Shown: positions 1 through 64,000 of the stretch, one piece after another | Layout of the letters: every line of letters begins with the position of its first letter | How positions within the stretch are numbered: the stretch's first letter is position 1 | DNA from: a virus | Strand: one strand, 5' to 3' | Virus record (IMG/VR): IMGVR_UViG_3300028571_000009 | DNA: 64,000 nucleotides | Notes under the pieces: model-generated | Databases searched by the model: none | Told to the model about the DNA's origin: nothing | The model's input: only the letters and a program-made list of their open reading frames with translations | Made by a program: the position numbers and the translations under genes

Positions 1-16
1 TCTTATATTATAGATA

Positions 17-490
17 ATGGCAACAAGAAAAAAGGTTAATCCGGACTTACCCAAAGTAATGTCCCTATTTGACCACCTAAGTAATCTTAAAGGTAAGAAA
101 ACTCCATGGGCTAAATTATCAGAATCTGACCGTAAGAGTTTCAGCTCGTATATGGTCAATAGATTTCTGAGTATGAATACTGACTATATTGACCTAGTTA
201 ACCAATTGCAAAAATACACAATCGGGTTTCTAGATAATCAGACGGTGTATCAATTATATTGTGATATCTTACCGGTTGATAGGTCGTTTTCTAAATACAT
301 AAAAGGTAGTAAGGAAGATAAATATGAGCCAGAACTTGTAGAACTGGTAAAAAGGAATTATCTTTCCAGTAAAGATGAAGCCGAAGAATATATCGACTTA
401 TTAATTCAAACGAACCATAAAGATGAACTCATTAAGATTCTTAAGAAATTTGGAAAGTCTGATAAGGAAATTAAAAAACTTATTCCATAA
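17..490 (+). CDS. Clamp-loader small subunit (T4 gp62-like)
   Basis: YMVNRFLSM..D.VN.LQ.Y pattern typical of gp62-like proteins. Confidence 0.65.
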   Translation: MATRKKVNPDLPKVMSLFDHLSNLKGKKTPWAKLSESDRKSFSSYMVNRFLSMNTDYIDLVNQLQKYTIGFLDNQTVYQLYCDILPVDRSFSKYIKGSKEDKYEPELVELVKRNYLSSKDEAEEYIDLLIQTNHKDELIKILKKFGKSDKEIKKLIP

Positions 491-493
491 AAA

Positions 494-910
494 ATGAAAA
501 CATTTGTAGTAGGAGATATACATGGTGCACATAAAGCACTTGTTCAATGTCTGGAACGTTCCGGCTTTGATAATGAAACCGACACGTTAATATCATTAGG
601 TGATATTGCGGATGGTTGGTCGGAGGTATACGAATGCGTTGAAGAATTGCTGAAAATCAAGAATCTAATTGCTATAAAAGGTAATCACGATGATTGGGCA
701 TTAGAGATGATGCAATTAGGTAGACATCCATCGCTAGAACAAGGTGGAAAAGCTACTAGAGATTCATATGAAAAACATTGGCGTGAAGGTGGACAATACC
801 ACCCAGAATCCCATTTGAATTTCTTTAAGTACCAGCATCTTTATTATATTGATGCCGCGAACCGATTATATGTACATGGTGGATTCAATAGGCATTTCTC
901 ATTACGATAA
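494..910 (+). pseudogene. Calcineurin-like metallophosphoesterase, apparently C-terminally truncated
   Basis: GDIHG, GDIADG, GNHDD and HGG motifs; stops 8 codons after HGG with no final GH motif. Confidence 0.6.
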
Positions 911-971
911 CAACATTAGTGTACGTAGCAAAACATGAATATCACATTAATAAATTAAAACAATAACAGTT

Positions 972-1196
972 ATGACAAAGCAACCAATGCACGTAACCGA
1001 AGGCAATTTCGGTGGTAAAATCGCAAACTTCAGCAATGCCGAGGAACGCGTTCAAGAACAGAAACACTTGAAGGCATATCTGGCCGGGTATGAGTACTAC
1101 AGAAATGGGTATAAGATGGTAGGCAATGAAAACCACAAAATCAAGGTAACAAACTGGTTACCGGTTTCTAGATTAGAAGTAGAAAATACTAAGTAA
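972..1196 (+). CDS. Hypothetical protein
   Basis: 74-aa ORF abutting the next gene. Confidence 0.55.
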   Translation: MTKQPMHVTEGNFGGKIANFSNAEERVQEQKHLKAYLAGYEYYRNGYKMVGNENHKIKVTNWLPVSRLEVENTK

Positions 1197-1197
1197 T

Positions 1198-1917
1198 ATG
1201 CTGATAGGAATTAATGGAAAAATAGGAAGTGGCAAGGACACCGTAGGAAGTATGATTCAGTACTTAACTTCTGAATGTTCAAATCCTAATGGTAAATATT
1301 TCCGAACATATCAACAATTCGTAGAGAACGGTAACCCGGGTAATAACGATTTTCAACACTGGTATGAGTCGGATTGGGAAATCAAGAAATTCGCTGAGAA
1401 GCTAAAACAAGTAGCGAGTTTACTGACGGGCATCCCACGATATAAGTTCGAAGACCAGGAATTCAAGAAGACCTACTTAGGACCTGATTGGAATATTTAC
1501 TTTCCTAATGAAGATAGACCAGAACAAATGTCTGTAAGAACTATGTTGCAGAAACTAGGTACCGAAGCACTTCGAGACGGTCTTCATACTAATACATGGG
1601 TAAATGCCTTATTCAGCGAATATACATGCTTAGATGACACTAATAGAGCGTCTATGGGCAATGTTATTGATTATAGCGATTGTGAGTTTCCTAAATGGAT
1701 AATCACCGATATGAGATTCCCTAATGAATTACAATCGGTAATTGACCGCGGCGGTATTACTATCAGAGTGACGAGACCGGGAACGGGTGTCGGTAACCAT
1801 CCATCAGAGACTGCATTAGATGCGTATACTATGAATTACGAGATTGTCAATGATGGTACATTAGATGATTTGCTAAATAAAGTACGAGCTATACTAGGTA
1901 ACTTGAATATTATTTAA
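1198..1917 (+). CDS. Deoxynucleoside monophosphate kinase (T4 gp1-like)
   Basis: GKIGSGKDT P-loop, R.MLQKLGTE, ITDMRFPNE, HPSE. Confidence 0.85.
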   Translation: MLIGINGKIGSGKDTVGSMIQYLTSECSNPNGKYFRTYQQFVENGNPGNNDFQHWYESDWEIKKFAEKLKQVASLLTGIPRYKFEDQEFKKTYLGPDWNIYFPNEDRPEQMSVRTMLQKLGTEALRDGLHTNTWVNALFSEYTCLDDTNRASMGNVIDYSDCEFPKWIITDMRFPNELQSVIDRGGITIRVTRPGTGVGNHPSETALDAYTMNYEIVNDGTLDDLLNKVRAILGNLNII

Positions 1918-1928
1918 TATATTTAAGA

Positions 1929-2891
1929 ATGTCTAAAAAGAACTTAGCAGACTTAGGGGTCTTACTGCGGGCAACAATTCCCGATAGAAAACCGACTGAT
2001 GCTACAATATCATACAGCCAATTTTCAATGTATCAACAATGTCAGCATCATTGGAAGCTACAGTATATTGATAAGATACGAATAGGCGGTCCGAACATGT
2101 CTCTAGTCTTCGGAACGGCTTTCCACGAAACACTACAAGTTTATCTATATACTCTTTATCATAAGTCGGCTAAAGAAGCTGACCAAATGAATCTCCCGGA
2201 GCTATTACAACAGCGAATGGCTGAGACATACGAGATAGAAGTCCACGCAAATAATAACGGTGAACACTTTTCCACTCCGCAAGAAATGGGTGAGTTCTAT
2301 GAAGACGGTATAGAAATATTAACATTCATTCGTAAGCATAGAGCTGATTACTTTAAGGTAATGGGCTGGGAATTACTTGGTGTCGAAATGCCAATATACA
2401 TTCAAGCAATTGAGAGTAATCCGAATGTTATAATGAATGGATTTATTGACCTAGTGCTTCGTGATACTGTGAATGACGAGATTTGGATATTTGATATTAA
2501 GACATCTCGTATGGGATGGAATAAGTATCAGAAGGCTGATAAGGGGAAGACCGCACAGCTGGTGCTATACAAAGAATATTTCGCAAAGCAATATGGTTAT
2601 AACATTGATAAAATCAATGTGAAGTACTTTATCGTAAAGCGAAAGACTCTTGCTGAAAGCATGTATCCACAAAAGAGAGTGCAAGAATTCGAACCATCAT
2701 CAGGTAAAGTAACTAGAAAGCAATTAGCCGTACAATTTGAGAAGTTCATTACGGAATGTTTTAATCCGGACGGTACTAAGAATACTAATAAGAAGTATGT
2801 TGCATTTACTAATAATGCAAAAAATTGTAAATGGTGCCCATTTGCAACCAAGTATGACCTTTGCCCGAAAGAAAATAGAATAAATAAGTAA
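1929..2891 (+). CDS. PD-(D/E)XK nuclease, Cas4/RecB-like
   Basis: SYSQ...C, FGTAFHE, GFIDLV, DIKTS, QLVLY, C-terminal CKWCPF...C. Confidence 0.8.
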   Translation: MSKKNLADLGVLLRATIPDRKPTDATISYSQFSMYQQCQHHWKLQYIDKIRIGGPNMSLVFGTAFHETLQVYLYTLYHKSAKEADQMNLPELLQQRMAETYEIEVHANNNGEHFSTPQEMGEFYEDGIEILTFIRKHRADYFKVMGWELLGVEMPIYIQAIESNPNVIMNGFIDLVLRDTVNDEIWIFDIKTSRMGWNKYQKADKGKTAQLVLYKEYFAKQYGYNIDKINVKYFIVKRKTLAESMYPQKRVQEFEPSSGKVTRKQLAVQFEKFITECFNPDGTKNTNKKYVAFTNNAKNCKWCPFATKYDLCPKENRINK

Positions 2892-2892
2892 T

Positions 2893-3390
2893 ATGGTTCA
2901 GGAAATTCCATTTAATAAACTCTTTAATGTATATGCCTGTAAAGGTATGCTTGAAGCTAGGCGCTCACAGAAATCTGACATTACTAAAGTAGCAATCATA
3001 GGTAGTAGAAACTATCAAAGCACCACTAAGATTCGGGATATGATATTCATGCTCAAGCAGAAATTTTCTGGTAAGGTTGAAATTATATCAGGGGGAGCGG
3101 CCAATGGTGCTGATAGATATGCTAGAAAATATGCATTAGAATTAGGCGTTGATTATGTAGAATTTAATCCGGCACACACTGTTAGGAATTTATATTCAGC
3201 AATGCCTGACGGGTATTATGGGCAGGAGTTTCACGTGTCACAATTATTTCACAGAAATGAATTGATTGCCATATATTGTGACCAAATGATAGCATTCAGA
3301 AGTGTAGGTAAATCGAATGGTACCGACCATGCCGTTAAAATGTCAGAAAAATATGGTAAACCGTTTGTAATCATAGGAGATAAGGTATAA
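2893..3390 (+). CDS. SLOG-family (YspA/DUF2493-like) protein
   Basis: AIIGSR, IISGGAANGAD, RN, S.GT.H motifs. Confidence 0.7.
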   Translation: MVQEIPFNKLFNVYACKGMLEARRSQKSDITKVAIIGSRNYQSTTKIRDMIFMLKQKFSGKVEIISGGAANGADRYARKYALELGVDYVEFNPAHTVRNLYSAMPDGYYGQEFHVSQLFHRNELIAIYCDQMIAFRSVGKSNGTDHAVKMSEKYGKPFVIIGDKV

Positions 3391-3677
3391 TGGAAATAAA
3401 TAAAACAATACACTCAGAGCTAGCTAAATTATTCTGGACGCCTGATTCTAGAATGCTATACCAGGATTATGTAAAGATGACTGATAATGATTTAGTTCGC
3501 TATGACCCACATTATCAGGATTGGTATAAGGACATGGTAGAAAATGATGGCGACGCTAGATATTACGATGTATTTTATATTGGTGATAAACATGAACCTA
3601 AAATATTATGGAAAGGTCACATAAATAGTGTAGACCAATTTAAAAGAGTTTGTGAACAAATTAAAGAATTACAATAA
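3390..3677 (+). CDS. Hypothetical protein
   Basis: Coupled ORF. Confidence 0.55.
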   Translation: MEINKTIHSELAKLFWTPDSRMLYQDYVKMTDNDLVRYDPHYQDWYKDMVENDGDARYYDVFYIGDKHEPKILWKGHINSVDQFKRVCEQIKELQ

Positions 3678-3868
3678 TGAAAGCATTTCTAATCTACGCA
3701 CTTAAATGGCAGCTCGGTATAGTTGTTGCCGTACCGTCAATGTATTTCTTTCATGATTATCTTGGTTGGAATAATATCTACACCACAATTGCTTTCCAAT
3801 GCATTGGCGCCTTGGTTTTTTGGAACGTGGATAAATGGATATTCACGAAGATAAATACAGCACAATAA
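3677..3868 (+). CDS. Small membrane protein
   Basis: Two hydrophobic segments. Confidence 0.5.
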   Translation: MKAFLIYALKWQLGIVVAVPSMYFFHDYLGWNNIYTTIAFQCIGALVFWNVDKWIFTKINTAQ

Positions 3869-3920
3869 ATTGGTATCTAAAATACTTTTCTTATATTTAT
3901 ATTAAATAAAGTTACGAACA

Positions 3921-5306
3921 ATGCAAACAAAGAAAAAGAAAATTCTCTTGCTCTCCGACGACCTTCGTCTTAATTCGGGGATAGGAGTAGTATCCCGAGA
4001 ATTAGTATTAGGTACATGTCACAAATTTGATTGGGTACAACTAGGTGCCGCGATTAAGCATCCTGAATCAGGTAATGCGGTCGATCTAAGTGAATCAATC
4101 CGAAAAGATTTCAATATCCCAGACGCATCAGTCAAAATATATCCATCCGACGGATATGGTAATTTAGATGTAATCAGAAATCTTATTAATATAGAACAAC
4201 CTGATTGTATCTTGCACTTCACCGACCCGAGATTCTGGACATGGTTATATGCTGGTGAACATGAATTGCGTCAATCATTACCCTTAGTATATTTGAACAT
4301 TTGGGACAATTGGCCCGCACCGATGTGGAATAAACCATATTACATGTCCTGTGATATGCTGATGGGTATTTCTAAACAAACTGTAGCAATGAATAAAGCC
4401 GTCCTTAAGGGTGAGGGATACATGGATTGGCAATTGCCGTACTTACCACACGGTATTAATGATAAAGTATATTTTCCGATACGTCAGGAAGATACTGAAG
4501 CATATGCTGAAATGCAAGCTCACCGGACAAAGATGGGGATTGCGGAAGATGACTTCGTAGTATTTTATAATGCTAGAAATATTAGACGTAAACATACTTC
4601 TGATGTTCTATTAGCATTTAAGGAGTTCGTTAATGTATTGCCAAAAGAAAAAGCGAATAAATGTGTGTTACTAATGCATACACAACCGCTTGATGAAAAT
4701 GGTACTGACTTATACGCTACACAAGCCGCATTACTTCCAGAATGTAGAATCATATATTCTAGTACCCAGGTACATCCTAAGGTATTAAATTATGCATACA
4801 ACATTGCAGATGTAACTATTAACCTAGCCTCTAATGAGGGGTTCGGTTTAGGTACGGCCGAATCAGTGATGGCCGGTACACCAATTATCGTAAATGTAAC
4901 CGGTGGATTGCAAGACCAATGTGGATTTAAGAAACATGATGGTTCATTTCTAACGGTAGATGATTACTCAGAAGAGTGGGGTAGTAATAATGATGCGAAG
5001 TATAAAGAATGCGGTGATTGGGCCTTCCCAGTATTTCCCGCAGTTCAAACTATGCAAGGTTCTATACCAACACCATACATATGGGACGATATAGCTTCAT
5101 ATAAAGATGCAGCTGCAAGGTTACTTGAAGTGTATGAGTTGGGATATGAAGAACGAAAAGGTCGTGGATTAGCCGGTCGCGAACATTTCCTTAAGGATGA
5201 AACAATGCTAAGTGCTGTCAATATGAGTAACGCATTTATCAAGTATATTGATACAGCATTAGAGCAATGGACACCAAGAGAAAGATTTACATTAGAATTA
5301 GTATAA
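3921..5306 (+). CDS. GT-B (GT4-like) glycosyltransferase
   Basis: N-terminal SG.G, RNIRRK, NEGFGLGTAES donor-binding motif. Confidence 0.85.
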   Translation: MQTKKKKILLLSDDLRLNSGIGVVSRELVLGTCHKFDWVQLGAAIKHPESGNAVDLSESIRKDFNIPDASVKIYPSDGYGNLDVIRNLINIEQPDCILHFTDPRFWTWLYAGEHELRQSLPLVYLNIWDNWPAPMWNKPYYMSCDMLMGISKQTVAMNKAVLKGEGYMDWQLPYLPHGINDKVYFPIRQEDTEAYAEMQAHRTKMGIAEDDFVVFYNARNIRRKHTSDVLLAFKEFVNVLPKEKANKCVLLMHTQPLDENGTDLYATQAALLPECRIIYSSTQVHPKVLNYAYNIADVTINLASNEGFGLGTAESVMAGTPIIVNVTGGLQDQCGFKKHDGSFLTVDDYSEEWGSNNDAKYKECGDWAFPVFPAVQTMQGSIPTPYIWDDIASYKDAAARLLEVYELGYEERKGRGLAGREHFLKDETMLSAVNMSNAFIKYIDTALEQWTPRERFTLELV

Positions 5307-5313
5307 TAAAGTT

Positions 5314-6648
5314 ATGGAAAATAAAGACAAACAACTATTAGTGATGGTTTCTCCCATTGCAGCTGTCTCAGGATACGGTTCACGTTCTAGAGATTTAGCC
5401 CGCGCGATTCTGGCACTGGATAAATATAATGTACAATTTATAAGCACCCGATGGGGTGGTACACCACTCAATGCATTGGTATCAGGTCAGGATGATGATA
5501 TCATATCTAGATTAGTGGCTAATGTAACTACACAGCCGGATATTTTTATTCAGGTATCAGTACCTAATGAATTCCAGGCAATTGGTAAATTTAATATCGG
5601 TGTAACAGCTGGTATCGAAACCACAATGTGCGCAGCCCCTTGGCTAGAAGGTCTGAATAAAATGGACCTGAATATAGTTCCGAGTCAACACTCGAAGCAT
5701 GTATTCGAGATTAGTAAGTATGATAAAGTGAATAATAACACCAAACAAAAGGAAGGTGAATTAGCTCTTATCAAACCCATTGAAGTTCTATTCGAGGGTG
5801 TGAATCTCAATGTATACAAAAAGACTGATGAGCTTAATAAGAGTATCTTAGAGCAAATGTCAGCCGTTAAGGAGCAGTTTGCATTTCTCTTCACGGGGCA
5901 TTATATGGTAGGTGATATGGGTGAAGATAGAAAGAATGTCGGTATGATGATTAAGTGCTTTTTAGAGGCATTTAAGAATGTAACCGTAGCCCCGGCATTA
6001 GTATTAAAAGTTAGCGGCGGAACATTCTCTCATATTGATAGATTAGAATTACTACGTAAGATTAACATGATTAAGAAATCTGTCAAAGCTACGCGACTTC
6101 CGAATGTGTATCTATTACATGGTGATTTAACTGAGTCAGAAATGAACTCATTAAACATGCATCCGAAGATTAAAGCCCATGTCACATTAACTAAGGGTGA
6201 AGGTTATGGTAGGCCGTTAGCAGAGTTTGCTATGACAGGAAAACCAATTGTAGCGACTAATTGGTCAGGACATATTGATTTCCTGAATAAGGATTATGTT
6301 ACATTGATTCCAGGTAAGTTAACGCCTGTACATAAGAGTGCGCAATGGGATAATGTTATCATCAAAGATTCGCAGTGGTTTACAGCTGACTATGGAGTAT
6401 TTGTTGCGACTCTCCGGGACATGTATAAGAATTATGACAGCTACTTAGAAAAGTCTAGAAAAATGACCAAGTATATGAAGGATAACTTCTCTTGGGACAT
6501 CATGAAAGATAAACTAGGTGAAATTCTCGGTAAGATTCCGGCGTTTCCTAAAGCAGCTCAACAAATACAATTACCACAATTGAAACGTGTCGGTGATATT
6601 CCGAAGATTAATTTACCAAAACTTAAAAAAGTAGAAAGTGCGGCTTAG
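5314..6648 (+). CDS. GT-B (GT4-like) glycosyltransferase
   Basis: SGYG, RKNVG, GEGYGRPLAEFAMTGKPIVAT. Confidence 0.85.
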   Translation: MENKDKQLLVMVSPIAAVSGYGSRSRDLARAILALDKYNVQFISTRWGGTPLNALVSGQDDDIISRLVANVTTQPDIFIQVSVPNEFQAIGKFNIGVTAGIETTMCAAPWLEGLNKMDLNIVPSQHSKHVFEISKYDKVNNNTKQKEGELALIKPIEVLFEGVNLNVYKKTDELNKSILEQMSAVKEQFAFLFTGHYMVGDMGEDRKNVGMMIKCFLEAFKNVTVAPALVLKVSGGTFSHIDRLELLRKINMIKKSVKATRLPNVYLLHGDLTESEMNSLNMHPKIKAHVTLTKGEGYGRPLAEFAMTGKPIVATNWSGHIDFLNKDYVTLIPGKLTPVHKSAQWDNVIIKDSQWFTADYGVFVATLRDMYKNYDSYLEKSRKMTKYMKDNFSWDIMKDKLGEILGKIPAFPKAAQQIQLPQLKRVGDIPKINLPKLKKVESAA

Positions 6649-7156
6649 TTACTCTATACTAACTCACAATGAGGGTGAGTCAATTGAAACTCTATTGAGT
6701 TTCTTAGTGGAGTTTAAAGATTCTGAGGATGAAATTGTCGTTGTAGATGATTACTCAGATGATGAATTAACTTTACAAATACTTAAGGATTATCAAAGTA
6801 ATAAACACATTAAGTTATTTCATCGCGCACTTAATAAAGATTTCGCTTCGCAAAAGAACTTCTTAATGAGCAAATGCACGGGCGACTATATTTTTAATAT
6901 AGATGCAGATGAGCAAGTATCGCCAGAATTTATCATTAACTTAAAAGATATTTTAGAACTAAATCCTGATATTGAGCTATACGCAGTGCCACGAATAAAT
7001 ATTGTTACTGGTATAAATGACGGACATATTAAAAAATGGGGATGGCATGTAACTTCTAATGAACGGTATATACAAACGGTAGAATTTGATTTAGATAATC
7101 CAATTGATTTAGCTCAATTTAACATGTTAACGAGTAATAATTTAATAATTAATTAA
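6638..7156 (+). CDS. GT2 glycosyltransferase, N-terminal part of split gene
   Basis: VVVDDYS, FASQKN, IDADE DxD motif, VPRIN; ends TAATAG before the HNH gene. Confidence 0.8.
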   Translation: MRLSYSILTHNEGESIETLLSFLVEFKDSEDEIVVVDDYSDDELTLQILKDYQSNKHIKLFHRALNKDFASQKNFLMSKCTGDYIFNIDADEQVSPEFIINLKDILELNPDIELYAVPRINIVTGINDGHIKKWGWHVTSNERYIQTVEFDLDNPIDLAQFNMLTSNNLIIN

Positions 7157-7207
7157 TAGCAACGGTCAGAGTCTATATTGAATTTATATTTCTATATTTA
7201 TACATGT

Positions 7208-7867
7208 ATGGAGATTGTATATTCTAGAAAATGCCCTAAATGTGATTCAACTATTTCGTATAAGGGCGGAAAACATGGCAAGTATGCATGCAGAAATGCA
7301 GCCGCGGCAGGTAAATTATGTAAAAAATGCATGATGCTCGGGAAGTCTCATAAAGAACGATGGGGCACGCAATATGATGTAATAACAGCTAAACGAAATA
7401 TAAGTTTACAAAATACCCCACATTGGTGGCAAGATAAAATAGTAGATGCCCGACATAAAAACGGAACATATGTTATTAGCGAACGACATAAAGATATCTT
7501 AAGAATTGTATCAAAATTTTGTAGCAGGGGAGCAGAACATATTCATATTAAGAAAATTCTTATTGAACAAAATATTACATGGGATGAATATAAATCAGCG
7601 TCGTCCGAATATATGAATTATTGTAGAGATGTTGCATATTGGACAAATAGGAGCGGATATACATTATTAGAACATCATGATAAACGTGGTAAAGCGGGAA
7701 CATTGGGAGCATATCAACTAGACCATATTATAGAGAAGTCTGTGGGGTTTATCAATAATATTCCCGCGGAAGTAATTGGCCATATATCAAATCTTCAGTA
7801 CATACCATGGGAAGAAAATCTAAAAAAACGAAGATACCCCGGAGGTATGAAAAATAAGAAACTATGA
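7208..7867 (+). mobile_element. Putative HNH homing endonuclease inserted in the GT2 gene
   Basis: N-terminal CxxC...CxxC; C-terminal LDHII...NLQYIPWEEN; ATATTTATA motif at 7194-7202. Confidence 0.7.
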
Positions 7868-8091
7868 GAAAAACTGTAACCTTTTACACGCCAATTATTA
7901 ACTTTCCGGACTATCAATATCGTTTAATGAAACGATTACCGGATATTAAATGGGCCGGGCATGTACATGAAAGGCCGAGTAGTAATTCTAGAAAACTCAG
8001 TGTCGGTGTGATACCAGATGAATTTGCATTAGAACATCATAAATCTATCTCGAGGCAAGAACAACAAAATAATTTTTACGATAGTATATGA
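7864..8091 (+). CDS. GT2 glycosyltransferase, C-terminal part of split gene
   Basis: NFPDYQ.R, KW.GHVHE and L.H.K...RQ..QN.FY motifs continue the upstream GT2; ATG overlaps the HNH stop. Confidence 0.75.
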   Translation: MRKTVTFYTPIINFPDYQYRLMKRLPDIKWAGHVHERPSSNSRKLSVGVIPDEFALEHHKSISRQEQQNNFYDSI

Positions 8092-8768
8092 AACCGGAAG
8101 AACAACAAATTCGAGAATATAACCTTTACATGACAGCATTTAAAGGGTTTGATATAAATCGTATAGATATTATAAATCATCTTATAACTAAGTTTGGTTA
8201 TACTGACTACTTAGAAATAGGTGTTCACGGTGGTCACTGTATTCGTAACATTTACGCGTTACGAAAGGATGGTGTCGACCCTGGGGCAGAAACTAGAATA
8301 CCGCCAGAAGTTAATTATCCAATGACATCCGACGCCTTCTTCGAACAAATATCTGCTGATAAAAAGTATGATATCATCTTTATCGATGGATTACATCATG
8401 ATACTCAGGTGTATAAAGATATTAAGAATGCAATGCTACACCTTAACGAAGGCGGAACAATTGTATGTCATGATATGAGCCCGAACTGGGAGATTAATCA
8501 ACGTAAGAGACCTGTTCCGGGCGTTGGGGCATGGAATGGCGATTGTTGGAAAGCATGGGTGAAACTTAGAACTGAATTAACTGACTGGTCTATGGAAGTG
8601 GTTAATACTGACCACGGGGTTGGTATCATTAGAGCTGGTCACAATAAACCGCTACCATTTTATGGTGATGCGTTTAATCTAGATTTTGATTATTTAGATG
8701 ATAACCGAAAGGAGGCATTAAATCTAATATCAGTAGAAGACTTCTTCAACAAATACAGCAATGATTAA
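8088..8768 (+). CDS. Class I SAM-dependent methyltransferase (Methyltransf_24-like)
   Basis: YLEIGV, DIIFIDGLH, IVCHD. Confidence 0.8.
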   Translation: MKPEEQQIREYNLYMTAFKGFDINRIDIINHLITKFGYTDYLEIGVHGGHCIRNIYALRKDGVDPGAETRIPPEVNYPMTSDAFFEQISADKKYDIIFIDGLHHDTQVYKDIKNAMLHLNEGGTIVCHDMSPNWEINQRKRPVPGVGAWNGDCWKAWVKLRTELTDWSMEVVNTDHGVGIIRAGHNKPLPFYGDAFNLDFDYLDDNRKEALNLISVEDFFNKYSND

Positions 8769-9801
8769 AATTAAGCTTTATGAGTTAGATAAGCATCGGA
8801 ACGAATGTACGTTCCGGCCTTACTTATACGCCGCAGAGTCCTTACGGGAAGTTGGTATTGAATTCACAGAAGGGGATTCATATGATTATGCATGGGTCGC
8901 TCAAGCGTCTTTCATGAATAAGAAAGTATCATTAGAACAATCAGTAGATGATGGTTTAGAATTTCTATCCAAAATTACTGGCGATTATATGTTAATCGAT
9001 GGACAGGATTCAACATCGTTAATGGGTTCATATGAAGTATTTACCCAATCTGATGCATTACTACTGTTGAAAAATAGTTTACTTAGGGACCGGACACTTT
9101 ATAAGACCGGATGGAACCTAGGAAGAAATTATTGGGGCATAGGCGATTACAAATTACCAGACTTCGATAAATATTCAGACCAAATAGTGCTGTCAGGTAC
9201 TAACTGGTTACTTACACATTGGGCTGGTACTAATGGAACGCCGTGGTCTGAGATTAAACGTCATAGACCGTATGATGTTTCTGCTATGTTTCAATATCCT
9301 AGTTTATCTGAGTCATATGAGCACGGTCAACTACAGAATGTATTCTATGATAACTTTAGAAAGCCTAGCATTGATATCATAAATCAATTACCGTATAAAG
9401 TAGCTAAACTCGAAGCGGGTGTTAGAGTTTCACAACAGGAATATTACAATAGAATGTATAATTCAAAAATAATATTTGCTCCGTATGGGTATGGTGAAAT
9501 GGCTCCACGTGATTTGGAAGCAGCTTATTTCGGAGCAGTACTGATTAAGCCTGATATGAGTCATATTCAGACATTACCAGATATATTTACCGATGAAACA
9601 TATGTCGCGTGTAAACACGATTTCAGCGACCTGCGAGAAAAAATAGATATGATTCTTGGTGATTACGATAAGTATACTTATATTGTGGAAAGAGCTAGGC
9701 AACGTATTCATACAGCAATGGACCCGGACATGGTGGCTTGGACTATTTATAAGTTATTTAAACAATTACCGAATGTTACCGAAGTTAGCACTAATAGTTG
9801 A
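8761..9801 (+). CDS. GT-B glycosyltransferase (CgeB-like C-terminus)
   Basis: SK..FAPYGYGE..PRDLEA..FG.VLIKPD. Confidence 0.65.
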   Translation: MIKIKLYELDKHRNECTFRPYLYAAESLREVGIEFTEGDSYDYAWVAQASFMNKKVSLEQSVDDGLEFLSKITGDYMLIDGQDSTSLMGSYEVFTQSDALLLLKNSLLRDRTLYKTGWNLGRNYWGIGDYKLPDFDKYSDQIVLSGTNWLLTHWAGTNGTPWSEIKRHRPYDVSAMFQYPSLSESYEHGQLQNVFYDNFRKPSIDIINQLPYKVAKLEAGVRVSQQEYYNRMYNSKIIFAPYGYGEMAPRDLEAAYFGAVLIKPDMSHIQTLPDIFTDETYVACKHDFSDLREKIDMILGDYDKYTYIVERARQRIHTAMDPDMVAWTIYKLFKQLPNVTEVSTNS

Positions 9802-10711
9802 TAAGGCAAAACGAGAATCATACGAGATTCATGATGATAAAAGTTATCTATTAGGAACTAATACCCCATATTCATTCCAGCATTCAATCGGTAATGAGTG
9901 TCACATAGGTTTCTGGTCATACCCTAAGTTATTCGGTGATGGATACTTTATTAAGGTAGATGAAAGGCCGCTTCCGGCTCTAGAATTAGATGTTATTATA
10001 CTTGCCCTAGAAAGTGAGAAGTGGAAAGAGTATCTAGCTAAGGTGCGTAAGGCATATCCTAATGCTAAGATAGTCGGTACAATTAAAGAGCTTTCTAGTT
10101 ATAAGTATGAATTTTTAGAAAGCTGTGATTACATCGGGTTACAATATTCTAACGTGGCGAATATCCTCGGTTCAGGAACGAGAGACCGAAACAATCTATT
10201 CTGGTTACCGCAGCCTGTTGATATTGAATTTTTACGAAGCCGTTACATAACTGATAGCAAGGAAGTAAAACTCTTTTGTTACGAACACCACGCATCAAGC
10301 AGACGAGGCAGAACGTCAGAGTTCTGCAGATACATGGCTGAGAAACACCATATGCAGGTTACGACTGCAACCACAACCGGAGATAATCAAACTCAATGGG
10401 CCAGCTTTATAGATACATGGAAGGATTGTTTATTTCACGTGAACCTAGACCCTGAGTATCAGTTCGGACAACAAGCAACACAATGTGCAGCATTGCAGAC
10501 AATCAATATCGGTGGACTGAATGATTCACACTTTAAGTTATTTCCGAAGACTGCGACTAACGATTTCGATATTTTAGAAACAGAATTAATTAGACTTGCC
10601 ACAGATGCTTCATACACGGCGGAGACAATGCAATATGCGTATGACCGAGTAAACAAGTTATATTCTATACCGGCCGTTGCACAAACATTACTTAAAAATA
10701 TTACGGGATGA
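9773..10711 (+). CDS. Putative GT-B glycosyltransferase-like protein
   Basis: Start chosen at ATG 9773; C-terminal GT-B-like pattern and context. Confidence 0.5.
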   Translation: MLPKLALIVDKAKRESYEIHDDKSYLLGTNTPYSFQHSIGNECHIGFWSYPKLFGDGYFIKVDERPLPALELDVIILALESEKWKEYLAKVRKAYPNAKIVGTIKELSSYKYEFLESCDYIGLQYSNVANILGSGTRDRNNLFWLPQPVDIEFLRSRYITDSKEVKLFCYEHHASSRRGRTSEFCRYMAEKHHMQVTTATTTGDNQTQWASFIDTWKDCLFHVNLDPEYQFGQQATQCAALQTINIGGLNDSHFKLFPKTATNDFDILETELIRLATDASYTAETMQYAYDRVNKLYSIPAVAQTLLKNITG

Positions 10712-10983
10712 AAATAGGATTTATAGTCACCGCACATTACTCAAATGAATATAGACCGAATGGTGATAAATTCTTAGGTAATTTTATTACATCATTACGT
10801 GAAAGTATGGAGTGTCCATACTCGCTGTACATAATCGATAATGGGTCGTCAAACATGCTTACAATAGATGACACATCTATTACTACGACAATACGGATAA
10901 CCGACCAGACTCAGGAAGGTATCACAGGAGCATGGAATACCGGTCTGGTGGACTTCTCTAATCAAGTAACTTTGGTTGATTAG
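10708..10983 (+). pseudogene. Truncated GT2 N-terminal fragment
   Basis: YIIDNGS and AWN.G motifs, then ends within the promoter of the next cassette before any DxD. Confidence 0.6.
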
Positions 10984-11006
10984 TATATTTTTCTTATATT
11001 ACAGTT

Positions 11007-12185
11007 ATGAATAGAATAGAATTTTTAGATTTAGGCAAGCAGCCAATCGCTAATAGGTTTGTATACGCTAATGAAGTTGGTGATGAATATTTTTATCATC
11101 TACGAGTTGGTATGGACTCTGATACTAAGTTAATCACTCATATGGAATATGTAGATTCGCCAATGATGTTTAACGAAAATTATGCATACAGGGGGTCGAT
11201 GTCCAGAACGATGGTTAATCATTTTGCTGATTTTAGTAATACTATTAAAGCCGCTATATCGCCGAAAAATGTGTTAGAAATAGGGAGTAACGACGGCGTA
11301 TTTTTAAAAAATTGGTCGAGCGGAACTACATACGCCGTCGAGCCGTGTAGTAATTTTGCTAAAGAAACAAATGATTTAGGATATAAGACCTACCATAGTT
11401 TCTGGAACGTAGCCCTATCAGAGCAAATCAAAAAGGAGCATGGTACCATGGATATGGTGTTCGCCGCTAATTGTATGTGTCACATTCCTAATTTGGATGA
11501 TGCCTTTGAGGCGGTATACAATATATTAAGCCCTGGTGGTCGGTTTATATTTGAAGACCCGTCGCTTGCTCAAATGCTTAATAGTAATTCATATGACCAG
11601 ATATATGATGAACATCCACATATCTTTTCAGTAATCGCGTTGAATAATATATTAGCCCGGCATAAAATGCAAATTGTTAGAGTAGATAACATATCAGTAC
11701 ACGGTGGTTCGAATAGAATATACGCGGCTAGAATAGAAGATAATGTAAAAGTTGAATCAAGTGTTCAAGATAACATTACATTTGAAACTATTATGGGGTG
11801 TGATAGTTTGATAGAATTAGGACAATTTGCCAGACGCGTTTTACAATCTAGTAACGATTTATATGCGTTGTTAGCTAAATGTAAAAATGCTGGTAAGAAA
11901 GTTATTAGCTATGGCGCCACATCAAAATCAACTACCGTATTCAATTATAGTGGTATTGACCCGGAATTAATATCATATGTTATAGATATAACACCAGAAA
12001 AGATTGGTAAGTTAACTCCGGGCAGTCATATACCTATTGTAAATGAACCGCGAATACCTAATGATGTGGATTATGCATTTTTAGGTGCATGGAATTTTGC
12101 CGCGGAAATATCAAAAAAAGAGTCGGAATTTATACAGCGCGGAGGAAAATTTATCACCCATGTACCAATTGTAAAATTTATATAA
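11007..12185 (+). CDS. NDP-hexose C-methyltransferase (TcaB9/EryBIII-like)
   Basis: LDLG.QP.AN, LEIGSNDG, YDQIYDEH, HGGS.R, YGA..K, K.GK.TPGSHIPI, AWNFA.EI. Confidence 0.85.
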   Translation: MNRIEFLDLGKQPIANRFVYANEVGDEYFYHLRVGMDSDTKLITHMEYVDSPMMFNENYAYRGSMSRTMVNHFADFSNTIKAAISPKNVLEIGSNDGVFLKNWSSGTTYAVEPCSNFAKETNDLGYKTYHSFWNVALSEQIKKEHGTMDMVFAANCMCHIPNLDDAFEAVYNILSPGGRFIFEDPSLAQMLNSNSYDQIYDEHPHIFSVIALNNILARHKMQIVRVDNISVHGGSNRIYAARIEDNVKVESSVQDNITFETIMGCDSLIELGQFARRVLQSSNDLYALLAKCKNAGKKVISYGATSKSTTVFNYSGIDPELISYVIDITPEKIGKLTPGSHIPIVNEPRIPNDVDYAFLGAWNFAAEISKKESEFIQRGGKFITHVPIVKFI

Positions 12186-12186
12186 T

Positions 12187-12570
12187 ATGAAATTTAATGA
12201 AGATGACCGGGCGCAACGATTATTAAATGTATTTCCGGTAATAAACGGACAACTTAATATATCATATGTTAATTCTACAGAACATATTGTAGCTTGGCAT
12301 AGACATCGAATACAAACAGATTATTGGATATGTTTAAAGGGAGCGTTTAAAGTAGGAATTGCAGATGAATTAGGCAATGTTACCTGGGAATATCTATCTG
12401 ATAAAAATTTTAGAGTGTTAGAAATAACTCCTGGCTTCTATCATGGATATAAAGCATTAGAACCGAATTCAATTTTAATGTATTATTTAACTGAGAAATA
12501 TAATCCTGATGATGAATTTCGCGCCGAAGTCGGTTCTTTCGGGGAAAAATGGAATACCGAAAACAAATGA
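12187..12570 (+). CDS. RmlC-like cupin (sugar 3,5-epimerase-like)
   Basis: AWH.H..QTD and PG.YHG cupin motifs. Confidence 0.65.
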   Translation: MKFNEDDRAQRLLNVFPVINGQLNISYVNSTEHIVAWHRHRIQTDYWICLKGAFKVGIADELGNVTWEYLSDKNFRVLEITPGFYHGYKALEPNSILMYYLTEKYNPDDEFRAEVGSFGEKWNTENK

Positions 12571-12983
12571 CAACGATTGATGATGTATTATTATTTAGGG
12601 CGAAACAAATAATTGAGCCAAATGGTATTTTAATGCCAATTGAATTTGATTCTACTTTGCAATTTAAACCTAAACGAACTTTTTTTGTATATAATGTACC
12701 TGATTTAAATATACGAGGTAAACATGCGCATTATAAAACAAAACAAATATTAACATGTTTGGCAGGTAAAATTACTGCAATCGTAAAAGATAGTAAAAGG
12801 GAAATGCAATATGAATTATTACCGGGAGATTCAATATATATACCAAATTTAATTTGGGATGAACAGATATATCATTCACCAGATACAGTTCTATTTTCTT
12901 TATGTAGTACATATTATAACATTAATGATTATATAACTGATTTCAATGCATTTACTGAAATAAAACGTAAAACTTTAATTTAA
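12567..12983 (+). CDS. FdtA/QdtA/WxcM-like sugar 3,4-ketoisomerase
   Basis: G.L.PIE, KR.F.VYNVP, RG.HAH, S..Y...DYI. Confidence 0.8.
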   Translation: MTTIDDVLLFRAKQIIEPNGILMPIEFDSTLQFKPKRTFFVYNVPDLNIRGKHAHYKTKQILTCLAGKITAIVKDSKREMQYELLPGDSIYIPNLIWDEQIYHSPDTVLFSLCSTYYNINDYITDFNAFTEIKRKTLI

Positions 12984-12990
12984 AAATATT

Positions 12991-13641
12991 ATGAACGAAT
13001 GTAAAATCCAGCATCTATCGATAGATAATTTTATTCCGTCTGATGCATTAGTACGTGCCGCTGCAAATAGTTTTCAATCTGATATGGATTGGGTTAAGTA
13101 TGATGCAAGTAACAACCAAATACAATATTGTTCCAAACTTGGTAGAGAAAATTTACCAACGGCTGCAGAACTTTGTTTAAATTATATAGCAACTAATTTC
13201 GATCCAAATAAAGCATTTAACGGATTGACGACAAACGCATTTCCAGATTTAACTCATTATGGCGGCGGTATGATGTTAACTCCTAATTCAAATAACGAAG
13301 GAGGGTTTTTAGGAATGCATATAGATGCGGAAGTACATGGTCTACATGGTGATTGGAAACGAGAGTATAGTGCTATACTTTGTTTATCTGAAGAGTTCGA
13401 TGAATCTTTTGATCTTAGGTTACATGATGGCGTAAATCACACACGCGTGCCTTATAAGTTTAATAGATTAAATGTTTTTAAGTGTAGTGAATATTCATGG
13501 CACGGATTTCCAGAAATAACGAAAGGAATGGACCGAAAAACTTTAGGTGTTATGTTTTGGTCTAAAATGACGGAAGAAGATAAAAAGAAAGATAAAATAA
13601 AAGCTAAATTTAATAATAACTTGCAGTTTAATATTATTTAA
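12991..13641 (+). CDS. 2OG-Fe(II) oxygenase
   Basis: L.MHIDA (HxD), SWHG, R.T motifs. Confidence 0.75.
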   Translation: MNECKIQHLSIDNFIPSDALVRAAANSFQSDMDWVKYDASNNQIQYCSKLGRENLPTAAELCLNYIATNFDPNKAFNGLTTNAFPDLTHYGGGMMLTPNSNNEGGFLGMHIDAEVHGLHGDWKREYSAILCLSEEFDESFDLRLHDGVNHTRVPYKFNRLNVFKCSEYSWHGFPEITKGMDRKTLGVMFWSKMTEEDKKKDKIKAKFNNNLQFNII

Positions 13642-14361
13642 ATGAAAATTCTTATCTCAGGTGGTAATGGTAGATTTGCAAAGGAATTAATTAAACATAA
13701 TACTGAACATATATTAATACCATTATCTAAAAATGAAATGGATATTATGAATTTAATATCTATTGATAATGCTATAAAAAAATACAACCCGGATGTTTTT
13801 ATTCATGCAGCTGCATTATCTCGACCGATGAATTTACATGATTCAAACCCGGTAACCGGTATCCAATTAAACATAATAGGAACATCGAATTGTATAATAT
13901 CATGTATACAAAATAACGTTAAATTTGTTTATATATCAACGGATTTTGTATATCCAGGCGTCGATGGAAATTATAAAGAAACCGATGGGGTATATCCTGT
14001 GAATAAATATGCCTGGTCGAAGTTAGGTGGCGAATGTGCTAGTATGATGTATGATAATTCATTAATATTACGAATGGCAATGTTAGAATATCCGTTTACG
14101 CATACTAAAGCATTTATTGATTCATTTAAAAGTTGTATATGGCAGCATGATGCCGCTAAGCTATTATATAAATTACTCGCACATGATGTTAAAGGTATTT
14201 ATAATGTAGGCCTAAAAAGAAATAGTATTTATAATTTTGTAAATCAAGAAAATATTAATATATTAGAAGAATATAAGAATGCTGCCGCCGGTGATATACC
14301 CGGTGATACCAGCATGAATACTGATAAACTAAATAAAATGATAGATGATACAATTATTTAA
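13642..14361 (+). CDS. RmlD-like NDP-sugar reductase
   Basis: ISGGNG, HAAA, YISTDFVY, Y...K..GE. Confidence 0.8.
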   Translation: MKILISGGNGRFAKELIKHNTEHILIPLSKNEMDIMNLISIDNAIKKYNPDVFIHAAALSRPMNLHDSNPVTGIQLNIIGTSNCIISCIQNNVKFVYISTDFVYPGVDGNYKETDGVYPVNKYAWSKLGGECASMMYDNSLILRMAMLEYPFTHTKAFIDSFKSCIWQHDAAKLLYKLLAHDVKGIYNVGLKRNSIYNFVNQENINILEEYKNAAAGDIPGDTSMNTDKLNKMIDDTII

Positions 14362-15277
14362 CATACCGAACTATACTATTGATACCAGTCAATATTCTCA
14401 CTTCTTACATGGTAAGAATGTGACTGAATTTGAAAATAGATTCGCTGAATATGTAGGAGCTAAGTATGCATGTGCAGTAAATAGTGCTACGAATGCAATA
14501 TTTTTAATATTTTTAGGTAAGAAAACGGTAGTGGACGTACCAGCAATGATTCCCCCGGTAGTACTTAATGCATTGATAACATCGGGAAACAGAATACGAT
14601 TTACGGATAACATCGGTTGGATAGGTGATTCATATTTGTTACATGATTTTGGTGGATATAACGTTATAGATTCGGCCCAGAAGGTAGCTAAAAATCAATT
14701 TGATACAGAAGCCCGACCTGATGACTTAATGTTTTTTAGTTTCTACCCGACAAAACCAGTAGGTAGTTGCGACGGTGGTATGATAGTTAGTAATGATAAG
14801 GATAAGATTGATTATTTACGTACATTATCATTTAACGGAATGTCATATTCTGAAAATAATTGGGATAGAAAAATAGCATTGCCCGGTTATAAATTCTATA
14901 TGAATAGTATACAGGCTGATATAGCTGAGCGTAATTTATCAAAATTAGAAGCTAAGAAGAGTAAATTACAGCTTATACGTGAATACTATAATGATAAATT
15001 TGAACTTAATAATACGAGCGACCATTTATACACGGTAACTACTAAACTACAAAATACGGAGTTCATAGCAAAAGCTAAAGAATTAGATATATCGTGCGGT
15101 ATTCATTACCCATCGCAAGCAATTAATCCGGTGTACACACCATATGTAGCCGCGGCCACTGATTGTTCAAAATCTAATTTTACTGCGGAGCGAATTGTAT
15201 CAATACCATTTCATGAAAATCTAGATTTTGCTGATGTCAGAAAAGTCGTTGATGCGGTAAATAATATGTCAATATGA
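14345..15277 (+). CDS. DegT/DnrJ/EryC1 PLP sugar aminotransferase
   Basis: FA.YVG.KYA.AVNSAT, DSAQ, SFYPTK.VG..DGG; shorter than typical members. Confidence 0.8.
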   Translation: MIQLFNIPNYTIDTSQYSHFLHGKNVTEFENRFAEYVGAKYACAVNSATNAIFLIFLGKKTVVDVPAMIPPVVLNALITSGNRIRFTDNIGWIGDSYLLHDFGGYNVIDSAQKVAKNQFDTEARPDDLMFFSFYPTKPVGSCDGGMIVSNDKDKIDYLRTLSFNGMSYSENNWDRKIALPGYKFYMNSIQADIAERNLSKLEAKKSKLQLIREYYNDKFELNNTSDHLYTVTTKLQNTEFIAKAKELDISCGIHYPSQAINPVYTPYVAAATDCSKSNFTAERIVSIPFHENLDFADVRKVVDAVNNMSI

Positions 15278-15314
15278 TTAATTTTACACGTCAACTTAAA
15301 ATTTTTACTGCGGT

Positions 15315-16004
15315 ATGAGAAGCTATAAAGAGTCTATGCTAAAAAAACATCGAGGTACCACACAAAAGTCGGAAATTTATTATGATGCGTATTCACACAT
15401 GTTTTCTAGATTCAATATCTTAGATAAACTAACGATATTAGAAATAGGAGTCCGAGATGGTGGTGGTTTGTATACATTAAAAGAACATTTTCCTAATGCT
15501 ATAATAGTTGGATTAGATATCGATACGGGGTGTAAACAATGGGAAGATATAAGTAAAAATATACACGTACGTATAGGCGACCAGTCCGTTCAAAGTACAT
15601 TACAGGATATAATTAATGAATTTACTAGGTTTGATATTATCATCGATGATGGGAGTCACGTATGTGCACATCAAATTAAAAGTTTTGAATTTTTATTCAC
15701 AAATTTGAATCCGGCCGGTACTTATGTTATTGAAGACCTACATACTTCTTACTGGAAAGGTTTTAACGATGATAATATTTTATCAATTGATTATTTTAAA
15801 GAATTATGCACAATACCCACCGGGCGCTGGGCACGTAATACTAATAGAACATCGGTGCCCGCGATGTTATCATTAAATAATATTGAAAGTAAAATAGAGT
15901 CGATACATTTTTATGATTCTATTTGTTTTATAAATAAAATTAAACATGATATAGATTTAAGTATGTTGATATCTAATTACAAACAATATTTCATTACCCA
16001 ATAA
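15315..16004 (+). CDS. Class I SAM methyltransferase (MycE-like sugar O-methyltransferase)
   Basis: ILEIGV..GG, GDQS, DIIIDDGSH, YVIEDLHTSYW. Confidence 0.75.
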   Translation: MRSYKESMLKKHRGTTQKSEIYYDAYSHMFSRFNILDKLTILEIGVRDGGGLYTLKEHFPNAIIVGLDIDTGCKQWEDISKNIHVRIGDQSVQSTLQDIINEFTRFDIIIDDGSHVCAHQIKSFEFLFTNLNPAGTYVIEDLHTSYWKGFNDDNILSIDYFKELCTIPTGRWARNTNRTSVPAMLSLNNIESKIESIHFYDSICFINKIKHDIDLSMLISNYKQYFITQ

Positions 16005-16007
16005 CCT

Positions 16008-16856
16008 ATGAAGAAATTAGCTATCGTAGCAATTGGTTGGCACTATCCATCCGCGTTCTATGAAGTAATGGCACAACAGGAACTGCCTGCGGGTTGGGGG
16101 TATGAGCTGTTCGTTATCGGACATAGAGACCCGAAGTATGCAATTGGAGAGAAGCGTATCGCACCATCTGATGATTTACTAAATTATCTAGATTATAAAC
16201 TATATGAAAAACCGGTTACACTCGAATTTCTAGAAGCTTTGCACTGGACATATGTATCAGGAGTCAGCGGCTGCGAATGGCAAGGGGCAAATTTATGGCT
16301 AGAAAAATATAATCATACGGAATATGATACGATTGTATTCTGTGGCGACGATGCGTTAGTGATATCAAATAATCTATGTGCTGATGTATTGAATGGTAAA
16401 TGTACTTTGTACAATAACATAAAGCGAGGTGATAAATGGGTCGTAGGAATTACGGAAGATACTAATGATTGGCTAGTCGTGTCAAATGCGAGACAGCCCC
16501 GCGGGCTTTGTATTAGGGGTTCGTTTGAGTTTTTCAAGAGTGAATTGATTACCGCCATAGGTGGTAAATTCGATTTATCGACAGTTACATTAGATAGACG
16601 TACCGAGACATCGACTCCGACTGACTACAATACATTAGTTAATTGGAATAACCATCTCGGACCGTTTATTCAAAAAATGATTGAGTTGGGGTTGTATGAC
16701 AAAATAAGGTTCTTATCAGATAACTATAGAGCTAGTGATTACATAGTTGAATGTGAGCGCGGTTTGTTATCTAATATGCGAACATTGGCATCGGATTACA
16801 TAGATAAAATTAATGAATTACATAATTTAGGCAAATTTAATCGATTTATATCATGA
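16008..16856 (+). CDS. Hypothetical protein, possible GT-A
   Basis: GDD motif; glycan-cluster context. Confidence 0.5.
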   Translation: MKKLAIVAIGWHYPSAFYEVMAQQELPAGWGYELFVIGHRDPKYAIGEKRIAPSDDLLNYLDYKLYEKPVTLEFLEALHWTYVSGVSGCEWQGANLWLEKYNHTEYDTIVFCGDDALVISNNLCADVLNGKCTLYNNIKRGDKWVVGITEDTNDWLVVSNARQPRGLCIRGSFEFFKSELITAIGGKFDLSTVTLDRRTETSTPTDYNTLVNWNNHLGPFIQKMIELGLYDKIRFLSDNYRASDYIVECERGLLSNMRTLASDYIDKINELHNLGKFNRFIS

Positions 16857-17599
16857 AGAACATAGTATTTATTCCGGCGGTTGTTATACCAGGTATGGAA
16901 ACCCGGTCGGCCTCCTATGAATGGGGTATAAAGAGTTGGAAAGTTTGGTGTGACAAAAATGATTGTGAGCTATTTATACTCTCTGAATTGCTGTGTCCGG
17001 TTGAAACGATGAAAATAACGTGGCAACGATATTATGTATTCGATTTGCTAGAAGCTTCAGGCATAGACTATGCGCAGGTACTGATGGTAGATGCTGATAC
17101 AGTAATTCATCCGGACTGTCCTAATTTCTTTAATTTAACTGATAATAAATTTACGGGGGTTGCGGTCGATGGTAGCTATGATTGGTTATTTCGTAGTATG
17201 GAAAATTATTCTAAACATTTATTTAATGATAAATGGTTTAACTTCTGGGAGTATTATCAGGGCGGGTTTCAAATAGTAAACGTCGCACATAAACCATTCT
17301 ATAAGAGCATACTTAATTTTTATATAGAGAATAAACCGTTAATCGACCAATTACAAACATTTCATGTAGGGACCGACCAACCGGTTGTAAATTTTTTACT
17401 TCGTGAACATAACATAGATTTAAAGTTATTAGATTGGACGTTCAGTATGTCAGATATTGCCAATAAGGAACTTTTAGATGATGAATTAACTTTTACATCC
17501 ATACCCGGAGTATATCAATTTAATGCTATACCGAATAACGTAAATAACATGTTGACCCATAAATTTATGGAGGCGGCATACAAAAAATTGTATTTATGA
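16853..17599 (+). CDS. GT-A glycosyltransferase (GT8/GT34-like)
   Basis: MVDADT DxD motif, G.DQP..N. Confidence 0.7.
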   Translation: MKNIVFIPAVVIPGMETRSASYEWGIKSWKVWCDKNDCELFILSELLCPVETMKITWQRYYVFDLLEASGIDYAQVLMVDADTVIHPDCPNFFNLTDNKFTGVAVDGSYDWLFRSMENYSKHLFNDKWFNFWEYYQGGFQIVNVAHKPFYKSILNFYIENKPLIDQLQTFHVGTDQPVVNFLLREHNIDLKLLDWTFSMSDIANKELLDDELTFTSIPGVYQFNAIPNNVNNMLTHKFMEAAYKKLYL

Positions 17600-18399
17600 A
17601 CATAGTGTTTTGGATAGGTGTTAAATCACCTAATATCGATATGGTTAACGCCCGTGGATATGGTGATTATTCATGGATGGAATACTCTAGAAAAACTTGG
17701 GAATATTGGTGCGGTAAAAATAATTGCCTATTCGTTCCATACGAGCAGACGTCTGATGAAAATCATTCTAAGATAAAGATTAATTGGCAACGGTGGTTTG
17801 ATGTATTTGATTATATAAAATCTAAAGGTATTACCGATTATGACCAGATATTATTGGTTGATGCCAGTATAATGGTAAAATGGGACGCACCTAATATGTT
17901 CGATATATCAGAGCATAAATTTTGTGCGCTGACAGGTACTGAGAATTTAGCGTGGACGATGAAGAGTAAGGACGGGTATCTAGATTTATTCCCGAATACG
18001 CGATTCAGGGTCATCGACTACTTCGCATCAGGTTTTTGTATCTTTAATAAAGACCATGAACCGTTTTTAAAGAAATTCAAAGATTTCTACTATAACAATA
18101 TTGATGCTATACTAGATAAGGAGGACGTGACAATTAAGCGCGGGCGTGACCAACCGGTATTAAATTATTTTCTTCGAAGTGAACATGTTGAATTCAAGAT
18201 GTTACCAATTGTATACGGTGTAAATCACATGTATAGGCGACAGGTTTTAGGTCATAATTGGCAATTGAATATCGACACTACACCGTTTTTTATAAAGTAC
18301 TTTTACACGTGGATTTATAGCGGGTGGAGTGACAGAGGTAACACTAGAACACAATTAATGAAGCAGACTTGGGATGCCGTAAAACATAACTACATATGA
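17596..18399 (+). CDS. GT-A glycosyltransferase, paralogue of the upstream gene
   Basis: WQRW, LVDAS, SGF, DQPVLNY. Confidence 0.65.
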   Translation: MNIVFWIGVKSPNIDMVNARGYGDYSWMEYSRKTWEYWCGKNNCLFVPYEQTSDENHSKIKINWQRWFDVFDYIKSKGITDYDQILLVDASIMVKWDAPNMFDISEHKFCALTGTENLAWTMKSKDGYLDLFPNTRFRVIDYFASGFCIFNKDHEPFLKKFKDFYYNNIDAILDKEDVTIKRGRDQPVLNYFLRSEHVEFKMLPIVYGVNHMYRRQVLGHNWQLNIDTTPFFIKYFYTWIYSGWSDRGNTRTQLMKQTWDAVKHNYI

Positions 18400-19352
18400 A
18401 AACTAAATTTGCAATAGGATGTCTGATTCAATGGTATGAAGTAGAAATTGTACATGAGTACATATCAACACTGTACGCAGCAATCAAAAAATACGGTTCA
18501 TCCGACGTACATATTGATATCGTAGTAAACACAGGTCAAACTCTAGAACATTGTAGTACTGACTTGCCGAGTATAATCGAAAAGATTAATAGAGCAATTC
18601 ATCAGAGCCTTAACTTGAGCCCCCACCTACGCGTTAGATGGCTTAGTGATTCTGAGTATACGATTGCGTTGTATCGACGAGAGTTTAACAATGAATGGTG
18701 CGATAAGGCAGACGTGCTGGTATGGGGAGAGACCGATATGCTGGTTCCGAAGGATATGTTTGTACTTTTGGATTCGCTTCACGTATCACAATCAAGTACA
18801 CACCCGAAATATATAGCTACATTTGGTATATGTAAAATGTGGGATACCTCGTGGAAGCCATTAGAACACGTTGAGTTCACTGACAAACCGTTTATTGAAA
18901 ATGATTATGTTAATTGGTGGTCGTTAAAGTATACGATGTCAGCCGAGGAGATGCATAAATTTAATGATGCTGTAGAAATACCTGAGGTGCGAATCCTGCC
19001 GAAGCATAAGTTTAATGGGTGCGGGCTAGTTATATCATCAGAAGTCATTAAAGCAGGAGTTAATATTCCACAATCAGTCTTTTTTGTGCACGAAGATACG
19101 TCGCTATTGATAATGTTAGATAAGATTCTAGGTAATATACCGCAATATCACATTAGCAATATACTTTTAGTACATAACCGTAATCATCCTAAGAAGCGAA
19201 TGTATGTAAAAGATGAGAGCGGTGATACACTTAATGAAAAGCGTAGAAGTAATGATTGGTATAAATTAGCTAATCAATATTCAGAACAGAATTGCTATAA
19301 TCTATTTAATACTAATTACAAATCTAAAACCTGGAAAGACGTATGGAAATAG
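18396..19352 (+). CDS. Putative GT-A glycosyltransferase
   Basis: WGETD, FFVHED; context. Confidence 0.5.
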   Translation: MKTKFAIGCLIQWYEVEIVHEYISTLYAAIKKYGSSDVHIDIVVNTGQTLEHCSTDLPSIIEKINRAIHQSLNLSPHLRVRWLSDSEYTIALYRREFNNEWCDKADVLVWGETDMLVPKDMFVLLDSLHVSQSSTHPKYIATFGICKMWDTSWKPLEHVEFTDKPFIENDYVNWWSLKYTMSAEEMHKFNDAVEIPEVRILPKHKFNGCGLVISSEVIKAGVNIPQSVFFVHEDTSLLIMLDKILGNIPQYHISNILLVHNRNHPKKRMYVKDESGDTLNEKRRSNDWYKLANQYSEQNCYNLFNTNYKSKTWKDVWK

Positions 19353-20254
19353 CTTTTTTTACTGAGATGCTTTTTGACAGAAAGATTTCTAGAAACGACC
19401 CAAATTTACGGACAGAGTTCGCGTGGATGGTTGCATTAGATGCACATCATTATAATTTATCAACGTGTCCGGAGAAGGAATATGATTTGGGTATTCTTAT
19501 TTTACCAAAGAAATTATCTACGTTTGATTTCGCGATATTTAGACAATACTGCAACTGTAAGAAAATAGCAGTGATGCAGGAAGGTCCGAATTGGTACTGG
19601 CAGGATTATGATTTAGCTAAACAAATTTGGTATTTCAATACACTATCAGAGTCGGATATTCTTTTTGTACATAACGAATCAGATAAACAATACTATAAAG
19701 GTCTCACATCGCACGGAGACGTTCGAGTGCTACCATCATTAATGATTGAAGAATCAATTGGCCCGTTAACTGACGAACATAGAAGTGGTGTGATGATAGG
19801 TGGTAATTTCTGTTCGTGGTATGGTGGATTCGATAGTTTTATTGTCGCACAGGAATTTAAAGAAGCGATATCAGCGCCATCAATGGGAAGAAGAGTCGAA
19901 GGTGAAGAACAATTAATTCAACACTTACCATATCTAACTTGGAAAGATTGGATGCACCAATTGAATAAAGTAAAGTATGGTATACATCTAATGCGAACAC
20001 ATGCCGCGGGAACGTTTGCGTTGAATTGTGCATATTTAGGAATTCCGTGCATAGGTTATCGCGGCTTGGATACACAGCAAATATTGCACCCAGACCTAAC
20101 AGTCGAAGTAGGTGATTTAGTGTCTGCGAGAAAATTAGCTCAGAAGCTTATGACAGATGAAGAATTTTACTTATATTGTAGTATAGGAGCTAAAGAACGA
20201 TATCAATCCAATTATACAGAAGAAGAATTTAAAAAGAAGTTTTATGCAAATTAG
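19343..20254 (+). CDS. Putative GT-B-like protein
   Basis: HAAGTFALNC..LG.PCIG; context. Confidence 0.5.
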   Translation: MEIAFFTEMLFDRKISRNDPNLRTEFAWMVALDAHHYNLSTCPEKEYDLGILILPKKLSTFDFAIFRQYCNCKKIAVMQEGPNWYWQDYDLAKQIWYFNTLSESDILFVHNESDKQYYKGLTSHGDVRVLPSLMIEESIGPLTDEHRSGVMIGGNFCSWYGGFDSFIVAQEFKEAISAPSMGRRVEGEEQLIQHLPYLTWKDWMHQLNKVKYGIHLMRTHAAGTFALNCAYLGIPCIGYRGLDTQQILHPDLTVEVGDLVSARKLAQKLMTDEEFYLYCSIGAKERYQSNYTEEEFKKKFYAN

Positions 20255-21464
20255 TTTTATCATTCCGACCAGGAACAACCTAAAGTATCTCAGATGGGCA
20301 TATAATGCTATTAGAGATAATCAAGGCGAACATATAGTAGAACTTTGTGTAGCAGATGATGCATCCACAGACGGTACATGGGAATGGTGTCAGGATAGAA
20401 TGGTTAATGATACTCATTTCAAAGCAATAAGAAATGAAGGGCCTGAAAGATTAGGTCATACAATATTATATGACAAGCTCGTTAACGAAGTAGCTACGAA
20501 TGATATCTGCATGATATATCACGCGGATATGTACCTATGTCCCGGTGCACTAGATGACATAGAAAAATATGTTGATAAGAAAACGATTGTATCACTAACT
20601 AGAATTGAACCGCCACTTCACCCCGATGGACCTGAGAAAGTATTAGCTGATTGGGGCGTAGAACCTGAACAATTCAATGAGAGAGCATTCTTACAATGGT
20701 TCACTTCACCAGAAGCGGATGGTTATAAACCAAAACATAAATGGCCGACAGCCGGGATATTCGCTCCATGGGCATTTTATAAAAGTGATTTCCAGGAGAT
20801 AGGTGGTCATGACCCGTTGTATGCCCCGCAATCAAAAGAAGATTCTGATATCTTCAACAGGTTTATGCTTAATGGTGTGAACTTTGTACAAACTTGGCAG
20901 GGTTGTGTGTATCATATGACTTGCCGCGGTAGTAGATTTAACCCTACGCTGACTACACCAGGTACGAATAGTAAGGAATGGGAAGAACAAAATCAAAAAA
21001 GTACTAAGAACTTTATTCGTAAGTGGGGCAGCTTTGTAAAGCATGATGCTATGATGCAACCTATTGTACCGCATAAGTATAATATTGCGTTTGTAGTAAA
21101 TAATTCTGACATTCAATCACTTCAAGTATTGGAACCATGGTGCGATAGATTGTATTTAGACAATGATATGGATTCTGATGTCATTCATTATATAGAATCT
21201 GAACAGCATAATACTAAGTTTGATTTGACAAAGCGTATATTCATGCAGAGAAATAATGAACCATATGCTGAGAATGATATCGTGGTAGAATTTGATTTAC
21301 GGAAATTTAGTCAATTATCATTTAATACAATACAGGAATTACCGGTGCTTCTAGCACAAATACCAGAACCGGGAGTATATGAACTTGACATATTTAAGAT
21401 TACAGTAAATCTAATAGAGCCATTAGAGAATACATTAATCAAAATACAAACACAATACAACTAA
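20244..21464 (+). CDS. GT2 glycosyltransferase
   Basis: ISFIIP.RN, VADDAS.DGT, HADM, IGGHD..Y, EDSD. Confidence 0.85.
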   Translation: MQISFIIPTRNNLKYLRWAYNAIRDNQGEHIVELCVADDASTDGTWEWCQDRMVNDTHFKAIRNEGPERLGHTILYDKLVNEVATNDICMIYHADMYLCPGALDDIEKYVDKKTIVSLTRIEPPLHPDGPEKVLADWGVEPEQFNERAFLQWFTSPEADGYKPKHKWPTAGIFAPWAFYKSDFQEIGGHDPLYAPQSKEDSDIFNRFMLNGVNFVQTWQGCVYHMTCRGSRFNPTLTTPGTNSKEWEEQNQKSTKNFIRKWGSFVKHDAMMQPIVPHKYNIAFVVNNSDIQSLQVLEPWCDRLYLDNDMDSDVIHYIESEQHNTKFDLTKRIFMQRNNEPYAENDIVVEFDLRKFSQLSFNTIQELPVLLAQIPEPGVYELDIFKITVNLIEPLENTLIKIQTQYN

Positions 21465-21703
21465 TGAAATATTACATAACTCTTCCGGGCGACAAACCTA
21501 GTGCAATCGCATCAACTAATAATATCTTGGGCGAAACTAGCTTTGACAATTTCTGGGGAGAAAATGGTTTCCGGGCATTACGTAATATAATTAGTAAATA
21601 CCCGGAAGTACTTGAAGATATTAAGATATTCGATGATTTTAAGAAACAGTATTCTGTTGAAGAATTCTTGGATACTATTAAAGGAAAGAAATTAATATAC
21701 TAG
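21464..21703 (+). CDS. Conserved phage hypothetical protein
   Basis: Coupled ORF. Confidence 0.55.
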   Translation: MKYYITLPGDKPSAIASTNNILGETSFDNFWGENGFRALRNIISKYPEVLEDIKIFDDFKKQYSVEEFLDTIKGKKLIY

Positions 21704-21707
21704 ATTA

Positions 21708-22067
21708 ATGCTAAACTTGTATGAATGGACATGTAGAGAGTATGATGATTGTGTAACTACTCCTGACGATGCTAAACGAATGTTGTTCACGTGTCTAGAA
21801 TTAACTAAACATGATGGTGATTGTACCAATCAAAACTATACATGTTCATTATGCTTAGTCGATTGTATATTGAATGAGTATTATACGTATATGCGAGTTT
21901 TTATTGCTCTTAAGGAAATTCAACCAGATTTGGTTGAGCTACACTTAGATAGTAACAATCATGCATGGGTAGTGTTTGAAAATGGTGAAGAAATGACGAC
22001 GTCTGAATTCATTGCTAACTCGCCGACCAAACTACTATTGAAGAAATATGAAACTAACAAATTTTAA
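21708..22067 (+). CDS. Hypothetical protein (Cys-rich N-terminal half)
   Basis: ORF with HDGDC...CSLC. Confidence 0.5.
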   Translation: MLNLYEWTCREYDDCVTTPDDAKRMLFTCLELTKHDGDCTNQNYTCSLCLVDCILNEYYTYMRVFIALKEIQPDLVELHLDSNNHAWVVFENGEEMTTSEFIANSPTKLLLKKYETNKF

Positions 22068-22146
22068 TTCGAACAAATGTATACAAGCACCGCAACCATA
22101 GAAACTAGCTCTATCACATTCTTAGACCATCAAATTCTTATTTGTT

Positions 22147-22371
22147 ATGGAGTCTAATATAAGTGGTAGTAACTTCTTTAACGACACTGTAGCGGACGTA
22201 TATGAAGCTTTACAGAAAAGCCCAATATATTGGCCAGGTGAAATGTCATACATACATCGAATCGCCCTTGTGGAGCGAATGACCCAGTATTTTGAAGAGA
22301 CCGGGCAGTTTGAGAAGTGCCAATATCTAAAGAAAGTACTTGAAGTACTACATACAGAACCAAAAAAATGA
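22147..22371 (+). CDS. UVR-motif-like small protein
   Basis: YFEE..QFEKC..LK helix pattern. Confidence 0.5.
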   Translation: MESNISGSNFFNDTVADVYEALQKSPIYWPGEMSYIHRIALVERMTQYFEETGQFEKCQYLKKVLEVLHTEPKK

Positions 22372-22413
22372 TATTTATTATCGAAGATTTTTATTAACCA
22401 AAACAAAACAGTC

Positions 22414-22605
22414 ATGGAAGAAGTACAAGAATTATTCGCAACAATGCAAGCCAATTGGACAGCATTTGAAACAGAGCACGCAGCATTCTCAGTTAAAGGG
22501 AACAAAGCCGCTGGCGCAAGAGCACGTAAAGCTATACAAGCATTGAAAGCTAGTGTAACTAAGTACAAGCAGGCTTCGGTAGCATCTACCAAGAAACCGG
22601 TGTAG
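22414..22605 (+). CDS. Histone H1-like (Hc1-type) basic protein
   Basis: KGNKAAG.RARK motif of Bacteroidota/Chlamydia Hc1-like proteins. Confidence 0.75.
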   Translation: MEEVQELFATMQANWTAFETEHAAFSVKGNKAAGARARKAIQALKASVTKYKQASVASTKKPV

Positions 22606-22626
22606 TCAAACCAAAAGATGGAAGAT

Positions 22627-22668
22627 GTGTTCGGGGTTGCGAAAGCGGTTCCGAACACTTTCATTTTT
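22627..22668 (+). terminator. Hairpin terminator
   Basis: GTGTTCGG/CCGAACAC stem with GAAA loop, then T-rich tail. Confidence 0.6.
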
Positions 22669-22716
22669 AAAATATGGTTATGACATTGTTAATTAAAACA
22701 AACAGTTAAATGGACG

Positions 22717-22962
22717 GTGATAGTTGTAAAGAAATTCAATCAATTCTTAATGTGGCTAAGAACGCCCGTAAACACGATGCAAGCATACTTAATGCTGGCG
22801 ATGTTTTTCAACCCCTTTGGTTTCGACGCTATCTTCGCTATGATGATAAAGCTGACAGGCTCATATTGGACAGGGGATATCGCTATGTATTTATTATCAG
22901 CATTATTTTTTACATTATTCTTATTACGACGTCGTAAGCATAAACAACAAAATTCTGACTAG
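22717..22962 (+). CDS. Small membrane protein
   Basis: Two hydrophobic segments, basic C-terminus. Confidence 0.5.
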   Translation: MIVVKKFNQFLMWLRTPVNTMQAYLMLAMFFNPFGFDAIFAMMIKLTGSYWTGDIAMYLLSALFFTLFLLRRRKHKQQNSD

Positions 22963-23014
22963 TTGTGGTTATTTCTTCTTTCGCACTATATTTATAGAAA
23001 AGATATAAAATCTA

Positions 23015-23170
23015 ATGGCAAAGAAAGGCAAATCAGACGGTGGAAGTGCACGGGGTTCATACCAAAACAAACCTACAAAGAAACGTCCGGGCATTCATTC
23101 TAAGAAACGTACATCGAAAATAAAAACGTCTAAACATTATGTGAAGGCTTCACGTGGTCAAGGTAAATAA
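23015..23170 (+). CDS. Small basic protein, 51 aa (not in ORF track)
   Basis: Hand-translated MAKKGKS...SRGQGK, behind an ATATTTATA motif. Confidence 0.65.
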   Translation: MAKKGKSDGGSARGSYQNKPTKKRPGIHSKKRTSKIKTSKHYVKASRGQGK

Positions 23171-23175
23171 CTAAT

Positions 23176-23547
23176 ATGAATCCAATATCAATCTATCTTA
23201 ATAAAGTACATAAGTTTTTTGCAACAGATTTCATGGAATTCGTTGCGGGATATAAAAAATCATATCCTAAAATTAAAGTGTTACAATCTAAGGATGATAA
23301 AATGTATTACGGATTCTTTCCAGGAGAAACTACTGGTGAATTCAAATACGACAAAGATGATGGAGTTCTATACACTGACCTATCGCAAACACAAGTATAT
23401 CAATTTGTTCGTAAGGGTGCACCAAAGAAAGCCCCTAAAGAAATAAAACTTACACCGGGTGAAAATCCTAACTCACAGTTCAAATCGCAGGACGATAAAT
23501 GGAAAAAGGACCTTTACCCAGAAGGACCTAATTGGACAGGTGACTAA
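23176..23547 (+). CDS. Hypothetical protein
   Basis: 123-aa ORF. Confidence 0.55.
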   Translation: MNPISIYLNKVHKFFATDFMEFVAGYKKSYPKIKVLQSKDDKMYYGFFPGETTGEFKYDKDDGVLYTDLSQTQVYQFVRKGAPKKAPKEIKLTPGENPNSQFKSQDDKWKKDLYPEGPNWTGD

Positions 23548-23588
23548 TTAAATTTGGTAAATTCAATCTTAATCGCTATATTTAATAT

Positions 23589-24026
23589 ATGGCTGATAAT
23601 TTATTAGTTCGACGTTTTAAGAATACCGGAACGGTACCTAGTACTGTCGACTTCTGGGTATATGACCTAGACTATTCACATAACAGTCCGGTTGCGGTGT
23701 ACATTGACGTACTCGAAAAAGTTACTACCGATTCAGTATTAGCGACGTATAGGAAAGAGAGCCGTGGCGTTAAACACAAGAAGGACGTTCCCGCACCAAT
23801 TGCTCAGGCGGTACATAAAGTTACTACCAAGGCTATACGTGATAAGTCGCCCAAACCGACTAAAAAGGTTGAGAAGAAAAAGGTACAAAAAAAGCCAGCA
23901 AAACTTATCAAGAAGAGTTCAACCAAAATTCTTAAGAAGAAACCGGTGGAAAAAAAGAAAGATAAGCCAATCAAATCAACTAAGAAAAACATTAATAAAG
24001 TATTTAACCAATTTTTCGGTGATTAA
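23589..24026 (+). CDS. Hypothetical protein with Lys-rich tail
   Basis: ORF directly behind a TTG-N-TATATTTA promoter. Confidence 0.55.
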   Translation: MADNLLVRRFKNTGTVPSTVDFWVYDLDYSHNSPVAVYIDVLEKVTTDSVLATYRKESRGVKHKKDVPAPIAQAVHKVTTKAIRDKSPKPTKKVEKKKVQKKPAKLIKKSSTKILKKKPVEKKKDKPIKSTKKNINKVFNQFFGD

Positions 24027-24050
24027 TCTAACACTAATAGCAATACTAAT

Positions 24051-24431
24051 ATGCAAGGAAAACCTGAAATTACTCACAAGGGCTGTACGCTCATGGATAT
24101 TCGATTTAAAAAAGACACGTACATAGCAACATTTGGTTGCGGAGTACTAAAATTCGACCACATATACATTCCCGTATTCAAAATGGAATCAGTTGTTAAG
24201 GAATATTTCTTACAGTCGGTTGAAAACGTTGGTCGCGATAAATTAATGAATGTCGTATATGACCTTAACCTAACAAAGGGCGGTTACTCAAACGAGTCCC
24301 GTAATGAATTTGTCAAGGCAGTAGCCGATAGATTCTATCTGAACTATATAACTATCTCAGGTGCACTCGATTGTTCTCCGGTAGAAACAAATGGTACTGG
24401 TACTAAGATAAACAAAGTATTGCACGGGTAA
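24051..24431 (+). CDS. Hypothetical protein
   Basis: ORF. Confidence 0.5.
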   Translation: MQGKPEITHKGCTLMDIRFKKDTYIATFGCGVLKFDHIYIPVFKMESVVKEYFLQSVENVGRDKLMNVVYDLNLTKGGYSNESRNEFVKAVADRFYLNYITISGALDCSPVETNGTGTKINKVLHG

Positions 24432-24493
24432 TCTTGGATACTTCAAGATTTTACCTTATATTTTTATTATTATTTAACAAAACCAATTTAGTT

Positions 24494-24814
24494 ATGTCCA
24501 CGAATGTGAAGACTTCTAATGCGTTCTTTGCAGCAACGCAGCTCGAAACCGAGCGAAAAATACTGCGTAATCGCCTTTATAGTACGTTTCAAGGTCTAAC
24601 CGACTATCTGAAAGCTACTTACGGTGAAAATTTTGAATACGTAAGACGTCGTACTTATGTAGGACCACGTGTAGCAAACACAAAATTTTGTGGAGCTAAC
24701 TGGGGCAACGATGCCACCCAGGTATTAAACTGCATCAATACCCGTTACAAAGGTGTGTTGACAGCGAAAGTTACCGGTCCAAACGAGGATTCGATTACAG
24801 TATTCATGAACTAA
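24494..24814 (+). CDS. Hypothetical protein
   Basis: ORF, start at ATG 24494. Confidence 0.5.
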   Translation: MSTNVKTSNAFFAATQLETERKILRNRLYSTFQGLTDYLKATYGENFEYVRRRTYVGPRVANTKFCGANWGNDATQVLNCINTRYKGVLTAKVTGPNEDSITVFMN

Positions 24815-24861
24815 TCCATTAACGGATTATCTACGGTAGAGCAATACTCTACTCACACGGG

Positions 24862-24908
24862 CTATTTTTAGGGCTACATTTTCGAAAGATTATGTAGCCC
24901 TTTTTCAT
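24862..24908 (+). terminator. Hairpin terminator
   Basis: GGGCTACAT/ATGTAGCCC stem then T tract. Confidence 0.6.
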
Positions 24909-24955
24909 TTTTGGTAGTATAAATATGTATTCTTATATTTATAGTAAAGCGGTTT

Positions 24956-25372
24956 ATGAAAAATATTCTAACTAAGTTCTGGGAATTTATTAAGTTACAT
25001 AAGAAATATGTGTTCTTAATACTACTAACAATTATTATAGTATGTGCGGGTATCATTCTATTTGCACCTGCGAAGTCCATGTTTGACGATTTATTAGGAC
25101 GAAAGGAAATTAAACGTTTAAAAAAAGAAAAGAGTGAATTGCTTATTATAAGTCAGCAACGATTAGACAGTGCCATATATTATAAGTCCGTAGCTGATTC
25201 ATATACGAAAAATATTGATAGTTCAAAAACCGTAACCATTTACATTAAACAAAAGACAGATGAAGAAGTTAATAACATTAGGTTTGCTCCTGTTGATAGC
25301 AACATTATCAAGTACACTACCGACCTTGAACAGTATCTCAGCACAAGGACGCTCGGAACTAACCCCGAATGA
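24956..25372 (+). CDS. Membrane-anchored coiled-coil protein (i-spanin-like)
   Basis: N-terminal TM helix and coiled coil; overlaps next gene. Confidence 0.45.
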   Translation: MKNILTKFWEFIKLHKKYVFLILLTIIIVCAGIILFAPAKSMFDDLLGRKEIKRLKKEKSELLIISQQRLDSAIYYKSVADSYTKNIDSSKTVTIYIKQKTDEEVNNIRFAPVDSNIIKYTTDLEQYLSTRTLGTNPE

Positions 25373-25718
25373 TACTCTTAAAGTAACCGTTCGGTATCGT
25401 TATATTGTAGCAACTCGTATGCTATATAGAGACTATTGTGGAAAAGCCAAAGAAGCTAATCAACAACTATACACCATACAACAACAGGACCTTAAGATTA
25501 AGGCGCTTAATAAATCATACACTGAATGCTTCGCAGCCGATAGTGCAAGACGCCAGGCCGGTGTACGAGATTCAATTCTATTGAAGAATAATGAACGACA
25601 AATAGTTGACCTACGGTTAACTAATATGCAGAATAAAATTGGTAAGATAGCATCGTCTGTATTTGTACCGGTAGCGGCAGTCGTAGGATTCTTAGCGGGT
25701 TGGTATTTACATAAGTAA
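25260..25718 (+). CDS. Signal-peptide/coiled-coil protein with C-terminal TM (spanin-partner-like)
   Basis: MKKLITLGLLLL signal; C-terminal hydrophobic helix. Confidence 0.45.
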   Translation: MKKLITLGLLLLIATLSSTLPTLNSISAQGRSELTPNDTLKVTVRYRYIVATRMLYRDYCGKAKEANQQLYTIQQQDLKIKALNKSYTECFAADSARRQAGVRDSILLKNNERQIVDLRLTNMQNKIGKIASSVFVPVAAVVGFLAGWYLHK

Positions 25719-25733
25719 TTTAAAATCAAGTGT

Positions 25734-26477
25734 ATGAAAGTAAAAATAGCGTGGTCGGAATCAAAAGCTTTACAATTTTTAAATTGGTACATAGCTTCAT
25801 TTTCTAATCTCAAACACCTACACGAGATTGATGATAAGTTCCTTCTGTACTTATGGCAAGAGTCACTTAAAGATAACAAAATATGCTATTTCTTCCTTAC
25901 AGAGCTTTACAAGGCCGATGCAAATAACATTAAATTCATTATCAAATCAACCAAACAAATTGTATTATCTGAAAATGTTAAATGTGTCGGATACTTTGAC
26001 TCGGCCGTGTCGCCGGCAGTATTAGCTAGTACAGTTGGTTATGGCGACGAGTCACATTGGCTAAGTATTCTAGTGCATGAAACGTGTCATATGGACCAAT
26101 TTCTAGAAGACCCGATTTTATGGAAAGAATACGATAGATGTATCGATATAGACGATTGGTTATCCGGTAAGCGTGAATCTAAATTTGATGTTGAACACGC
26201 TATTGATAAGACACAGAAATTAGAGCTTGACTGTGAACGCCGCGCGGTGAGAAAACTTAAGAAGTTTAACCTACCGATTGATACTGATGAATATATTCAG
26301 AAGGCCAACTCATATGTATTCTTTCATCAATATCTTAAGACATCGAGAATATGGCCGGTGCCGGGTAAGCTATACAATAAACGCCTATACTCAAAGCTAC
26401 CTACCACATTTCTAAACGATGATGCTTATACAACACTGCCTGATGAATTTAGGACGTTGTTCGATAAATACTTATAA
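25734..26477 (+). CDS. HExxH metallopeptidase-like protein
   Basis: LVHETCH with downstream LELDCE. Confidence 0.5.
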   Translation: MKVKIAWSESKALQFLNWYIASFSNLKHLHEIDDKFLLYLWQESLKDNKICYFFLTELYKADANNIKFIIKSTKQIVLSENVKCVGYFDSAVSPAVLASTVGYGDESHWLSILVHETCHMDQFLEDPILWKEYDRCIDIDDWLSGKRESKFDVEHAIDKTQKLELDCERRAVRKLKKFNLPIDTDEYIQKANSYVFFHQYLKTSRIWPVPGKLYNKRLYSKLPTTFLNDDAYTTLPDEFRTLFDKYL

Positions 26478-26830
26478 TGTTTGTAATACAAGAATATAGA
26501 CTTAATACTGTTACGACAGGTGTAACACATTTGTCGCCATCATTCGGTACATTCGATGTGTATGTTCTATTGGAAGAAGATAACTTAGAAAAATGGGTGT
26601 CAATACCACACGAGCTATTCTTTGAATACATTAAAGTTAGTAATAGTTCATTACATTCGTATGTAGAGTCAAACAACTTCGATACTTGGGAATTAGCTAT
26701 TGATAATTTAGATGGTCTAGGTTATGATTTTGGGGAAGCACTCCTTAAGTATATAGAAGTATCATATAGCAAATTTGTATTCAGGTCTATGACCGATTAT
26801 GACCCCGACTTTGAAGTAACATGTTATTAA
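26477..26830 (+). CDS. Hypothetical protein
   Basis: Coupled ORF. Confidence 0.55.
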   Translation: MFVIQEYRLNTVTTGVTHLSPSFGTFDVYVLLEEDNLEKWVSIPHELFFEYIKVSNSSLHSYVESNNFDTWELAIDNLDGLGYDFGEALLKYIEVSYSKFVFRSMTDYDPDFEVTCY

Positions 26831-26837
26831 ATTTACT

Positions 26838-27413
26838 ATGGCCATTAAAGGACAACCACCATTAAACCTTTCAGAATCACAGATAAAATATGCACTGGAG
26901 AATACTAATTCTATTCGACAGGCCGCGGCATGGTTACACGTTAATTACTTGACGTTTAAAAAGTATGCCAGGTTATATATTGACCCGGCTACAGGTAAGA
27001 GTCTATTCGCCTTGCACCTGAGTGAGAAAGCTAAGAAAGCATGGGAAACTAGATTGAATCCACAGCTTAAAGACCCGACGTCGAAAGTTCGACCGATGAC
27101 AATGTGGAAAAAAGCTACCCTTGAAGATATCTTCGCGGGCAAGCATCCAAATTATAGTCGTAAGATTCTAGTTACTCGAATGATTCATGAAGGACTGATA
27201 GCTGAATGCTGTTCACATTGTGGATATAACACCAGAAGAGAAGTCGACTTTAAAATGCCATTAAAATTGTGGTTCTACAACCACGACCCAAAAGATTTAT
27301 CACAAGATAACATTAGATTGTTATGCTTCAATTGCTATTACCTTATAGCAAATCCAAACTATGCACATATCAGTGAATTGGAAGGTGATAAAATGCCAAA
27401 AGCGGGATTCTAG
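26838..27413 (+). CDS. HTH plus degenerate HNH-like protein
   Basis: N-terminal HTH-like, CSHC, N.RLLCFNC; first His absent. Confidence 0.55.
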   Translation: MAIKGQPPLNLSESQIKYALENTNSIRQAAAWLHVNYLTFKKYARLYIDPATGKSLFALHLSEKAKKAWETRLNPQLKDPTSKVRPMTMWKKATLEDIFAGKHPNYSRKILVTRMIHEGLIAECCSHCGYNTRREVDFKMPLKLWFYNHDPKDLSQDNIRLLCFNCYYLIANPNYAHISELEGDKMPKAGF

Positions 27414-27456
27414 ACTCGTTTGGTTATATCAACAAATTATCTTATCTTAATAATAT
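27411..27456 (+). promoter_or_regulatory. Bacteroidota-type promoter, copy 1 of a 46-bp repeat
   Basis: TTG 27420-22, 20-nt spacer, TATCTTAA 27443-50, ATG at 27455. Confidence 0.75.
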
Positions 27457-28837
27457 GGAAATAAGGGATATATTATTGGAGATTGCTAATGAGTCATCTA
27501 CCAAACGAAAGATGGAAATTCTTTCTAAATACAAAGCAAACCAAACGCTTAAGGATGTATTATATCACGCGAAATCCAAACGGGTCAAATTCTATCTAAA
27601 ACAGATACCACCGTATTCATCCGCTAATCAACCCACAATCGATTTACGAACCGCACTTATAGAACTGAAATATCTTACGTCACGCGAATTTACTGGCGAT
27701 GAAGCTAGTATGCACTTGGCTGATAACATTCTGTATCCATTAAGCCCGGACGATGCGTATGTGATTGAGCGTATTATTGACAAAGACTTAAAAATTGGAA
27801 TGGGCACATCTAATATCAATAAGGTGTTTCCTAAACTAATCGAAGAGACACCTTATATGGGTGCTAAAGCATATGACCCTGAGTTGGTTAAGCTGTTATT
27901 CGATAAGAAAAATGGCGGTGTAGTTAGTCAGGTTAAAATGGACGGACGCTACTGTAACGCTATTATAGAAGGAGGAACGATTGAATTAGAATCGCGTAAT
28001 GGTGAGAAAACTCCACTCGAAGGTCTGTTATTTCTGGAAGAATTAACTGGCTTTCCCGACTGTGTTCTAAACGGTGAATTGACAATTGACAACGTTCCCA
28101 GATTTATTAGTAATGGAATTGTAGCATCATTAGTCAGCATTGGTAAGAAAAAAGTTGAAGGGCTTAATGTTTCAGCAGAAATAGCAAAGTTCGATAGAAA
28201 GCAACCGATGTCGTATCAAGAAGCAATGAAAGCCGTTAGGTTTACCGTGTGGGATACTATTTCAATTGATGAGTACTTCGCAATGTATAGTCCGACAACG
28301 TATGACGTTCGATTAGCAAATGCCATCAAGTTATGTTTAGGGTGTACAATGGTATCTCCTATAGAAACTAAAATAGTTCACAGTGTTGCGGAAGCAATGG
28401 CCGATTTTGAGAAAGGATTGCTTAATGGTGAAGAAGGTAGAATTCTTAAAACACTTAATGGTGTATGGAAGGATGGTAAACCTAAAAACCAAGTGAAACT
28501 GAAAAAGGATATGACAATCGATTTAAAGATTGTAGGATTCAATTATGGTACGGGTAAGAATTCTGAATGGATTTCTTCATTACAAACTATGAGCTCTGAC
28601 GGTATTTTAAGAACCGAACCGGGCGGTATTGATGAAGACATGATGGAGTATATCACAGCTAACCAGGGTAAGTTACTTGGTACAATTGTAGAAGTTCGAT
28701 GCTCAGGTGTTTGTCAGGATTCAAAAGGTGAATGGTCAACTATGCACCCTAGGTTTGAGAAATTACGTGATGATAAAGATACTGCTAATTCATTGCAGGA
28801 ATGTATTGATATTGATAAAGCAACCACTTATTTATGA
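27455..28837 (+). CDS. ATP-dependent DNA ligase (T4 gp30-like)
   Basis: KMDGRY motif I, GEL, EEG.ILK, K.KK, HPRF..LRDDK. Confidence 0.92.
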   Translation: MEIRDILLEIANESSTKRKMEILSKYKANQTLKDVLYHAKSKRVKFYLKQIPPYSSANQPTIDLRTALIELKYLTSREFTGDEASMHLADNILYPLSPDDAYVIERIIDKDLKIGMGTSNINKVFPKLIEETPYMGAKAYDPELVKLLFDKKNGGVVSQVKMDGRYCNAIIEGGTIELESRNGEKTPLEGLLFLEELTGFPDCVLNGELTIDNVPRFISNGIVASLVSIGKKKVEGLNVSAEIAKFDRKQPMSYQEAMKAVRFTVWDTISIDEYFAMYSPTTYDVRLANAIKLCLGCTMVSPIETKIVHSVAEAMADFEKGLLNGEEGRILKTLNGVWKDGKPKNQVKLKKDMTIDLKIVGFNYGTGKNSEWISSLQTMSSDGILRTEPGGIDEDMMEYITANQGKLLGTIVEVRCSGVCQDSKGEWSTMHPRFEKLRDDKDTANSLQECIDIDKATTYL

Positions 28838-29049
28838 AAAGAATAAAAGAATTTGATATTGTACAACTCAGGAAAAAGTATAAGGCAATTAACAATTGGT
28901 TTGAAGACCAAGTGAGTAATGGTGAGATACGAAATGATACTGGAGTACAGTATACTGTTGACGACGATGACGACGAAGAAATGGATAAGGCTCTAATTAA
29001 ATTAGGAGCTAAGTCCGGCGAGACGGTTCTTCTTTGGGTGTCTTGGTAA
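28834..29049 (+). CDS. Hypothetical protein
   Basis: Coupled ORF. Confidence 0.5.
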   Translation: MKRIKEFDIVQLRKKYKAINNWFEDQVSNGEIRNDTGVQYTVDDDDDEEMDKALIKLGAKSGETVLLWVSW

Positions 29050-29063
29050 ATGTAAATAATCGT

Positions 29064-29504
29064 ATGAAAAATAAAAACAATTTATATATGCCAACAGGAT
29101 ACACAGCTGATATATCAGCTGAGCCATTAGTTATCGTACCACATACCCAGGAATTCGAGAATGTCCCGAACGCTAGAATCAGCTACTGCTATCTTCATGG
29201 TAAACTAGAAAACGATGCTAGATATGATTGCTTTGGATTCGGCGGGACATTTTCCGGGCGTATTTTGGAAGACACATTTTCCGGGCGTATTTTGGAAGAC
29301 GATTCCCGGGACAGTTACATACGCCCGGAAGTACTAAGTGATGGAATATACCCAGCAGTATTTAATAACAAACCTTGTACATTCTATTATTGGAATTCGC
29401 AGGATACATACGGTAGACATCGTGGCCTAGTAGTATATAATGACGATACCGAAGCTGTTGAATATGCGCGCGATAAATTTATAAACAAAGAATCACATTT
29501 GTAA
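29064..29504 (+). CDS. Hypothetical protein
   Basis: ORF containing an in-frame 27-bp duplication. Confidence 0.5.
   Translation: MKNKNNLYMPTGYTADISAEPLVIVPHTQEFENVPNARISYCYLHGKLENDARYDCFGFGGTFSGRILEDTFSGRILEDDSRDSYIRPEVLSDGIYPAVFNNKPCTFYYWNSQDTYGRHRGLVVYNDDTEAVEYARDKFINKESHL
29247..29300 (+). repeat. Perfect 27-bp tandem duplication
   Basis: ACATTTTCCGGGCGTATTTTGGAAGAC x2. Confidence 0.95.
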
Positions 29505-29539
29505 TACCTTTTGAACATATTTATAGTAAATCTATTTAT

Positions 29540-29827
29540 ATGCGAAAGGTACTTTCATGGCTTAACGGTCTTTTATTAGACGAACGATATACGCCATCAG
29601 CAAAACGATTTACGGGCATTGTATGTGCATTAACACTGTGTGGTGTCCTGATATATAGTGTATTTACTAAACCACCAGCCGTTCTAGATAGCACTCTAAT
29701 AAGCACTATAGGGCTTCTAGCATTTGGCTGTTTAGGACTGTCGTCAGTTGATAAATTCACAGCCGGGAAATCAGAAGTAGCGAAAGCGATGGCCGGAATA
29801 ATTACTCCGGAAGAAGAGCCAAAATAA
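29540..29827 (+). CDS. Two-TM holin-like protein
   Basis: S.KR..G, two TM helices, acidic tail. Confidence 0.45.
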   Translation: MRKVLSWLNGLLLDERYTPSAKRFTGIVCALTLCGVLIYSVFTKPPAVLDSTLISTIGLLAFGCLGLSSVDKFTAGKSEVAKAMAGIITPEEEPK

Positions 29828-29847
29828 CTAAAAGTTAAAATCATATT

Positions 29848-30678
29848 ATGAAGATAGAAGCAGTCACTGTATGTGTGAATTACTCGGACTTTCTTGAACA
29901 TTCCATACGATACAATAAAGAACTATTCGATAAATGGGTGGTAGTAACCGATAACAAGGACACAAAAACGAAGGAACTTTGTGACCGCACCGGAGTGATG
30001 TGTGTCCAGACCGACGAATTTTACCGCGACGGTTCTACCTTTGCAAAATACCGTGGCATTAATGAAGGTCTTAAGCATCTGGATAAGGATGGTTGGATTG
30101 TGTTTATGGATGGAGATATTCTATTATCACCATTAACTCGTAGAGTATTCGAAAGAAAGGAGTTACAAAAACATAAAATGTATGGCATTGATAGGTTGAA
30201 CTGCAAAGGGTATGAACGATTCGTACAATTTGAGCAGAGTAACCCGGTGATTATTGATAATTGGTTACTACATGGTGCTGGTTTAGAGTTCGGAGCAAGA
30301 ATTGTTCATATATATGGTGATGAATCTGAGAATGGTAGATTTACCGGTTGGAAACCGCTAGGATTCTTTCAGATGATTCATTCAAGTAAACTAGTAGACT
30401 ACCCGGACCATTCACCTAATGCATCACGTGGTGATTTAGAATTTACTAAGCTATGGCGCATGGAAGACCGGGAACTCATTCCGGAGATAATCGGCGTACA
30501 CATTTATACAGAAGATTATAAGGGGCAGAATTGGGGCAGTCGCCAATCTAAACCATTTACATACGAAACACCGCAACCGTATCTCAAACGGTTATATGAT
30601 AAAACAGGCATACGGTTAAATAGATACAAATATTGGCTTCATATGTTTATTATTCACGTCATTCGTACGCTGAGATAA
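29848..30678 (+). CDS. GT-A/GT2-like glycosyltransferase
   Basis: VCVNY.DFL, FMDGDI DxD, GFFQ, D..F. Confidence 0.7.
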   Translation: MKIEAVTVCVNYSDFLEHSIRYNKELFDKWVVVTDNKDTKTKELCDRTGVMCVQTDEFYRDGSTFAKYRGINEGLKHLDKDGWIVFMDGDILLSPLTRRVFERKELQKHKMYGIDRLNCKGYERFVQFEQSNPVIIDNWLLHGAGLEFGARIVHIYGDESENGRFTGWKPLGFFQMIHSSKLVDYPDHSPNASRGDLEFTKLWRMEDRELIPEIIGVHIYTEDYKGQNWGSRQSKPFTYETPQPYLKRLYDKTGIRLNRYKYWLHMFIIHVIRTLR

Positions 30679-30729
30679 CAATCCACTACATCATTTGGTA
30701 ATGTCAACTGTATTTCTTATCTTAAGAAT

Positions 30730-31407
30730 ATGAAGACATGGATAATAAGTGACACACACGCACAACATTGGTCATTAAGTTTGCCAAAAGAACCAATAGA
30801 AACTGTAATACATGCTGGAGATTCTACAAATTACAGAGATTTATTTAATAATCAACCAGAATTTGAAAAATTTATAGAATGGTTTGGTGGGTTATCTATT
30901 AAGAATAAAGTATTAATAGCAGGTAATCATGATACATGGGCTTTAAAAAAGTATAATGTAGATAGAATTAAAGAATTAGGAATTCATTATTTAGAACATG
31001 AATATGTGGAATTAGAAGGAAGACTCATATTTGGAAGTCCTTACACCCCTACATTTGGTCAATGGCATTTTATGAAAGATAGAAGTAAACTATCACAATA
31101 TTGGGAAGCTTTAACAGATAAAATTGATGTTTTAGTAACACATGGAGCACCTAAAGGAATATTAGACCTATCCCATAATAGAGAACATAATCTTGAATAT
31201 TGTGGAGATGGGGCATTAACTAAAGCTGTATTTAAATTTCAGCCTAAATTTCATGTATTTGGACATATTCATGATTCAGATGGCTGTTTTAATTCAGGGA
31301 TTACTAAATTATCAGGGAGAGAAACAACATTTATTAATGCTTCTTGTGTAACAGATGGTAAATTTAATCAAGGTTGTAGTAGTCATGGTCAAATAATAGA
31401 AATTTAA
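30730..31407 (+). CDS. Metallophosphoesterase (MPPED-like)
   Basis: SDTH, HAGD, AGNHD, VTHG.P, FGHIH. Confidence 0.85.
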   Translation: MKTWIISDTHAQHWSLSLPKEPIETVIHAGDSTNYRDLFNNQPEFEKFIEWFGGLSIKNKVLIAGNHDTWALKKYNVDRIKELGIHYLEHEYVELEGRLIFGSPYTPTFGQWHFMKDRSKLSQYWEALTDKIDVLVTHGAPKGILDLSHNREHNLEYCGDGALTKAVFKFQPKFHVFGHIHDSDGCFNSGITKLSGRETTFINASCVTDGKFNQGCSSHGQIIEI

Positions 31408-31499
31408 TTAAACAATGGTATGGTTTGATATAGGCAACGCGGAGCGTGTAGTATATATACAAAAAGCAATAGAAGAAGTAAGGGCATTAATATAGTATT

Positions 31500-31835
31500 A
31501 TGGTAAATAAATACGATACCGAGTTTGTCCGAAGGCAGCTGTATGATATACACTTCAAATTAAACGGTTCATCATATGAAGAGTCGTCCGGGGCATTAAA
31601 TATGATGATAAAAGAATTGAATGAACAGTCTATAGCAATAGATAAGTTTAAAGAAGAGTATAAGAAGAATCATAAGATGTGTCCAAAGTGTAATACATTA
31701 CAGCATAGTACAACATTAGTAGCATACGTACTAGATATGGATAAGAAGGAAGAGTATAAGAACCTGAATAAGTGTGTATGCACTAACTGTGGTAATATAC
31801 ATACGACACATGACAGAGTAGCAGAATTGCAATAA
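31500..31835 (+). CDS. Zn-ribbon hypothetical protein
   Basis: CPKC and CTNC. Confidence 0.55.
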   Translation: MVNKYDTEFVRRQLYDIHFKLNGSSYEESSGALNMMIKELNEQSIAIDKFKEEYKKNHKMCPKCNTLQHSTTLVAYVLDMDKKEEYKNLNKCVCTNCGNIHTTHDRVAELQ

Positions 31836-32060
31836 ATAATATATTATATCACATTAAATAATATAGTGTGATTCTACCTAAGACAACCATATAGGTATTT
31901 GTTTACAGAAGAGATAATCTTATACCCAATATTGGAAGATGGGTGTATAATGCTTTCTAAAGAGCAATACCTAATTAGCTTAAGATTAAAAGGAATATAA
32001 TACCGGAGCCTAAAAGAATGGTAATGTATGTATACGCCCCATACCGAAGAAATATGAAGA

Positions 32061-32090
32061 AGTATCGCCAAGTATCACCAAGTATCACCA
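32061..32090 (+). repeat. 10-bp tandem repeat x3
   Basis: AGTATC(G/A)CCA x3. Confidence 0.85.
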
Positions 32091-32141
32091 GCTGACTGTC
32101 TGCATGTCTCACCCGCTCATAACTTTATTCTCTGCAGGTTT

Positions 32142-32187
32142 TAGACTCGTTTGGTAATATCAACAAATTATCGTATCTTAATAATAT
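32142..32187 (+). promoter_or_regulatory. Promoter, copy 2 of the 46-bp repeat
   Basis: 44/46 identical to 27411-27456; followed by ATA rather than ATG. Confidence 0.75.
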
Positions 32188-32553
32188 AAAAGAAAAATAG
32201 AAATATTTGTTTAAGAATCAAGGTTCTGATAATACTTATTGGCATGTTAATGTCGTAATCAATAATACAGTGTATCGTATATTGCATACTTTTGATTATC
32301 CCGGCTTTGTAGGTGCACATTATAATAAGTAATGAGCTAGACCCGGATGGTAATTGGTGTGATAAAACATGCCAGAGTTTCCGGAATAAAGTTCAGCACT
32401 TCCTAGTACGGAAGTTATAAAATAAGCACTTATAAGGAAGTATTGCCCGGAATTAGTTTTGGGCAATACACCCATGTTTCGGCAATAAACATGCTCGAGT
32501 TTCCGGTTTGCTTCATTTTGAATATTTTGAGAAAAAAACTAGCTCAAAGGCTC

Positions 32554-32672
32554 GCGCTACCAAGAGCCGCAGGAATTTTTAGCACGATACTCTAAGTGTC
32601 GCCCGTGGGTAAAAAAAGTCGACCTGCTAGAAATATCAAAAGAGCTATAATCTTGGCCACTCTTGGTAGCGC
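32554..32672. repeat. 13-bp perfect inverted repeat
   Basis: GCGCTACCAAGAG 32554-66 / CTCTTGGTAGCGC 32660-72. Confidence 0.85.
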
Positions 32673-32830
32673 TAAGTATTGCACTACCCGGGTTTGGTAA
32701 AATATTGATAATCAAGGGGGTATAACTAATTGATAATCAAGGGCGTTATTTTCTAGATTTCTTACATATTCCTTGGTCAATCGGGCACGAATCCTTATCT
32801 TAATAATATGAGAAATAAACCATACAATAT

Positions 32831-33451
32831 ATGTTAAGTAAAAAGAGCAAAGCTCAGCTTGAGCAAGTTAAGAAGTATATTCTGGATAATCACGTAACCA
32901 GCTTTCAAACCCGCACGGCGCTAGACCGATTGATTGAGAGAATTAAGTTTCCGCGTGTTCGTAAGCTGGAAGAGATGTACGGGACTATAAACCGAACATA
33001 TTATAAGAATCAGCAATATGACCCGATTCGTAACGAGTTGGTTGATAGTGGATTCTTGAGTATGAAGCGTGTTGGTAACCGATGTGAGTTTACTGTTATA
33101 GGTGGGAAAGAGCGTGAAGCGTTTAATAAATTTATGGGGTTTCCGGTTGAGGCGTTTACAAATCTCGCAAATATCGTGTCGAGATTACCGATGCTACCCA
33201 CCAAAGATACTAGTATGCAATTTGCAGAACCGGCTAAACCTAATGGTGGTGATTCACCGGACTATGATTACTTATTACAGAAAGTAGCGTCTCTGAGATG
33301 TAGTAATACCGCGTTACAGAAAGAAAACGAGAGACTTCAAGCTGCTGCGGCCGACCCTTCTGTGTTACCGTTTGTACTAGCAATTACTGGAGTATCAATA
33401 TTAGCGATTACCGCCATAATAGTCATTGGGTTAATGGCCTCGCATAACTAA
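32831..33451 (+). CDS. Hypothetical protein with C-terminal TM
   Basis: ORF behind operator and promoter. Confidence 0.6.
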   Translation: MLSKKSKAQLEQVKKYILDNHVTSFQTRTALDRLIERIKFPRVRKLEEMYGTINRTYYKNQQYDPIRNELVDSGFLSMKRVGNRCEFTVIGGKEREAFNKFMGFPVEAFTNLANIVSRLPMLPTKDTSMQFAEPAKPNGGDSPDYDYLLQKVASLRCSNTALQKENERLQAAAADPSVLPFVLAITGVSILAITAIIVIGLMASHN

Positions 33452-33519
33452 TTGATTATCAAAGGGATAAAATTTCATATGTCCTTGTTCGTTTGAACTA
33501 TAATCCTTATCTTAATAAT

Positions 33520-33819
33520 ATGAGAAAAATAGATGTAAAAAAGAATGTGGAATTCGCCCTCGATGAACAATATATTCCCGGGTATATTATGGTTACCGAC
33601 CTAATAGAATTCCTTAAAGAGAATGACCATTATCAGGCTTTGACTATGTTTGAAGATGATGTGAACGTTCGATGGGTGCTACCGATAGCGATGCCCGGAC
33701 CGGGTTCGCCTGTATGTGTTCCTTTGGCATATGTACAATCACTGTTTATTATAGAGATACACGGTGCTTATGAAGCCTTTGAATTATTAATATCTAAATA
33801 TACAATATATGGCAAGTAA
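33520..33819 (+). CDS. Hypothetical protein
   Basis: ATG 4 nt after TATCTTAA. Confidence 0.55.
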   Translation: MRKIDVKKNVEFALDEQYIPGYIMVTDLIEFLKENDHYQALTMFEDDVNVRWVLPIAMPGPGSPVCVPLAYVQSLFIIEIHGAYEAFELLISKYTIYGK

Positions 33820-34099
33820 ACTATTGAAAATCACTCGAAAAGAGTATAAAGAGCTTTTGCCCGTGATGATTAAAATCAGGGAACGTTTTGTTAAGGCTAC
33901 AGGTTGTGATTACTGTAAGGTATTCACCCACCGAAACTGTGATGGTGGTAGAACAAAGCTATGGTTGCATCGCGGTAAGCAAACGTGTAAATTGCCCGCT
34001 ACGGTAACTGTTGGGAAGTATGTATACTCAGTAGAGAAATATACCATGGGTGGTATGTATGGACACGATATTGCAATTCTTTTTAAAAGAATCGCATAA
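33809..34099 (+). CDS. Hypothetical protein
   Basis: ORF; stop lies in the operator arm. Confidence 0.55.
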   Translation: MASKLLKITRKEYKELLPVMIKIRERFVKATGCDYCKVFTHRNCDGGRTKLWLHRGKQTCKLPATVTVGKYVYSVEKYTMGGMYGHDIAILFKRIA

Positions 34100-34168
34100 C
34101 TGCTTGATAATCAATACCGTTCATTTGGAAGAAAGTTTGCGAATTCCTTGTATATATGAGCGTCTTAT

Positions 34169-34550
34169 CTTATCTTTAAGTATAAGGGTTAGATATTTAA
34201 CCAAAACATAAAAATTAATAAAAAATGGCAAAATTAAACGAAAACATTAATTACGGACAAATGGTATTGGATTCAATTGACCAGTTGAATGGGGCTAAGA
34301 AAATCAGCGCTACCTATATCCAAACAGAAGCAAAAGAAAACTTCGGTGAAGAATTCAACCAAAAAGAAATGGAAGAATTAACAAGATTATTTCTAGAGCA
34401 AGGTGTTATAGTTATAACTAATTGATAATCAATACCATTCATTTGGAGAAAGTTTCCAAATAACTTGTATTTTTCACCCTGAATCCTTATCTTTAAGTAT
34501 AAGGGTTAGATATTTAACCAAAACATAAAAATTAATAAAAAATGGCAAAA
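34169..34550 (+). repeat. 65-bp perfect direct repeat (34169-34233 and 34486-34550)
   Basis: Covers the -7 box, 5' UTR and ATGGCAAAA of two successive genes. Confidence 0.92.
34225..34425 (+). CDS. Hypothetical protein
   Basis: ORF within the repeat unit. Confidence 0.6.
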   Translation: MAKLNENINYGQMVLDSIDQLNGAKKISATYIQTEAKENFGEEFNQKEMEELTRLFLEQGVIVITN

Positions 34551-34874
34551 GGAAGCACTAGGACCAAGTCGGAGAAACAAGATGCAATAATGGGACAGTT
34601 TGATGCGGTTATCCGTTCAGCAAACAGAAGTGGGTCATTTAACCAGAATGAGTCAGTAGCTCAACGCGAAGACCGTTTGCTTAAGGAATCCATTTCGTAT
34701 CATAAGGCCTTTGAAAGTAAGGAAGCGGCGATTGCTAAATTCGACCGCGAGAATAAGCCGGAATTTGCTTTCCGTGGTATTGACCCAGTAGCCGGGTTAG
34801 AGATGTATAAAAAGCTTAACGCTGAATATAGCTCGAAACGCAAGACTTTTATTGCTTCATTTGATAAAAAGTAA
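34542..34874 (+). CDS. Hypothetical protein
   Basis: ORF. Confidence 0.6.
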   Translation: MAKGSTRTKSEKQDAIMGQFDAVIRSANRSGSFNQNESVAQREDRLLKESISYHKAFESKEAAIAKFDRENKPEFAFRGIDPVAGLEMYKKLNAEYSSKRKTFIASFDKK

Positions 34875-34951
34875 GATATGTTTAAAATTGGAAATTATGA
34901 GCCGGAGGAACTAATCCTTCTATTTTTAGTCTTTATAACCCTTTGTTCACT

Positions 34952-35191
34952 ATGATAACGACAAAAAGACCTACCCCGAAAAGGGCGTATGAAATTGCCC
35001 TATTTGGCCCGCAAGGAAATGCTTATTATATCATGGGGGTCGCTGAGAGTATAATGAAACAGATTAACCGGGAAATTCCTGGTAGATATGATTCAGAAGC
35101 TATTATAGCTGAGATGACATCAGGTGATTATGAAAACCTGGTAGCCGTTATGGAAAAGCATTTCGGAGATTATGTAATAATGTATAGATAA
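34952..35191 (+). CDS. Conserved phage hypothetical protein
   Basis: G..GNA..IMG...SGDYE.L...E..FG pattern. Confidence 0.6.
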   Translation: MITTKRPTPKRAYEIALFGPQGNAYYIMGVAESIMKQINREIPGRYDSEAIIAEMTSGDYENLVAVMEKHFGDYVIMYR

Positions 35192-35195
35192 TACT

Positions 35196-35366
35196 ATGAG
35201 CGCAGAAAAAGAAGAACTTTATAAGACAATTATTGCTGACGCTAAACAGCTCGGCGCGACTACCACTGATGACCTGAGGGATATCATAGGTAATCTACCA
35301 GGAGACCCGGATATTACTGGGGCCGACTTTGAGATATTACGTAAAATGTTAAAGATTAAAAACTAA
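35196..35366 (+). CDS. Hypothetical 56-aa protein (not in ORF track)
   Basis: Hand-translated MSAEKEEL...LKIKN; stop overlaps next ATG. Confidence 0.55.
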   Translation: MSAEKEELYKTIIADAKQLGATTTDDLRDIIGNLPGDPDITGADFEILRKMLKIKN

Positions 35367-35677
35367 TGAATTGGACTCCGGAATTAGTATTTGAAGGGTT
35401 GAACCCACCCGTAATCATCAGTAAGGATGTACATACAAACTATGTCGTTAATGGTGGTAAATGGTATGACGCTCCTTTAAACGTGACTCTGGATATGGTT
35501 CGAAGTCAATGGAAACGTTGGCGACCTAAAGGGTATATCGAAAACACAGTAGCTAAATATACCAAGTTCCGGAGTAGCTCCAGTGATGCTATTTATACCG
35601 TGTCTGAACAGAACGGGTTTAAGACCTGTGATTGCCCGGGATTCACATACAGAAAAAAGTGTAAGCACGTAAATTAA
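35366..35677 (+). CDS. SWIM zinc-finger protein
   Basis: CDCPGFTYRKKCKH. Confidence 0.75.
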   Translation: MNWTPELVFEGLNPPVIISKDVHTNYVVNGGKWYDAPLNVTLDMVRSQWKRWRPKGYIENTVAKYTKFRSSSSDAIYTVSEQNGFKTCDCPGFTYRKKCKHVN

Positions 35678-35682
35678 GAATT

Positions 35683-35868
35683 ATGATTACTACAGATAAA
35701 GGGGAACTTTCCCGCGAAGAAAAACTCATCAGAATTGAAGAGATTTGCAAGAAGATGTCAAAAGGAGAATTACTGGAAGAGTTGTTATCGGTAGTTAACA
35801 TGTTAGGTAATGACCTAGCCGGTATCGCTTTTATGGAAGATATTCACGATTCACACTTTAATCAATAA
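35683..35868 (+). CDS. Hypothetical protein
   Basis: ORF. Confidence 0.5.
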   Translation: MITTDKGELSREEKLIRIEEICKKMSKGELLEELLSVVNMLGNDLAGIAFMEDIHDSHFNQ

Positions 35869-35869
35869 T

Positions 35870-36103
35870 ATGAGTAATACTAAAACTGTAATAGGTAGAT
35901 TTTCTGATTATCAGAAAGCTAAGATTTGGATTGAAGCGATGTTACCATATGACGTCGACAGGCTATTGCCCGCAGCAAACCAAATTATCAATGAAAGCTA
36001 CCAATATTGCATCATATATGATGGTCTCAATAAACCTAATGGTAGAACTCTAACTATACCCAGCCCGCAACTATCTGAGAATCAAGTGGTTATAACTAAT
36101 TGA
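35870..36103 (+). CDS. Hypothetical protein
   Basis: ORF; C-terminal VVITN encoded by the operator arm. Confidence 0.5.
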   Translation: MSNTKTVIGRFSDYQKAKIWIEAMLPYDVDRLLPAANQIINESYQYCIIYDGLNKPNGRTLTIPSPQLSENQVVITN

Positions 36104-36177
36104 TAATCAAAGGGATAAAATGCCGGAAAGTTTCCAAATAACTTGTATTTTTCAGCCGGTATCCTTATCTTAATAAT

Positions 36178-36384
36178 ATGAGAAAAGCTAAAGATTCATT
36201 CCAAATAGTGCCCATTAAGCTGTCCCTGGGCATAGCATACCTTCTTAAGGAAGGAAATCAAATTCACGGACAGTTCATTTCCATCCAAAAGGCTGAGCAG
36301 CGAAAGCTGAGAATATTAGCTGACCGCGAAGAAATTAAGGTCATCAAAGAATCGGCCAATATCGAATTTAAAATCGAACAATAA
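36178..36384 (+). CDS. Hypothetical protein
   Basis: ATG 4 nt after TATCTTAA. Confidence 0.55.
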   Translation: MRKAKDSFQIVPIKLSLGIAYLLKEGNQIHGQFISIQKAEQRKLRILADREEIKVIKESANIEFKIEQ

Positions 36385-36385
36385 T

Positions 36386-36616
36386 ATGAGAACAAAAATA
36401 ACAATTGACTTTAACGCGACAGAGTTTCGTAAAGTAATCGTACCGGGAACGGTAACCACAGAAAGGGGTGAAACTCTAGAATTTGAAATCGTGGCCGATG
36501 TTGATGCTATGCAACCGCAGGACATATGCGTTGAATGGGCTGATGCGCCGATTATAAAAAGTGAAGAGTGGGTATTGACTGATGCAATCAAACAGCAATA
36601 TCTGGCGGAAAGATAA
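36386..36616 (+). CDS. Hypothetical protein
   Basis: ORF. Confidence 0.55.
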   Translation: MRTKITIDFNATEFRKVIVPGTVTTERGETLEFEIVADVDAMQPQDICVEWADAPIIKSEEWVLTDAIKQQYLAER

Positions 36617-36690
36617 TTACCGATTCGTTTGGTAGTATGGAATAAATTACTTATCTTAATATTATTAGTTAAAATTAAAAATTGAAACAA

Positions 36691-37131
36691 ATGGCTAACA
36701 CCACAAAATCGACAATCTTCGGAACGTCAAAAGGATATGATATCCAAATTGGTAATGTGTATGAAAACGCAACACCGCAAACTCTTTACCCGCGTCAAGC
36801 TGCAAGAGAGCTTTGGAAAATTGAAAATGTAAATGGGTTCACCATTACAGAAATGAATAAAGCTGGTAGACGTTTTACCTGCGACTTCTTTGACGCAAAC
36901 CGTAAGGTAGTGAAGACCAAACGAGTATATCGTGAATATGTTGAATCAATGATTGACCAGTTAGGATTGACTGTTCCGGATGCATCTACTGAAACCGCAC
37001 CGGCTGATACCACTAAAAAGGTAACCGCTGCAAAAGGTAAGAGTAAGAAGACTGCTAAGGGTGCTACATCTAAGGAAGTTATCGTTGATGACACACCGGA
37101 CATGATTACCGAACCGTTGGAATTCGCTTAA
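36691..37131 (+). CDS. Hypothetical protein with Ala/Lys/Thr-rich tail
   Basis: ORF behind its own promoter. Confidence 0.6.
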   Translation: MANTTKSTIFGTSKGYDIQIGNVYENATPQTLYPRQAARELWKIENVNGFTITEMNKAGRRFTCDFFDANRKVVKTKRVYREYVESMIDQLGLTVPDASTETAPADTTKKVTAAKGKSKKTAKGATSKEVIVDDTPDMITEPLEFA

Positions 37132-37137
37132 GTCACG

Positions 37138-37222
37138 AAACCCTGGGGAAATCGATGGACACTAAGTCGCCCCCGGACGGGCACGACCACAGAAGGACTT
37201 CGCCAGTACCCAGGGTTTTTTT
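37138..37222 (+). terminator. Large structured terminator or ncRNA
   Basis: AAACCCTGGG/CCCAGGGTTT stem enclosing 61 nt, then T tract. Confidence 0.55.
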
Positions 37223-37261
37223 AATCTAAATCATTAATAACTAAATAAAAGAATAACAAAT

Positions 37262-37564
37262 ATGGCAGCAGCAACAGCATCAGTAAGCGCCCCAAAAGGC
37301 AAATCAAGACAGGACTCTACATTACCACGCGGATTCATGGAATCGCCGGAGTATTTAGCAAAGCGTGCTAATATGCAGGCCGAGGTGAATAAGTTTAATT
37401 ATAAGCCCAAAGAGCGTTCGTCAGAGAAATGGAAGAAAACACCGGAGGAACGGTTGCAGTTAGCCAATCTAAAATTGCAGTTATTCACAGCAATAAGAAA
37501 ACACGGAAACGACCCAAAGAAGCGCATGAATGACGCTGAGCCAATCCGGGTTACCGTTTGGTAA
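37262..37564 (+). CDS. Hypothetical basic protein
   Basis: ORF. Confidence 0.55.
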   Translation: MAAATASVSAPKGKSRQDSTLPRGFMESPEYLAKRANMQAEVNKFNYKPKERSSEKWKKTPEERLQLANLKLQLFTAIRKHGNDPKKRMNDAEPIRVTVW

Positions 37565-37592
37565 AATTTTAAGAAAATATACTTTTTGATTA

Positions 37593-37621
37593 TATGCCTC
37601 ACCAAAAGTGGGGCATTTTTC
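37593..37621 (+). terminator. Rho-independent terminator
   Basis: ATGCCTCAC-CAAAA-GTGGGGCAT then TTTT. Confidence 0.7.
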
Positions 37622-37871
37622 ATGAACTACCCTTCTTAGCCTTCATTTAACGGGCTAGTAGAATACCCGTAATATCTTATATCATAAGCCGTATCGATAC
37701 TCTTATAAGCTCTATAAAGCACTATCTTGTATAACTGCTTGATAATCAATTAACTATAACTAATTGATAATCAATATCATAAAGTTTCGGAAAGTTTCAT
37801 TTGGCCTTGGTCAATCGGTATCTATCTATTATATTTAAGTATAAGGGATAGAAATAAAAACCCTTCAAATT

Positions 37872-38057
37872 ATGGTTAAGAAAGTTAAAGTATTTGAAAT
37901 TTATGTGTCAACTCCAAATGGTGGTTCTGAAAGGTATAATATGTCTATGATAACCGATTACACGGCCGCGTGCAAGTTACGCGATTACGTTGTTGGTAAG
38001 GTTGGTCACCCGAATGTGTATATTATGCCAAGTACGGCTAATTGGGTAGTCTCATAA
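37872..38057 (+). CDS. Hypothetical protein
   Basis: ORF behind operator pair and promoter. Confidence 0.55.
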   Translation: MVKKVKVFEIYVSTPNGGSERYNMSMITDYTAACKLRDYVVGKVGHPNVYIMPSTANWVVS

Positions 38058-38119
38058 TTACTTGGTAGTGTCAATCGAATTAATTATCTTTAAGTATAAA
38101 CCTAATAAAAATTAAAAAA

Positions 38120-39307
38120 ATGAATAGAATCGGAATGGTCGTCCAAGAGACGAGATTTGTAAAAGTGTATTGTAACGGCAAGGATATCTCTAAGGAGGTT
38201 CCGCAGGCCATAAGATTAGCCGCTCGTGATGCGGGTAAGGATGTTGAATGTATTGCGGGTGAGTGGGTAGTGTCCGGACAGGCTGCTACTGGTATTGTGT
38301 CTAAGCCTGATGTAGAGCTTGAAGAAGCTACTATGGTTAAGCTCAAAGCTACCGAGTCGGTCAATTCTACCGATGGTTCTATTGTGAATATTACGAACTT
38401 TGTGCATAGAGAAGCTGCCGGCTTAAAACCCTCCCACTTCTTTATCTCGGACCTTAAGTGGAAGTATTTAATAAGAGCCGTGATGCGTGGGCGCAATGTG
38501 CTTATGACTGGGCCCGCTGGGACTGGTAAAACTATGGCAGTGAAACACGTGGTGAACGCTTTAAATCGCCCTCACTTTTACTTTAATATGGGTGCTACTC
38601 AGGACCCGAGAACGACATTGATTGGTAATACCCACTTCAAGAAAGATTCGGGAACGTATTTCGCTCAGAGTTTATTTGTGACCGCTATTCAGACTCCAAA
38701 TGCTGTGATATTGCTGGATGAGATTAGTCGTGCTCACCCCGAAGCTGGTAACTTATTAATGCCGGTTCTGGATATGAACCAGCGTTATTTGCGTCTAGAT
38801 GAAAAAGACGATAGTCCGACTATCCCAGTTGCTGAAGGTGTTTCTTTCATAGGAACTGCCAATATTGGAAATGAATATACCGGAACCAGAACTATGGACC
38901 GTGCATTGAAGGACCGTTTCTCAACCACTATTGAAATGGAAGAACTTAACTCTTCCGAGGAGTTGCGTCTGTTGAAATTATTGTACCCTAAGGGTGATAA
39001 GCAAGTATTAGGCGCGATTGCCGATATTGCCGGTCATACCCGTGAGAATATCAAATCTGAGAATCCTAAGGTTGGAACCACTATATCAACCCGTATGGCA
39101 GTTGAAATGGGTTCACTTAGTGTCGACGGGTTTAGTTTAGCTGAAATTGCTGATGTAACCATTTACCCATTCTATTCAGAAGAAGGTGGGGTTGACTCTG
39201 AGAGAGTTTATATGAAGCAATTGGTTCAGAAATATATCAAAACCACTGATAGCAAGCTATTCGGTGATGGTGACACTGTGGCTCCAACCACTGCTAGCCC
39301 ATTCTAA
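38120..39307 (+). CDS. MoxR/CbbQ/CobS-type AAA+ ATPase
   Basis: GPAGTGKT Walker A, ILLDEISR Walker B, GTAN, MDRAL.DRF. Confidence 0.9.
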   Translation: MNRIGMVVQETRFVKVYCNGKDISKEVPQAIRLAARDAGKDVECIAGEWVVSGQAATGIVSKPDVELEEATMVKLKATESVNSTDGSIVNITNFVHREAAGLKPSHFFISDLKWKYLIRAVMRGRNVLMTGPAGTGKTMAVKHVVNALNRPHFYFNMGATQDPRTTLIGNTHFKKDSGTYFAQSLFVTAIQTPNAVILLDEISRAHPEAGNLLMPVLDMNQRYLRLDEKDDSPTIPVAEGVSFIGTANIGNEYTGTRTMDRALKDRFSTTIEMEELNSSEELRLLKLLYPKGDKQVLGAIADIAGHTRENIKSENPKVGTTISTRMAVEMGSLSVDGFSLAEIADVTIYPFYSEEGGVDSERVYMKQLVQKYIKTTDSKLFGDGDTVAPTTASPF

Positions 39308-39319
39308 AATTATTAGGTT

Positions 39320-39349
39320 ACCCGGGTTGAGAAATCGCCCGGGTTTTTA
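39320..39349 (+). terminator. Rho-independent terminator
   Basis: ACCCGGG...CCCGGGTTTTT. Confidence 0.75.
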
Positions 39350-39475
39350 TACGCCTGATAATCAAGCAGTTATACACACTCGCGTAACTAGCTGATAATC
39401 AATACCGTTCATTTACACAAATCCTTGTGCATTCGCCCTGGATTTACTATCTTTATAATATAAGAAATAAGAAAT

Positions 39476-41740
39476 ATGGCAAAAATTAAGAAATTTGATG
39501 AGAGTAAAAATTGGGAAACCTCGAAGTATTGGATGGGTGATATGCGTGCTAATAAGCTCTCAGGTGCCCAGGGTAGAAGTTCGAATATAGTGGAGATGGC
39601 AGCATTTCAGCGTGCTATCTCGAATTTCGTCCGTATCACTACTGGTAAGGATATCCCGGTAAAATTTAATAATGGTTCTGTTCCCTTCACCAATGGGAAG
39701 GTGGTGACTATTTCAGCCACTATGGATAATAAGAAGTTTGACGTGAATGTAGGATTGGCCCTGCATGAAGGTAGTCACGTGCTTTTATCTAACTTTGATT
39801 TAGTCAGTGATATTGTAGATTTAAAGGACCAACGTATCCTTGATTTTATTACGGTGTCGATGAACGAGTTAGCACCGAATGGTAAACCGTATAAAGAGCA
39901 GAGAAGAATGGGGCACGGGCATATGCAAAAGGCTTGGGTACATCGTATTAAATCAATTCTGAATATTATTGAAGACCGTCGTATAGATAACTTTGTGTAT
40001 AATGCGGCTCCAGGATATCGTGGTTATTATTTATCTATGTATGCCGAGTATTTCAACAGTGAAGTCATCGACATTGCATTGAAGTATAACCACTTCACTA
40101 AGGAAGCGTGGAAAGATTATGAGTTTCATATGACCAATATTATGAACCCGAACCGTAACCCTTTAGCTCTTAAAAAGCTCAAGGCTGTGTTCGATAAAAT
40201 TGACTTGTATCACATAGGTCGTTTGAAGACCACGTCAGATGCATTTGATTTGACTCTGGAGGTTGCTGACTTAATTAAGGAGGAGCTTTTATTCAACGAA
40301 TCATGGTGTGACCCACTTCCGGAACCGGAACCAAAGTTAGAACCTGAGAAGAAGGAAGCTAAATCGTCTAAGCCAGAGAGCTCAGATGATGAAGATACTA
40401 AGGGTGATGAAGATGATTCTGATGATGCATTAGAAGAAGAAACTAAGGAATCCGGTAAGGCTAAATCAAAGTCTAAAAAGGCTGATGAAACTGAAGAAGA
40501 TGATGAAGACCCGAATTTAGATGAATTATCAGGAGATGCAAATGACCCTTTAGGTAGAGTTAATGAAGAAATGAGTGCTCCGCAATTATCACCGGACGAT
40601 ATGACAGAATCCGAGAAGGAATTAATTGAAAATGAGTTAGTAGATGCTATAGACCAGCAGGCTGAGTTTACCGATGGTAAGCCGACTTATAAGTCTTCTG
40701 TAGATTCTAAGGTTGATAAACAATTGACTGCTATGGAAAAGGGTGTGGACATTATGGGTGTCGGGCCTGATGGGATGAAGAAAAAATGTGTTGTTATTAA
40801 GGAGCTTAATGAGAATATCATTAATAACATTCCAGGCCCGTTTCATTCTAGTTTATATTATTCGTCAGAAAGGCTACGTAATGAACGCGATATTGCTGTA
40901 GCAAAAGTTGGTGGATATGATAAGTTCGACATAATGCAGTATGGCTCTTCGTATACAAATAACTGTGCCAATATTGCTGCCGGTATCCGTATGGGCAGTA
41001 TGCTAGGTAGAAAGCTTAAATTAAGAAATGAGTCCAGTGAGTTATTGAATACCCGTCTCCGTGAAGGTCGTATTGATAAGCGATTGATTGCTGAAATTGG
41101 TTATGGTGCTGAAGCGGTATTTAGTAAGTTATCAGTTAAGACCATTAACCCTGTTCACATACATTATTCAATTGATGCCTCGGGTAGTATGAATGGAGCT
41201 AGATTCAATGCCGCATTAATATCAGCCGCTGCAATTGCTAAGGCAGCCAGTATGATATCAGATGTACACGTTGTGATTAGCTTTCGTTCTACAATTGACG
41301 TAGGTAGTGGTGATTGTGCATGCACAGTTATTGGATATGATTCACATAAGAATCCGATATCGCACCTGATAAATTATATGGCCTTTATTAATACTAATTC
41401 AACCACCCCGGAAGGTCTATGTTTTGAATCTGTTCAAAAGATTATGGCTAATGACGTTAAGGGGAAAGATGGTATCTTTATTAATATATCAGACGGTGAA
41501 CCGTATTTCCACAAATATAGTGGCACTGTTGCTTTCACTCATACAAGGGGTGAAGTGAATAAGATTCGTGCAGCAGGCTATAAAGTGTTATCGTATTTCG
41601 TAGGTGGTAAAGTAGGCACACCGGTAAGCTATTCATTCGAAAGAATGTATGGTAAAGATGCTAAGAACATTGACGTAACTAACCTAGCCGCATTAGCTAA
41701 GACATTAAATGAAACCTTATTAGCTCCGACATATAACTAA
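39476..41740 (+). CDS. VWA-domain partner protein (CobT-like) with N-terminal HExxH and acidic linker
   Basis: ALHEGSH, IIEDRRID, D/E-rich linker, IDASGSM MIDAS, TPEG, ISDGEP. Confidence 0.85.
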   Translation: MAKIKKFDESKNWETSKYWMGDMRANKLSGAQGRSSNIVEMAAFQRAISNFVRITTGKDIPVKFNNGSVPFTNGKVVTISATMDNKKFDVNVGLALHEGSHVLLSNFDLVSDIVDLKDQRILDFITVSMNELAPNGKPYKEQRRMGHGHMQKAWVHRIKSILNIIEDRRIDNFVYNAAPGYRGYYLSMYAEYFNSEVIDIALKYNHFTKEAWKDYEFHMTNIMNPNRNPLALKKLKAVFDKIDLYHIGRLKTTSDAFDLTLEVADLIKEELLFNESWCDPLPEPEPKLEPEKKEAKSSKPESSDDEDTKGDEDDSDDALEEETKESGKAKSKSKKADETEEDDEDPNLDELSGDANDPLGRVNEEMSAPQLSPDDMTESEKELIENELVDAIDQQAEFTDGKPTYKSSVDSKVDKQLTAMEKGVDIMGVGPDGMKKKCVVIKELNENIINNIPGPFHSSLYYSSERLRNERDIAVAKVGGYDKFDIMQYGSSYTNNCANIAAGIRMGSMLGRKLKLRNESSELLNTRLREGRIDKRLIAEIGYGAEAVFSKLSVKTINPVHIHYSIDASGSMNGARFNAALISAAAIAKAASMISDVHVVISFRSTIDVGSGDCACTVIGYDSHKNPISHLINYMAFINTNSTTPEGLCFESVQKIMANDVKGKDGIFINISDGEPYFHKYSGTVAFTHTRGEVNKIRAAGYKVLSYFVGGKVGTPVSYSFERMYGKDAKNIDVTNLAALAKTLNETLLAPTYN

Positions 41741-41745
41741 GAGAT

Positions 41746-42195
41746 ATGACTATTAAGGACGAATACTTTAGACTAGTTGATTATGCATATAGACTAGGAG
41801 TCGATATTGAATACTCCGGGCGACACGCAGAATACGATACTGATGAAGCTACTATATACATACCTAAGAAGTACTATCTAACTATGCCAGGACTAGTAAT
41901 GCTACTTCATGAAGTGGGTCATATATATCAACCCGCAGCACCATACATTATCAACAGTAAGAATGATTTAGCCGGAATGCGTCAGGCTATATTATGGTAC
42001 GAGAACAATGCCTGGGATAATGCACTAAGCATCGCGCGGGACTTGTACAACAATACAACAATTCTAGACACATTAATAAAACTAATATATAAAGACAGAA
42101 AGTATTGTATGAATGAATACACAAAAGCTATATACACATATAAGAAGTCTACAGTAAAACATATATATGAAGGATATACCCTTGATAATCAATAG
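41746..42195 (+). CDS. HExxH zincin-like protein
   Basis: LLHEVGH...YE.NAW. Confidence 0.6.
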   Translation: MTIKDEYFRLVDYAYRLGVDIEYSGRHAEYDTDEATIYIPKKYYLTMPGLVMLLHEVGHIYQPAAPYIINSKNDLAGMRQAILWYENNAWDNALSIARDLYNNTTILDTLIKLIYKDRKYCMNEYTKAIYTYKKSTVKHIYEGYTLDNQ

Positions 42196-42224
42196 GTTAT
42201 ATAGCCCTTTAGAACCCATACACT

Positions 42225-42371
42225 TTAGGGTAACCCTATAGTAGGGTATTATATTAGGGCCCTTGTTAGGGTATCTTATAGGGGTAGTTAGGGTATCCCT
42301 GTCGGTTAGTTAGGGGGCTTATTATAATCCTTTTGGTACCCTAATAACCCCTTTAGGGCCCAAGATTAGGG
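42225..42371. repeat. TTAGGG-rich non-coding tract
   Basis: TTAGGG at 42225, 42254, 42266, 42288, 42310, 42353, 42366; CCCTAA at 42339. Confidence 0.85.
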
Positions 42372-42430
42372 TATAATATCCATGGAAACGGGGGCTAATA
42401 TTGGGTATCTATAGTGCCATTACCCTTCAC

Positions 42431-42567
42431 CATCTTGAGCATAGTTTTTGCTACACAAAACAATCCTTTTGATACTTCAAGTTATGAACGTTGTTATACT
42501 CCCCATCATCATCTTGAGCATAAGTTTTGCAACAGAAAAATAACCGGGCAATACTTCAAGTTATGAA
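42431..42567 (+). repeat. Imperfect direct repeat, 79-bp period
   Basis: CATCTTGAGCATA at 42431 and 42510; ATACTTCAAGTTATGAA at 42472 and 42551. Confidence 0.85.
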
Positions 42568-42637
42568 ACATTACATTGTAGAGCAATTAAGAGCTATTAA
42601 TATAGCTCATTATATCATATTCATTAATTAAAACAAA

Positions 42638-42934
42638 GTGGCTTATATGAGTGCTAAGGTAAAAAAGAATTACGAATTAGTGTATTACGACAATTGGCGC
42701 GGTGATTCAAATGAGATATCAATTGCCCGTTTGAATGACGGATTAGAATCGGGTGCGTTTGAATGGTTGGGCACCGATAAGATATCGGATGAGCCGCTTG
42801 AATTTCTACACTACATATATAGGTCGTCTGCACGTGATTGTGGAATGGGCAGTGTTATCATATACCATATGACATATGATGTTCATTTGGAGTTGGGTAT
42901 TATTGTTCCGATATCGTTTGGTAATACGGTATAA
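42638..42934 (+). CDS. Hypothetical protein
   Basis: ORF. Confidence 0.45.
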   Translation: MAYMSAKVKKNYELVYYDNWRGDSNEISIARLNDGLESGAFEWLGTDKISDEPLEFLHYIYRSSARDCGMGSVIIYHMTYDVHLELGIIVPISFGNTV

Positions 42935-42952
42935 GTTTATTATCTTAATAAT

Positions 42953-43023
42953 ATTAGTTAGAGAGTTATAGTATCCTTAGCTTATTGCGTATAGTAACGC
43001 TGTAACTTCTCTAACTATTTTTT
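42953..43023 (+). ncRNA. Candidate ~70-nt hairpin sRNA
   Basis: Promoter (TTG 42918, TATCTTAA 42941) followed directly by a long hairpin and T tract; no ORF. Confidence 0.5.
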
Positions 43024-43048
43024 ATTTAACAATTTAAACTAAACTATT

Positions 43049-43204
43049 ATGCTAATATTACAAACTATTAAAATTGCTGTATTAGCAGGATTTATCATAC
43101 TAATAGATAGTTGTTCAAACACTAAAGAATTATATAAACATTATCAATCACTTCCAACAAGTAAAACAGATACATTTCAATTGTATTATGATTTTGTGGA
43201 GTAA
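43049..43204 (+). CDS. Small lipoprotein-like protein (not in ORF track)
   Basis: Hand-translated 51 aa; hydrophobic leader then DSC. Confidence 0.45.
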   Translation: MLILQTIKIAVLAGFIILIDSCSNTKELYKHYQSLPTSKTDTFQLYYDFVE

Positions 43205-43220
43205 TAAAAACTTAAAACAC

Positions 43221-43463
43221 ATGAAACAACAACTAACACCAATACCTTCGGGACAAGATTTACTTAAAATGTCTAAACAGTCTGCTTTTGATGCTGGTAT
43301 GGCTTATCAAAAATCTTTAGAAGAAAAGAGTTATACATACGAAGATTTAGTTAAAGTGTTTAATTATGCTCAAGAATATACTATGGTTTCAAGATTTGCG
43401 GAAGATGGTTTTACTTTTGACCATGATTTAACACATTTACCATCATTTGCAAAAAACCTTTAA
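43221..43463 (+). CDS. Hypothetical protein
   Basis: ORF. Confidence 0.5.
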   Translation: MKQQLTPIPSGQDLLKMSKQSAFDAGMAYQKSLEEKSYTYEDLVKVFNYAQEYTMVSRFAEDGFTFDHDLTHLPSFAKNL

Positions 43464-43566
43464 AATTTTGCTGATTAAGATAACTATTTCTTTCTAACAT
43501 TAAACATGTCAGAGTCAGCAATATGAATCATTTGGTAATATCAACTTATTATCTTATCTTAATAAT

Positions 43567-43851
43567 ATGAAAACAAGAACATACTACTTGCCATTGGCAA
43601 TAACCATTATTTCGTTAACAATTAGCGGATGTGCCTTTTACTACAAAATTAATCGACACTTTAGTCAAGGTGAACAAGTTTACATTCAAAGACGTGATGA
43701 TTGTGGCCGTCCCGATAAGTTTGGTGAAGTGACAGAACAACCAAACAGTAAGGACAGTTCCGGCCGGATTATCTATAGAGTTAGAGATAGAGATGGTTGG
43801 GTAATGCCTTACTCTGAAAAATTTCTTGATTCACTAAACAATTGGTTCTAG
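43567..43851 (+). CDS. Hypothetical membrane or lipoprotein
   Basis: ATG 4 nt after TATCTTAA; N-terminal hydrophobic segment. Confidence 0.55.
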   Translation: MKTRTYYLPLAITIISLTISGCAFYYKINRHFSQGEQVYIQRRDDCGRPDKFGEVTEQPNSKDSSGRIIYRVRDRDGWVMPYSEKFLDSLNNWF

Positions 43852-43905
43852 AAATTGTGCGGTGAATCATTTGGTTGATTCACCGTAATTCCTTATCTTA
43901 ATAAT

Positions 43906-44244
43906 ATGGGAAAGAAGATAAATAATCCGGTTCTAGAGGCTGCAATCGATTGCTTTATTGAAGAAGCGAACGGTGTTATCGCTGAATATCATAAACAACA
44001 TTTAAGTAATGTTCCGGCCGAACCTATCAAAACAGCCGGAGGTAGTAAATATCTTAAACTAACCCGTAACCGGAGCGTGTGGGGCTTTATTGCCTTATGT
44101 GATGGTAAGATTGGGAAATATGAAGTCTCAGAGGGTGACTTACTAAAGGCTGCTAGTTATAATGCGCCAGCACCGGGTTATCGTGGCAATATTCTAATGA
44201 ATAATTGTGCATACGGTCCATACGGTCCATCATATTTAAACTAA
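43906..44244 (+). CDS. Conserved phage hypothetical protein
   Basis: G.KY.K, SVWGF, GDLLKAASY.AP...RGN pattern. Confidence 0.6.
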   Translation: MGKKINNPVLEAAIDCFIEEANGVIAEYHKQHLSNVPAEPIKTAGGSKYLKLTRNRSVWGFIALCDGKIGKYEVSEGDLLKAASYNAPAPGYRGNILMNNCAYGPYGPSYLN

Positions 44245-44360
44245 AAAAGTTTGGTAAGTTAGATACAGTTGATTAAAGATATACAGTTTGGCTAGCAATT
44301 CGTCAGCCCTGCTTGCGTAAAACTGATTGTTATGGGCTGGCACGGTTAAATTAATCTAAA

Positions 44361-44603
44361 ATGGAATTAAAGAAACGAATTGAATTAGCAACTAAAGATA
44401 CAGTTGGCTATTCAGAAGCAAGTAATAAAGAAAGTTTTATGGTTGGAGTTAGTGTTGCACTTTCTAAAGCAGAAGAACATTATGAAAGAGAGTTGACGCA
44501 GCTAAGAAGCCAAGTTGAGAATTTAAAGTCTGCCTGTAATACATATATGACAGACCTTAAAACTTTCGCTACTATTGTCAACCGTTATTCGGAGAACGAC
44601 TGA
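44361..44603 (+). CDS. Cassette 1 hypothetical protein
   Basis: ORF between GTTATGGGC and GCCCATAAC. Confidence 0.55.
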   Translation: MELKKRIELATKDTVGYSEASNKESFMVGVSVALSKAEEHYERELTQLRSQVENLKSACNTYMTDLKTFATIVNRYSEND

Positions 44604-44688
44604 TAGTGCTTGCCCATAACGTGCCGAGTATTGCCGATGGTGGGGCATAAAACCACCAATGTTTAATTGAAATACAAAACTTAAAAAT

Positions 44689-44979
44689 ATGCAGACAGAT
44701 ACATTAAAAGACAAAACCCCCACTATTGGCAATACTTTGTTATATGCTGTTAAAAATGGGCAGTTGAAAAGGTGGTTTTACGAGTTCCAACACGGACACC
44801 CATTTCTACTATCCGAAGAATCAGACATAATTGTAGAAACAAGATTGAATGACAAAGCAAGTCAATGGATGAATGATGAACAGATTAAAGAACTCGTAAA
44901 ACTTCGAGTAAAAGCAATGTATAAAAAGAAATTTCCAAATGCAAAACGGTGGTCGTTGCCCATTTTTAATTGCATATAA
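44689..44979 (+). CDS. Cassette 2 hypothetical protein
   Basis: ATG inside hairpin loop; stop is the TAA of the TAAC core. Confidence 0.6.
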   Translation: MQTDTLKDKTPTIGNTLLYAVKNGQLKRWFYEFQHGHPFLLSEESDIIVETRLNDKASQWMNDEQIKELVKLRVKAMYKKKFPNAKRWSLPIFNCI

Positions 44980-45033
44980 CGTGATGCAGCTAACCGAAGG
45001 CGGTAATTTTACAACTAAATTAAATACGAAGCA

Positions 45034-45228
45034 ATGAATTTCAATATACCACAAATGTTTTTACGAAGCAGGATTTACCGCTTTTGGTTAGATGCTGTTA
45101 GCGGTAGGTTTGTTCCTATTCGCTATTACATAACCGAGTTTTTCTGTTGGGTTGTCTGCGGAATAGATTTTTACAAAGACTATAAAAGGTTTTATAAAGG
45201 ACAAGATAAAGGACAAAGTGTCCCTTAA
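45034..45228 (+). CDS. Cassette 3 hypothetical protein
   Basis: ATG inside hairpin loop. Confidence 0.45.
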   Translation: MNFNIPQMFLRSRIYRFWLDAVSGRFVPIRYYITEFFCWVVCGIDFYKDYKRFYKGQDKGQSVP

Positions 45229-45445
45229 ACTTACCGCTAACTACTGCATTGGCGAAATAAAACATAATTAAAATGCTAACAATATCAACTACTTACGATT
45301 GCAAATACCAAGTCAAAGGAATGAATGAATATAAATTTGCAAAGAAGAAACTATTTAACACACAAAACAAAAATAATATTACTTATAACGGTTGCAGTTT
45401 ACCCTATAAACAGAACTATTATTTTATCAATTGAATACGCTAAAA

Positions 45446-45766
45446 ATGAAAAATAAAGTAAACATTCCAACAGAAAATTGTACATGTAAATTTGTAGTAA
45501 TGGATAATTACATGGGCGGTTATAGCTTGTACGCGACTAAGTACGCTGCATATCACCGTGACGTTATTCGTTCGATTCCTTATTTGGATAATACCGGTGG
45601 ATGTCTAGGTGGTGGTAGAATCAATATTACCGATGGTAAGATTACCGCATATGGATACTCAGTAGATTTCGGTACACCGAATCAAGAAATAGTAGAATCA
45701 CTGCTTAAAGAATATATTGCTGATAAACCAATCGAACTCGTTGTAGAAATGGGTGTCGGTTACTAA
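45446..45766 (+). CDS. Hypothetical protein
   Basis: ORF with GGG.I.I...I..YGYS..FG pattern. Confidence 0.55.
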   Translation: MKNKVNIPTENCTCKFVVMDNYMGGYSLYATKYAAYHRDVIRSIPYLDNTGGCLGGGRINITDGKITAYGYSVDFGTPNQEIVESLLKEYIADKPIELVVEMGVGY

Positions 45767-45886
45767 AATTATTGATATGACAAAGTTAGACAAAGAATGG
45801 TTTAATGGTTTATTTTGGGGAGTTTTAATTACAATTGAAACAATTATTGCTTTAAGACTTATTTTTTAAAATTAAAATCACACAAC

Positions 45887-46486
45887 ATGTTAAGACCAAA
45901 TGCAAAAGATTTCTTTACTCGTTTACACAATGTTGAAGTAAATCAAAAATACAACAAGAAATTACCTTACTCATTCCATTTGGAAATGGTGCACGCCCAG
46001 GCATTGAAGTTTAAAGATTGTTTAAACTCGAACCAGACAGTCGCTGATAGTTTAGAACGTACATTAGCATTCGAAGGATGTTACGGTCATGATTCTATAG
46101 AAGATGCTAGACTAACGTATAACGATATTAAGGAAAAATTCGATGAGAAACTGGCGGAGGTTATTTTTCTTTGCACAGAATTTCGTGGACGTAACAGAAG
46201 CGAACGCAAACCGGATGCATTTTATAATGAGATGATTACCAACCGAGTAGCAGTGTTTGTCAAGTTATGTGATATCATAGCAAATGTGAAATTTTCTATA
46301 TTGACCAATTCAAGTATGCTTAAGAAGGCGAGTACCGAATGGCCTAGGCAACGACGATTCTTTGAATCGTTTGTAGAGTATACACCGATGCTGACCTATT
46401 TAGACCGCTTATTTGCTTTAGACTGCGAAGGTTATAACATTCGCATGCTAAAGCAATTTGCTTTAGAATGCGAAGGTTATTATTAG
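45887..46486 (+). CDS. HD-domain hydrolase, (p)ppGpp hydrolase/Mesh1-like
   Basis: Q.Y...PYSFHL..V, GHDSIED, VKLCD.IAN. Confidence 0.7.
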   Translation: MLRPNAKDFFTRLHNVEVNQKYNKKLPYSFHLEMVHAQALKFKDCLNSNQTVADSLERTLAFEGCYGHDSIEDARLTYNDIKEKFDEKLAEVIFLCTEFRGRNRSERKPDAFYNEMITNRVAVFVKLCDIIANVKFSILTNSSMLKKASTEWPRQRRFFESFVEYTPMLTYLDRLFALDCEGYNIRMLKQFALECEGYY

Positions 46487-47052
46487 TTATAACCCTATTA
46501 GCACTAAGCTCTTATTCGGGGCCTAAGAGCGTGCTAGTTATAGGCGATAGCTTATCGTGCTATAAACCTAATGGTTGGGTCACATTAATAGCGCAACATT
46601 ATGATGCTCCAATCGTAAACTTATCGCAGGTGGGAAAAAACACCGATTGGATGCTGAATGCATTACGTAATGAGCTCCGATTGAATCATTACGATTATTC
46701 CACAGTGTTTATATACGGGGGAATTAACGATATATTTGGTGGTCGCAAGGTTACTGATGGGGTCGATAACATTAAGCAAATGGTTGATTTATGTAATCAT
46801 TATTATATTCAGCCGGTTGTTATATTAGGGTATGACCCGAATAAAATTAATATCAATACAAACCGAGACGGAGAAGAGCTTAACAGAAAACGCTATATCA
46901 AATATCAGCACATATTGCAAAATCTACATTTAGTAGCCAAGATAATACCGGTTGATACTACGATAACTAGAGATTATTCTTCGGATGGGATTCATGTAAA
47001 CGGTGCGGCGCAAAGGAAATTTGCTGATTGGATAGTAAATCATATGGAATAG
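46468..47052 (+). CDS. SGNH/GDSL hydrolase
   Basis: GDSLS, GGIND, DGIH. Confidence 0.85.
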   Translation: MRRLLLVITLLALSSYSGPKSVLVIGDSLSCYKPNGWVTLIAQHYDAPIVNLSQVGKNTDWMLNALRNELRLNHYDYSTVFIYGGINDIFGGRKVTDGVDNIKQMVDLCNHYYIQPVVILGYDPNKININTNRDGEELNRKRYIKYQHILQNLHLVAKIIPVDTTITRDYSSDGIHVNGAAQRKFADWIVNHME

Positions 47053-47090
47053 TATTTGGTAAATCGAAAGAAAAATCTTATCTTAATAAT

Positions 47091-47987
47091 ATGGAAAAAA
47101 TATTTAAAAAAGGTGGATACGTTAGATGTATTCATAAATCAGATTTCTGCGAAGAGCGCGCGTATAATCAGTTTAGGTTAGGTGGTGTTTATGAAATAGC
47201 CCTTGTATTTTCTACATATGTAGAAACTGTTGAAGGTTATCGACTTTGGCATACAGGCGGTAACTATAGTATAGAATGTGAATGGGTCGGTATGGAAAAG
47301 CCGGATGAATTAGTGTTGCCTGAAAGTTGGTATATTGTTGTTACTGAGGAGAATACAAATGATGTCTCGAATTGGAGGGGATGTGGCTCGAATCTACAAC
47401 CTGGTTGGTTTGCAGGTATGTACAAATGGAGCGACAGTCTTATCGCCAAAGGTCATAATATGACAGCTACGCCACGCGATAAATGTGGACTAGAAATTAC
47501 TTACGAACAATTTAAAAAATACGTATTAAAAACAAAATCAAAAAGTATGGACAAAGAAATTATTGGCTATGAAGCTCCAATGGACTTATTCGGCGGTGTT
47601 GTGAAAAAAGGAACGTTGTATACGCCCCATGACACAACTAATCCATCCGTAGGTTGGAGCCCGAATGATTATGTAGATGGATACATACGTTGTAATTTAG
47701 TTGTTCCGGAAGAACTTGTAAAGCAATGGAATCCGGTTTATAAAGTAAAGGAGACCGATGTTGTTACAATGTCAGGTACCGTAACGGTTGTAAAGGGCAA
47801 AATTATTGCAGATGGTAAGGAAATTACTTACGACGGCCTTAAGAACTTATATGATTATTTTGGTCCGCAAAAGTGGTACGGAATTCCGTGGGACGTTACT
47901 ATTAAAGAAACAATAAAAATCGGATGCTGGGAAGTCAGTAAGGATGATATCGCAACAATATTACGTGAATATCAAAAACTGAACTAG
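47091..47987 (+). CDS. Hypothetical protein
   Basis: ATG 4 nt after TATCTTAA. Confidence 0.6.
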   Translation: MEKIFKKGGYVRCIHKSDFCEERAYNQFRLGGVYEIALVFSTYVETVEGYRLWHTGGNYSIECEWVGMEKPDELVLPESWYIVVTEENTNDVSNWRGCGSNLQPGWFAGMYKWSDSLIAKGHNMTATPRDKCGLEITYEQFKKYVLKTKSKSMDKEIIGYEAPMDLFGGVVKKGTLYTPHDTTNPSVGWSPNDYVDGYIRCNLVVPEELVKQWNPVYKVKETDVVTMSGTVTVVKGKIIADGKEITYDGLKNLYDYFGPQKWYGIPWDVTIKETIKIGCWEVSKDDIATILREYQKLN

Positions 47988-47991
47988 TAGA

Positions 47992-48201
47992 ATGAACTAT
48001 CTTCAAAAATTAAAAGCTGATAAAGCGGCTAGAGAACATTATGAATCCGATAGCCAAAAGCTTAAGGAACTAGTGTTTGATATTAACGATTATCACGCCG
48101 CGTATGATGGTGCGTTCCTAAAAGAATTAGAAGAATTTATGGTAGAATATAAACAAAAGAAACTAAATGAGTACGACGACAGTATACCTTCTACTAATTA
48201 A
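47992..48201 (+). CDS. Hypothetical protein
   Basis: ORF. Confidence 0.5.
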   Translation: MNYLQKLKADKAAREHYESDSQKLKELVFDINDYHAAYDGAFLKELEEFMVEYKQKKLNEYDDSIPSTN

Positions 48202-48451
48202 TATATTAGTCAGCGTAATGTTTTTATTTTTGGTCACACATTTCGTTAGAATTAAAAAAGACCATAAAGCATTGCAGGCCGAATTCAGAGCATATAAAAT
48301 TTTACATCATACTGAGTATGGCAAAATACATCAGTTCATGGAAGAACAGTTTACATTGAATAACCAATTGGTTAAGGCTGTTGAGATTGCGTTAGATATC
48401 AAAGATTACAAACAACAAATTCCGTATTTCGGAATTGTTGGTGAAGCATAA
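48167..48451 (+). CDS. Membrane-anchored hypothetical protein
   Basis: N-terminal TM helix. Confidence 0.5.
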   Translation: MSTTTVYLLLINILVSVMFLFLVTHFVRIKKDHKALQAEFRAYKILHHTEYGKIHQFMEEQFTLNNQLVKAVEIALDIKDYKQQIPYFGIVGEA

Positions 48452-48467
48452 ACTAAAAAACAATATT

Positions 48468-48893
48468 ATGGGAAGTGTATTAGATACAATTCAATGTCCG
48501 AACTGCGGCAAGGACGCTCACTCGGATTTTTATTACAAAACCGGTGAAGAGTATATTAACTGTATGCACTGTGGATACGCGTATTCATTTACATTCAAGC
48601 GCGACGAAAACGGTGAGTATGAATTAAAGGATAAAACCGTAGGCCCTTTACTAACAAATTGTATTCTTGAAGAGAAAGAATTAAAAACTCCACACGCGGC
48701 GATACAATATCAGCACAATGGTAGTGTAGGGTATTCATGTAGCTCGTTAGAAGATGCAGACGAGGAATCTAAATTCAGAGAGTTTGTTAAAACTAACACC
48801 GCTGAATTATCGATGGCAAAAATTTCTAAATATCATAACGGTGAACACAGTGTTGAATATTTGATTGGTCAAGAAGAAGTAGAAATAGCATAA
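48468..48893 (+). CDS. Zn-ribbon protein
   Basis: CPNC...CMHC. Confidence 0.6.
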   Translation: MGSVLDTIQCPNCGKDAHSDFYYKTGEEYINCMHCGYAYSFTFKRDENGEYELKDKTVGPLLTNCILEEKELKTPHAAIQYQHNGSVGYSCSSLEDADEESKFREFVKTNTAELSMAKISKYHNGEHSVEYLIGQEEVEIA

Positions 48894-48954
48894 GTGATAA
48901 AATAAAGTTTGATGTTTCCTTGTATTTTAGGAACTTTAACCCTATATTTATATT

Positions 48955-49181
48955 AAGATGAAAAATTTATTTAGACATATTAGTTTTAGTTGCATTCAGC
49001 CGATAGGCATGAATCGCGTCGAGGGGTTATCGAAACGTAATCTCCACACCAATTCCGATTGGGCGTATACGCAACCACTAAAAACATATCCGGGTAGATT
49101 TAAAGAAGAAGATCGTAGCTAAGAAAGCGATAAACTAATTCATATATAATTTAAGACCCGGGTTAATAGCCCGGGTTTTTT
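48955..49181 (+). promoter_or_regulatory. Structured leader with 54-aa ORF (48958-49122) and terminator, upstream of the tRNA array
   Basis: Promoter 48919-48950; multi-stem RNA; ACCCGGG/CCCGGGT+T6 terminator at 49156-49181. Confidence 0.55.
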
Positions 49182-49211
49182 GCGTTTATATGGGTTCTAA
49201 GAAGGTATAAT

Positions 49212-49285
49212 GGGCTATTAGCTTAAATCGGTAATAGCGCTCGGTTGAAGCCCGAGAGATACAGACTCAAGGCCTGTATAGCCCG
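49212..49285 (+). tRNA. trnF: tRNA-Phe(GAA), degenerate T-loop
   Basis: Cloverleaf; T-loop CTCAAGG is non-canonical. Confidence 0.65.
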
Positions 49286-49323
49286 CTGAATTGTAATGTT
49301 ATTTGACATATTGTAAGAAAAAT

Positions 49324-49411
49324 TGTGCGGTGCACCGAGTGGCCGATGGTAGCTGACTGTTAATCAGCCGGACGTAGTTTGTCCCGCGTGAGTTCGAATC
49401 TCACTCGCACA
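49324..49411 (+). tRNA. trnN: tRNA-Asn(GTT) with long variable arm
   Basis: GCTGA-CTGTTAA-TCAGC; class II variable arm. Confidence 0.8.
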
Positions 49412-49417
49412 TCAATT

Positions 49418-49496
49418 GGGGTAGTTCCAGGGAGTTGTAGTGACTGTAAATCATAAACACGTGGCGTTCAAGTCGCCCCTATCCCTCAATAATAAA
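49418..49496 (+). tRNA. trnY: tRNA-Tyr(GTA), reduced D-arm
   Basis: Acceptor and T arms present; CTGTAAA loop. Confidence 0.6.
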
Positions 49497-49498
49497 AT

Positions 49499-49582
49499 GT
49501 CAAGTTCGTCTAGTTGGTAGGACACCACACTTTCACTGTGGAATGCGTAAGCTGCGGACGGGTTCGAGCCCCGTACTTGATA
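49499..49582 (+). tRNA. trnE: tRNA-Glu(TTC) with extended variable loop
   Basis: CCACA-CTTTCAC-TGTGG. Confidence 0.85.
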
Positions 49583-49588
49583 CTAAAT

Positions 49589-49664
49589 GGTGCTGCAGAA
49601 TATGGAGTATTTTGCCTTCCTGTCACGAAGGAGATTGAGGGTTCGAGTCCCTTCAGTACCGCCA
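49589..49664 (+). tRNA. trnD: tRNA-Asp(GTC)
   Basis: Cloverleaf with encoded CCA. Confidence 0.9.
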
Positions 49665-49684
49665 AAGTAACCTTGCTAAAATGT

Positions 49685-49742
49685 CTTAGCACCTCTTAGG
49701 CAGCAATGCTCGTAAGTCGCAAGGGACGTGAAAGGTGCTAAG
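49685..49742 (+). ncRNA. Candidate small structured RNA
   Basis: 10-bp closing stem with two GCAA-capped hairpins. Confidence 0.4.
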
Positions 49743-49752
49743 AAACTTATTT

Positions 49753-49830
49753 GCTCTTGTACCCGTATATTGGACATAGGAACGTGCTTTTAACACGTCG
49801 AGAATGTGGGTTCGATTCCCGCCGGGAGCA
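49753..49830 (+). tRNA. trnK: tRNA-Lys(TTT)
   Basis: ACGTG-CTTTTAA-CACGT. Confidence 0.85.
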
Positions 49831-49934
49831 CAGGGATGATTGCGAGTTCGAGTCTCGTTGAATTGTAATATCCGGATATTACTGATGTTAAATCATTAGA
49901 TTCATAGCTTAATTTGGTAAAGCTCCCGTTTTTT
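49831..49934 (+). ncRNA. Circularly permuted tRNA-like element (3' half before 5' half)
   Basis: T-arm at 49842-58 precedes D-arm at 49907-23; complementary acceptor strands. Confidence 0.55.
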
Positions 49935-50007
49935 CTTGGTGTAGGAAAGTTGGTAATCCGCGATATTTGGGATATCGAGACCGTGGGTTCGAGCCCCGCC
50001 ACTGAGA
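49935..50007 (+). tRNA. trnP: tRNA-Pro(TGG)
   Basis: CGATA-TTTGGGA-TATCG. Confidence 0.9.
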
Positions 50008-50051
50008 CGCTGGTTTTAGCATTTTATACTTTAACGGAAAAATGCAAATTT

Positions 50052-50123
50052 GCCTCAGTAGTGTAATGGCTAACATTCCCGCTTCCAAACCGGGCGATTA
50101 GGGTTCGAGTCCTTACTGGGGTG
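50052..50123 (+). tRNA. trnW: tRNA-Trp(CCA)
   Basis: CCCGC-TTCCAAA-CCGGG (C31.C39 mismatch); G73. Confidence 0.7.
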
Positions 50124-50134
50124 CTAATAAATAA

Positions 50135-50211
50135 TGGTGCGTAACCACCCTGCCTGATACGCAGGAGTAAGGTAATGGTTGTAAATGTGGGTTCAAGTCC
50201 CATCGCACCGA
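50135..50211 (+). tRNA. D-armless tRNA-like gene, anticodon GAT (Ile)
   Basis: 7-bp acceptor, 7-nt linker, anticodon arm, 21-nt insert, canonical T-arm. Confidence 0.65.
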
Positions 50212-50227
50212 CTAAAAATTAAATTGT

Positions 50228-50389
50228 ATGAAAGCGTACGGAGTAAGAAAAAAAGATGACGATTGCTGTCCCGGACATTCCAAATATGGAGTAGCCAGTG
50301 CAGAATGTGGTAGCCAACGCCGAGGTAAGCGTTCTAAAAATAAGGATAAAGCACGTAAAGCTAAAATGCGACAGTTAACTATAAATTAA
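50228..50389 (+). CDS. Small basic protein, 53 aa
   Basis: Hand-translated MKAYGVRKKDDDCCPGH... Confidence 0.6.
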   Translation: MKAYGVRKKDDDCCPGHSKYGVASAECGSQRRGKRSKNKDKARKAKMRQLTIN

Positions 50390-50394
50390 ATATC

Positions 50395-50556
50395 ATGGCA
50401 CAAATAGGAAACAAAATTAATTCGTACCTAAATGGTGAATGGGCAAAGCATGGTCGACCTTTTGGTAAGAAACTTGCAGCACGTGTTAGGCGTATGATGG
50501 GTAAGGACGAAATTATTAAACAATTAAAAGAAATAAAGGAGTATGGCAAAGATTGA
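50395..50556 (+). CDS. Small basic protein, 53 aa
   Basis: Hand-translated MAQIGNK...GEWAKH.RPFGKK. Confidence 0.55.
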   Translation: MAQIGNKINSYLNGEWAKHGRPFGKKLAARVRRMMGKDEIIKQLKEIKEYGKD

Positions 50557-50713
50557 CAAAAAGAAAGATAGGATTCGTGAACAAATCAGAATTCTAGGTG
50601 ATGAAATGAATTCAGCGTTAACTAAAAAGACATCGAATGTTAAGGAAATAAATGTTCCGGAGCATACTAGAAAAATTTCTAAGTTAATTGATGAACTTAA
50701 ATCACTAAAATAA
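50543..50713 (+). CDS. Small coiled-coil protein, 56 aa
   Basis: Hand-translated MAKIDKKK...LKSLK. Confidence 0.55.
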   Translation: MAKIDKKKDRIREQIRILGDEMNSALTKKTSNVKEINVPEHTRKISKLIDELKSLK

Positions 50714-50718
50714 TAAAT

Positions 50719-50791
50719 GGGGTACTAGTGAAACTGGCTATCATAGTAGATTTGCATTCTACTGTTTCGGATTCGAATTCCGAGTGCTCCA
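50719..50791 (+). tRNA. trnA: tRNA-Ala(TGC)
   Basis: Cloverleaf with G3.U70. Confidence 0.9.
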
Positions 50792-50797
50792 CTGTTT

Positions 50798-50874
50798 GCT
50801 CCCATATACCCTCAAGCTTATATCTTGTAGAAAGGTTAATTGGTCACATAAGAGTTCGAATCTCTTTGGGAGTA
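50798..50874 (+). tRNA. D-armless tRNA-like gene, anticodon TAT (Ile)
   Basis: Same 77-nt segment layout as 50135-50211. Confidence 0.6.
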
Positions 50875-50882
50875 CATAATAT

Positions 50883-50955
50883 GCTTTTGTAGCTTAATTG
50901 GCAAAGCTCCCGGCTCTTAACCGGAGGAGTGAAAGTTCGAGTCTTTCCAGAAGCA
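50883..50955 (+). tRNA. trnK: tRNA-Lys(CTT)
   Basis: Cloverleaf, CTCTTAA loop. Confidence 0.9.
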
Positions 50956-50964
50956 CTAAAATAT

Positions 50965-51037
50965 GGTTCCGTAGCATAGCGGCAAATGCGGTGGTTTTAC
51001 ATACCACATATCCAGAGTTCGAGTCTCTGCGGAACTA
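50965..51037 (+). tRNA. trnV: tRNA-Val(TAC)
   Basis: Cloverleaf. Confidence 0.9.
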
Positions 51038-51042
51038 CAATT

Positions 51043-51115
51043 GCAATTATAGCTCAGCTGGTAGAGCGTCTCGTTGCCAACGAGAAGGTCGTGCGTTCAA
51101 ACCGCATTAATTGCT
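51043..51115 (+). tRNA. trnG: tRNA-Gly(GCC)
   Basis: Cloverleaf, U73. Confidence 0.92.
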
Positions 51116-51120
51116 CAATT

Positions 51121-51195
51121 GCGTCATTCGCCTAATTGGCTATGGCACTACGCTTCCAACGTAGAATAGTATCGGTTCGAGTCCGATATGGCGCA
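51121..51195 (+). tRNA. trnG: tRNA-Gly(TCC)
   Basis: CTACG-CTTCCAA-CGTAG. Confidence 0.9.
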
Positions 51196-51256
51196 CTAAA
51201 GGGTTGGTTGATGACCGAAAGCAATGCTAATCACATTGCTGACTCTTGTGAAATTT

Positions 51257-51336
51257 GCCTTTGTGGCTCAGCGGCGACAGCACCTGTTTTGTAAACAGGG
51301 ACACAAACATCGGGGGTTCGATTCCCTCCAAAGGCT
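51257..51336 (+). tRNA. trnT: tRNA-Thr(TGT)
   Basis: Cloverleaf with 12-nt variable loop. Confidence 0.88.
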
Positions 51337-51345
51337 CATTAATAT

Positions 51346-51418
51346 ACCGATGTAGTTCAGCCGGAAGAACACTCGTTTCATACACGAAAGGTCGCAGATT
51401 CGAATACTGCCATCGGTA
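51346..51418 (+). tRNA. tRNA with CAT anticodon (Met or Ile2)
   Basis: Cloverleaf; lacks initiator features. Confidence 0.85.
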
Positions 51419-51430
51419 CTAATTTTAAAT

Positions 51431-51516
51431 TGCATTATCGCCTAACTGGCAGGGCACGGGGCTTTGAATCCCGCAGTCGAAAGACTCTCGGTCTAGGTTC
51501 GAATCCTAGTGGTGCA
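51431..51516 (+). tRNA. tRNA-Gln(TTG)-like, 8-nt anticodon loop, long variable arm
   Basis: U1-A72, Gln-type D-arm; CGGG-CTTTGAAT-CCCG. Confidence 0.6.
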
Positions 51517-51562
51517 ACATAGTTTTCGGTTTCGTTTCATGCTTCTATGAAAACGAACATTT

Positions 51563-51652
51563 GGAAAAGTCAACCGAAATTGGTATCGGCCCCGTCTTGA
51601 AAACGGGTCATCGCTGCAAGGTGGTGTGAGGGTTCGAGTCCGTCCTTTTCCG
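51563..51652 (+). tRNA. trnS: tRNA-Ser(TGA)
   Basis: Class II, G73. Confidence 0.9.
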
Positions 51653-51658
51653 CAACAT

Positions 51659-51735
51659 GGAGTATGTAGATTTAATGGTAGAACGCTGGGTTGTGAACCT
51701 TGTAGTTGGCAGTTCGACTCTGCTCATACTCCCCA
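51659..51735 (+). tRNA. trnH: tRNA-His(GTG)
   Basis: Encoded G-1, C73 and CCA. Confidence 0.9.
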
Positions 51736-51739
51736 TAAT

Positions 51740-51813
51740 GCTCCGGTAATCCAACGGAAGAGATATCAGACTTAAACCCTGTACAGGTGTGGGTTCGAAT
51801 CCCACTCGGAGCA
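51740..51813 (+). tRNA. trnL: tRNA-Leu(TAA), short variable loop
   Basis: Cloverleaf; weak anticodon stem. Confidence 0.75.
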
Positions 51814-51906
51814 CGAAGTAAGGAAGTAGTTCCCCACGTGGCCCCGCGTTGGATGAATGAAAATTAGTCCCTTATGAAGTATTGTAAAATGCAAGCGGGG
51901 CGCTTT

Positions 51907-51994
51907 GGAAAGGTAAGCATAATGGTACTGCCGCGCATTGCTAATGCGTTCATCGTCGTAAGATGGTGTGAGAGTTCGAGTCTCTTCCTTTCCG
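51907..51994 (+). tRNA. trnS: tRNA-Ser(GCT)
   Basis: Class II, G73. Confidence 0.9.
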
Positions 51995-52078
51995 CTATGA
52001 GAGAATATGGGGTTAAAGTACCCATGCGATAGCCTGGCCAGCATTCGTTCCGTTCTAAGTTAAGGCGCTCTCAGTTAT

Positions 52079-52152
52079 GCACCTGTAATTCAATTGGACA
52101 GAAGAACAGTTTTCTAAACTGTATGCTGTGGGTTCGAGTCCCGCCAGGTGCT
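52079..52152 (+). tRNA. trnR: tRNA-Arg(TCT)
   Basis: ACAGT-TTTCTAA-ACTGT. Confidence 0.88.
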
Positions 52153-52163
52153 CAAAATAATAT

Positions 52164-52240
52164 GGTCCAGTATCCCAACGGAAGAGGAAATAGTTTTAGA
52201 AACTATACAGGTGTGGGTTCGAATCCCACTTGGACTACCA
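52164..52240 (+). tRNA. trnL: tRNA-Leu(TAG), short variable loop
   Basis: Cloverleaf with encoded CCA. Confidence 0.88.
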
Positions 52241-52244
52241 AAAT

Positions 52245-52318
52245 ATTCCCGTAATGGCGCTGTCTTCGAAACAGTATGTGCATAATGGATAATGTGAGTT
52301 CGAGTCTCACCGGGGATA
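52245..52318 (+). tRNA. D-armless tRNA-like gene, anticodon TCG (Arg)
   Basis: Acceptor, 7-nt linker, GCTGT-CTTCGAA-ACAGT, 18-nt insert, T-arm. Confidence 0.6.
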
Positions 52319-52324
52319 CTAAAT

Positions 52325-52397
52325 GCTTCTGTAGGCTAATTGGATAAACCACTACATTACGGATGTTGGATTTCGAGTTCGAGTCTCGATGGAAGCG
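52325..52397 (+). tRNA. trnR: tRNA-Arg(ACG)
   Basis: Cloverleaf. Confidence 0.85.
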
Positions 52398-52414
52398 CTG
52401 ACAAAATAATATAA

Positions 52415-52654
52415 ATGAAAACTACAACAGAACGAGATAGATTATTTGCTAAAACTCTTGCTAATTTAATACTGGGACCTATGTCTGAATATTGTAACAA
52501 GAATAAAATTCCATTTGATGAACTTCCTCTTATGCCCGGACAAGGAGCTGAGGTAGTTGAATTAATTATTGACAATAAAATATCGTTTAGTAATGCTAAA
52601 ATTTTATTAAATATATTATATGAACAAAATTTAGCAAGAACGACAAAAAATTAA
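52415..52654 (+). CDS. Hypothetical protein, weak GatB-helical-domain resemblance
   Basis: ELI...KIS...AK.LL pattern. Confidence 0.5.
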   Translation: MKTTTERDRLFAKTLANLILGPMSEYCNKNKIPFDELPLMPGQGAEVVELIIDNKISFSNAKILLNILYEQNLARTTKN

Positions 52655-52657
52655 TAC

Positions 52658-52733
52658 GGCTAGGTACCTAATGTTGGTAAAGGGATATGTCTGCAAAACA
52701 TAGTTAACACCAGTTCGATTCTGGTTCTATCCT
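52658..52733 (+). tRNA. trnC: tRNA-Cys(GCA)
   Basis: CTGCAAA loop, U73. Confidence 0.85.
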
Positions 52734-52757
52734 CGAATAATATTTATAATTAAATAA

Positions 52758-53234
52758 ATGGTCATGGAATTACAATTCAAAAGTTTAACCGACAGAAAAG
52801 ACGTCGACTTAATTCAATACATTACTGATTATACAAAGTCAAACGCTGACGTAGAAATTTACGTTGGGTGTGACTCGCAAGTGCACGGCCGTAATATTGA
52901 TTATGGTATTGTCGTAATATTGCACAAGCCGCACGCGGGTGGGCACGTACTATACACTGAAGTTCAAACTAATAGAATTAAAGGTAAACCGACTGAAAAT
53001 TTATTCACGCGGTTATGGCAAGAAGTCGAATTTTCTCTAACCATTGCCGAGCGATTAAGAGCATCGGATATTAAGGTTAAGTATATTGACGTAGACTTAA
53101 ACCCAGACCCTAGATGGGGTTCTAATACGGTGTTACGTGCGGCTATGGGCTACGTGGAATCTATGGGATACATTCCTAGATGTAAACCGGATGCATGGTC
53201 AGCCAGTTACTGCGCCGACAAAATATGTAAGTAA
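52758..53234 (+). CDS. RNase H-like protein (YkuK/DUF458)
   Basis: YVGCDSQ, RLWQEV, DVDLN, SN, KPDAW.AS..AD. Confidence 0.8.
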   Translation: MVMELQFKSLTDRKDVDLIQYITDYTKSNADVEIYVGCDSQVHGRNIDYGIVVILHKPHAGGHVLYTEVQTNRIKGKPTENLFTRLWQEVEFSLTIAERLRASDIKVKYIDVDLNPDPRWGSNTVLRAAMGYVESMGYIPRCKPDAWSASYCADKICK

Positions 53235-53356
53235 AAGTTTGGTAAATCAAATGGTTTTAATTATCTTTCTAAGGTAATTAAAACCTTTACATATGAATAG
53301 TGGTGAGTTATTAATATTCGTTTGGTAATTCATATGAAATTTCTTATCTTTATAAT

Positions 53357-53524
53357 ATGACAAAGAAAGAAGAAGAGAAATTAAAAAAATATATTCCGCC
53401 TAAAAAGTACACCGGTGAATATCGTTTTAGTATAAAGTATTGTCCGGGATATGAAGGATATATACCAGAAAATCTAACTCATGAAGTTTGTAAATACTGT
53501 GGACAAATAAGTTATTATCATTAA
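53357..53524 (+). CDS. Small hypothetical protein, 55 aa
   Basis: Hand-translated; ATG 4 nt after TATCTTTA; CKYC. Confidence 0.5.
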   Translation: MTKKEEEKLKKYIPPKKYTGEYRFSIKYCPGYEGYIPENLTHEVCKYCGQISYYH

Positions 53525-53525
53525 T

Positions 53526-54098
53526 ATGAAGCATAATTTTCCAGATAAAATAATTTTCTTAGATGTAGACGGTGTAATTTGTGTTGGTCACGACCATTAC
53601 AGACATTTTAACCAAATATGTTTGGAGCTACTTCAAGAAATAATTGACGCTACGGGCGCAAAAATTGTTGTATCGTCGTCGTGGCGTGACTCTGATTCTG
53701 TTCGAATGAAGGCTAACTTCTTAGAGCATGGGTTTACTGAGAAATTATGGGGAGAAGTAATTGATATTACAATTCGTGGATATTCACATATTATTAAAGG
53801 GTCTAAACTACCTATTGTTAGGGGTAACGAGATTAAAGCATGGGTAGATACAAAAATGATTTACCCGTGGCACTCAGACCCTTCTCTAGATAAACAATAT
53901 CAAATTCTTAGAGAGGATGGTAGTTTTAAAATAATGAATTCTAATAAATTAGGAGTTGATTTTAGCTACGTAATATTAGATGATGACGCTGATATGCTAT
54001 ATGAACAACGAAATCATTTTATTCAAACAGGTGCTATGTTCGGGTTATCAATATATGACCGGGATAACGCAATAAAAATATTGAATTATGGAAAGTAA
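53526..54098 (+). CDS. HAD-family protein (HAD_SAK_2, RNA-repair-associated type)
   Basis: FLDVDGV, IVVSSSWR, YVILDD. Confidence 0.8.
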   Translation: MKHNFPDKIIFLDVDGVICVGHDHYRHFNQICLELLQEIIDATGAKIVVSSSWRDSDSVRMKANFLEHGFTEKLWGEVIDITIRGYSHIIKGSKLPIVRGNEIKAWVDTKMIYPWHSDPSLDKQYQILREDGSFKIMNSNKLGVDFSYVILDDDADMLYEQRNHFIQTGAMFGLSIYDRDNAIKILNYGK

Positions 54099-54303
54099 AA
54101 TTCTAGGCTACGCCTTTTTAGGTGCTGGTAAAATTTGTTTGGTTGTAGTTGAAACTGAATATGATGGTGAGAAAGCATACATTGGAGTTCCGCGTATAAT
54201 GGGGGCGTCTGACGAAGATATTCGTTGGACAGCTGATTGGAGAAGCTTCATTCCATTAGAAGAAGCAAAATTGTTAATTTCTAAAATGGGAACTTACTTA
54301 TGA
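54088..54303 (+). CDS. Hypothetical protein
   Basis: ORF. Confidence 0.5.
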   Translation: MESKILGYAFLGAGKICLVVVETEYDGEKAYIGVPRIMGASDEDIRWTADWRSFIPLEEAKLLISKMGTYL

Positions 54304-54315
54304 AACTTTTAACAA

Positions 54316-54438
54316 ATGATGAATCTATATAAATGTAAACACTGCGGTAAAATCGTTGAACGCGATAGCATTAAAGCTTGGATAAAAAGCTGGTGTGAAG
54401 TTACTGATAAATTTACTCGTCTTATAAAACAAAAATAA
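54316..54438 (+). CDS. 40-aa CxxC protein
   Basis: Hand-translated YKCKHCGK...SWC. Confidence 0.45.
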   Translation: MMNLYKCKHCGKIVERDSIKAWIKSWCEVTDKFTRLIKQK

Positions 54439-54441
54439 ACT

Positions 54442-54678
54442 ATGCAAGGTGTATTAAGTAAAAACGAATCCGGTTGGGTTGTTACCCATATATATCACGA
54501 ACAGAATACGTTGTCGGGGATACCGCTTCCCGTGCTCCCCGAACAACAATCAACTGCACACCATTTTCACATTAACGGAAATTGTATATTTGACGTTGTA
54601 GATGAATTTACAAACCCGGAACTATATAAAGATATTCCGTGGGGCGAAGGTATGGAATATGCTAAACTGAAAAATTAA
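54442..54678 (+). CDS. Hypothetical protein
   Basis: ORF. Confidence 0.5.
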   Translation: MQGVLSKNESGWVVTHIYHEQNTLSGIPLPVLPEQQSTAHHFHINGNCIFDVVDEFTNPELYKDIPWGEGMEYAKLKN

Positions 54679-54736
54679 CTTGGAAAGCTCACATAAATAA
54701 CTTATCTTAATATTATTATTTAACCAAATCAATTAT

Positions 54737-54949
54737 ATGTACATCGAAGTAATCGTAGAATTCCAAACCGATAACGGTAACGGTAAACTTAAAAAGAACC
54801 GTGAATCTTATTTAGTAGACGCTATGACAGTGACAGAAGCTGAAGCTTTAGTTCACAGCCATTTCAAAACCAGCGTTGCCCCATTTGAAGTAAAAAGTGC
54901 AAAAGTATCTAGAGTTCTAGATATTATCAAAAGTAAAACCGCAGCGTAA
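54737..54949 (+). CDS. DUF4494-like protein (Bacteroidota-type)
   Basis: KK..E.YLVDA.T.TEAEA. Confidence 0.7.
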   Translation: MYIEVIVEFQTDNGNGKLKKNRESYLVDAMTVTEAEALVHSHFKTSVAPFEVKSAKVSRVLDIIKSKTAA

Positions 54950-55317
54950 TGAAATTAAACCACAAACTCCCAATTGGGCAGACCGTTGTATTTGAAACAT
55001 ACAACAAGTATAAGGTCGGAAAGATTATTGATGTACGACCTACGACAAAACGTATTGAATATACGGTATACGGCGAGGACGGAAAGATTTATGAGGCGAT
55101 GCCGAATAGAGTTGATGGTACGAATCGAATTGATGTTCGATTAACAAAAATATTCTGTAAAAAGAATAACATCGTATTAGATGACGTAGCCGCGGAATTT
55201 GCTAGAAATATTCGTACGACACATGTTGTATCAGAAGCTGATGCTACCGATTTGTCGACATTTGATGCGCAGTTAGGCGAAAAGGCAGAAAAAGTTCCGG
55301 CCGAATCAGAAAATTAG
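54949..55317 (+). CDS. Hypothetical protein
   Basis: Coupled ORF. Confidence 0.55.
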   Translation: MKLNHKLPIGQTVVFETYNKYKVGKIIDVRPTTKRIEYTVYGEDGKIYEAMPNRVDGTNRIDVRLTKIFCKKNNIVLDDVAAEFARNIRTTHVVSEADATDLSTFDAQLGEKAEKVPAESEN

Positions 55318-55334
55318 ATATTTATTTTACCATT

Positions 55335-55695
55335 GGGGGCGACTGGAATAGATTGGCTAAGAATGGTAAACAATTAGGTGCGTGATTGATACAGTACACG
55401 TTAAAAATTGGTATTAACAATAAACGTAGAAAAATCTACATTTACATTCGAAGATGCTATGGCATTTGTATCGAGTGAAGAGTTAGTGTTGGCTTAGTAA
55501 CAGAACACACTCCCATCTATGGGTCAAATAGAAGTTTTACTTGTTTTCACAAAACGAGTTGGTGGACCGTTGATTGTAACCCAATCAGCCCTAATTATTT
55601 TGGAGAGCTAATAAGATTAAACTCTAACCTAAACCTATAAATAAATTGTTTGCGAGTTGTAGAGCAAGACCGGGGTTCGAAACCCCGCGCCTCCA
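55335..55695 (+). ncRNA. ssrA: tmRNA
   Basis: GGGGGCG/CGCCTCC-A acceptor with G3.U70, T-arm GGGGTTCGAAACCCC, internal tag ORF 55426-55497. Confidence 0.93.
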
Positions 55696-55735
55696 CAGTT
55701 TTTATTTTTTTTTTAACCAAACCAAATACAAGTAC

Positions 55736-55879
55736 ATGAAAAAAGTTTTCTTGATTCTAACCGTATTAGTGTTCGCAATCACATCGTGCAAACAAACGCC
55801 TTCAGCCGAAGTATCCGTTAGTTCAGCAGATACCACAGTTGTAGCGGTAGATACCGTAGCTGTTGATTCCGTTCAATAA
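55736..55879 (+). CDS. Small lipoprotein
   Basis: MKK + hydrophobic stretch + TSC lipobox-like. Confidence 0.65.
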   Translation: MKKVFLILTVLVFAITSCKQTPSAEVSVSSADTTVVAVDTVAVDSVQ

Positions 55880-55941
55880 TGACGATAATGTGATGTCGAT
55901 ACTATAACGGTATCGACATCACCATGTTAAACAACAATTTT

Positions 55942-56109
55942 ATGAAACAGATTTATAACAAAGTACATAATGTATTCACCGATTCTATTGGTTGGATTCT
56001 TGTAGAGGCCGCAGTGATTGTATCTAACTTAGGGTGTACCGATGTGGCTGACTCTATGTATGATACCGGCTGCAATTGGTACAATAAATACATTCACCCA
56101 GATGAATAA
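55942..56109 (+). CDS. Hypothetical protein
   Basis: ORF. Confidence 0.4.
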   Translation: MKQIYNKVHNVFTDSIGWILVEAAVIVSNLGCTDVADSMYDTGCNWYNKYIHPDE

Positions 56110-56605
56110 AATTTTAGTAACCGGTGGCTTCGGCCGATTAGGATTACCGTTAGTAAATGAATTAGTCGGCCCCAATTTAGTTTATGTTATAGACAACATG
56201 AACAACCCTGATTCATTAGAGCGATTCGGACAAATAAATTTCAGAGCTAAGATTACATACACTGATATCGTATACAGCCAGCATATTTGGAATGATGTGA
56301 AATTTAATACTGTAGTACATTTAGCTACGTATACCGATGAAACAAATGCTGATGCTGATTATACAAAAGTATTTAAAGATTGTATCTTAGGAACAATGCA
56401 CATTATTAAGCGGTGTATTAAGGATGGTAGTAAATTAATTTACGTTGACTATTCTAGGGATTCAAATAGATTTCTAAAATTCATGCACGACGATATTATT
56501 CGAATGTTAGCATTCTACTCAGAATCTGGTTTAGATTTTGTTGTTGTACCTTCGAAGGATTTGATAAATGATGACATTCGTAAATCGATTATTTCCGCAA
56601 TATAA
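56102..56605 (+). CDS. Short NAD-dependent epimerase/dehydratase-like protein
   Basis: ILVTGG.G.LG, VHLA; lacks SDR C-terminus. Confidence 0.6.
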   Translation: MNKILVTGGFGRLGLPLVNELVGPNLVYVIDNMNNPDSLERFGQINFRAKITYTDIVYSQHIWNDVKFNTVVHLATYTDETNADADYTKVFKDCILGTMHIIKRCIKDGSKLIYVDYSRDSNRFLKFMHDDIIRMLAFYSESGLDFVVVPSKDLINDDIRKSIISAI

Positions 56606-56641
56606 TTTGGATAATCAAAAGAAAAACTATATCTTTAATAT

Positions 56642-56842
56642 ATGGCTAAATTAAATTGTAAAGTCGGAGACACCGTTGTATTCAGTCGATTCGGACGTGA
56701 ACATACAGGTATTATTACTAAAGAGTATGAACGAGCTGCGGGTCAATATTGGGTACGAGATACCGCGGATGGGACTCACTATCCAGCAGTAACAGTCGGT
56801 GTACCGAGTTCATATACAAATATTACTTCAATTGTAAAATAA
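56642..56842 (+). CDS. Small SH3/KOW-like protein
   Basis: KVGD.V.F...G.I pattern; ATG directly behind promoter. Confidence 0.5.
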   Translation: MAKLNCKVGDTVVFSRFGREHTGIITKEYERAAGQYWVRDTADGTHYPAVTVGVPSSYTNITSIVK

Positions 56843-57441
56843 TGCAGATGAAACAGGTACAACAATTTTTTAGTACGCATAAATTTTATTTGTTACATTT
56901 AGATACACTATCGCAACGACATATTAAAGTCGCGCCAATTATGTTTCTATTTTTACTGATAAACACGTTATGTGTATTTACTGGGTTTGTTAGTTCTCGA
57001 ATAATCGGTTTAGATATCGAGAAATTCACTACAGAGCAGAAAATTTATATCATTAATGATTTAGATAAGTTCTCACCTACCGCATATAAGCAGGCTATGC
57101 TAGATTTACACATAAAATTTCCTAGGGTAGTATTTTCACAAGCAATTTCCGAATCTAAACACTTCACATCATCCGTTTTTATTGAAAATAATAATTCATT
57201 GGGGATGAAAGAAGCTACATTCAGGCCTACAAATAACATTGGTACGAACAGGAATCACGCAAAGTATAACACGTGGCGCGACTGTCTGGTTGATTATGCA
57301 TTATGGCAATCATTTCATCTTAAGAACATTCACTCGGAGCAGGGGTATCTACAGTTATTGGCTTCAGCCGGGTATGCTGCGGACACAAATTATATAGCCC
57401 TTATAAAGAGCAATCTAGACAAATTTGACAAAGTAAAATAA
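56842..57441 (+). CDS. Glucosaminidase-domain (GH73-like) muralytic protein with N-terminal TM
   Basis: QAI.ES..F.S..F.ENNN..GMK, YA.D..Y. Confidence 0.7.
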   Translation: MQMKQVQQFFSTHKFYLLHLDTLSQRHIKVAPIMFLFLLINTLCVFTGFVSSRIIGLDIEKFTTEQKIYIINDLDKFSPTAYKQAMLDLHIKFPRVVFSQAISESKHFTSSVFIENNNSLGMKEATFRPTNNIGTNRNHAKYNTWRDCLVDYALWQSFHLKNIHSEQGYLQLLASAGYAADTNYIALIKSNLDKFDKVK

Positions 57442-57442
57442 T

Positions 57443-57760
57443 ATGACTACAAAAGTAAAAGACCCTATTAAAGCACTTGCTAAGGCAAAAGCGAGCGTGC
57501 TAATGTACTATCCGGGGGCAAAGGTAAGTAAAGAAGGGAACGAGTTCACAATTATTGATACTGTGGAAGATGATTTAGATATTCTTCAAGAATATTTTTT
57601 ACCATATGCACCATCCGCAGACGATGCTTGGCATAGAGCGGCCTTGACTGTGAAGACCACACAAAATTTTAATCGTACACACCCAGAAAAAATGTCTCTA
57701 GAATTCGAAGAAGAGAAGATGGTACGACTAAATAAAAGACGCACTAAGAAGCAGCGGTAG
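57443..57760 (+). CDS. Conserved phage hypothetical protein
   Basis: ORF. Confidence 0.6.
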   Translation: MTTKVKDPIKALAKAKASVLMYYPGAKVSKEGNEFTIIDTVEDDLDILQEYFLPYAPSADDAWHRAALTVKTTQNFNRTHPEKMSLEFEEEKMVRLNKRRTKKQR

Positions 57761-57805
57761 TAATTTACATCATACTATATACATATTTATTTTAAAGTAT
57801 TTAGT

Positions 57806-58102
57806 ATGATAGCGATAGATTTTGATAAGTTTCAAACCGATGCTGACTTTGAACTGTGGTTAGAATCTGAGGACGGTTATAAAGTAGTCGACCATGTATA
57901 CGAAGTTATTATACATTCATTAGGCGGGGCAAATAGACATATCCCGGTTATAATGAAAAAGTATGATGATGGGAGTGTATATTCTATCGATATGAAAAAC
58001 ATCAACGGGTTCTGTATAAAGGCTCTAAAGTTATATCTAGAATTAGAGGAGTATGAAAAATGTAACAAATTACAACAAATATTAACTAACAAAAACAAAT
58101 AA
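57806..58102 (+). CDS. UVR-motif protein
   Basis: EEYEKC.KL. Confidence 0.55.
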   Translation: MIAIDFDKFQTDADFELWLESEDGYKVVDHVYEVIIHSLGGANRHIPVIMKKYDDGSVYSIDMKNINGFCIKALKLYLELEEYEKCNKLQQILTNKNK

Positions 58103-58104
58103 TC

Positions 58105-58605
58105 ATGGAATTAAATTTTCAATTTTTCGTAGAAATTGTATTGATATTAGCACTCCTAGCATGTGCAGTCTATATTCAACGTCTACGCACTATCATTAAT
58201 AGCTACTTTGCCGATACAAAGAACAAAGAAATAATTATCGAGGCGCTACAATTGGCATATACAAAGTTAGAAAATAAAACAGATGAGGCGCAGGTAATAA
58301 TTACTAAGGCTAATGATGAGATGCTACCGGACCAACATGTTCACGTCGACTCTGAGATGGTTGATTTACCGAGCCCGGCTAATGAAACGTTAAGTGTGAT
58401 TTGGATTGCAGAATCACCGGTAGTAACTAGTACAGAAAAAGATATAAACACTGAGAGTGTAGACGACGACAACCCATTCACTATTAAGTTGAATAGTTTT
58501 CTGGCGAAGAGTCCGACTACTAAAAAGAAACCAGCTGTTAAAAAGAAGCTTGCCGCGAAAAAGAAACCGGCAAAGAAGAAAACTACGCCTAAGAAAAAGC
58601 ATTGA
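58105..58605 (+). CDS. Membrane-anchored protein with Lys-rich tail
   Basis: N-terminal TM; KKKPA repeats. Confidence 0.6.
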   Translation: MELNFQFFVEIVLILALLACAVYIQRLRTIINSYFADTKNKEIIIEALQLAYTKLENKTDEAQVIITKANDEMLPDQHVHVDSEMVDLPSPANETLSVIWIAESPVVTSTEKDINTESVDDDNPFTIKLNSFLAKSPTTKKKPAVKKKLAAKKKPAKKKTTPKKKH

Positions 58606-58616
58606 GGTATTGACTA

Positions 58617-59021
58617 ATGGGACTAAATGCTGACGAACTTTTTAACGCTCTTGAATTAGACTGTGATGTACAAGTTTCGGCATCAGCAGTAGTCACTGCG
58701 GTGCAATTTAACGAAGATGTGGCGGTTATAGCTAAATATTATATGGATAACAAGGTACCGCTATCATTCAGCCGGGCTGATTTATTCAGCGTCACTCCAT
58801 ATACCACTAAAGTTATAAAAAATAATGTCCGGTCTAAATTAACGTATCTCATACGATTAATGGACGAATTTGCGGAACTAGGAAACGGTTCAGAACTTTC
58901 CGACGATAAAGCAATTATTCAATTGTGCTTAGATAAGGTCGATAAAGATTACAGTTTAACTACAATATGTATCGATGAATTGAATCGAATTCATTCTAGG
59001 TATTCTTCTGACGTTTCATAG
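58617..59021 (+). CDS. Hypothetical protein
   Basis: ORF. Confidence 0.55.
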   Translation: MGLNADELFNALELDCDVQVSASAVVTAVQFNEDVAVIAKYYMDNKVPLSFSRADLFSVTPYTTKVIKNNVRSKLTYLIRLMDEFAELGNGSELSDDKAIIQLCLDKVDKDYSLTTICIDELNRIHSRYSSDVS

Positions 59022-59042
59022 ATATTTATATTAAACCACATT

Positions 59043-59435
59043 ATGAAAACTGACGGGTCTTTGTTATTTATCAGTGAATCGGATTATAAATTTATTCATG
59101 CTCTACCTGACGATGAGAAAATTTTATGTTTATTCGACGTGTGGCTTTCAGATTCAACAGAACTTCCCGATACAATGCCTTCCTTTGAGGAATTAATTGA
59201 TATGTCAATTATTAATCCTGATACAGCTAACATAGTAATAACTCCTAATATGGCTGTCATTAACGGTGAGAGCTACAAATTAGTTAGAGACGCAGTATCC
59301 CATCTATTTTCATACGGATTTGTATTAGAGCGTATTATAATAAGTAACAATCGACTACGAGATACTTTTCAAAGACAAAAGTATTGTCTGGTGTATAGCA
59401 TCAAAGGTGTAGTAAATCCTATTTCGGCCAACTAA
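59043..59435 (+). CDS. Hypothetical protein
   Basis: ORF behind an ATATTTATA motif. Confidence 0.55.
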   Translation: MKTDGSLLFISESDYKFIHALPDDEKILCLFDVWLSDSTELPDTMPSFEELIDMSIINPDTANIVITPNMAVINGESYKLVRDAVSHLFSYGFVLERIIISNNRLRDTFQRQKYCLVYSIKGVVNPISAN

Positions 59436-59489
59436 TTTTATATTTATTAATATACCTGTCCACATTATGATTGAGTTCAGTGCATAGGT

Positions 59490-59517
59490 GGGCGCCCCGT
59501 AAGGCGCCTTTTTTTTA
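59490..59517 (+). terminator. Rho-independent terminator
   Basis: GGGCGCC-CCGTAA-GGCGCCT then T tract. Confidence 0.8.
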
Positions 59518-59532
59518 CTTTAAATTTTCATT

Positions 59533-59784
59533 ATGCAAATTGATTCTAGAAGAATACTCACTCACAACAATTGTAAGTATGTAATTGTACGAATGATTCG
59601 TGATGACGAAAATCCAATCATCGATTCATGGAATTCGTTTCTAAATACGGATATTGCTTTGAAACATAACGGTGTAATACATTTCTGTCGGTTAATTCAA
59701 GAACCTGATGAGTTAGAATACATTACCACCGAATTAACCGTTACGGACGATAAAGTTGAAGAAGTGCTTGGTGAAGCGAAATAA
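59533..59784 (+). CDS. Hypothetical protein
   Basis: ORF. Confidence 0.55.
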   Translation: MQIDSRRILTHNNCKYVIVRMIRDDENPIIDSWNSFLNTDIALKHNGVIHFCRLIQEPDELEYITTELTVTDDKVEEVLGEAK

Positions 59785-59910
59785 TTTAATTATATTTTAT
59801 AATTTTATAAATAATAATTAAAAACATAATACTTAAATAATTAAGTTAATAATATAAATAATTAAATTAATTTAGGTGCACTTTATATTTATTAATAAAT
59901 CGACGTTGTT

Positions 59911-60090
59911 ATGCGACATAAGGAATTTGTGATTACTCGAGTGGATGCTCAAATTAATCTGATTGAAAATTTAAAGAAAACGATTGACGGTAACGTCATA
60001 TCAAAAGACGATGCGTTAAAAACATTAACTAATATCCAAAAGACTTTGGAACTGGTGGTGGAACGTGTCGACTTAGAATCTGATGAATAA
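59911..60090 (+). CDS. Hypothetical 59-aa protein (not in ORF track)
   Basis: Hand-translated MRHKEFV...LESDE. Confidence 0.55.
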   Translation: MRHKEFVITRVDAQINLIENLKKTIDGNVISKDDALKTLTNIQKTLELVVERVDLESDE

Positions 60091-61093
60091 TGGTATAATA
60101 TTAAAATACTCAACTGGTATATCGGCGTTACTGTTAGCGTCGGTAGCCGCTTACTTCTCGATAACAGGTTTATCTAAATTATTTGCAGGTACTGGTACGG
60201 CTATTATCATAATGGCATCGGTATTAGAGCTCAGTAAATTGGTTACTGTTTCGTATCTGTATAGATACTGGAAAAGTACATCAACTCTATTAAAATTTTA
60301 TTTAACGGTAGCTGTTACTATTCTAATGATAATTACTTCATTAGGTATTTTCGGGTTTCTAACTGCTGGATATCAAGGTACTAAAACTCAATTTGAACTT
60401 TCGAATACATCTACAGTATCTTCAATTAACAAGAAGCAATCAATTGATAATAAAATTGAAACTATAAAAAGTTCAATATCAACTAATTCTCAAAGAATTA
60501 CTAGATTAAATGCTTTACGTGATAATGCTGAAAATAGAATTAATCAATCCTTTGATAAAAATAAATTCTCAGTAAGTAATAAACAATCAAACGCTGCGTC
60601 TAATATTGATAAAGAAATTAAGATTCTAAATAATAAAATTGATACCTTAGAATCAACCATCAACACTCTCCAGGACAGCAGTTCAGCGATACAGTTACTA
60701 ATTATGCAGTCTAAATTACAGAATGAAAGTTCGACCGAGCTAGGCCCGTTAGTTTATGTCTCAAATATTACGGGTATTTCTTTAGATACTATTACAGGAA
60801 TATTGATATTATTATTCATATTCGTATTTGACCCGTTAGCTGTCGTGTTATTAATTGTATTTAATAAACTATCCATGGATTCTATACCTGTGACTGTATT
60901 AGAACCCCATATAGAACCTTCCCCAGCACCGGAATATAAAGATATACCTGAACAGGAAACTGTAGCTGTTAAACCTGTTAGCGATATTCAAGAAGAAATA
61001 ATAAAATTCAAGGACGAGTTAGAAGCCCCAGTCACTAAGAAGCAAGAGTCACCACGCAATAACAAACCTAAGTTATACGGTGATACAAGATAA
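60083..61093 (+). CDS. Multi-TM plus coiled-coil membrane protein
   Basis: AAYFSI.GL..LF, LE..K, GPL.Y, FDPLAV. Confidence 0.7.
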   Translation: MNNGIILKYSTGISALLLASVAAYFSITGLSKLFAGTGTAIIIMASVLELSKLVTVSYLYRYWKSTSTLLKFYLTVAVTILMIITSLGIFGFLTAGYQGTKTQFELSNTSTVSSINKKQSIDNKIETIKSSISTNSQRITRLNALRDNAENRINQSFDKNKFSVSNKQSNAASNIDKEIKILNNKIDTLESTINTLQDSSSAIQLLIMQSKLQNESSTELGPLVYVSNITGISLDTITGILILLFIFVFDPLAVVLLIVFNKLSMDSIPVTVLEPHIEPSPAPEYKDIPEQETVAVKPVSDIQEEIIKFKDELEAPVTKKQESPRNNKPKLYGDTR

Positions 61094-61139
61094 CGGAGAA
61101 TTTTCTTGTAAATAATCAAAATTTACCTTATAATTAGAT

Positions 61140-61781
61140 ATGACAGATAAAAACAAACTATACGATGAACGGTTACCGAAGTCTGAAATAGAGCAAACAG
61201 CTAGCCCAGACAGTGATTGGATTGTTGCAGACGATTATTCAATTTATAAAGAGATTGAATATGGTGTCAGTATCGACGATTCGATTATATACTTAAATGG
61301 TGATATTGTTCAAGGATTTCTGATAGACTTCATTATGAAAGTCCGGCTCATTTTAAACAACCGCAACCCGGAGTTTAAATTAGACCCGATTACATTAGTT
61401 ATCAACTCAGATGGTGGTGAAGCGTATGAAGCACTTGGTATGATTGATTATATTCAAGGGTTAGATGTTAAGGTTAATGCGATTGCACGAGGCCGGGCAA
61501 TGTCCGCAGCGGCGTTATTGTTAACATGTGCAACCGGTACTAGAGCAGCGAGTAAACATACTCACATAATGGTACATGAACTTAGCTCCGGTGGCGGTGG
61601 TTCTGCTTCGGACATCAAAACTCACGCAAGTCATATCGACCAGCTGGATACATTATTGTATGAATTATTAGGGAAGTATACCAAATTCCCATCTACACAT
61701 TGGCAGTCTATGGCACGTAAGGATTATTACATGACCGCAGAGAAGGCAGTTGAAATGGGAATTATTGACCAATTAGTTTAA
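61140..61781 (+). CDS. clpP: ClpP-like protease
   Basis: INSDGG, AMSAA (Ser), MVHE (His), DYYMTAE.A..GIID (Asp). Confidence 0.88.
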   Translation: MTDKNKLYDERLPKSEIEQTASPDSDWIVADDYSIYKEIEYGVSIDDSIIYLNGDIVQGFLIDFIMKVRLILNNRNPEFKLDPITLVINSDGGEAYEALGMIDYIQGLDVKVNAIARGRAMSAAALLLTCATGTRAASKHTHIMVHELSSGGGGSASDIKTHASHIDQLDTLLYELLGKYTKFPSTHWQSMARKDYYMTAEKAVEMGIIDQLV

Positions 61782-61782
61782 T

Positions 61783-62538
61783 ATGTTATCAGAAGACCAA
61801 ATAATACAAAATTGGAAAACCTTTACGGTTATGGTTCACTCATTCAACAGACCTGGTCTAGTTGAATTATATACTGACTTAGCTAATAGGATAACGAAGG
61901 CCCCGGCATCATCTACAACATATCACCACAATGCCTTTCCCGGCGGATACGTAGACCATGTACTCCGCGTGATTCAGATAGCCGAGAAACTATACACCAC
62001 GTGGAAAGCAGAAAATGCGGACGTGGATGGATTTACATTAGATGAATTATTATTTGTCGCGTTAAATCATGATTTAGGAAAAATAGGTTTTCCGGGCGAA
62101 GGTAATGAACACTATCAATTTAATGACTCTGAGTGGCATAGAAGAAACCAGGGTAAGGTATATAAATCAAATACAAATATACCATTCGCTGAAGTACCTG
62201 ATTTATCAATATTTCTATTACAGCATTACGGTGTTAAACTTACCTGGAATGAATTTCTAGGAATTAAAGTTCATGATGGGTTATATAATGATGCTAATAA
62301 ACCATATCTAATTGCAAAGTCTGAGGGAAGTAAATTAAAAAATAGTTTACCAGTTATCATTCATCATGCAGACCATATGGCAACGATTATCGAACATGCT
62401 TTATGGAAGCTAACCGGCGGTGAAGAACCTACTATGGTTAGTAAAGATATCAACCATAAAAAAACTAGAATTAAAAAAATGGTAAATATAGAGGTCGACT
62501 CGGGTATTACATCAGCAATAAACAATATATTTGAATAA
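61783..62538 (+). CDS. HD-domain hydrolase (YhaM-like)
   Basis: APAS...HH.AF.GG..DH, HDLGK, HHAD. Confidence 0.8.
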   Translation: MLSEDQIIQNWKTFTVMVHSFNRPGLVELYTDLANRITKAPASSTTYHHNAFPGGYVDHVLRVIQIAEKLYTTWKAENADVDGFTLDELLFVALNHDLGKIGFPGEGNEHYQFNDSEWHRRNQGKVYKSNTNIPFAEVPDLSIFLLQHYGVKLTWNEFLGIKVHDGLYNDANKPYLIAKSEGSKLKNSLPVIIHHADHMATIIEHALWKLTGGEEPTMVSKDINHKKTRIKKMVNIEVDSGITSAINNIFE

Positions 62539-62876
62539 TGGAAATATTACATACGATAATTACTGTATTACTAATTATATACGGTAGCGTAACGACATAC
62601 TTAGTAATTAATATGCTTTTACGGGAAGAAGCATTGGAAGAATTCTACGAGACAAAAACAGAACTTCTGGAAACACAGTTAGTTAACGTTAAAATAAAAG
62701 TAGAAGAAACTGTAGTGCGGTTGAAAGAAGTCGACATTAGAGGTTCATTTGAAGCTGATGATGAAGTAGGATTTGCATTCCAAGATATCAAAAAATTAAA
62801 CGAAGAATTACTATCGTTTATAGTTACATATAATCAAAAATCTACAGAAAATGCCGAGAAAGCCGGGACCGAATAG
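62538..62876 (+). CDS. TM plus coiled-coil hypothetical protein
   Basis: N-terminal TM; F..DDEVG..F. Confidence 0.6.
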   Translation: MEILHTIITVLLIIYGSVTTYLVINMLLREEALEEFYETKTELLETQLVNVKIKVEETVVRLKEVDIRGSFEADDEVGFAFQDIKKLNEELLSFIVTYNQKSTENAEKAGTE

Positions 62877-63630
62877 TTCAAAATATTACTTTACAGAAGA
62901 CACTGAGAAAGCTATTATAAGATATAATGGTAGCAAGGATGCTAGAGAACGAAACTTATTATACTCTAATCATATCAGATATGCATTAGATAAGTTAGCC
63001 GAAAATCTAATTCACAGGTTTAAGTTTAAGCATTTTGATATTCCATATGAAGATGTTAAACATGAAACGGTTGCGCATTTAAACGAAAAGTTGGATAAAT
63101 TTACACCTGAAAAGGGGAAGGCATTCAGTTATTTTTCTATCGTAGCAAAAAATTATTTGATAAATGAGAATAATACTAACTACGCACATTTTAAGAATAC
63201 CGATGATTTGCTAGTAGTCGATGACCGTCGTACGGTGATGAATGAAATCGCGAGGGAGAATAAAATCGAAGATGAAAAAGAATTCATGGACCTATTTGTT
63301 GATTATGTTGAGGCGAACCTACAATCGTTCACAATGCAAGTCACGAATACGAAGAGTGGTAAAGTATCAAATATACGACTATTTGAAACGCAACTAGATT
63401 TGTTAATGGCCGACTCAATATTAGAATTATTTAGACGTAGAGCAAATATTGAGGTATTCAATAAAAAGGCGTTATATATTCTAATTAAAGAGCGGTGCAA
63501 TTACGACAAAACTCAAGAGATTACCAAAATTTTAAAACGGGTAGAGCTATTATATAAGGATATATTTCTTAACTGGAGTAAAACCGGTAGAATTACCACA
63601 CAATATTTAAAATCTTATAATTATAAGTAG
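62851..63630 (+). CDS. Phage sigma factor (T4 gp55-like late sigma)
   Basis: YFT.DTE.AI..YN, KF.PEKGKAFSYFS...KNYLI. Confidence 0.75.
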   Translation: MPRKPGPNSSKYYFTEDTEKAIIRYNGSKDARERNLLYSNHIRYALDKLAENLIHRFKFKHFDIPYEDVKHETVAHLNEKLDKFTPEKGKAFSYFSIVAKNYLINENNTNYAHFKNTDDLLVVDDRRTVMNEIARENKIEDEKEFMDLFVDYVEANLQSFTMQVTNTKSGKVSNIRLFETQLDLLMADSILELFRRRANIEVFNKKALYILIKERCNYDKTQEITKILKRVELLYKDIFLNWSKTGRITTQYLKSYNYK

Positions 63631-63631
63631 T

Positions 63632-64000
63632 ATGGATATTCACGATGAATTATTTAAGGGTAGAAGTTTCAGCGAAATATTAAAGGATATTCACGATAAC
63701 TCGAAGAAGAAAGACCGTCAGATTAACCTATTAATCGCCGAGCTTAAGCCGTTAATTAAGAATATCGGTGATGCAACTATCGTAGTACCGTTAATTAAGG
63801 AGTATTTAGATATTTCTGTTCGTAATGATGACCATATCGTAAAATTAGCAGCCGTTGCTCAGCGATTAATATCAGCAGCTGGTAAGGCTGACACGGTAGG
63901 GAACGATTTCACATTATCAGAAGCAGAAAAAGCTGATTTGATGCGTGATGTTAAAGCATTAGATGCAGGTGACCAATTTGTGGAGAAAACCATACATAAT
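63632..64000 (+). CDS. Conserved phage hypothetical protein, runs off window end
   Basis: Hand-translated MDIHDELFKG...PLIKEYLD...NDD..VKLA. Confidence 0.65.
   Translation, partial: MDIHDELFKGRSFSEILKDIHDNSKKKDRQINLLIAELKPLIKNIGDATIVVPLIKEYLDISVRNDDHIVKLAAVAQRLISAAGKADTVGNDFTLSEAEKADLMRDVKALDAGDQFVEKTIHN

Follow-up and report, generated by a model that had tools for sequence, protein, structure and literature searches.

A probable orphan array of integron-like gene cassettes in a large freshwater phage

Two long hairpins, each holding the start of a gene, stand a short distance apart in a large phage genome, and they raise the question of whether they are structures of the messenger RNA or recombination sites of mobile gene cassettes. 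Integrons are regarded as bacterial, and recently also archaeal, devices that need a specialised integrase, IntI. This enzyme cleaves the folded bottom strand between AA and C of the 5' core, and replication resolves the product. The locus studied here lies in a 64-kb stretch of DNA (64,000 nucleotides, referred to as the window) from a large freshwater phage, with every gene on one strand, a G+C content of about 36%, and a gene content that includes about 20 tRNA genes and one tmRNA. From evidence that is in silico throughout, we consider it probable, at roughly 0.85, that positions 44284-45410 form a short orphan cassette array from a phage-borne integron-like site-specific recombination system. 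The same units stand beside an Xer-type recombinase in other phages, which points to an integron-like gene-capture system, present here without its enzyme.

The array occupies the plus strand and is built of five adjacent helices with gaps of 0-6 nt between them (Table 1). Three GTTA...TAAC inverted repeats enclose the ORF bodies, and two hairpins with stems of about 20 bp alternate with them. The initial annotation had described two full TAAC-hairpin-GTTA elements and a shifted complementarity, in which the right core of each element matches the left core of the next one. The sequence is as it described, the limits of the two elements could be refined to those of sites 1 and 2, and the shifted complementarity is real and longer than claimed, extending over 15, 24 and 15 nt in the three repeats. 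In a scan of the whole window, sites 1 and 2 are the sole TAAC-hairpin-GTTA elements with stems of 20-21 bp.

Table 1. Features read in and around the putative cassette array; positions are those of the 64-kb window, and R1 is a covariance model described in the text.
Feature	Coordinates	Strand	Basis and content
Degenerate short hairpin, upstream array end	44284..44328	+	No TAAC before it; followed by ATT and GTTA
Cassette A body	44329..44620	+	Inverted ends 44329-43/44606-20 (15 nt, 87%); ORF A 44361-44603, 80 aa
attC-like site 1	44617..44742	+	R1 match 44609-44751, 105 bits, E 2.1e-21; fold; TAAC 44617-20, 4-6 nt spacer (5' bulge), arms 44627-45/44718-36, TT, GTTA 44739; stem about 20 bp with two G.T pairs; A+T-rich 72-nt loop with ATG 44689
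Cassette B (mobile unit, 360 bp)	44621..44980	+	Homology limits, junction alignments, 82 protein relatives; site 1 plus body with inverted ends 44739-62/44957-80 (24 nt, 92%); ORF B 44689-44979, 96 aa, TAA stop inside the terminal TAAC
attC-like site 2	44977..45100	+	R1 match 44969-45109, 79.3 bits, E 1.5e-15; fold; TAAC 44977-80, bulge, arms 44987-45007/45075-96, GTTA 45097; stem 21 bp (two G.T pairs, one mismatch); A+T-rich 67-68-nt loop with ATG 45034
Cassette C (mobile unit, 261 bp)	44981..45241	+	Locus L156 at 96% identity, Logan contigs; site 2 plus body with inverted ends 45097-111/45227-41 (15 nt, 93%); ORF C 45034-45228, 64 aa
Plausibly decayed unit	45242..45390	+	Sequence reading; ends in TAAC 45387-90; no model match
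Plausible remnant	45387..45410	+	TAAC, GGTT and a 5'-arm-like stretch, no partner arm

The partial elements that the initial annotation had listed around the two full ones stand only in part: arm-like stretches and TAAC remnants can be read there, but they find no statistical support (E 0.23 or no model match). The fold of the upstream hairpin reaches -5.6 kcal/mol with a z score of -1.2, and neither covariance model used in this study, including the short-loop model R2, matches it. Downstream of cassette C, the stretch 45245-45265 resembles a 5' arm without a 3' arm and is followed by a small ORF D (45273-45434). A stretch of about 19 nt that directly follows the TAAC at the end of cassette C recurs behind cassette C in another locus, L158. 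The region of the last remnant (45378-45499) gives an R1 match of E 0.23 only. The elements at 44284-44328, 45242-45265 and 45378-45499 are plausible decayed remnants.

Searches of ORFs A-D with Pfam and PHROGs gave nothing above threshold, and ORF A has no relatives in IMG/VR. The AlphaFold model of ORF B is a small helical protein with an uncertain mean pLDDT of 63. A nucleotide search of positions 43500-46500 against 50,697 phage records returned no match, and Rfam, run on the whole window at the gathering threshold and on 44200-45500 with E up to 1, found nothing in the array region. A scan of the array for sigma-70 promoters and terminators stayed at the level of shuffled sequence. As for the neighbours, the flanking Ocnus-like gene has no relatives in IMG/VR, and a neighbouring gene of 319 aa has none in the contigs of five large relatives. 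Next to the array, promoter-bounded gene shuffling was observed in the same phage.

Elements of the same kind recur on the gene strand in many of the loci that were fetched from other phages, at a spacing of 150-900 nt. Their consensus reads ATT-n-TAAC, G(G/T)Tnn, a stem of about 20 bp, loop, stem, T, and GTTA-n5-(C/A)GT, with TAAC and GTTA constant throughout and a spacer of 5 unpaired nt on one side of the inner stem. The stretches TAACG, xxAG/TT and TATA are conserved among the hairpins, and the loop lengths are bimodal, at about 30-39 and 60-79 nt. The cassettes in these related arrays have a median length of 454 bp (range 220-1573). The shifted complementarity claimed for the window also holds in these arrays. 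The right core of one site pairs with the left core of the next over a median of 15 nt, and 120 of 148 such pairs reach at least 9 nt, compared with a median of 6 nt for the site's own left core and 5 nt for a random partner. Position 11 of the pairing between neighbouring cores is a G.T in 91 of 95 cases. The folding strand carries the longest ORF in 163 of 174 cassettes, and the direction is that of the recombinase gene described below. Since each hairpin travels with the gene downstream of it, the polarity is reversed relative to classical integrons, as the initial annotation had proposed.

The position of the start codons is a further feature of the family. Of the 153 long-loop sites, 100 have a loop with an ATG from which an ORF extends across the 3' arm and the GTTA core and on into the body, with a median leader of 32 nt before the ATG and a median of 35 nt from the ATG to the 3' arm. 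In the short-loop sites the start is found downstream of GTTA (99 of 106). The claim that the two hairpins of the window contain the start and the first codons of their genes agrees with this picture: the site includes 18 codons in the case of ORF B and 22 in that of ORF C. Because the start is in the loop and the ORF runs through the 3' arm, the bases of the 3' arm, core and outer stem have two functions: they encode protein, and they form the structure for recombination. The short N-terminal motifs that recur in otherwise unrelated cassette proteins are explained by this double use, as parts of the site also code.

The membership of sites 1 and 2 in this family was assessed by covariance models from other phages. 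R1 was trained on 61 long-loop sites, all of them from arrays that adjoin a recombinase gene in other contigs. On the 64-kb window it matches sites 1 and 2, on the plus strand only, and nothing else below E 0.2. The short-loop model R2, also derived from other phages, finds the same two sites with E values of 1.1e-8 and 2.7e-8, again on the plus strand only. In the R1 alignment, 96.5% of the cells are paired, against 67% in shuffled and 36-47% in slid alignments. Double (compensatory) changes occur at 18 of 24 pairs of the inner stem, and all 61 sequences keep one particular G.U, but these covariation counts are partly circular because the sites were selected by a pairing criterion.

Both strands form the same helices, and the plus strand folds better as DNA, at -17.6 kcal/mol for site 1 and -13.9 kcal/mol for site 2, where the minus strand reaches -13.5 and -9.6 kcal/mol, respectively. 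The difference of about 4 kcal/mol per hairpin bears out the choice of this strand in the initial annotation. Across the family, the positions that are not Watson-Crick pairs, collected by a strand-neutral detection with Watson-Crick pairs only, comprise 471 G.T/T.G and 64 A.C/C.A, which identifies the gene strand as the folding strand. Fixed G.T pairs and a 5:1 bulge, and not extrahelical bases of the attC type, account for the strand bias.

Conserved G.U pairs on the sense strand are equally expected from mRNA structure, and the hairpins may have an additional role at the RNA level. It could even be argued that the helices are mRNA structures only, acting in translation start or in RNA stability and processing within a polycistronic early transcript, and that gene mobility is unrelated to them. 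The genes and folds all lie on the sense strand, the non-Watson-Crick positions are overwhelmingly G.U, the start codons are placed in exposed loops, and an RNA fold recovers all five helices. We nevertheless regard a role confined to mRNA as very unlikely, as it leaves unexplained the breaks of homology just after TAAC in a dozen contexts, the mutual complementarity of the body ends, and the association and orientation of the sites relative to a recombinase gene (248 to 2, see below) with its conserved terminal site.

The breaks of homology are most clearly seen for cassette B. ORF B has 82 protein relatives with identities of 55-96%, and 54 loci encoding it were taken for a comparison of neighbourhoods. 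None of the 15 neighbouring ORFs of the window recurs within about 4 kb in these 54 loci, even where ORF B is 98% identical. In the close ORF-B loci, the DNA homology extends from 44608-44617 to 44980-44982, and it breaks exactly after TAAC on both sides, with at least 11 different contexts upstream and at least 12 downstream. These breaks on both sides delimit the mobile unit as 44621-44980, comprising the hairpin, the body and the terminal TAAC. Two of the loci (L017 and L030) have a common upstream cassette and different downstream ones, and in L025 a cassette for an N6_N4 methylase adjoins cassette B.

Cassette C recurs in L156 at 96% identity, where the DNA beyond both TAAC ends is unrelated. 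Logan contigs from three lake runs (X3, X4 and X6) cover the interval from 44975/44977 to 45241/45245 and then diverge. Runs X3-X6 contain low-depth fragments identical to the window as well as cassette C in other flanks, and their contigs (contigs, not reads) hold no excision joints and no circles. For the exact locus, the synteny comparison consists of one 2.7-kb contig (L153) that ends before the right border; it belongs to a relative of the phage of the window (83-85% nucleotide identity), and its homology stops at 44245, just before the array. The crossover is resolved only to the shared TAAC(G) and no finer.

Hairpins and bodies also reassort with each other at GTTA. In L046, a body like that of cassette B stands behind a hairpin like site 2, and in L159 the body of cassette C stands behind a short-loop hairpin. 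Reassortment at GTTA is not predicted by a one-strand exchange between TAA and C. It would fit a process in which the cassettes are shuffled by homologous or microhomology recombination between the hairpin repeats, while the neighbouring recombinase has another purpose. The stretches that the hairpins have in common (TAACG, xxAG/TT and TATA) and the promoter-bounded shuffling of adjacent genes in the same phage are also in keeping with such a process. Against it, the junctions fall at one core of 4-5 nt even where the arms are unrelated, which is too little identity, and recombination of this kind has no need for self-complementary cassette ends or for a fixed G.T at position 11. It would also leave to coincidence where the recombinase lies, on which strand it is encoded, and that a site with TAAC stands next to it. 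We consider shuffling by homology unlikely.

The enzyme that may act on these sites was found in relatives. A Pfam search of five long contigs with ORF B relatives gave tyrosine recombinases in three of them, each adjoining an array and located 0.2-0.9 kb downstream of it on the array strand. In L017 the array extends to 4655 and the recombinase gene occupies 5176-6003; in L018 the array extends to about 6192 and the gene occupies 6375-7172; in L021 the last site is at 7066 and the gene starts at 7653. The distance from cassette B itself to the recombinase downstream of it is 1.2 kb in L107 (the contig of L017) and 2.4 kb in L074 (the contig of L018); in L142 (the contig of L021), a 57% relative of cassette B precedes the recombinase by 3.7 kb.

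The array recombinases are proteins of 266-277 aa with a SAM-like N-domain and a catalytic domain; the three that were aligned agree in the catalytic R, H-x-x-R, H and Y. Their best match is archaeal XerA (PDB 4a8e, E 5.9e-39), and with the NCBIfam model XerA_Arch they score 176-197 bits, below the equivalog cut-off of 220 bits. The model TIGR02249 gives 145-174 bits in two stretches, with a cut-off of 265. When aligned to VchIntIA (2a3v), they have 35 residues where IntI has 83, so that an IntI-specific segment of about 48 residues is missing. The initial annotation had called for a search for an IntI-like recombinase; a tyrosine recombinase does stand beside the arrays of relatives, but it is Xer-like and not IntI-like.

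The link between recombinase and sites is general. A scan of IMG/VR with the recombinase alignment yielded 79 loci, many of them in contigs of 100-465 kb, and the recombinase family comprises at least 6754 protein clusters. In the 79 loci, 248 hairpins lie upstream on the recombinase strand and 2 upstream on the other strand, and 13 and 5 lie downstream of the recombinase; the density climbs towards the gene, with up to 14 detected hairpin sites within 8 kb beside it. In almost every locus, a conserved motif, TAAC followed by TATNATATAT (that is, TAAC and then TAT(N)ATATAT), is located 50-70 nt before the recombinase start. This motif is an attI-like terminal site.

Arrays whose units follow a common tetranucleotide also recall another class of mobile DNA. 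IS200/IS605-type elements insert 3' of a tetranucleotide and are moved by an HUH (Y1) transposase. The units could in principle be miniature single-strand transposons of this type inserted 3' of TAAC, given that both unit ends follow or contain the same tetranucleotide, that the left end has a subterminal hairpin at a distance of 5-6 nt, and that every unit ends in a new target, which would produce tandem arrays. Such elements are hardly credible here: there is no hairpin at the right end, which pairs instead with the sequence just after the left hairpin, the arrays are linked to a tyrosine recombinase, next to which they terminate at a fixed site, and no Y1 transposase is present among the ORFs examined next to the arrays.

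The integron-like reading proposed for the locus in the initial annotation thus gains support from the cassette mobility bounded by TAAC and from the recombinase-linked arrays of relatives. The statement that the window has no integrase also stands: a tblastn search of the 64 kb with the array recombinase found no relative of it. The attI-like motif occurs in the window at chance level, with 15 matches against 13.3 expected. With no recombinase and no attI-like site in the window and with plausibly decayed elements on the flanks, the locus is, within the 64 kb, an orphan array in which cassettes B and C are intact, A has a plausibly decayed upstream site, and remnants of the same kind lie downstream.

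The system resembles integrons in many ways. Both consist of arrays of small cassettes, mostly with a single ORF, and both have sites that are imperfect palindromes with AAC...GTT cores, an unpaired spacer and a variable loop. The two core flanks of a cassette are complementary, which gives the shifted pattern in an array, and one strand folds better than the other. As in integrons, a tyrosine recombinase gene and a distinct primary site stand at one end of the array in the relatives. If the minus strand is taken as the top strand, the order of recombinase, attI and attC is that of a classical integron, and only the cassette ORFs are inverted.

The differences are equally clear. The phage enzyme is Xer-like, at 266-277 aa, and has no IntI-specific segment; a recombinase without this insert means that the system is not a classical integron. 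The phage sites have a TAAC/GTTA core, a 5:1 bulge and fixed G.T pairs where integrons use extrahelical bases, and many of them hold a start codon and code for an N-terminus. In the phage arrays the folding strand carries the ORFs, which point towards the recombinase. The cassette ORFs of integrons point away from intI; they occupy the strand complementary to the folding one and are expressed from a promoter at the intI end. The hosts of the system are large phages of lytic type, and the window is without enzyme and attI.

Two further systems invite comparison. The Xer recombinases, archaeal XerA and bacterial XerC/D, resolve chromosome dimers at one duplex dif site. XerA is the best sequence match of the array recombinase, but the array enzyme adjoins many hairpin sites in place of one duplex dif. 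In T4-type phages, mobile regulatory cassettes with a promoter and a stem-loop are thought to be moved by homologous recombination between repeats. They have in common with the present arrays small phage ORFs in hyperplastic regions, repeated structured motifs as bounds and a modular shuffling, and they differ from them in that the arrays have a common core of 4-5 nt, self-complementary cassette ends and a linked dedicated tyrosine recombinase.

The closest precedent concerns clusters of attC-type sites without an IntI gene (CALINs) in phages. Qi et al. 2023 (PMC9892861) reported 17 CALINs in phages, including Polaribacter phage P12002L with a methyltransferase as cargo, and showed that IntI1 can use 5 of 6 tested phage sites. 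In that study (PMC9892861) the CALINs are treated as integron parts usable by bacterial IntI1, no phage recombinase is named, and there is no mention of Xer or of "Flavobacteri". The arrays described here are like the phage CALINs in forming clusters of attC-type sites without an IntI gene, and methyltransferase cargo occurs in both (here in L025). Our literature search found no description of a phage Xer-like cassette system, with the phage CALINs of PMC9892861 the only related report. The system is apparently a variant of the integron kind that is widespread in phages and unpublished in its present form.

By analogy with integrons, a mechanism can be proposed for these arrays. A cassette runs from just after one TAAC to the next TAAC and consists of the hairpin site followed by the ORF body. 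Because the two body ends (GTTA... and ...TAAC) are complementary, an excised circle would combine the outer stem, the core, the 5-nt bulge and the inner stem into one folded site, which would be the equivalent of the R box, unpaired spacer and L box of attC. On the folded plus strand, the outer and the inner stem may be the two boxes that the recombinase binds; either box has a fixed G.T about 11-13 bp from the core, and the 5-nt bulge lies between them. The enzyme would cut the folded plus strand between TAA and C and exchange one strand as IntI does; this single-strand chemistry is an assumption, since the recombinase is without the segment of about 48 residues that IntI uses on folded attC. 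Cassettes would leave as circles, with their own two ends completing the outer stem, and would enter at the site beside the recombinase gene. The array of the window would have been laid down by such an enzyme, and it would now be movable only with an enzyme from elsewhere in the genome or from a co-infecting phage.

A broader proposal follows the same lines, and we see about even odds for it. Large phages may possess an integron-like platform of their own, run by a short recombinase of the Xer type that has no IntI insert and acts on folded single strands, which fixed G.T pairs would mark. Its cassettes would be read on the folding strand, and a site would thereby provide the 5' leader and the start codon as well as the code for the N-terminus. 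Orphan arrays would be mobilised in trans at co-infection, and the cassettes would form a gene pool common to unrelated jumbo phages.

Taken as a whole, the evidence points to a widespread phage counterpart of integrons, with at least 6754 protein clusters of the recombinase and arrays in contigs of up to 465 kb. Such a system would explain the gain and loss of small genes, unit by unit, in the hyperplastic regions of large phages, including those for DNA methyltransferases. It bears on the need for the IntI insert in the recombination of folded hairpins, and on whether integrons and the phage system have a common origin in Xer. In a site that contains a start codon and codes for an N-terminus, the constraints of DNA structure and of protein coding fall on the same bases. 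To this the window adds an integrase-less, partly decayed array, which is a natural test of mobilisation in trans.

A given ORF body recurs behind differing hairpins, or without a hairpin, in other cassette-bearing loci. In one of them (L046), a hairpin resembling site 2, the second TAAC-hairpin-GTTA site of the window, precedes a body resembling that of cassette B, and in another (L159) a short-loop hairpin is joined to the body of cassette C. Because the same body stands behind different hairpins or none, exchange takes place at the GTTA side too, which is not predicted by single-strand crossover at TAA|C.

In L025, the cassette immediately 5' of cassette B codes for a DNA methylase of the N6_N4 family (E 4e-34 in Pfam), whose start codon lies within the long loop of its own hairpin site. 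Just 3' of the array in the window stands an HD-domain phosphohydrolase gene, and a 45%-identical relative occurs within the hairpin array of L113, 3.8 kb upstream of the recombinase; the gene of the window may be former cassette cargo. At its 3' end this gene also carries a direct repeat of 25 nt (96%), together with overlapping palindromes; the repeat duplicates the last residues of the HD protein.

Directly after the TAAC that closes cassette C, approximately 19 nt are similar between the window and L158 and loosely resemble the attI-like terminal site TAAC|TATNATATAT. The stretch may be a decayed terminal site remaining once the recombinase was lost. In public metagenomes, no fewer than 6754 protein clusters belong to the array-linked Xer-like recombinase family (L070, L071, L072 and 79 IMG/VR loci) at E <= 1e-40, and their source label is simply XerD.

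The public ENA contig behind L154 (182,354 bp) begins at window position 37,829 and extends ~156 kb beyond the window end. The genome of the window's phage is probably larger than 300 kb.

A 46-nt direct repeat lies beside the array, its two copies each ending in the ATG of a small ORF, and weaker copies are scattered upstream. Between the window and its relative L153, whole-gene differences fall between motifs of this repeat type, with one segment of the window missing from L153, which has one extra ORF. A second, promoter-type modular shuffling immediately adjoins the hairpin cassettes.

Coordinates of the features in the window and the related loci.
Locus	Position	Feature
Window	near 27413, 30690, 32144, 36620	weaker 46-nt repeat copies
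Window	42662-43527	missing in L153
Window	43524-43569, 43863-43908	46-nt direct repeat
Window	45242-45260	stretch after cassette C
Window	45887-46486	HD-domain phosphohydrolase gene
Window	46411-46480	25-nt repeat, palindromes
L025	1613-2374	methylase cassette
L046	1218-1588	site-2-like hairpin, B-like body
L158	1380-1650	recurring ORF body
L158	1646-1665	stretch after cassette C
L159	1440-1632	short-loop hairpin, C body

What the first reader, a model, noticed from the sequence alone, without database searches (positions are those of the whole stretch)
50135..52318. Family of three D-armless tRNAs with a D-loop-like motif moved 3' of the anticodon arm
Seen: 50135-50211 (GAT), 50798-50874 (TAT) and 52245-52318 (TCG) each have a 7-bp acceptor, TA+5 nt, a 17-nt anticodon arm with U33, an 18-21-nt insert containing TAAT(T)GG, a canonical T-arm and A73. 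The two Ile genes have identical segment lengths (77 nt) and the shared motif AG(T/A)AAGGT(T)AAT(T)GGT pairing back to ACC, despite divergent stems. There is no canonical Ile(GAT) gene in the array. Established: bacteria usually read AUA and CGA via lysidine-CAU and inosine-ICG; D-armless tRNAs are chiefly mitochondrial. Inference: a rearranged tRNA fold that rebuilds the elbow from the other side and decodes modification-dependent codons, or a mimic of synthetase/nuclease substrates. I know no description of it but could not search.
Basis: partly seen in the sequence, partly recalled or inferred. Interest (0 to 1): 0.85.

Follow-up and report, generated by a model that had tools for sequence, protein, structure and literature searches.

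The report
Phage tRNAs with a rewired D-arm
Three overlooked genes in this lake phage's tRNA cluster are most likely working isoleucine and arginine tRNAs that keep every standard tRNA part but join the D-arm pieces in a different order. Many uncultured phages share this non-cloverleaf layout, gene finders miss it, and I found no paper describing it.

Summary
Three genes, at 50135-50211 (GAU), 50798-50874 (UAU) and 52245-52318 (UCG), have a 7-bp acceptor stem, U8-A9, a 5-nt connector, a normal anticodon arm, an 18-21-nt insert, a normal T-arm and A73. Rfam's tRNA model scores them 28.6-30.5 bits (threshold 29) only by deleting the D-arm. ARAGORN misses or misfolds them.

They are not D-armless. 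I collected 96 distinct homologues from 82 phage loci: 35 Ile (UAU, GAU) and 61 Arg (UCU, UCG, ACG, CCU). In these, connector nucleotides 11-13 covary with the three nucleotides just before the TAAT(T)GG motif, in 20 different combinations. The D-stem therefore encloses the anticodon arm, and a canonical-looking D-loop follows it.

The nucleotide after GG is A in 61/61 Arg types and U in 34/35 Ile types. All 35 Ile types have A73. These match the known identity elements of ArgRS and IleRS.

Relatives of this phage carry canonical Ile genes in the same array slots.

The best reading is functional elongator tRNAs with the 10-21 segment moved behind the anticodon arm. Expression and charging are untested. 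Why the layout is selected is unknown.

This scan has already reported the same family from several other genomes.

The parts
50135..50211 (+). c1: rewired tRNA-Ile(GAU), 77 nt. Acceptor 5' strand 50135-50141. U8-A9 50142-50143. Connector ACCAC 50144-50148. Anticodon arm 50149-50165 (anticodon 50156-50158). Linker AGTA 50166-50169. D-stem partner AGG(T) 50170-50173. D-loop-like TAATGGTTGTAAAT 50173-50186. T-arm 50187-50203. Acceptor 3' strand 50204-50210. A73 50211.
   Evidence: RF00005 29.9 bits with the D-arm deleted. Family model R1 73.1 bits. Parsed. Homologues of this long-tail GAU type occur in L009, L061, L063, L065 and L066.
50798..50874 (+). c2: rewired tRNA-Ile(UAU), 77 nt. Acceptor 5' strand 50798-50804. 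U8-A9 50805-50806. Connector TACCC 50807-50811. Anticodon arm 50812-50828 (anticodon 50819-50821). Linker AGAAA 50829-50833. D-stem partner GGT 50834-50836, pairing with ACC 50808-50810. D-loop-like TAATTGGTCACAT 50837-50849. T-arm 50850-50866. Acceptor 3' strand 50867-50873. A73 50874.
   Evidence: RF00005 28.6 bits. R1 87.8 bits. 29 distinct UAU homologues; ACC/GGT, CCC/GGG and TCC/GGA covary.
52245..52318 (+). c3: rewired tRNA-Arg(UCG), 74 nt. Acceptor 5' strand 52245-52251. U8-A9 52252-52253. Connector ATGGC 52254-52258. Anticodon arm 52259-52275 (anticodon 52266-52268). Linker ATGT 52276-52279. D-stem partner GCA(T) 52280-52283. D-loop-like TAATGGATAAT 52283-52293, with A20 at 52289. T-arm 52294-52310. 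Acceptor 3' strand 52311-52317. A73 52318.
   Evidence: RF00005 30.5 bits. R1 58.5 bits. The ATGGC/GCA subclass recurs with UCG, UCU and CCU anticodons in L139, L178, L183, L188 and L191. A related lake strain carries it as TAATTGG with G1. It is absent from relative L008.
49212..52734 (+). The tRNA gene array that holds the three genes: 23 further tRNA genes scoring as canonical tRNAs, none of them tRNA-Ile.

Best explanation
The three genes encode elongator tRNAs: Ile-GAU, Ile-UAU and Arg-UCG. In them, the block that normally lies before the anticodon arm has been moved behind it. That block is the 5' strand of the D-stem plus the D-loop, canonical positions 10-21.

The 5-nt connector after U8-A9 plays the role of the 3' D-stem strand plus position 26, and runs straight into the anticodon stem. 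After the anticodon arm come three elements in turn: a 3-5-nt purine-rich linker; a triplet that pairs back to the connector; and a D-loop of canonical sequence (A14 A15 U16 (U17) G18 G19 N20 ... A21). Two or three further nucleotides, ending in U (48), lead into the T-arm.

The D-stem therefore encloses the anticodon arm instead of the D-loop. It can still stack on the anticodon stem, and G18-G19 can still dock on the T-loop, so the L-shape should be kept. This 3D step is inferred. In canonical tRNA crystal structures, three neighbourhoods correspond to the three new junctions: 8/9 lie near 22/23; 44/45 lie near 10; and 21 lies near 46-48. Each new junction therefore joins residues that are already neighbours.

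The host IleRS and ArgRS would charge these tRNAs. The tRNAs would then read AUU/AUC, AUA and CGA/CGG. Isoleucine makes up 7.6% of the codons in this AT-rich phage's genes.

The layout most likely arose once, by duplication and deletion inside a tRNA gene. It then spread between phages and switched between Ile and Arg identity. UAU to UCU is one anticodon change, plus U20 to A20.
For: Shown:
1. The layout, and borderline tRNA-model matches with the D-arm deleted.
2. A widespread family. One pattern hit 44 IMG/VR contigs, a second hit 8, and an Arg pattern hit at least 119. This gave 96 distinct sequences in 82 loci.
3. Covariation in every helix of a 40-sequence alignment. 93.4% of cells are paired, against 63% in shuffles and at most 52% when the partners are slid. 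19 of 20 pairs show changes on both sides.
4. The connector/triplet helix itself. It occurs in 20 different combinations, for example CCC/GGG, ACC/GGT, TCC/GGA, CTC/GAG, CAC/GTG, CGG/CCG, CAG/CTG, CGA/TCG and CCA/TGG. 249 of 285 cells are paired, against a shuffle mean of 135 and a maximum of 160 in 2000 shuffles.
5. Invariant or near-invariant U8, A9, A14, A15, G18, G19, U48, and in the T-arm G53, T54, T55, C56, A58 and C61.
6. Identity nucleotides track the anticodon. A20 is present in 61/61 Arg types, U20 in 34/35 Ile types, and A73 in 35/35 Ile types. These match the published determinants: A20 for ArgRS; the discriminator and D20 for IleRS (PMC9976931).
7. Relatives have canonical genes in the same slots. 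L011 has Pro-Trp-Ile(GAU). L001 has Ala-Ile(UAU)-Val. Another relative, L009, has the rewired pair and no canonical Ile.
8. The window's array has no other tRNA-Ile. AUA makes up 38% of Ile codons and CGA 18% of Arg codons.
9. A related lake strain keeps c2 and c3. The listed changes fit the fold: A1 to G gives a G-U pair, and TAATGG becomes TAATTGG.
Against: - There is no evidence of transcription, processing, CCA addition or charging. No RNA run holds this DNA, and CCA is not encoded.
- The D-like helix is only 3 bp. In 36 of 95 members one of its three pairs is a mismatch, and this includes c1 and c3 in the family register.
The register in the long-tail GAU subclass is therefore not settled.
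- The 27:43 pair is U-U in most UAU members.
- The 3D argument is inference from canonical tRNA structures, not a model of this RNA.
- My search patterns were built from Ile and Arg members, so the restriction to these two amino acids may be partly a sampling effect.
Confidence: 0.78

Rival explanations
1. The same functional tRNAs, but the rewiring is selected as a counter-measure. It would remove the canonical D-arm hairpin, so the phage copies escape a tRNA-directed nuclease or modifying enzyme. That enzyme could be a host defence or the phage's own host shut-off. The synthetase identity elements would be kept. This extends the best explanation rather than excluding it.
For: - Phage tRNAs are known to evolve resistance to host tRNA nucleases (PMC10264068 and PMC12409363, listed).
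- The family appears confined to phage contigs. A scan of one genome for each of 185,579 prokaryote species gave three real copies, all in short or phage-like MAG contigs that carry tRNA arrays.
- Rewired and canonical versions replace each other in the same array slots among relatives.
Against: - No nuclease or defence system was linked to these tRNAs here.
- Known evasion works through anticodon-loop changes, not core rewiring.
- Some phages keep a canonical and a rewired Ile side by side, for example Kehishuvirus.
Confidence: 0.25
2. The genes encode tRNA mimics that are not used in decoding. They could be decoys or sponges for a synthetase, a nuclease or a modification enzyme, or regulators.
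For: - The core is non-canonical and there are no expression or charging data.
- A tRNA-like, YrlA-like element lies in the same array, so this phage does carry tRNA mimics.
Against: - Anticodon loops are fully canonical (U33, purine 37).
- Six sense anticodons occur, each with the matching identity nucleotides at 20 and 73.
- Acceptor stems are 7 bp and intact.
- The genes sit in the slots of canonical Ile genes and are the only Ile tRNAs of otherwise broad arrays.
Confidence: 0.1
3. The genes are decaying pseudogenes, produced by a rearrangement of canonical tRNA genes.
For: - They score at or below the Rfam tRNA threshold.
- c3 is absent from the closest relative with data, L008.
Against: - 96 distinct sequences keep all four helices through compensatory changes.
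- They also keep about 15 invariant tertiary nucleotides.
- Flanking spacers vary while c2 and c3 are kept in a related strain.
Confidence: 0.02

Closest known systems
Canonical class I elongator tRNA (Rfam RF00005), specifically bacterial and phage tRNA-Ile and tRNA-Arg
   Same: - Acceptor stem, anticodon arm, T-arm and discriminator.
- U8, A14, R15-Y48, G18-G19, A21, T54-A58 and G53-C61.
- A20 in the Arg types and U20 with A73 in the Ile types.
- The same slots in the tRNA array as the canonical genes of relatives.
   Different: - The order of parts along the chain differs: block 10-21 lies after the anticodon arm.
- The D-stem is therefore closed by the anticodon arm, not by the D-loop, and there is no cloverleaf.
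- Scores are only 28.6-30.5 bits.
- ARAGORN made a correct call for 0 of 96 members.
D-armless mitochondrial tRNAs of animals (for example mt tRNA-Ser(AGY) and nematode mt tRNAs)
   Same: There is no hairpin between position 9 and the anticodon arm, only a short connector.
   Different: - The mitochondrial forms have lost the D-loop and its G18-G19 contact with the T-loop. They are shortened and often need adapted partners such as a special EF-Tu (PMC1636415, listed).
- Here the D-loop and the D-stem are both present, only relocated. Total length is normal at 73-82 nt.
Circularly permuted tRNA genes of the red alga Cyanidioschyzon merolae (from my own knowledge: Soma et al. 2007)
   Same: The parts of a tRNA are encoded in a non-standard order.
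   Different: - There the whole gene is rotated, and processing through a circular intermediate restores a standard tRNA.
- Here the cyclic order of the parts differs from the canonical one. No circularisation and cut can restore a cloverleaf, so the mature RNA itself must be rewired.
Class II tRNAs (Leu, Ser, bacterial Tyr) and allo-tRNAs (review PMC7609411)
   Same: They have extra sequence between the anticodon arm and the T-arm. Allo-tRNAs are another non-canonical class found by metagenomics, and UAU is a common anticodon among them.
   Different: - The class II variable arm is a self-contained hairpin added to an intact D-arm.
- Allo-tRNAs change the lengths of the acceptor and T stems (8/4, 9/3).
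- Here the insert pairs with the 5' connector and carries the D-loop, and the acceptor/T geometry is the standard 7/5.

Membership tests
tRNA (Rfam RF00005, canonical cloverleaf) | Score at or above the curated gathering score (29 bits) | tested here: inconclusive
   c1 scores 29.9, c2 28.6 and c3 30.5 bits in short-stretch searches. None was reported in the whole-window search at the gathering threshold.
tRNA (Rfam RF00005, canonical cloverleaf) | A 7-bp acceptor stem with discriminator, a 5-bp/7-nt anticodon arm with U33 and a purine at 37, and a 5-bp T-arm with a T-Psi-C-type loop | tested here: met
   Covariation supports these helices in 40 sequences.
tRNA (Rfam RF00005, canonical cloverleaf) | A D-arm hairpin (stem 10-13/22-25 closing the D-loop) between position 9 and the anticodon arm | tested here: not met
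   Only 5 nt lie there. The Rfam alignment deletes the 15 D-arm positions.
tRNA (Rfam RF00005, canonical cloverleaf) | Conserved tertiary nucleotides U8, A14, R15/Y48, G18, G19, A21, T54, Psi55, C56, A58 | tested here: met
   All are present and invariant or nearly so, but 14-21 lie after the anticodon arm.
tRNA (functional definition) | Transcribed, 5'/3' processed, CCA added, aminoacylated and used on the ribosome | not testable with these tools
   No RNA run is listed for this DNA.
Rewired-D-arm phage tRNA family (model R1 built here; the same family reported by earlier agents of this scan) | A connector triplet (11-13) that pairs with the triplet just 5' of TAAT(T)GG, which is followed by N20 ... 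U48 and the T-arm | tested here: met
   R1 scores c1 at 73.1, c2 at 87.8 and c3 at 58.5 bits. The best canonical tRNA reaches 38.8 bits. The sequences the model was built from match it by construction. The 52 Arg-type hits were not in the model and score 49-74 bits.
Animal mitochondrial D-armless tRNA | Loss of the D-loop and of the D-loop/T-loop contact, with a shortened molecule | tested here: not met
   The D-loop motif with GG is conserved, and length is 74-77 nt.
Class II tRNA (long variable arm) | The insert forms its own hairpin, beside an intact D-arm | tested here: not met
   The insert covaries with the 5' connector and not with itself, and there is no D-arm upstream.

The most novel reading that the evidence does not exclude
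This would be a natural, translation-competent class of tRNA whose chain threads the canonical L-shaped core in a different order, with block 10-21 moved behind the anticodon arm. Phages would maintain it because the rewired core escapes a host or phage enzyme that recognises the canonical D-arm, while the identity elements of IleRS and ArgRS are kept. If so, the cloverleaf connectivity is not required for decoding, and phages exploit that freedom in the conflict over tRNAs.
Probability: 0.25. Interest if true: 0.9.

Novelty: new variant of a known kind. Interest (0 to 1): 0.8.

Why it matters
The cloverleaf is treated as universal outside organelles. A widespread set of phage tRNAs that keeps the tertiary-contact nucleotides but changes the strand connectivity would have several consequences.

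- It would show that the tRNA core tolerates rewiring.
- It would give a natural test case for what synthetases, EF-Tu, RNase P, modification enzymes and the ribosome really read.
- It would show that phage tRNA sets are systematically undercounted. ARAGORN made 0 of 96 correct calls, and the gene is unannotated in three GenBank crAss-like or gut phage records.

Undercounting affects work on codon usage, host prediction and recoding in phages. A cultured phage-host pair that carries a member makes the question directly testable.

Tried and rejected
- **Close phage genomes.** A megablast of the array against 50,697 phage records found nothing.
- **Window's own genome.** No whole genome is held for it.
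- **Exact c1 pattern.** It had no match in IMG/VR. A relaxed GAU pattern added no new loci, so the register of the D-like helix in the long-tail GAU subclass, which includes c1, stays open.
It is 63% paired, and only one pair shows changes on both sides. I rejected it as the family helix.
- **A fourth pair, 10:40.** It is unpaired in 37 of 40 sequences, mostly as U-U.
- **A local D-hairpin inside the insert.** This is possible only in c3 (GCAT...ATGT), where it overlaps the T-stem. It is not conserved.
- **Rescue by circular permutation or processing.** Rejected because the cyclic order of the parts differs from the canonical one.
- **Bacterial chromosomes.** Of 12 pattern hits in representative genomes, 9 have no tRNA structure. 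The other 3 lie in short or phage-like MAG contigs.
- **Expression.** No RNA holder is listed for this DNA. Only DNA contigs could be laid on it.
- **Literature.** Eight full-text searches found no description of such tRNAs. The 2020 review of non-canonical tRNAs does not mention phage or viral tRNAs.
- **MAFFT alignment of the three genes alone.** It misaligned c3 and was not used.
Full report
**Context**

The window is part of a 182-kb contig from a lake-water metagenome. Its genes are phage genes: DNA ligase, an RNA-repair-type HAD domain, an endolysin, a baseplate gp25 homologue in relatives, and a ClpP-type protease. A tRNA array spans 49212-52734 on the + strand. It holds 23 genes that score as canonical tRNAs, and a tmRNA lies downstream.

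**Observation**

- a 7-bp acceptor stem, then U8-A9;
- five further nucleotides;
- a 5-bp/7-nt anticodon arm with U33 and a purine at 37, with anticodons GAT, TAT and TCG;
- an insert of 21, 21 or 18 nt holding TAAT(T)GG;
- a standard T-arm, the 3' acceptor strand and A73.

Rfam's tRNA model aligns them end to end at 29.9, 28.6 and 30.5 bits, against a threshold of 29. To do so it deletes the D-arm (4 nt for 15 positions) and inserts 15-18 nt in the variable region. ARAGORN misses two of them and gives the third a wrong 96-nt fold. No other Rfam family comes near its threshold.

**A family, not three oddities**

I started from a neighbouring conserved protein, an RNase H-like YkuK-family protein at 52758-53234, and fetched relatives of the phage. 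A descriptor scan of their arrays found the same layout for Ile-UAU and Ile-GAU in L009/L010, whose marker protein is 63% identical.

Patterns derived from these sequences gave the following hits in IMG/VR:
- 44 contigs for the UAU type;
- 8 contigs for the GAU type;

I built a covariance model from 40 of them (R1). It scores members at 49-96 bits. The best canonical tRNA, in about 1.3 Mb of phage tRNA arrays, scores 38.8 bits. The window holds exactly three members.

GenBank phage records also carry members, all unannotated: 'bajarodcaudo virus 1', crAss-like phage cr130_1, and the cultured Kehishuvirus 'tikkala' of Bacteroides cellulosilyticus. The paper on 'tikkala' counted 24 tRNAs with tRNAscan-SE (PMC10028833).

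A scan of one genome for each of 185,579 prokaryote species gave 12 pattern hits. Three are real copies, all in short or phage-like MAG contigs with tRNA arrays. Nine have no tRNA structure.

ARAGORN gave a correct call for 0 of the 96.

**Anatomy**

On the 40-sequence alignment all helices covary. 93.4% of cells are paired, compared with 63% in shuffles and at most 52% when partners are slid. 19 of 20 pairs show changes on both sides.

The key result is a fourth helix. Connector nucleotides 11-13 pair with the three nucleotides immediately 5' of TAAT(T)GG. This helix is 93.3% paired, and all three pairs change on both sides.

Over all 95 members with a 5-nt connector there are 20 different combinations, including CCC/GGG, ACC/GGT, TCC/GGA, CTC/GAG, CAC/GTG, CGG/CCG, CAG/CTG, CTG/CAG, CGA/TCG and CCA/TGG. 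249 of 285 cells are paired. Shuffling the triplets gives a mean of 135 and a maximum of 160 in 2000 trials.

It is only 63.3% paired, with one doubly changed pair.

These RNAs are therefore not D-armless. In canonical numbering the chain reads:

acceptor, U8 A9, [22-25], 26, anticodon arm 27-43, a linker (AGAAA in most UAU types), [10-13], A14 A15 U16 (U17) G18 G19 N20 ... A21, two or three nucleotides ending in U48, T-arm, acceptor, 73.

Block 10-21 has changed places with block 22-45.

Several positions are invariant or nearly so: U8, A9, A14, A15, G18, G19, U48, G53, T54, T55, C56, A58 and C61.

**Mechanism (inferred)**

The connector strand runs 5' to 3' straight into the anticodon stem, as 22-26 does in a normal tRNA. 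The triplet strand leads into the D-loop, as 10-13 does. The short helix can therefore stack on the anticodon stem, and the D-loop can reach the T-loop as usual.

The three new junctions are 9 to 22, 43/44 to 10, and 21 to 46-48. Each joins residues that are neighbours in canonical tRNA structures: the base triples 9-[12:23], 45-[10:25] and 46-[13:22], and the 8-14-21 layer. This rests on textbook knowledge of yeast tRNA-Phe, not on a computation done here.

No circular permutation of the RNA could restore a cloverleaf, because the cyclic order of the parts differs.

**Evidence for real decoding function**

The nucleotide after G18-G19 is A in 61/61 Arg-type members and U in 34/35 Ile-type members. 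A73 is present in 35/35 Ile types, whereas the Arg types carry A, G or U there.

A20 is the main determinant for bacterial ArgRS. The discriminator, the anticodon and D-loop positions including D20 are determinants for E. coli IleRS (PMC9976931).

In the window's array the two rewired genes are the only tRNA-Ile genes. In 12,035 codons of the window's long ORFs, Ile makes up 7.6%. AUA is 38% of Ile codons and CGA is 18% of Arg codons.

**Evolution**

- c1 follows Pro and Trp, exactly where relative L011 has a canonical Ile-GAU.
- c2 lies between Ala and Val, where L001/L002 have a canonical Ile-UAU with a similar acceptor stem.
- L009 has the rewired pair and no canonical Ile.
- c3 lies between Leu-UAG and Arg-ACG. 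The closest relative with data there, L008 (marker protein 81% identical), has nothing between those two genes.
- A related lake strain in run X8 keeps c2 and c3. It shows A1 to G, which gives a G-U pair, and TAATGG to TAATTGG in c3. It lacks the YqeY-domain ORF at 52415-52654.

Canonical and rewired genes therefore replace each other in the same slots.

An Arg-ACG member (L149) shares its connector, linker and triplet with c2 and differs at position 20. This suggests identity switches within one lineage. UAU to UCU is a single anticodon change. Single origin and identity switching are inference.

**Open points**

- In the family register, c1 has C-G, C-G and A-U pairs plus an A-A mismatch. 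c3 has A-U, U-A and G-C pairs plus a G-G mismatch or a bulged G.
The seven long-tail members (six GAU, one UAU) cannot settle this.
- Why only Ile and Arg were found may partly reflect my search patterns.
- Why the layout is selected is unknown. Escape from tRNA-directed nucleases is a plausible idea (context: PMC10264068, PMC12409363). It is untested here.

**Novelty**

Eight full-text searches and a review of non-canonical tRNAs gave no description. After my own analysis I consulted this scan's earlier notes. Several agents had reported the same rewired Ile/Arg family from other genomes, and they also found no paper. Those notes agree with my result but are not independent evidence.

**Verdict**

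Noticed in passing
window 49831-49934 (Rfam match 49815-49951): Another first-reader note calls this stretch a circularly permuted tRNA. It aligns to Rfam YrlA (tRNA-like Y RNA, RF02553) at 30 bits against a threshold of 69. The T-arm, an acceptor-like stem closed by a 34-nt loop, and the D-arm all match well. The Ro-binding stem does not. It may be a YrlA-like tRNA mimic rather than a permuted tRNA gene.
   Followed up: partly
window 55335-55698: A phage-encoded tmRNA: Rfam RF00023 at 54.7 bits against a threshold of 47, over the full model length. ARAGORN does not call it.
   Followed up: no
window 49324-49413, 49499-49583, 51257-51337, 51431-51518, 51740-51814, 52164-52240: Other tRNAs of the array have unusual sizes. 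Asn-GUU is 90 nt, Glu 85 nt, Thr 81 nt and Gln 88 nt; the Gln gene has an AGTC-GAAA-GACT hairpin in the variable region. The two Leu genes (UAA 75 nt, UAG 77 nt) lack the long variable arm expected of bacterial tRNA-Leu. No Tyr or Phe gene is called.
   Followed up: no
window 52415-52654: A 79-aa ORF with a GatB/YqeY domain sits between Arg-ACG and Cys inside the tRNA array. It is absent from relative L008 and from the related strain in run X8.
   Followed up: partly
window 52758-54098: Two genes lie directly downstream of the array: an RNase H-like YkuK/DUF458 protein and a protein with the HAD domain of 'Swiss Army Knife' RNA-repair proteins. The YkuK-family gene follows the tRNA array in all relatives fetched.
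   Followed up: no
L079 2469-2545 (OQ198717.1 95577-95653): The cultured crAss-like phage Kehishuvirus 'tikkala' carries an unannotated rewired tRNA-Ile(GAU) between its annotated tRNA-Trp and tRNA-Met. It also has a canonical tRNA-Ile(UAU).
   Followed up: yes
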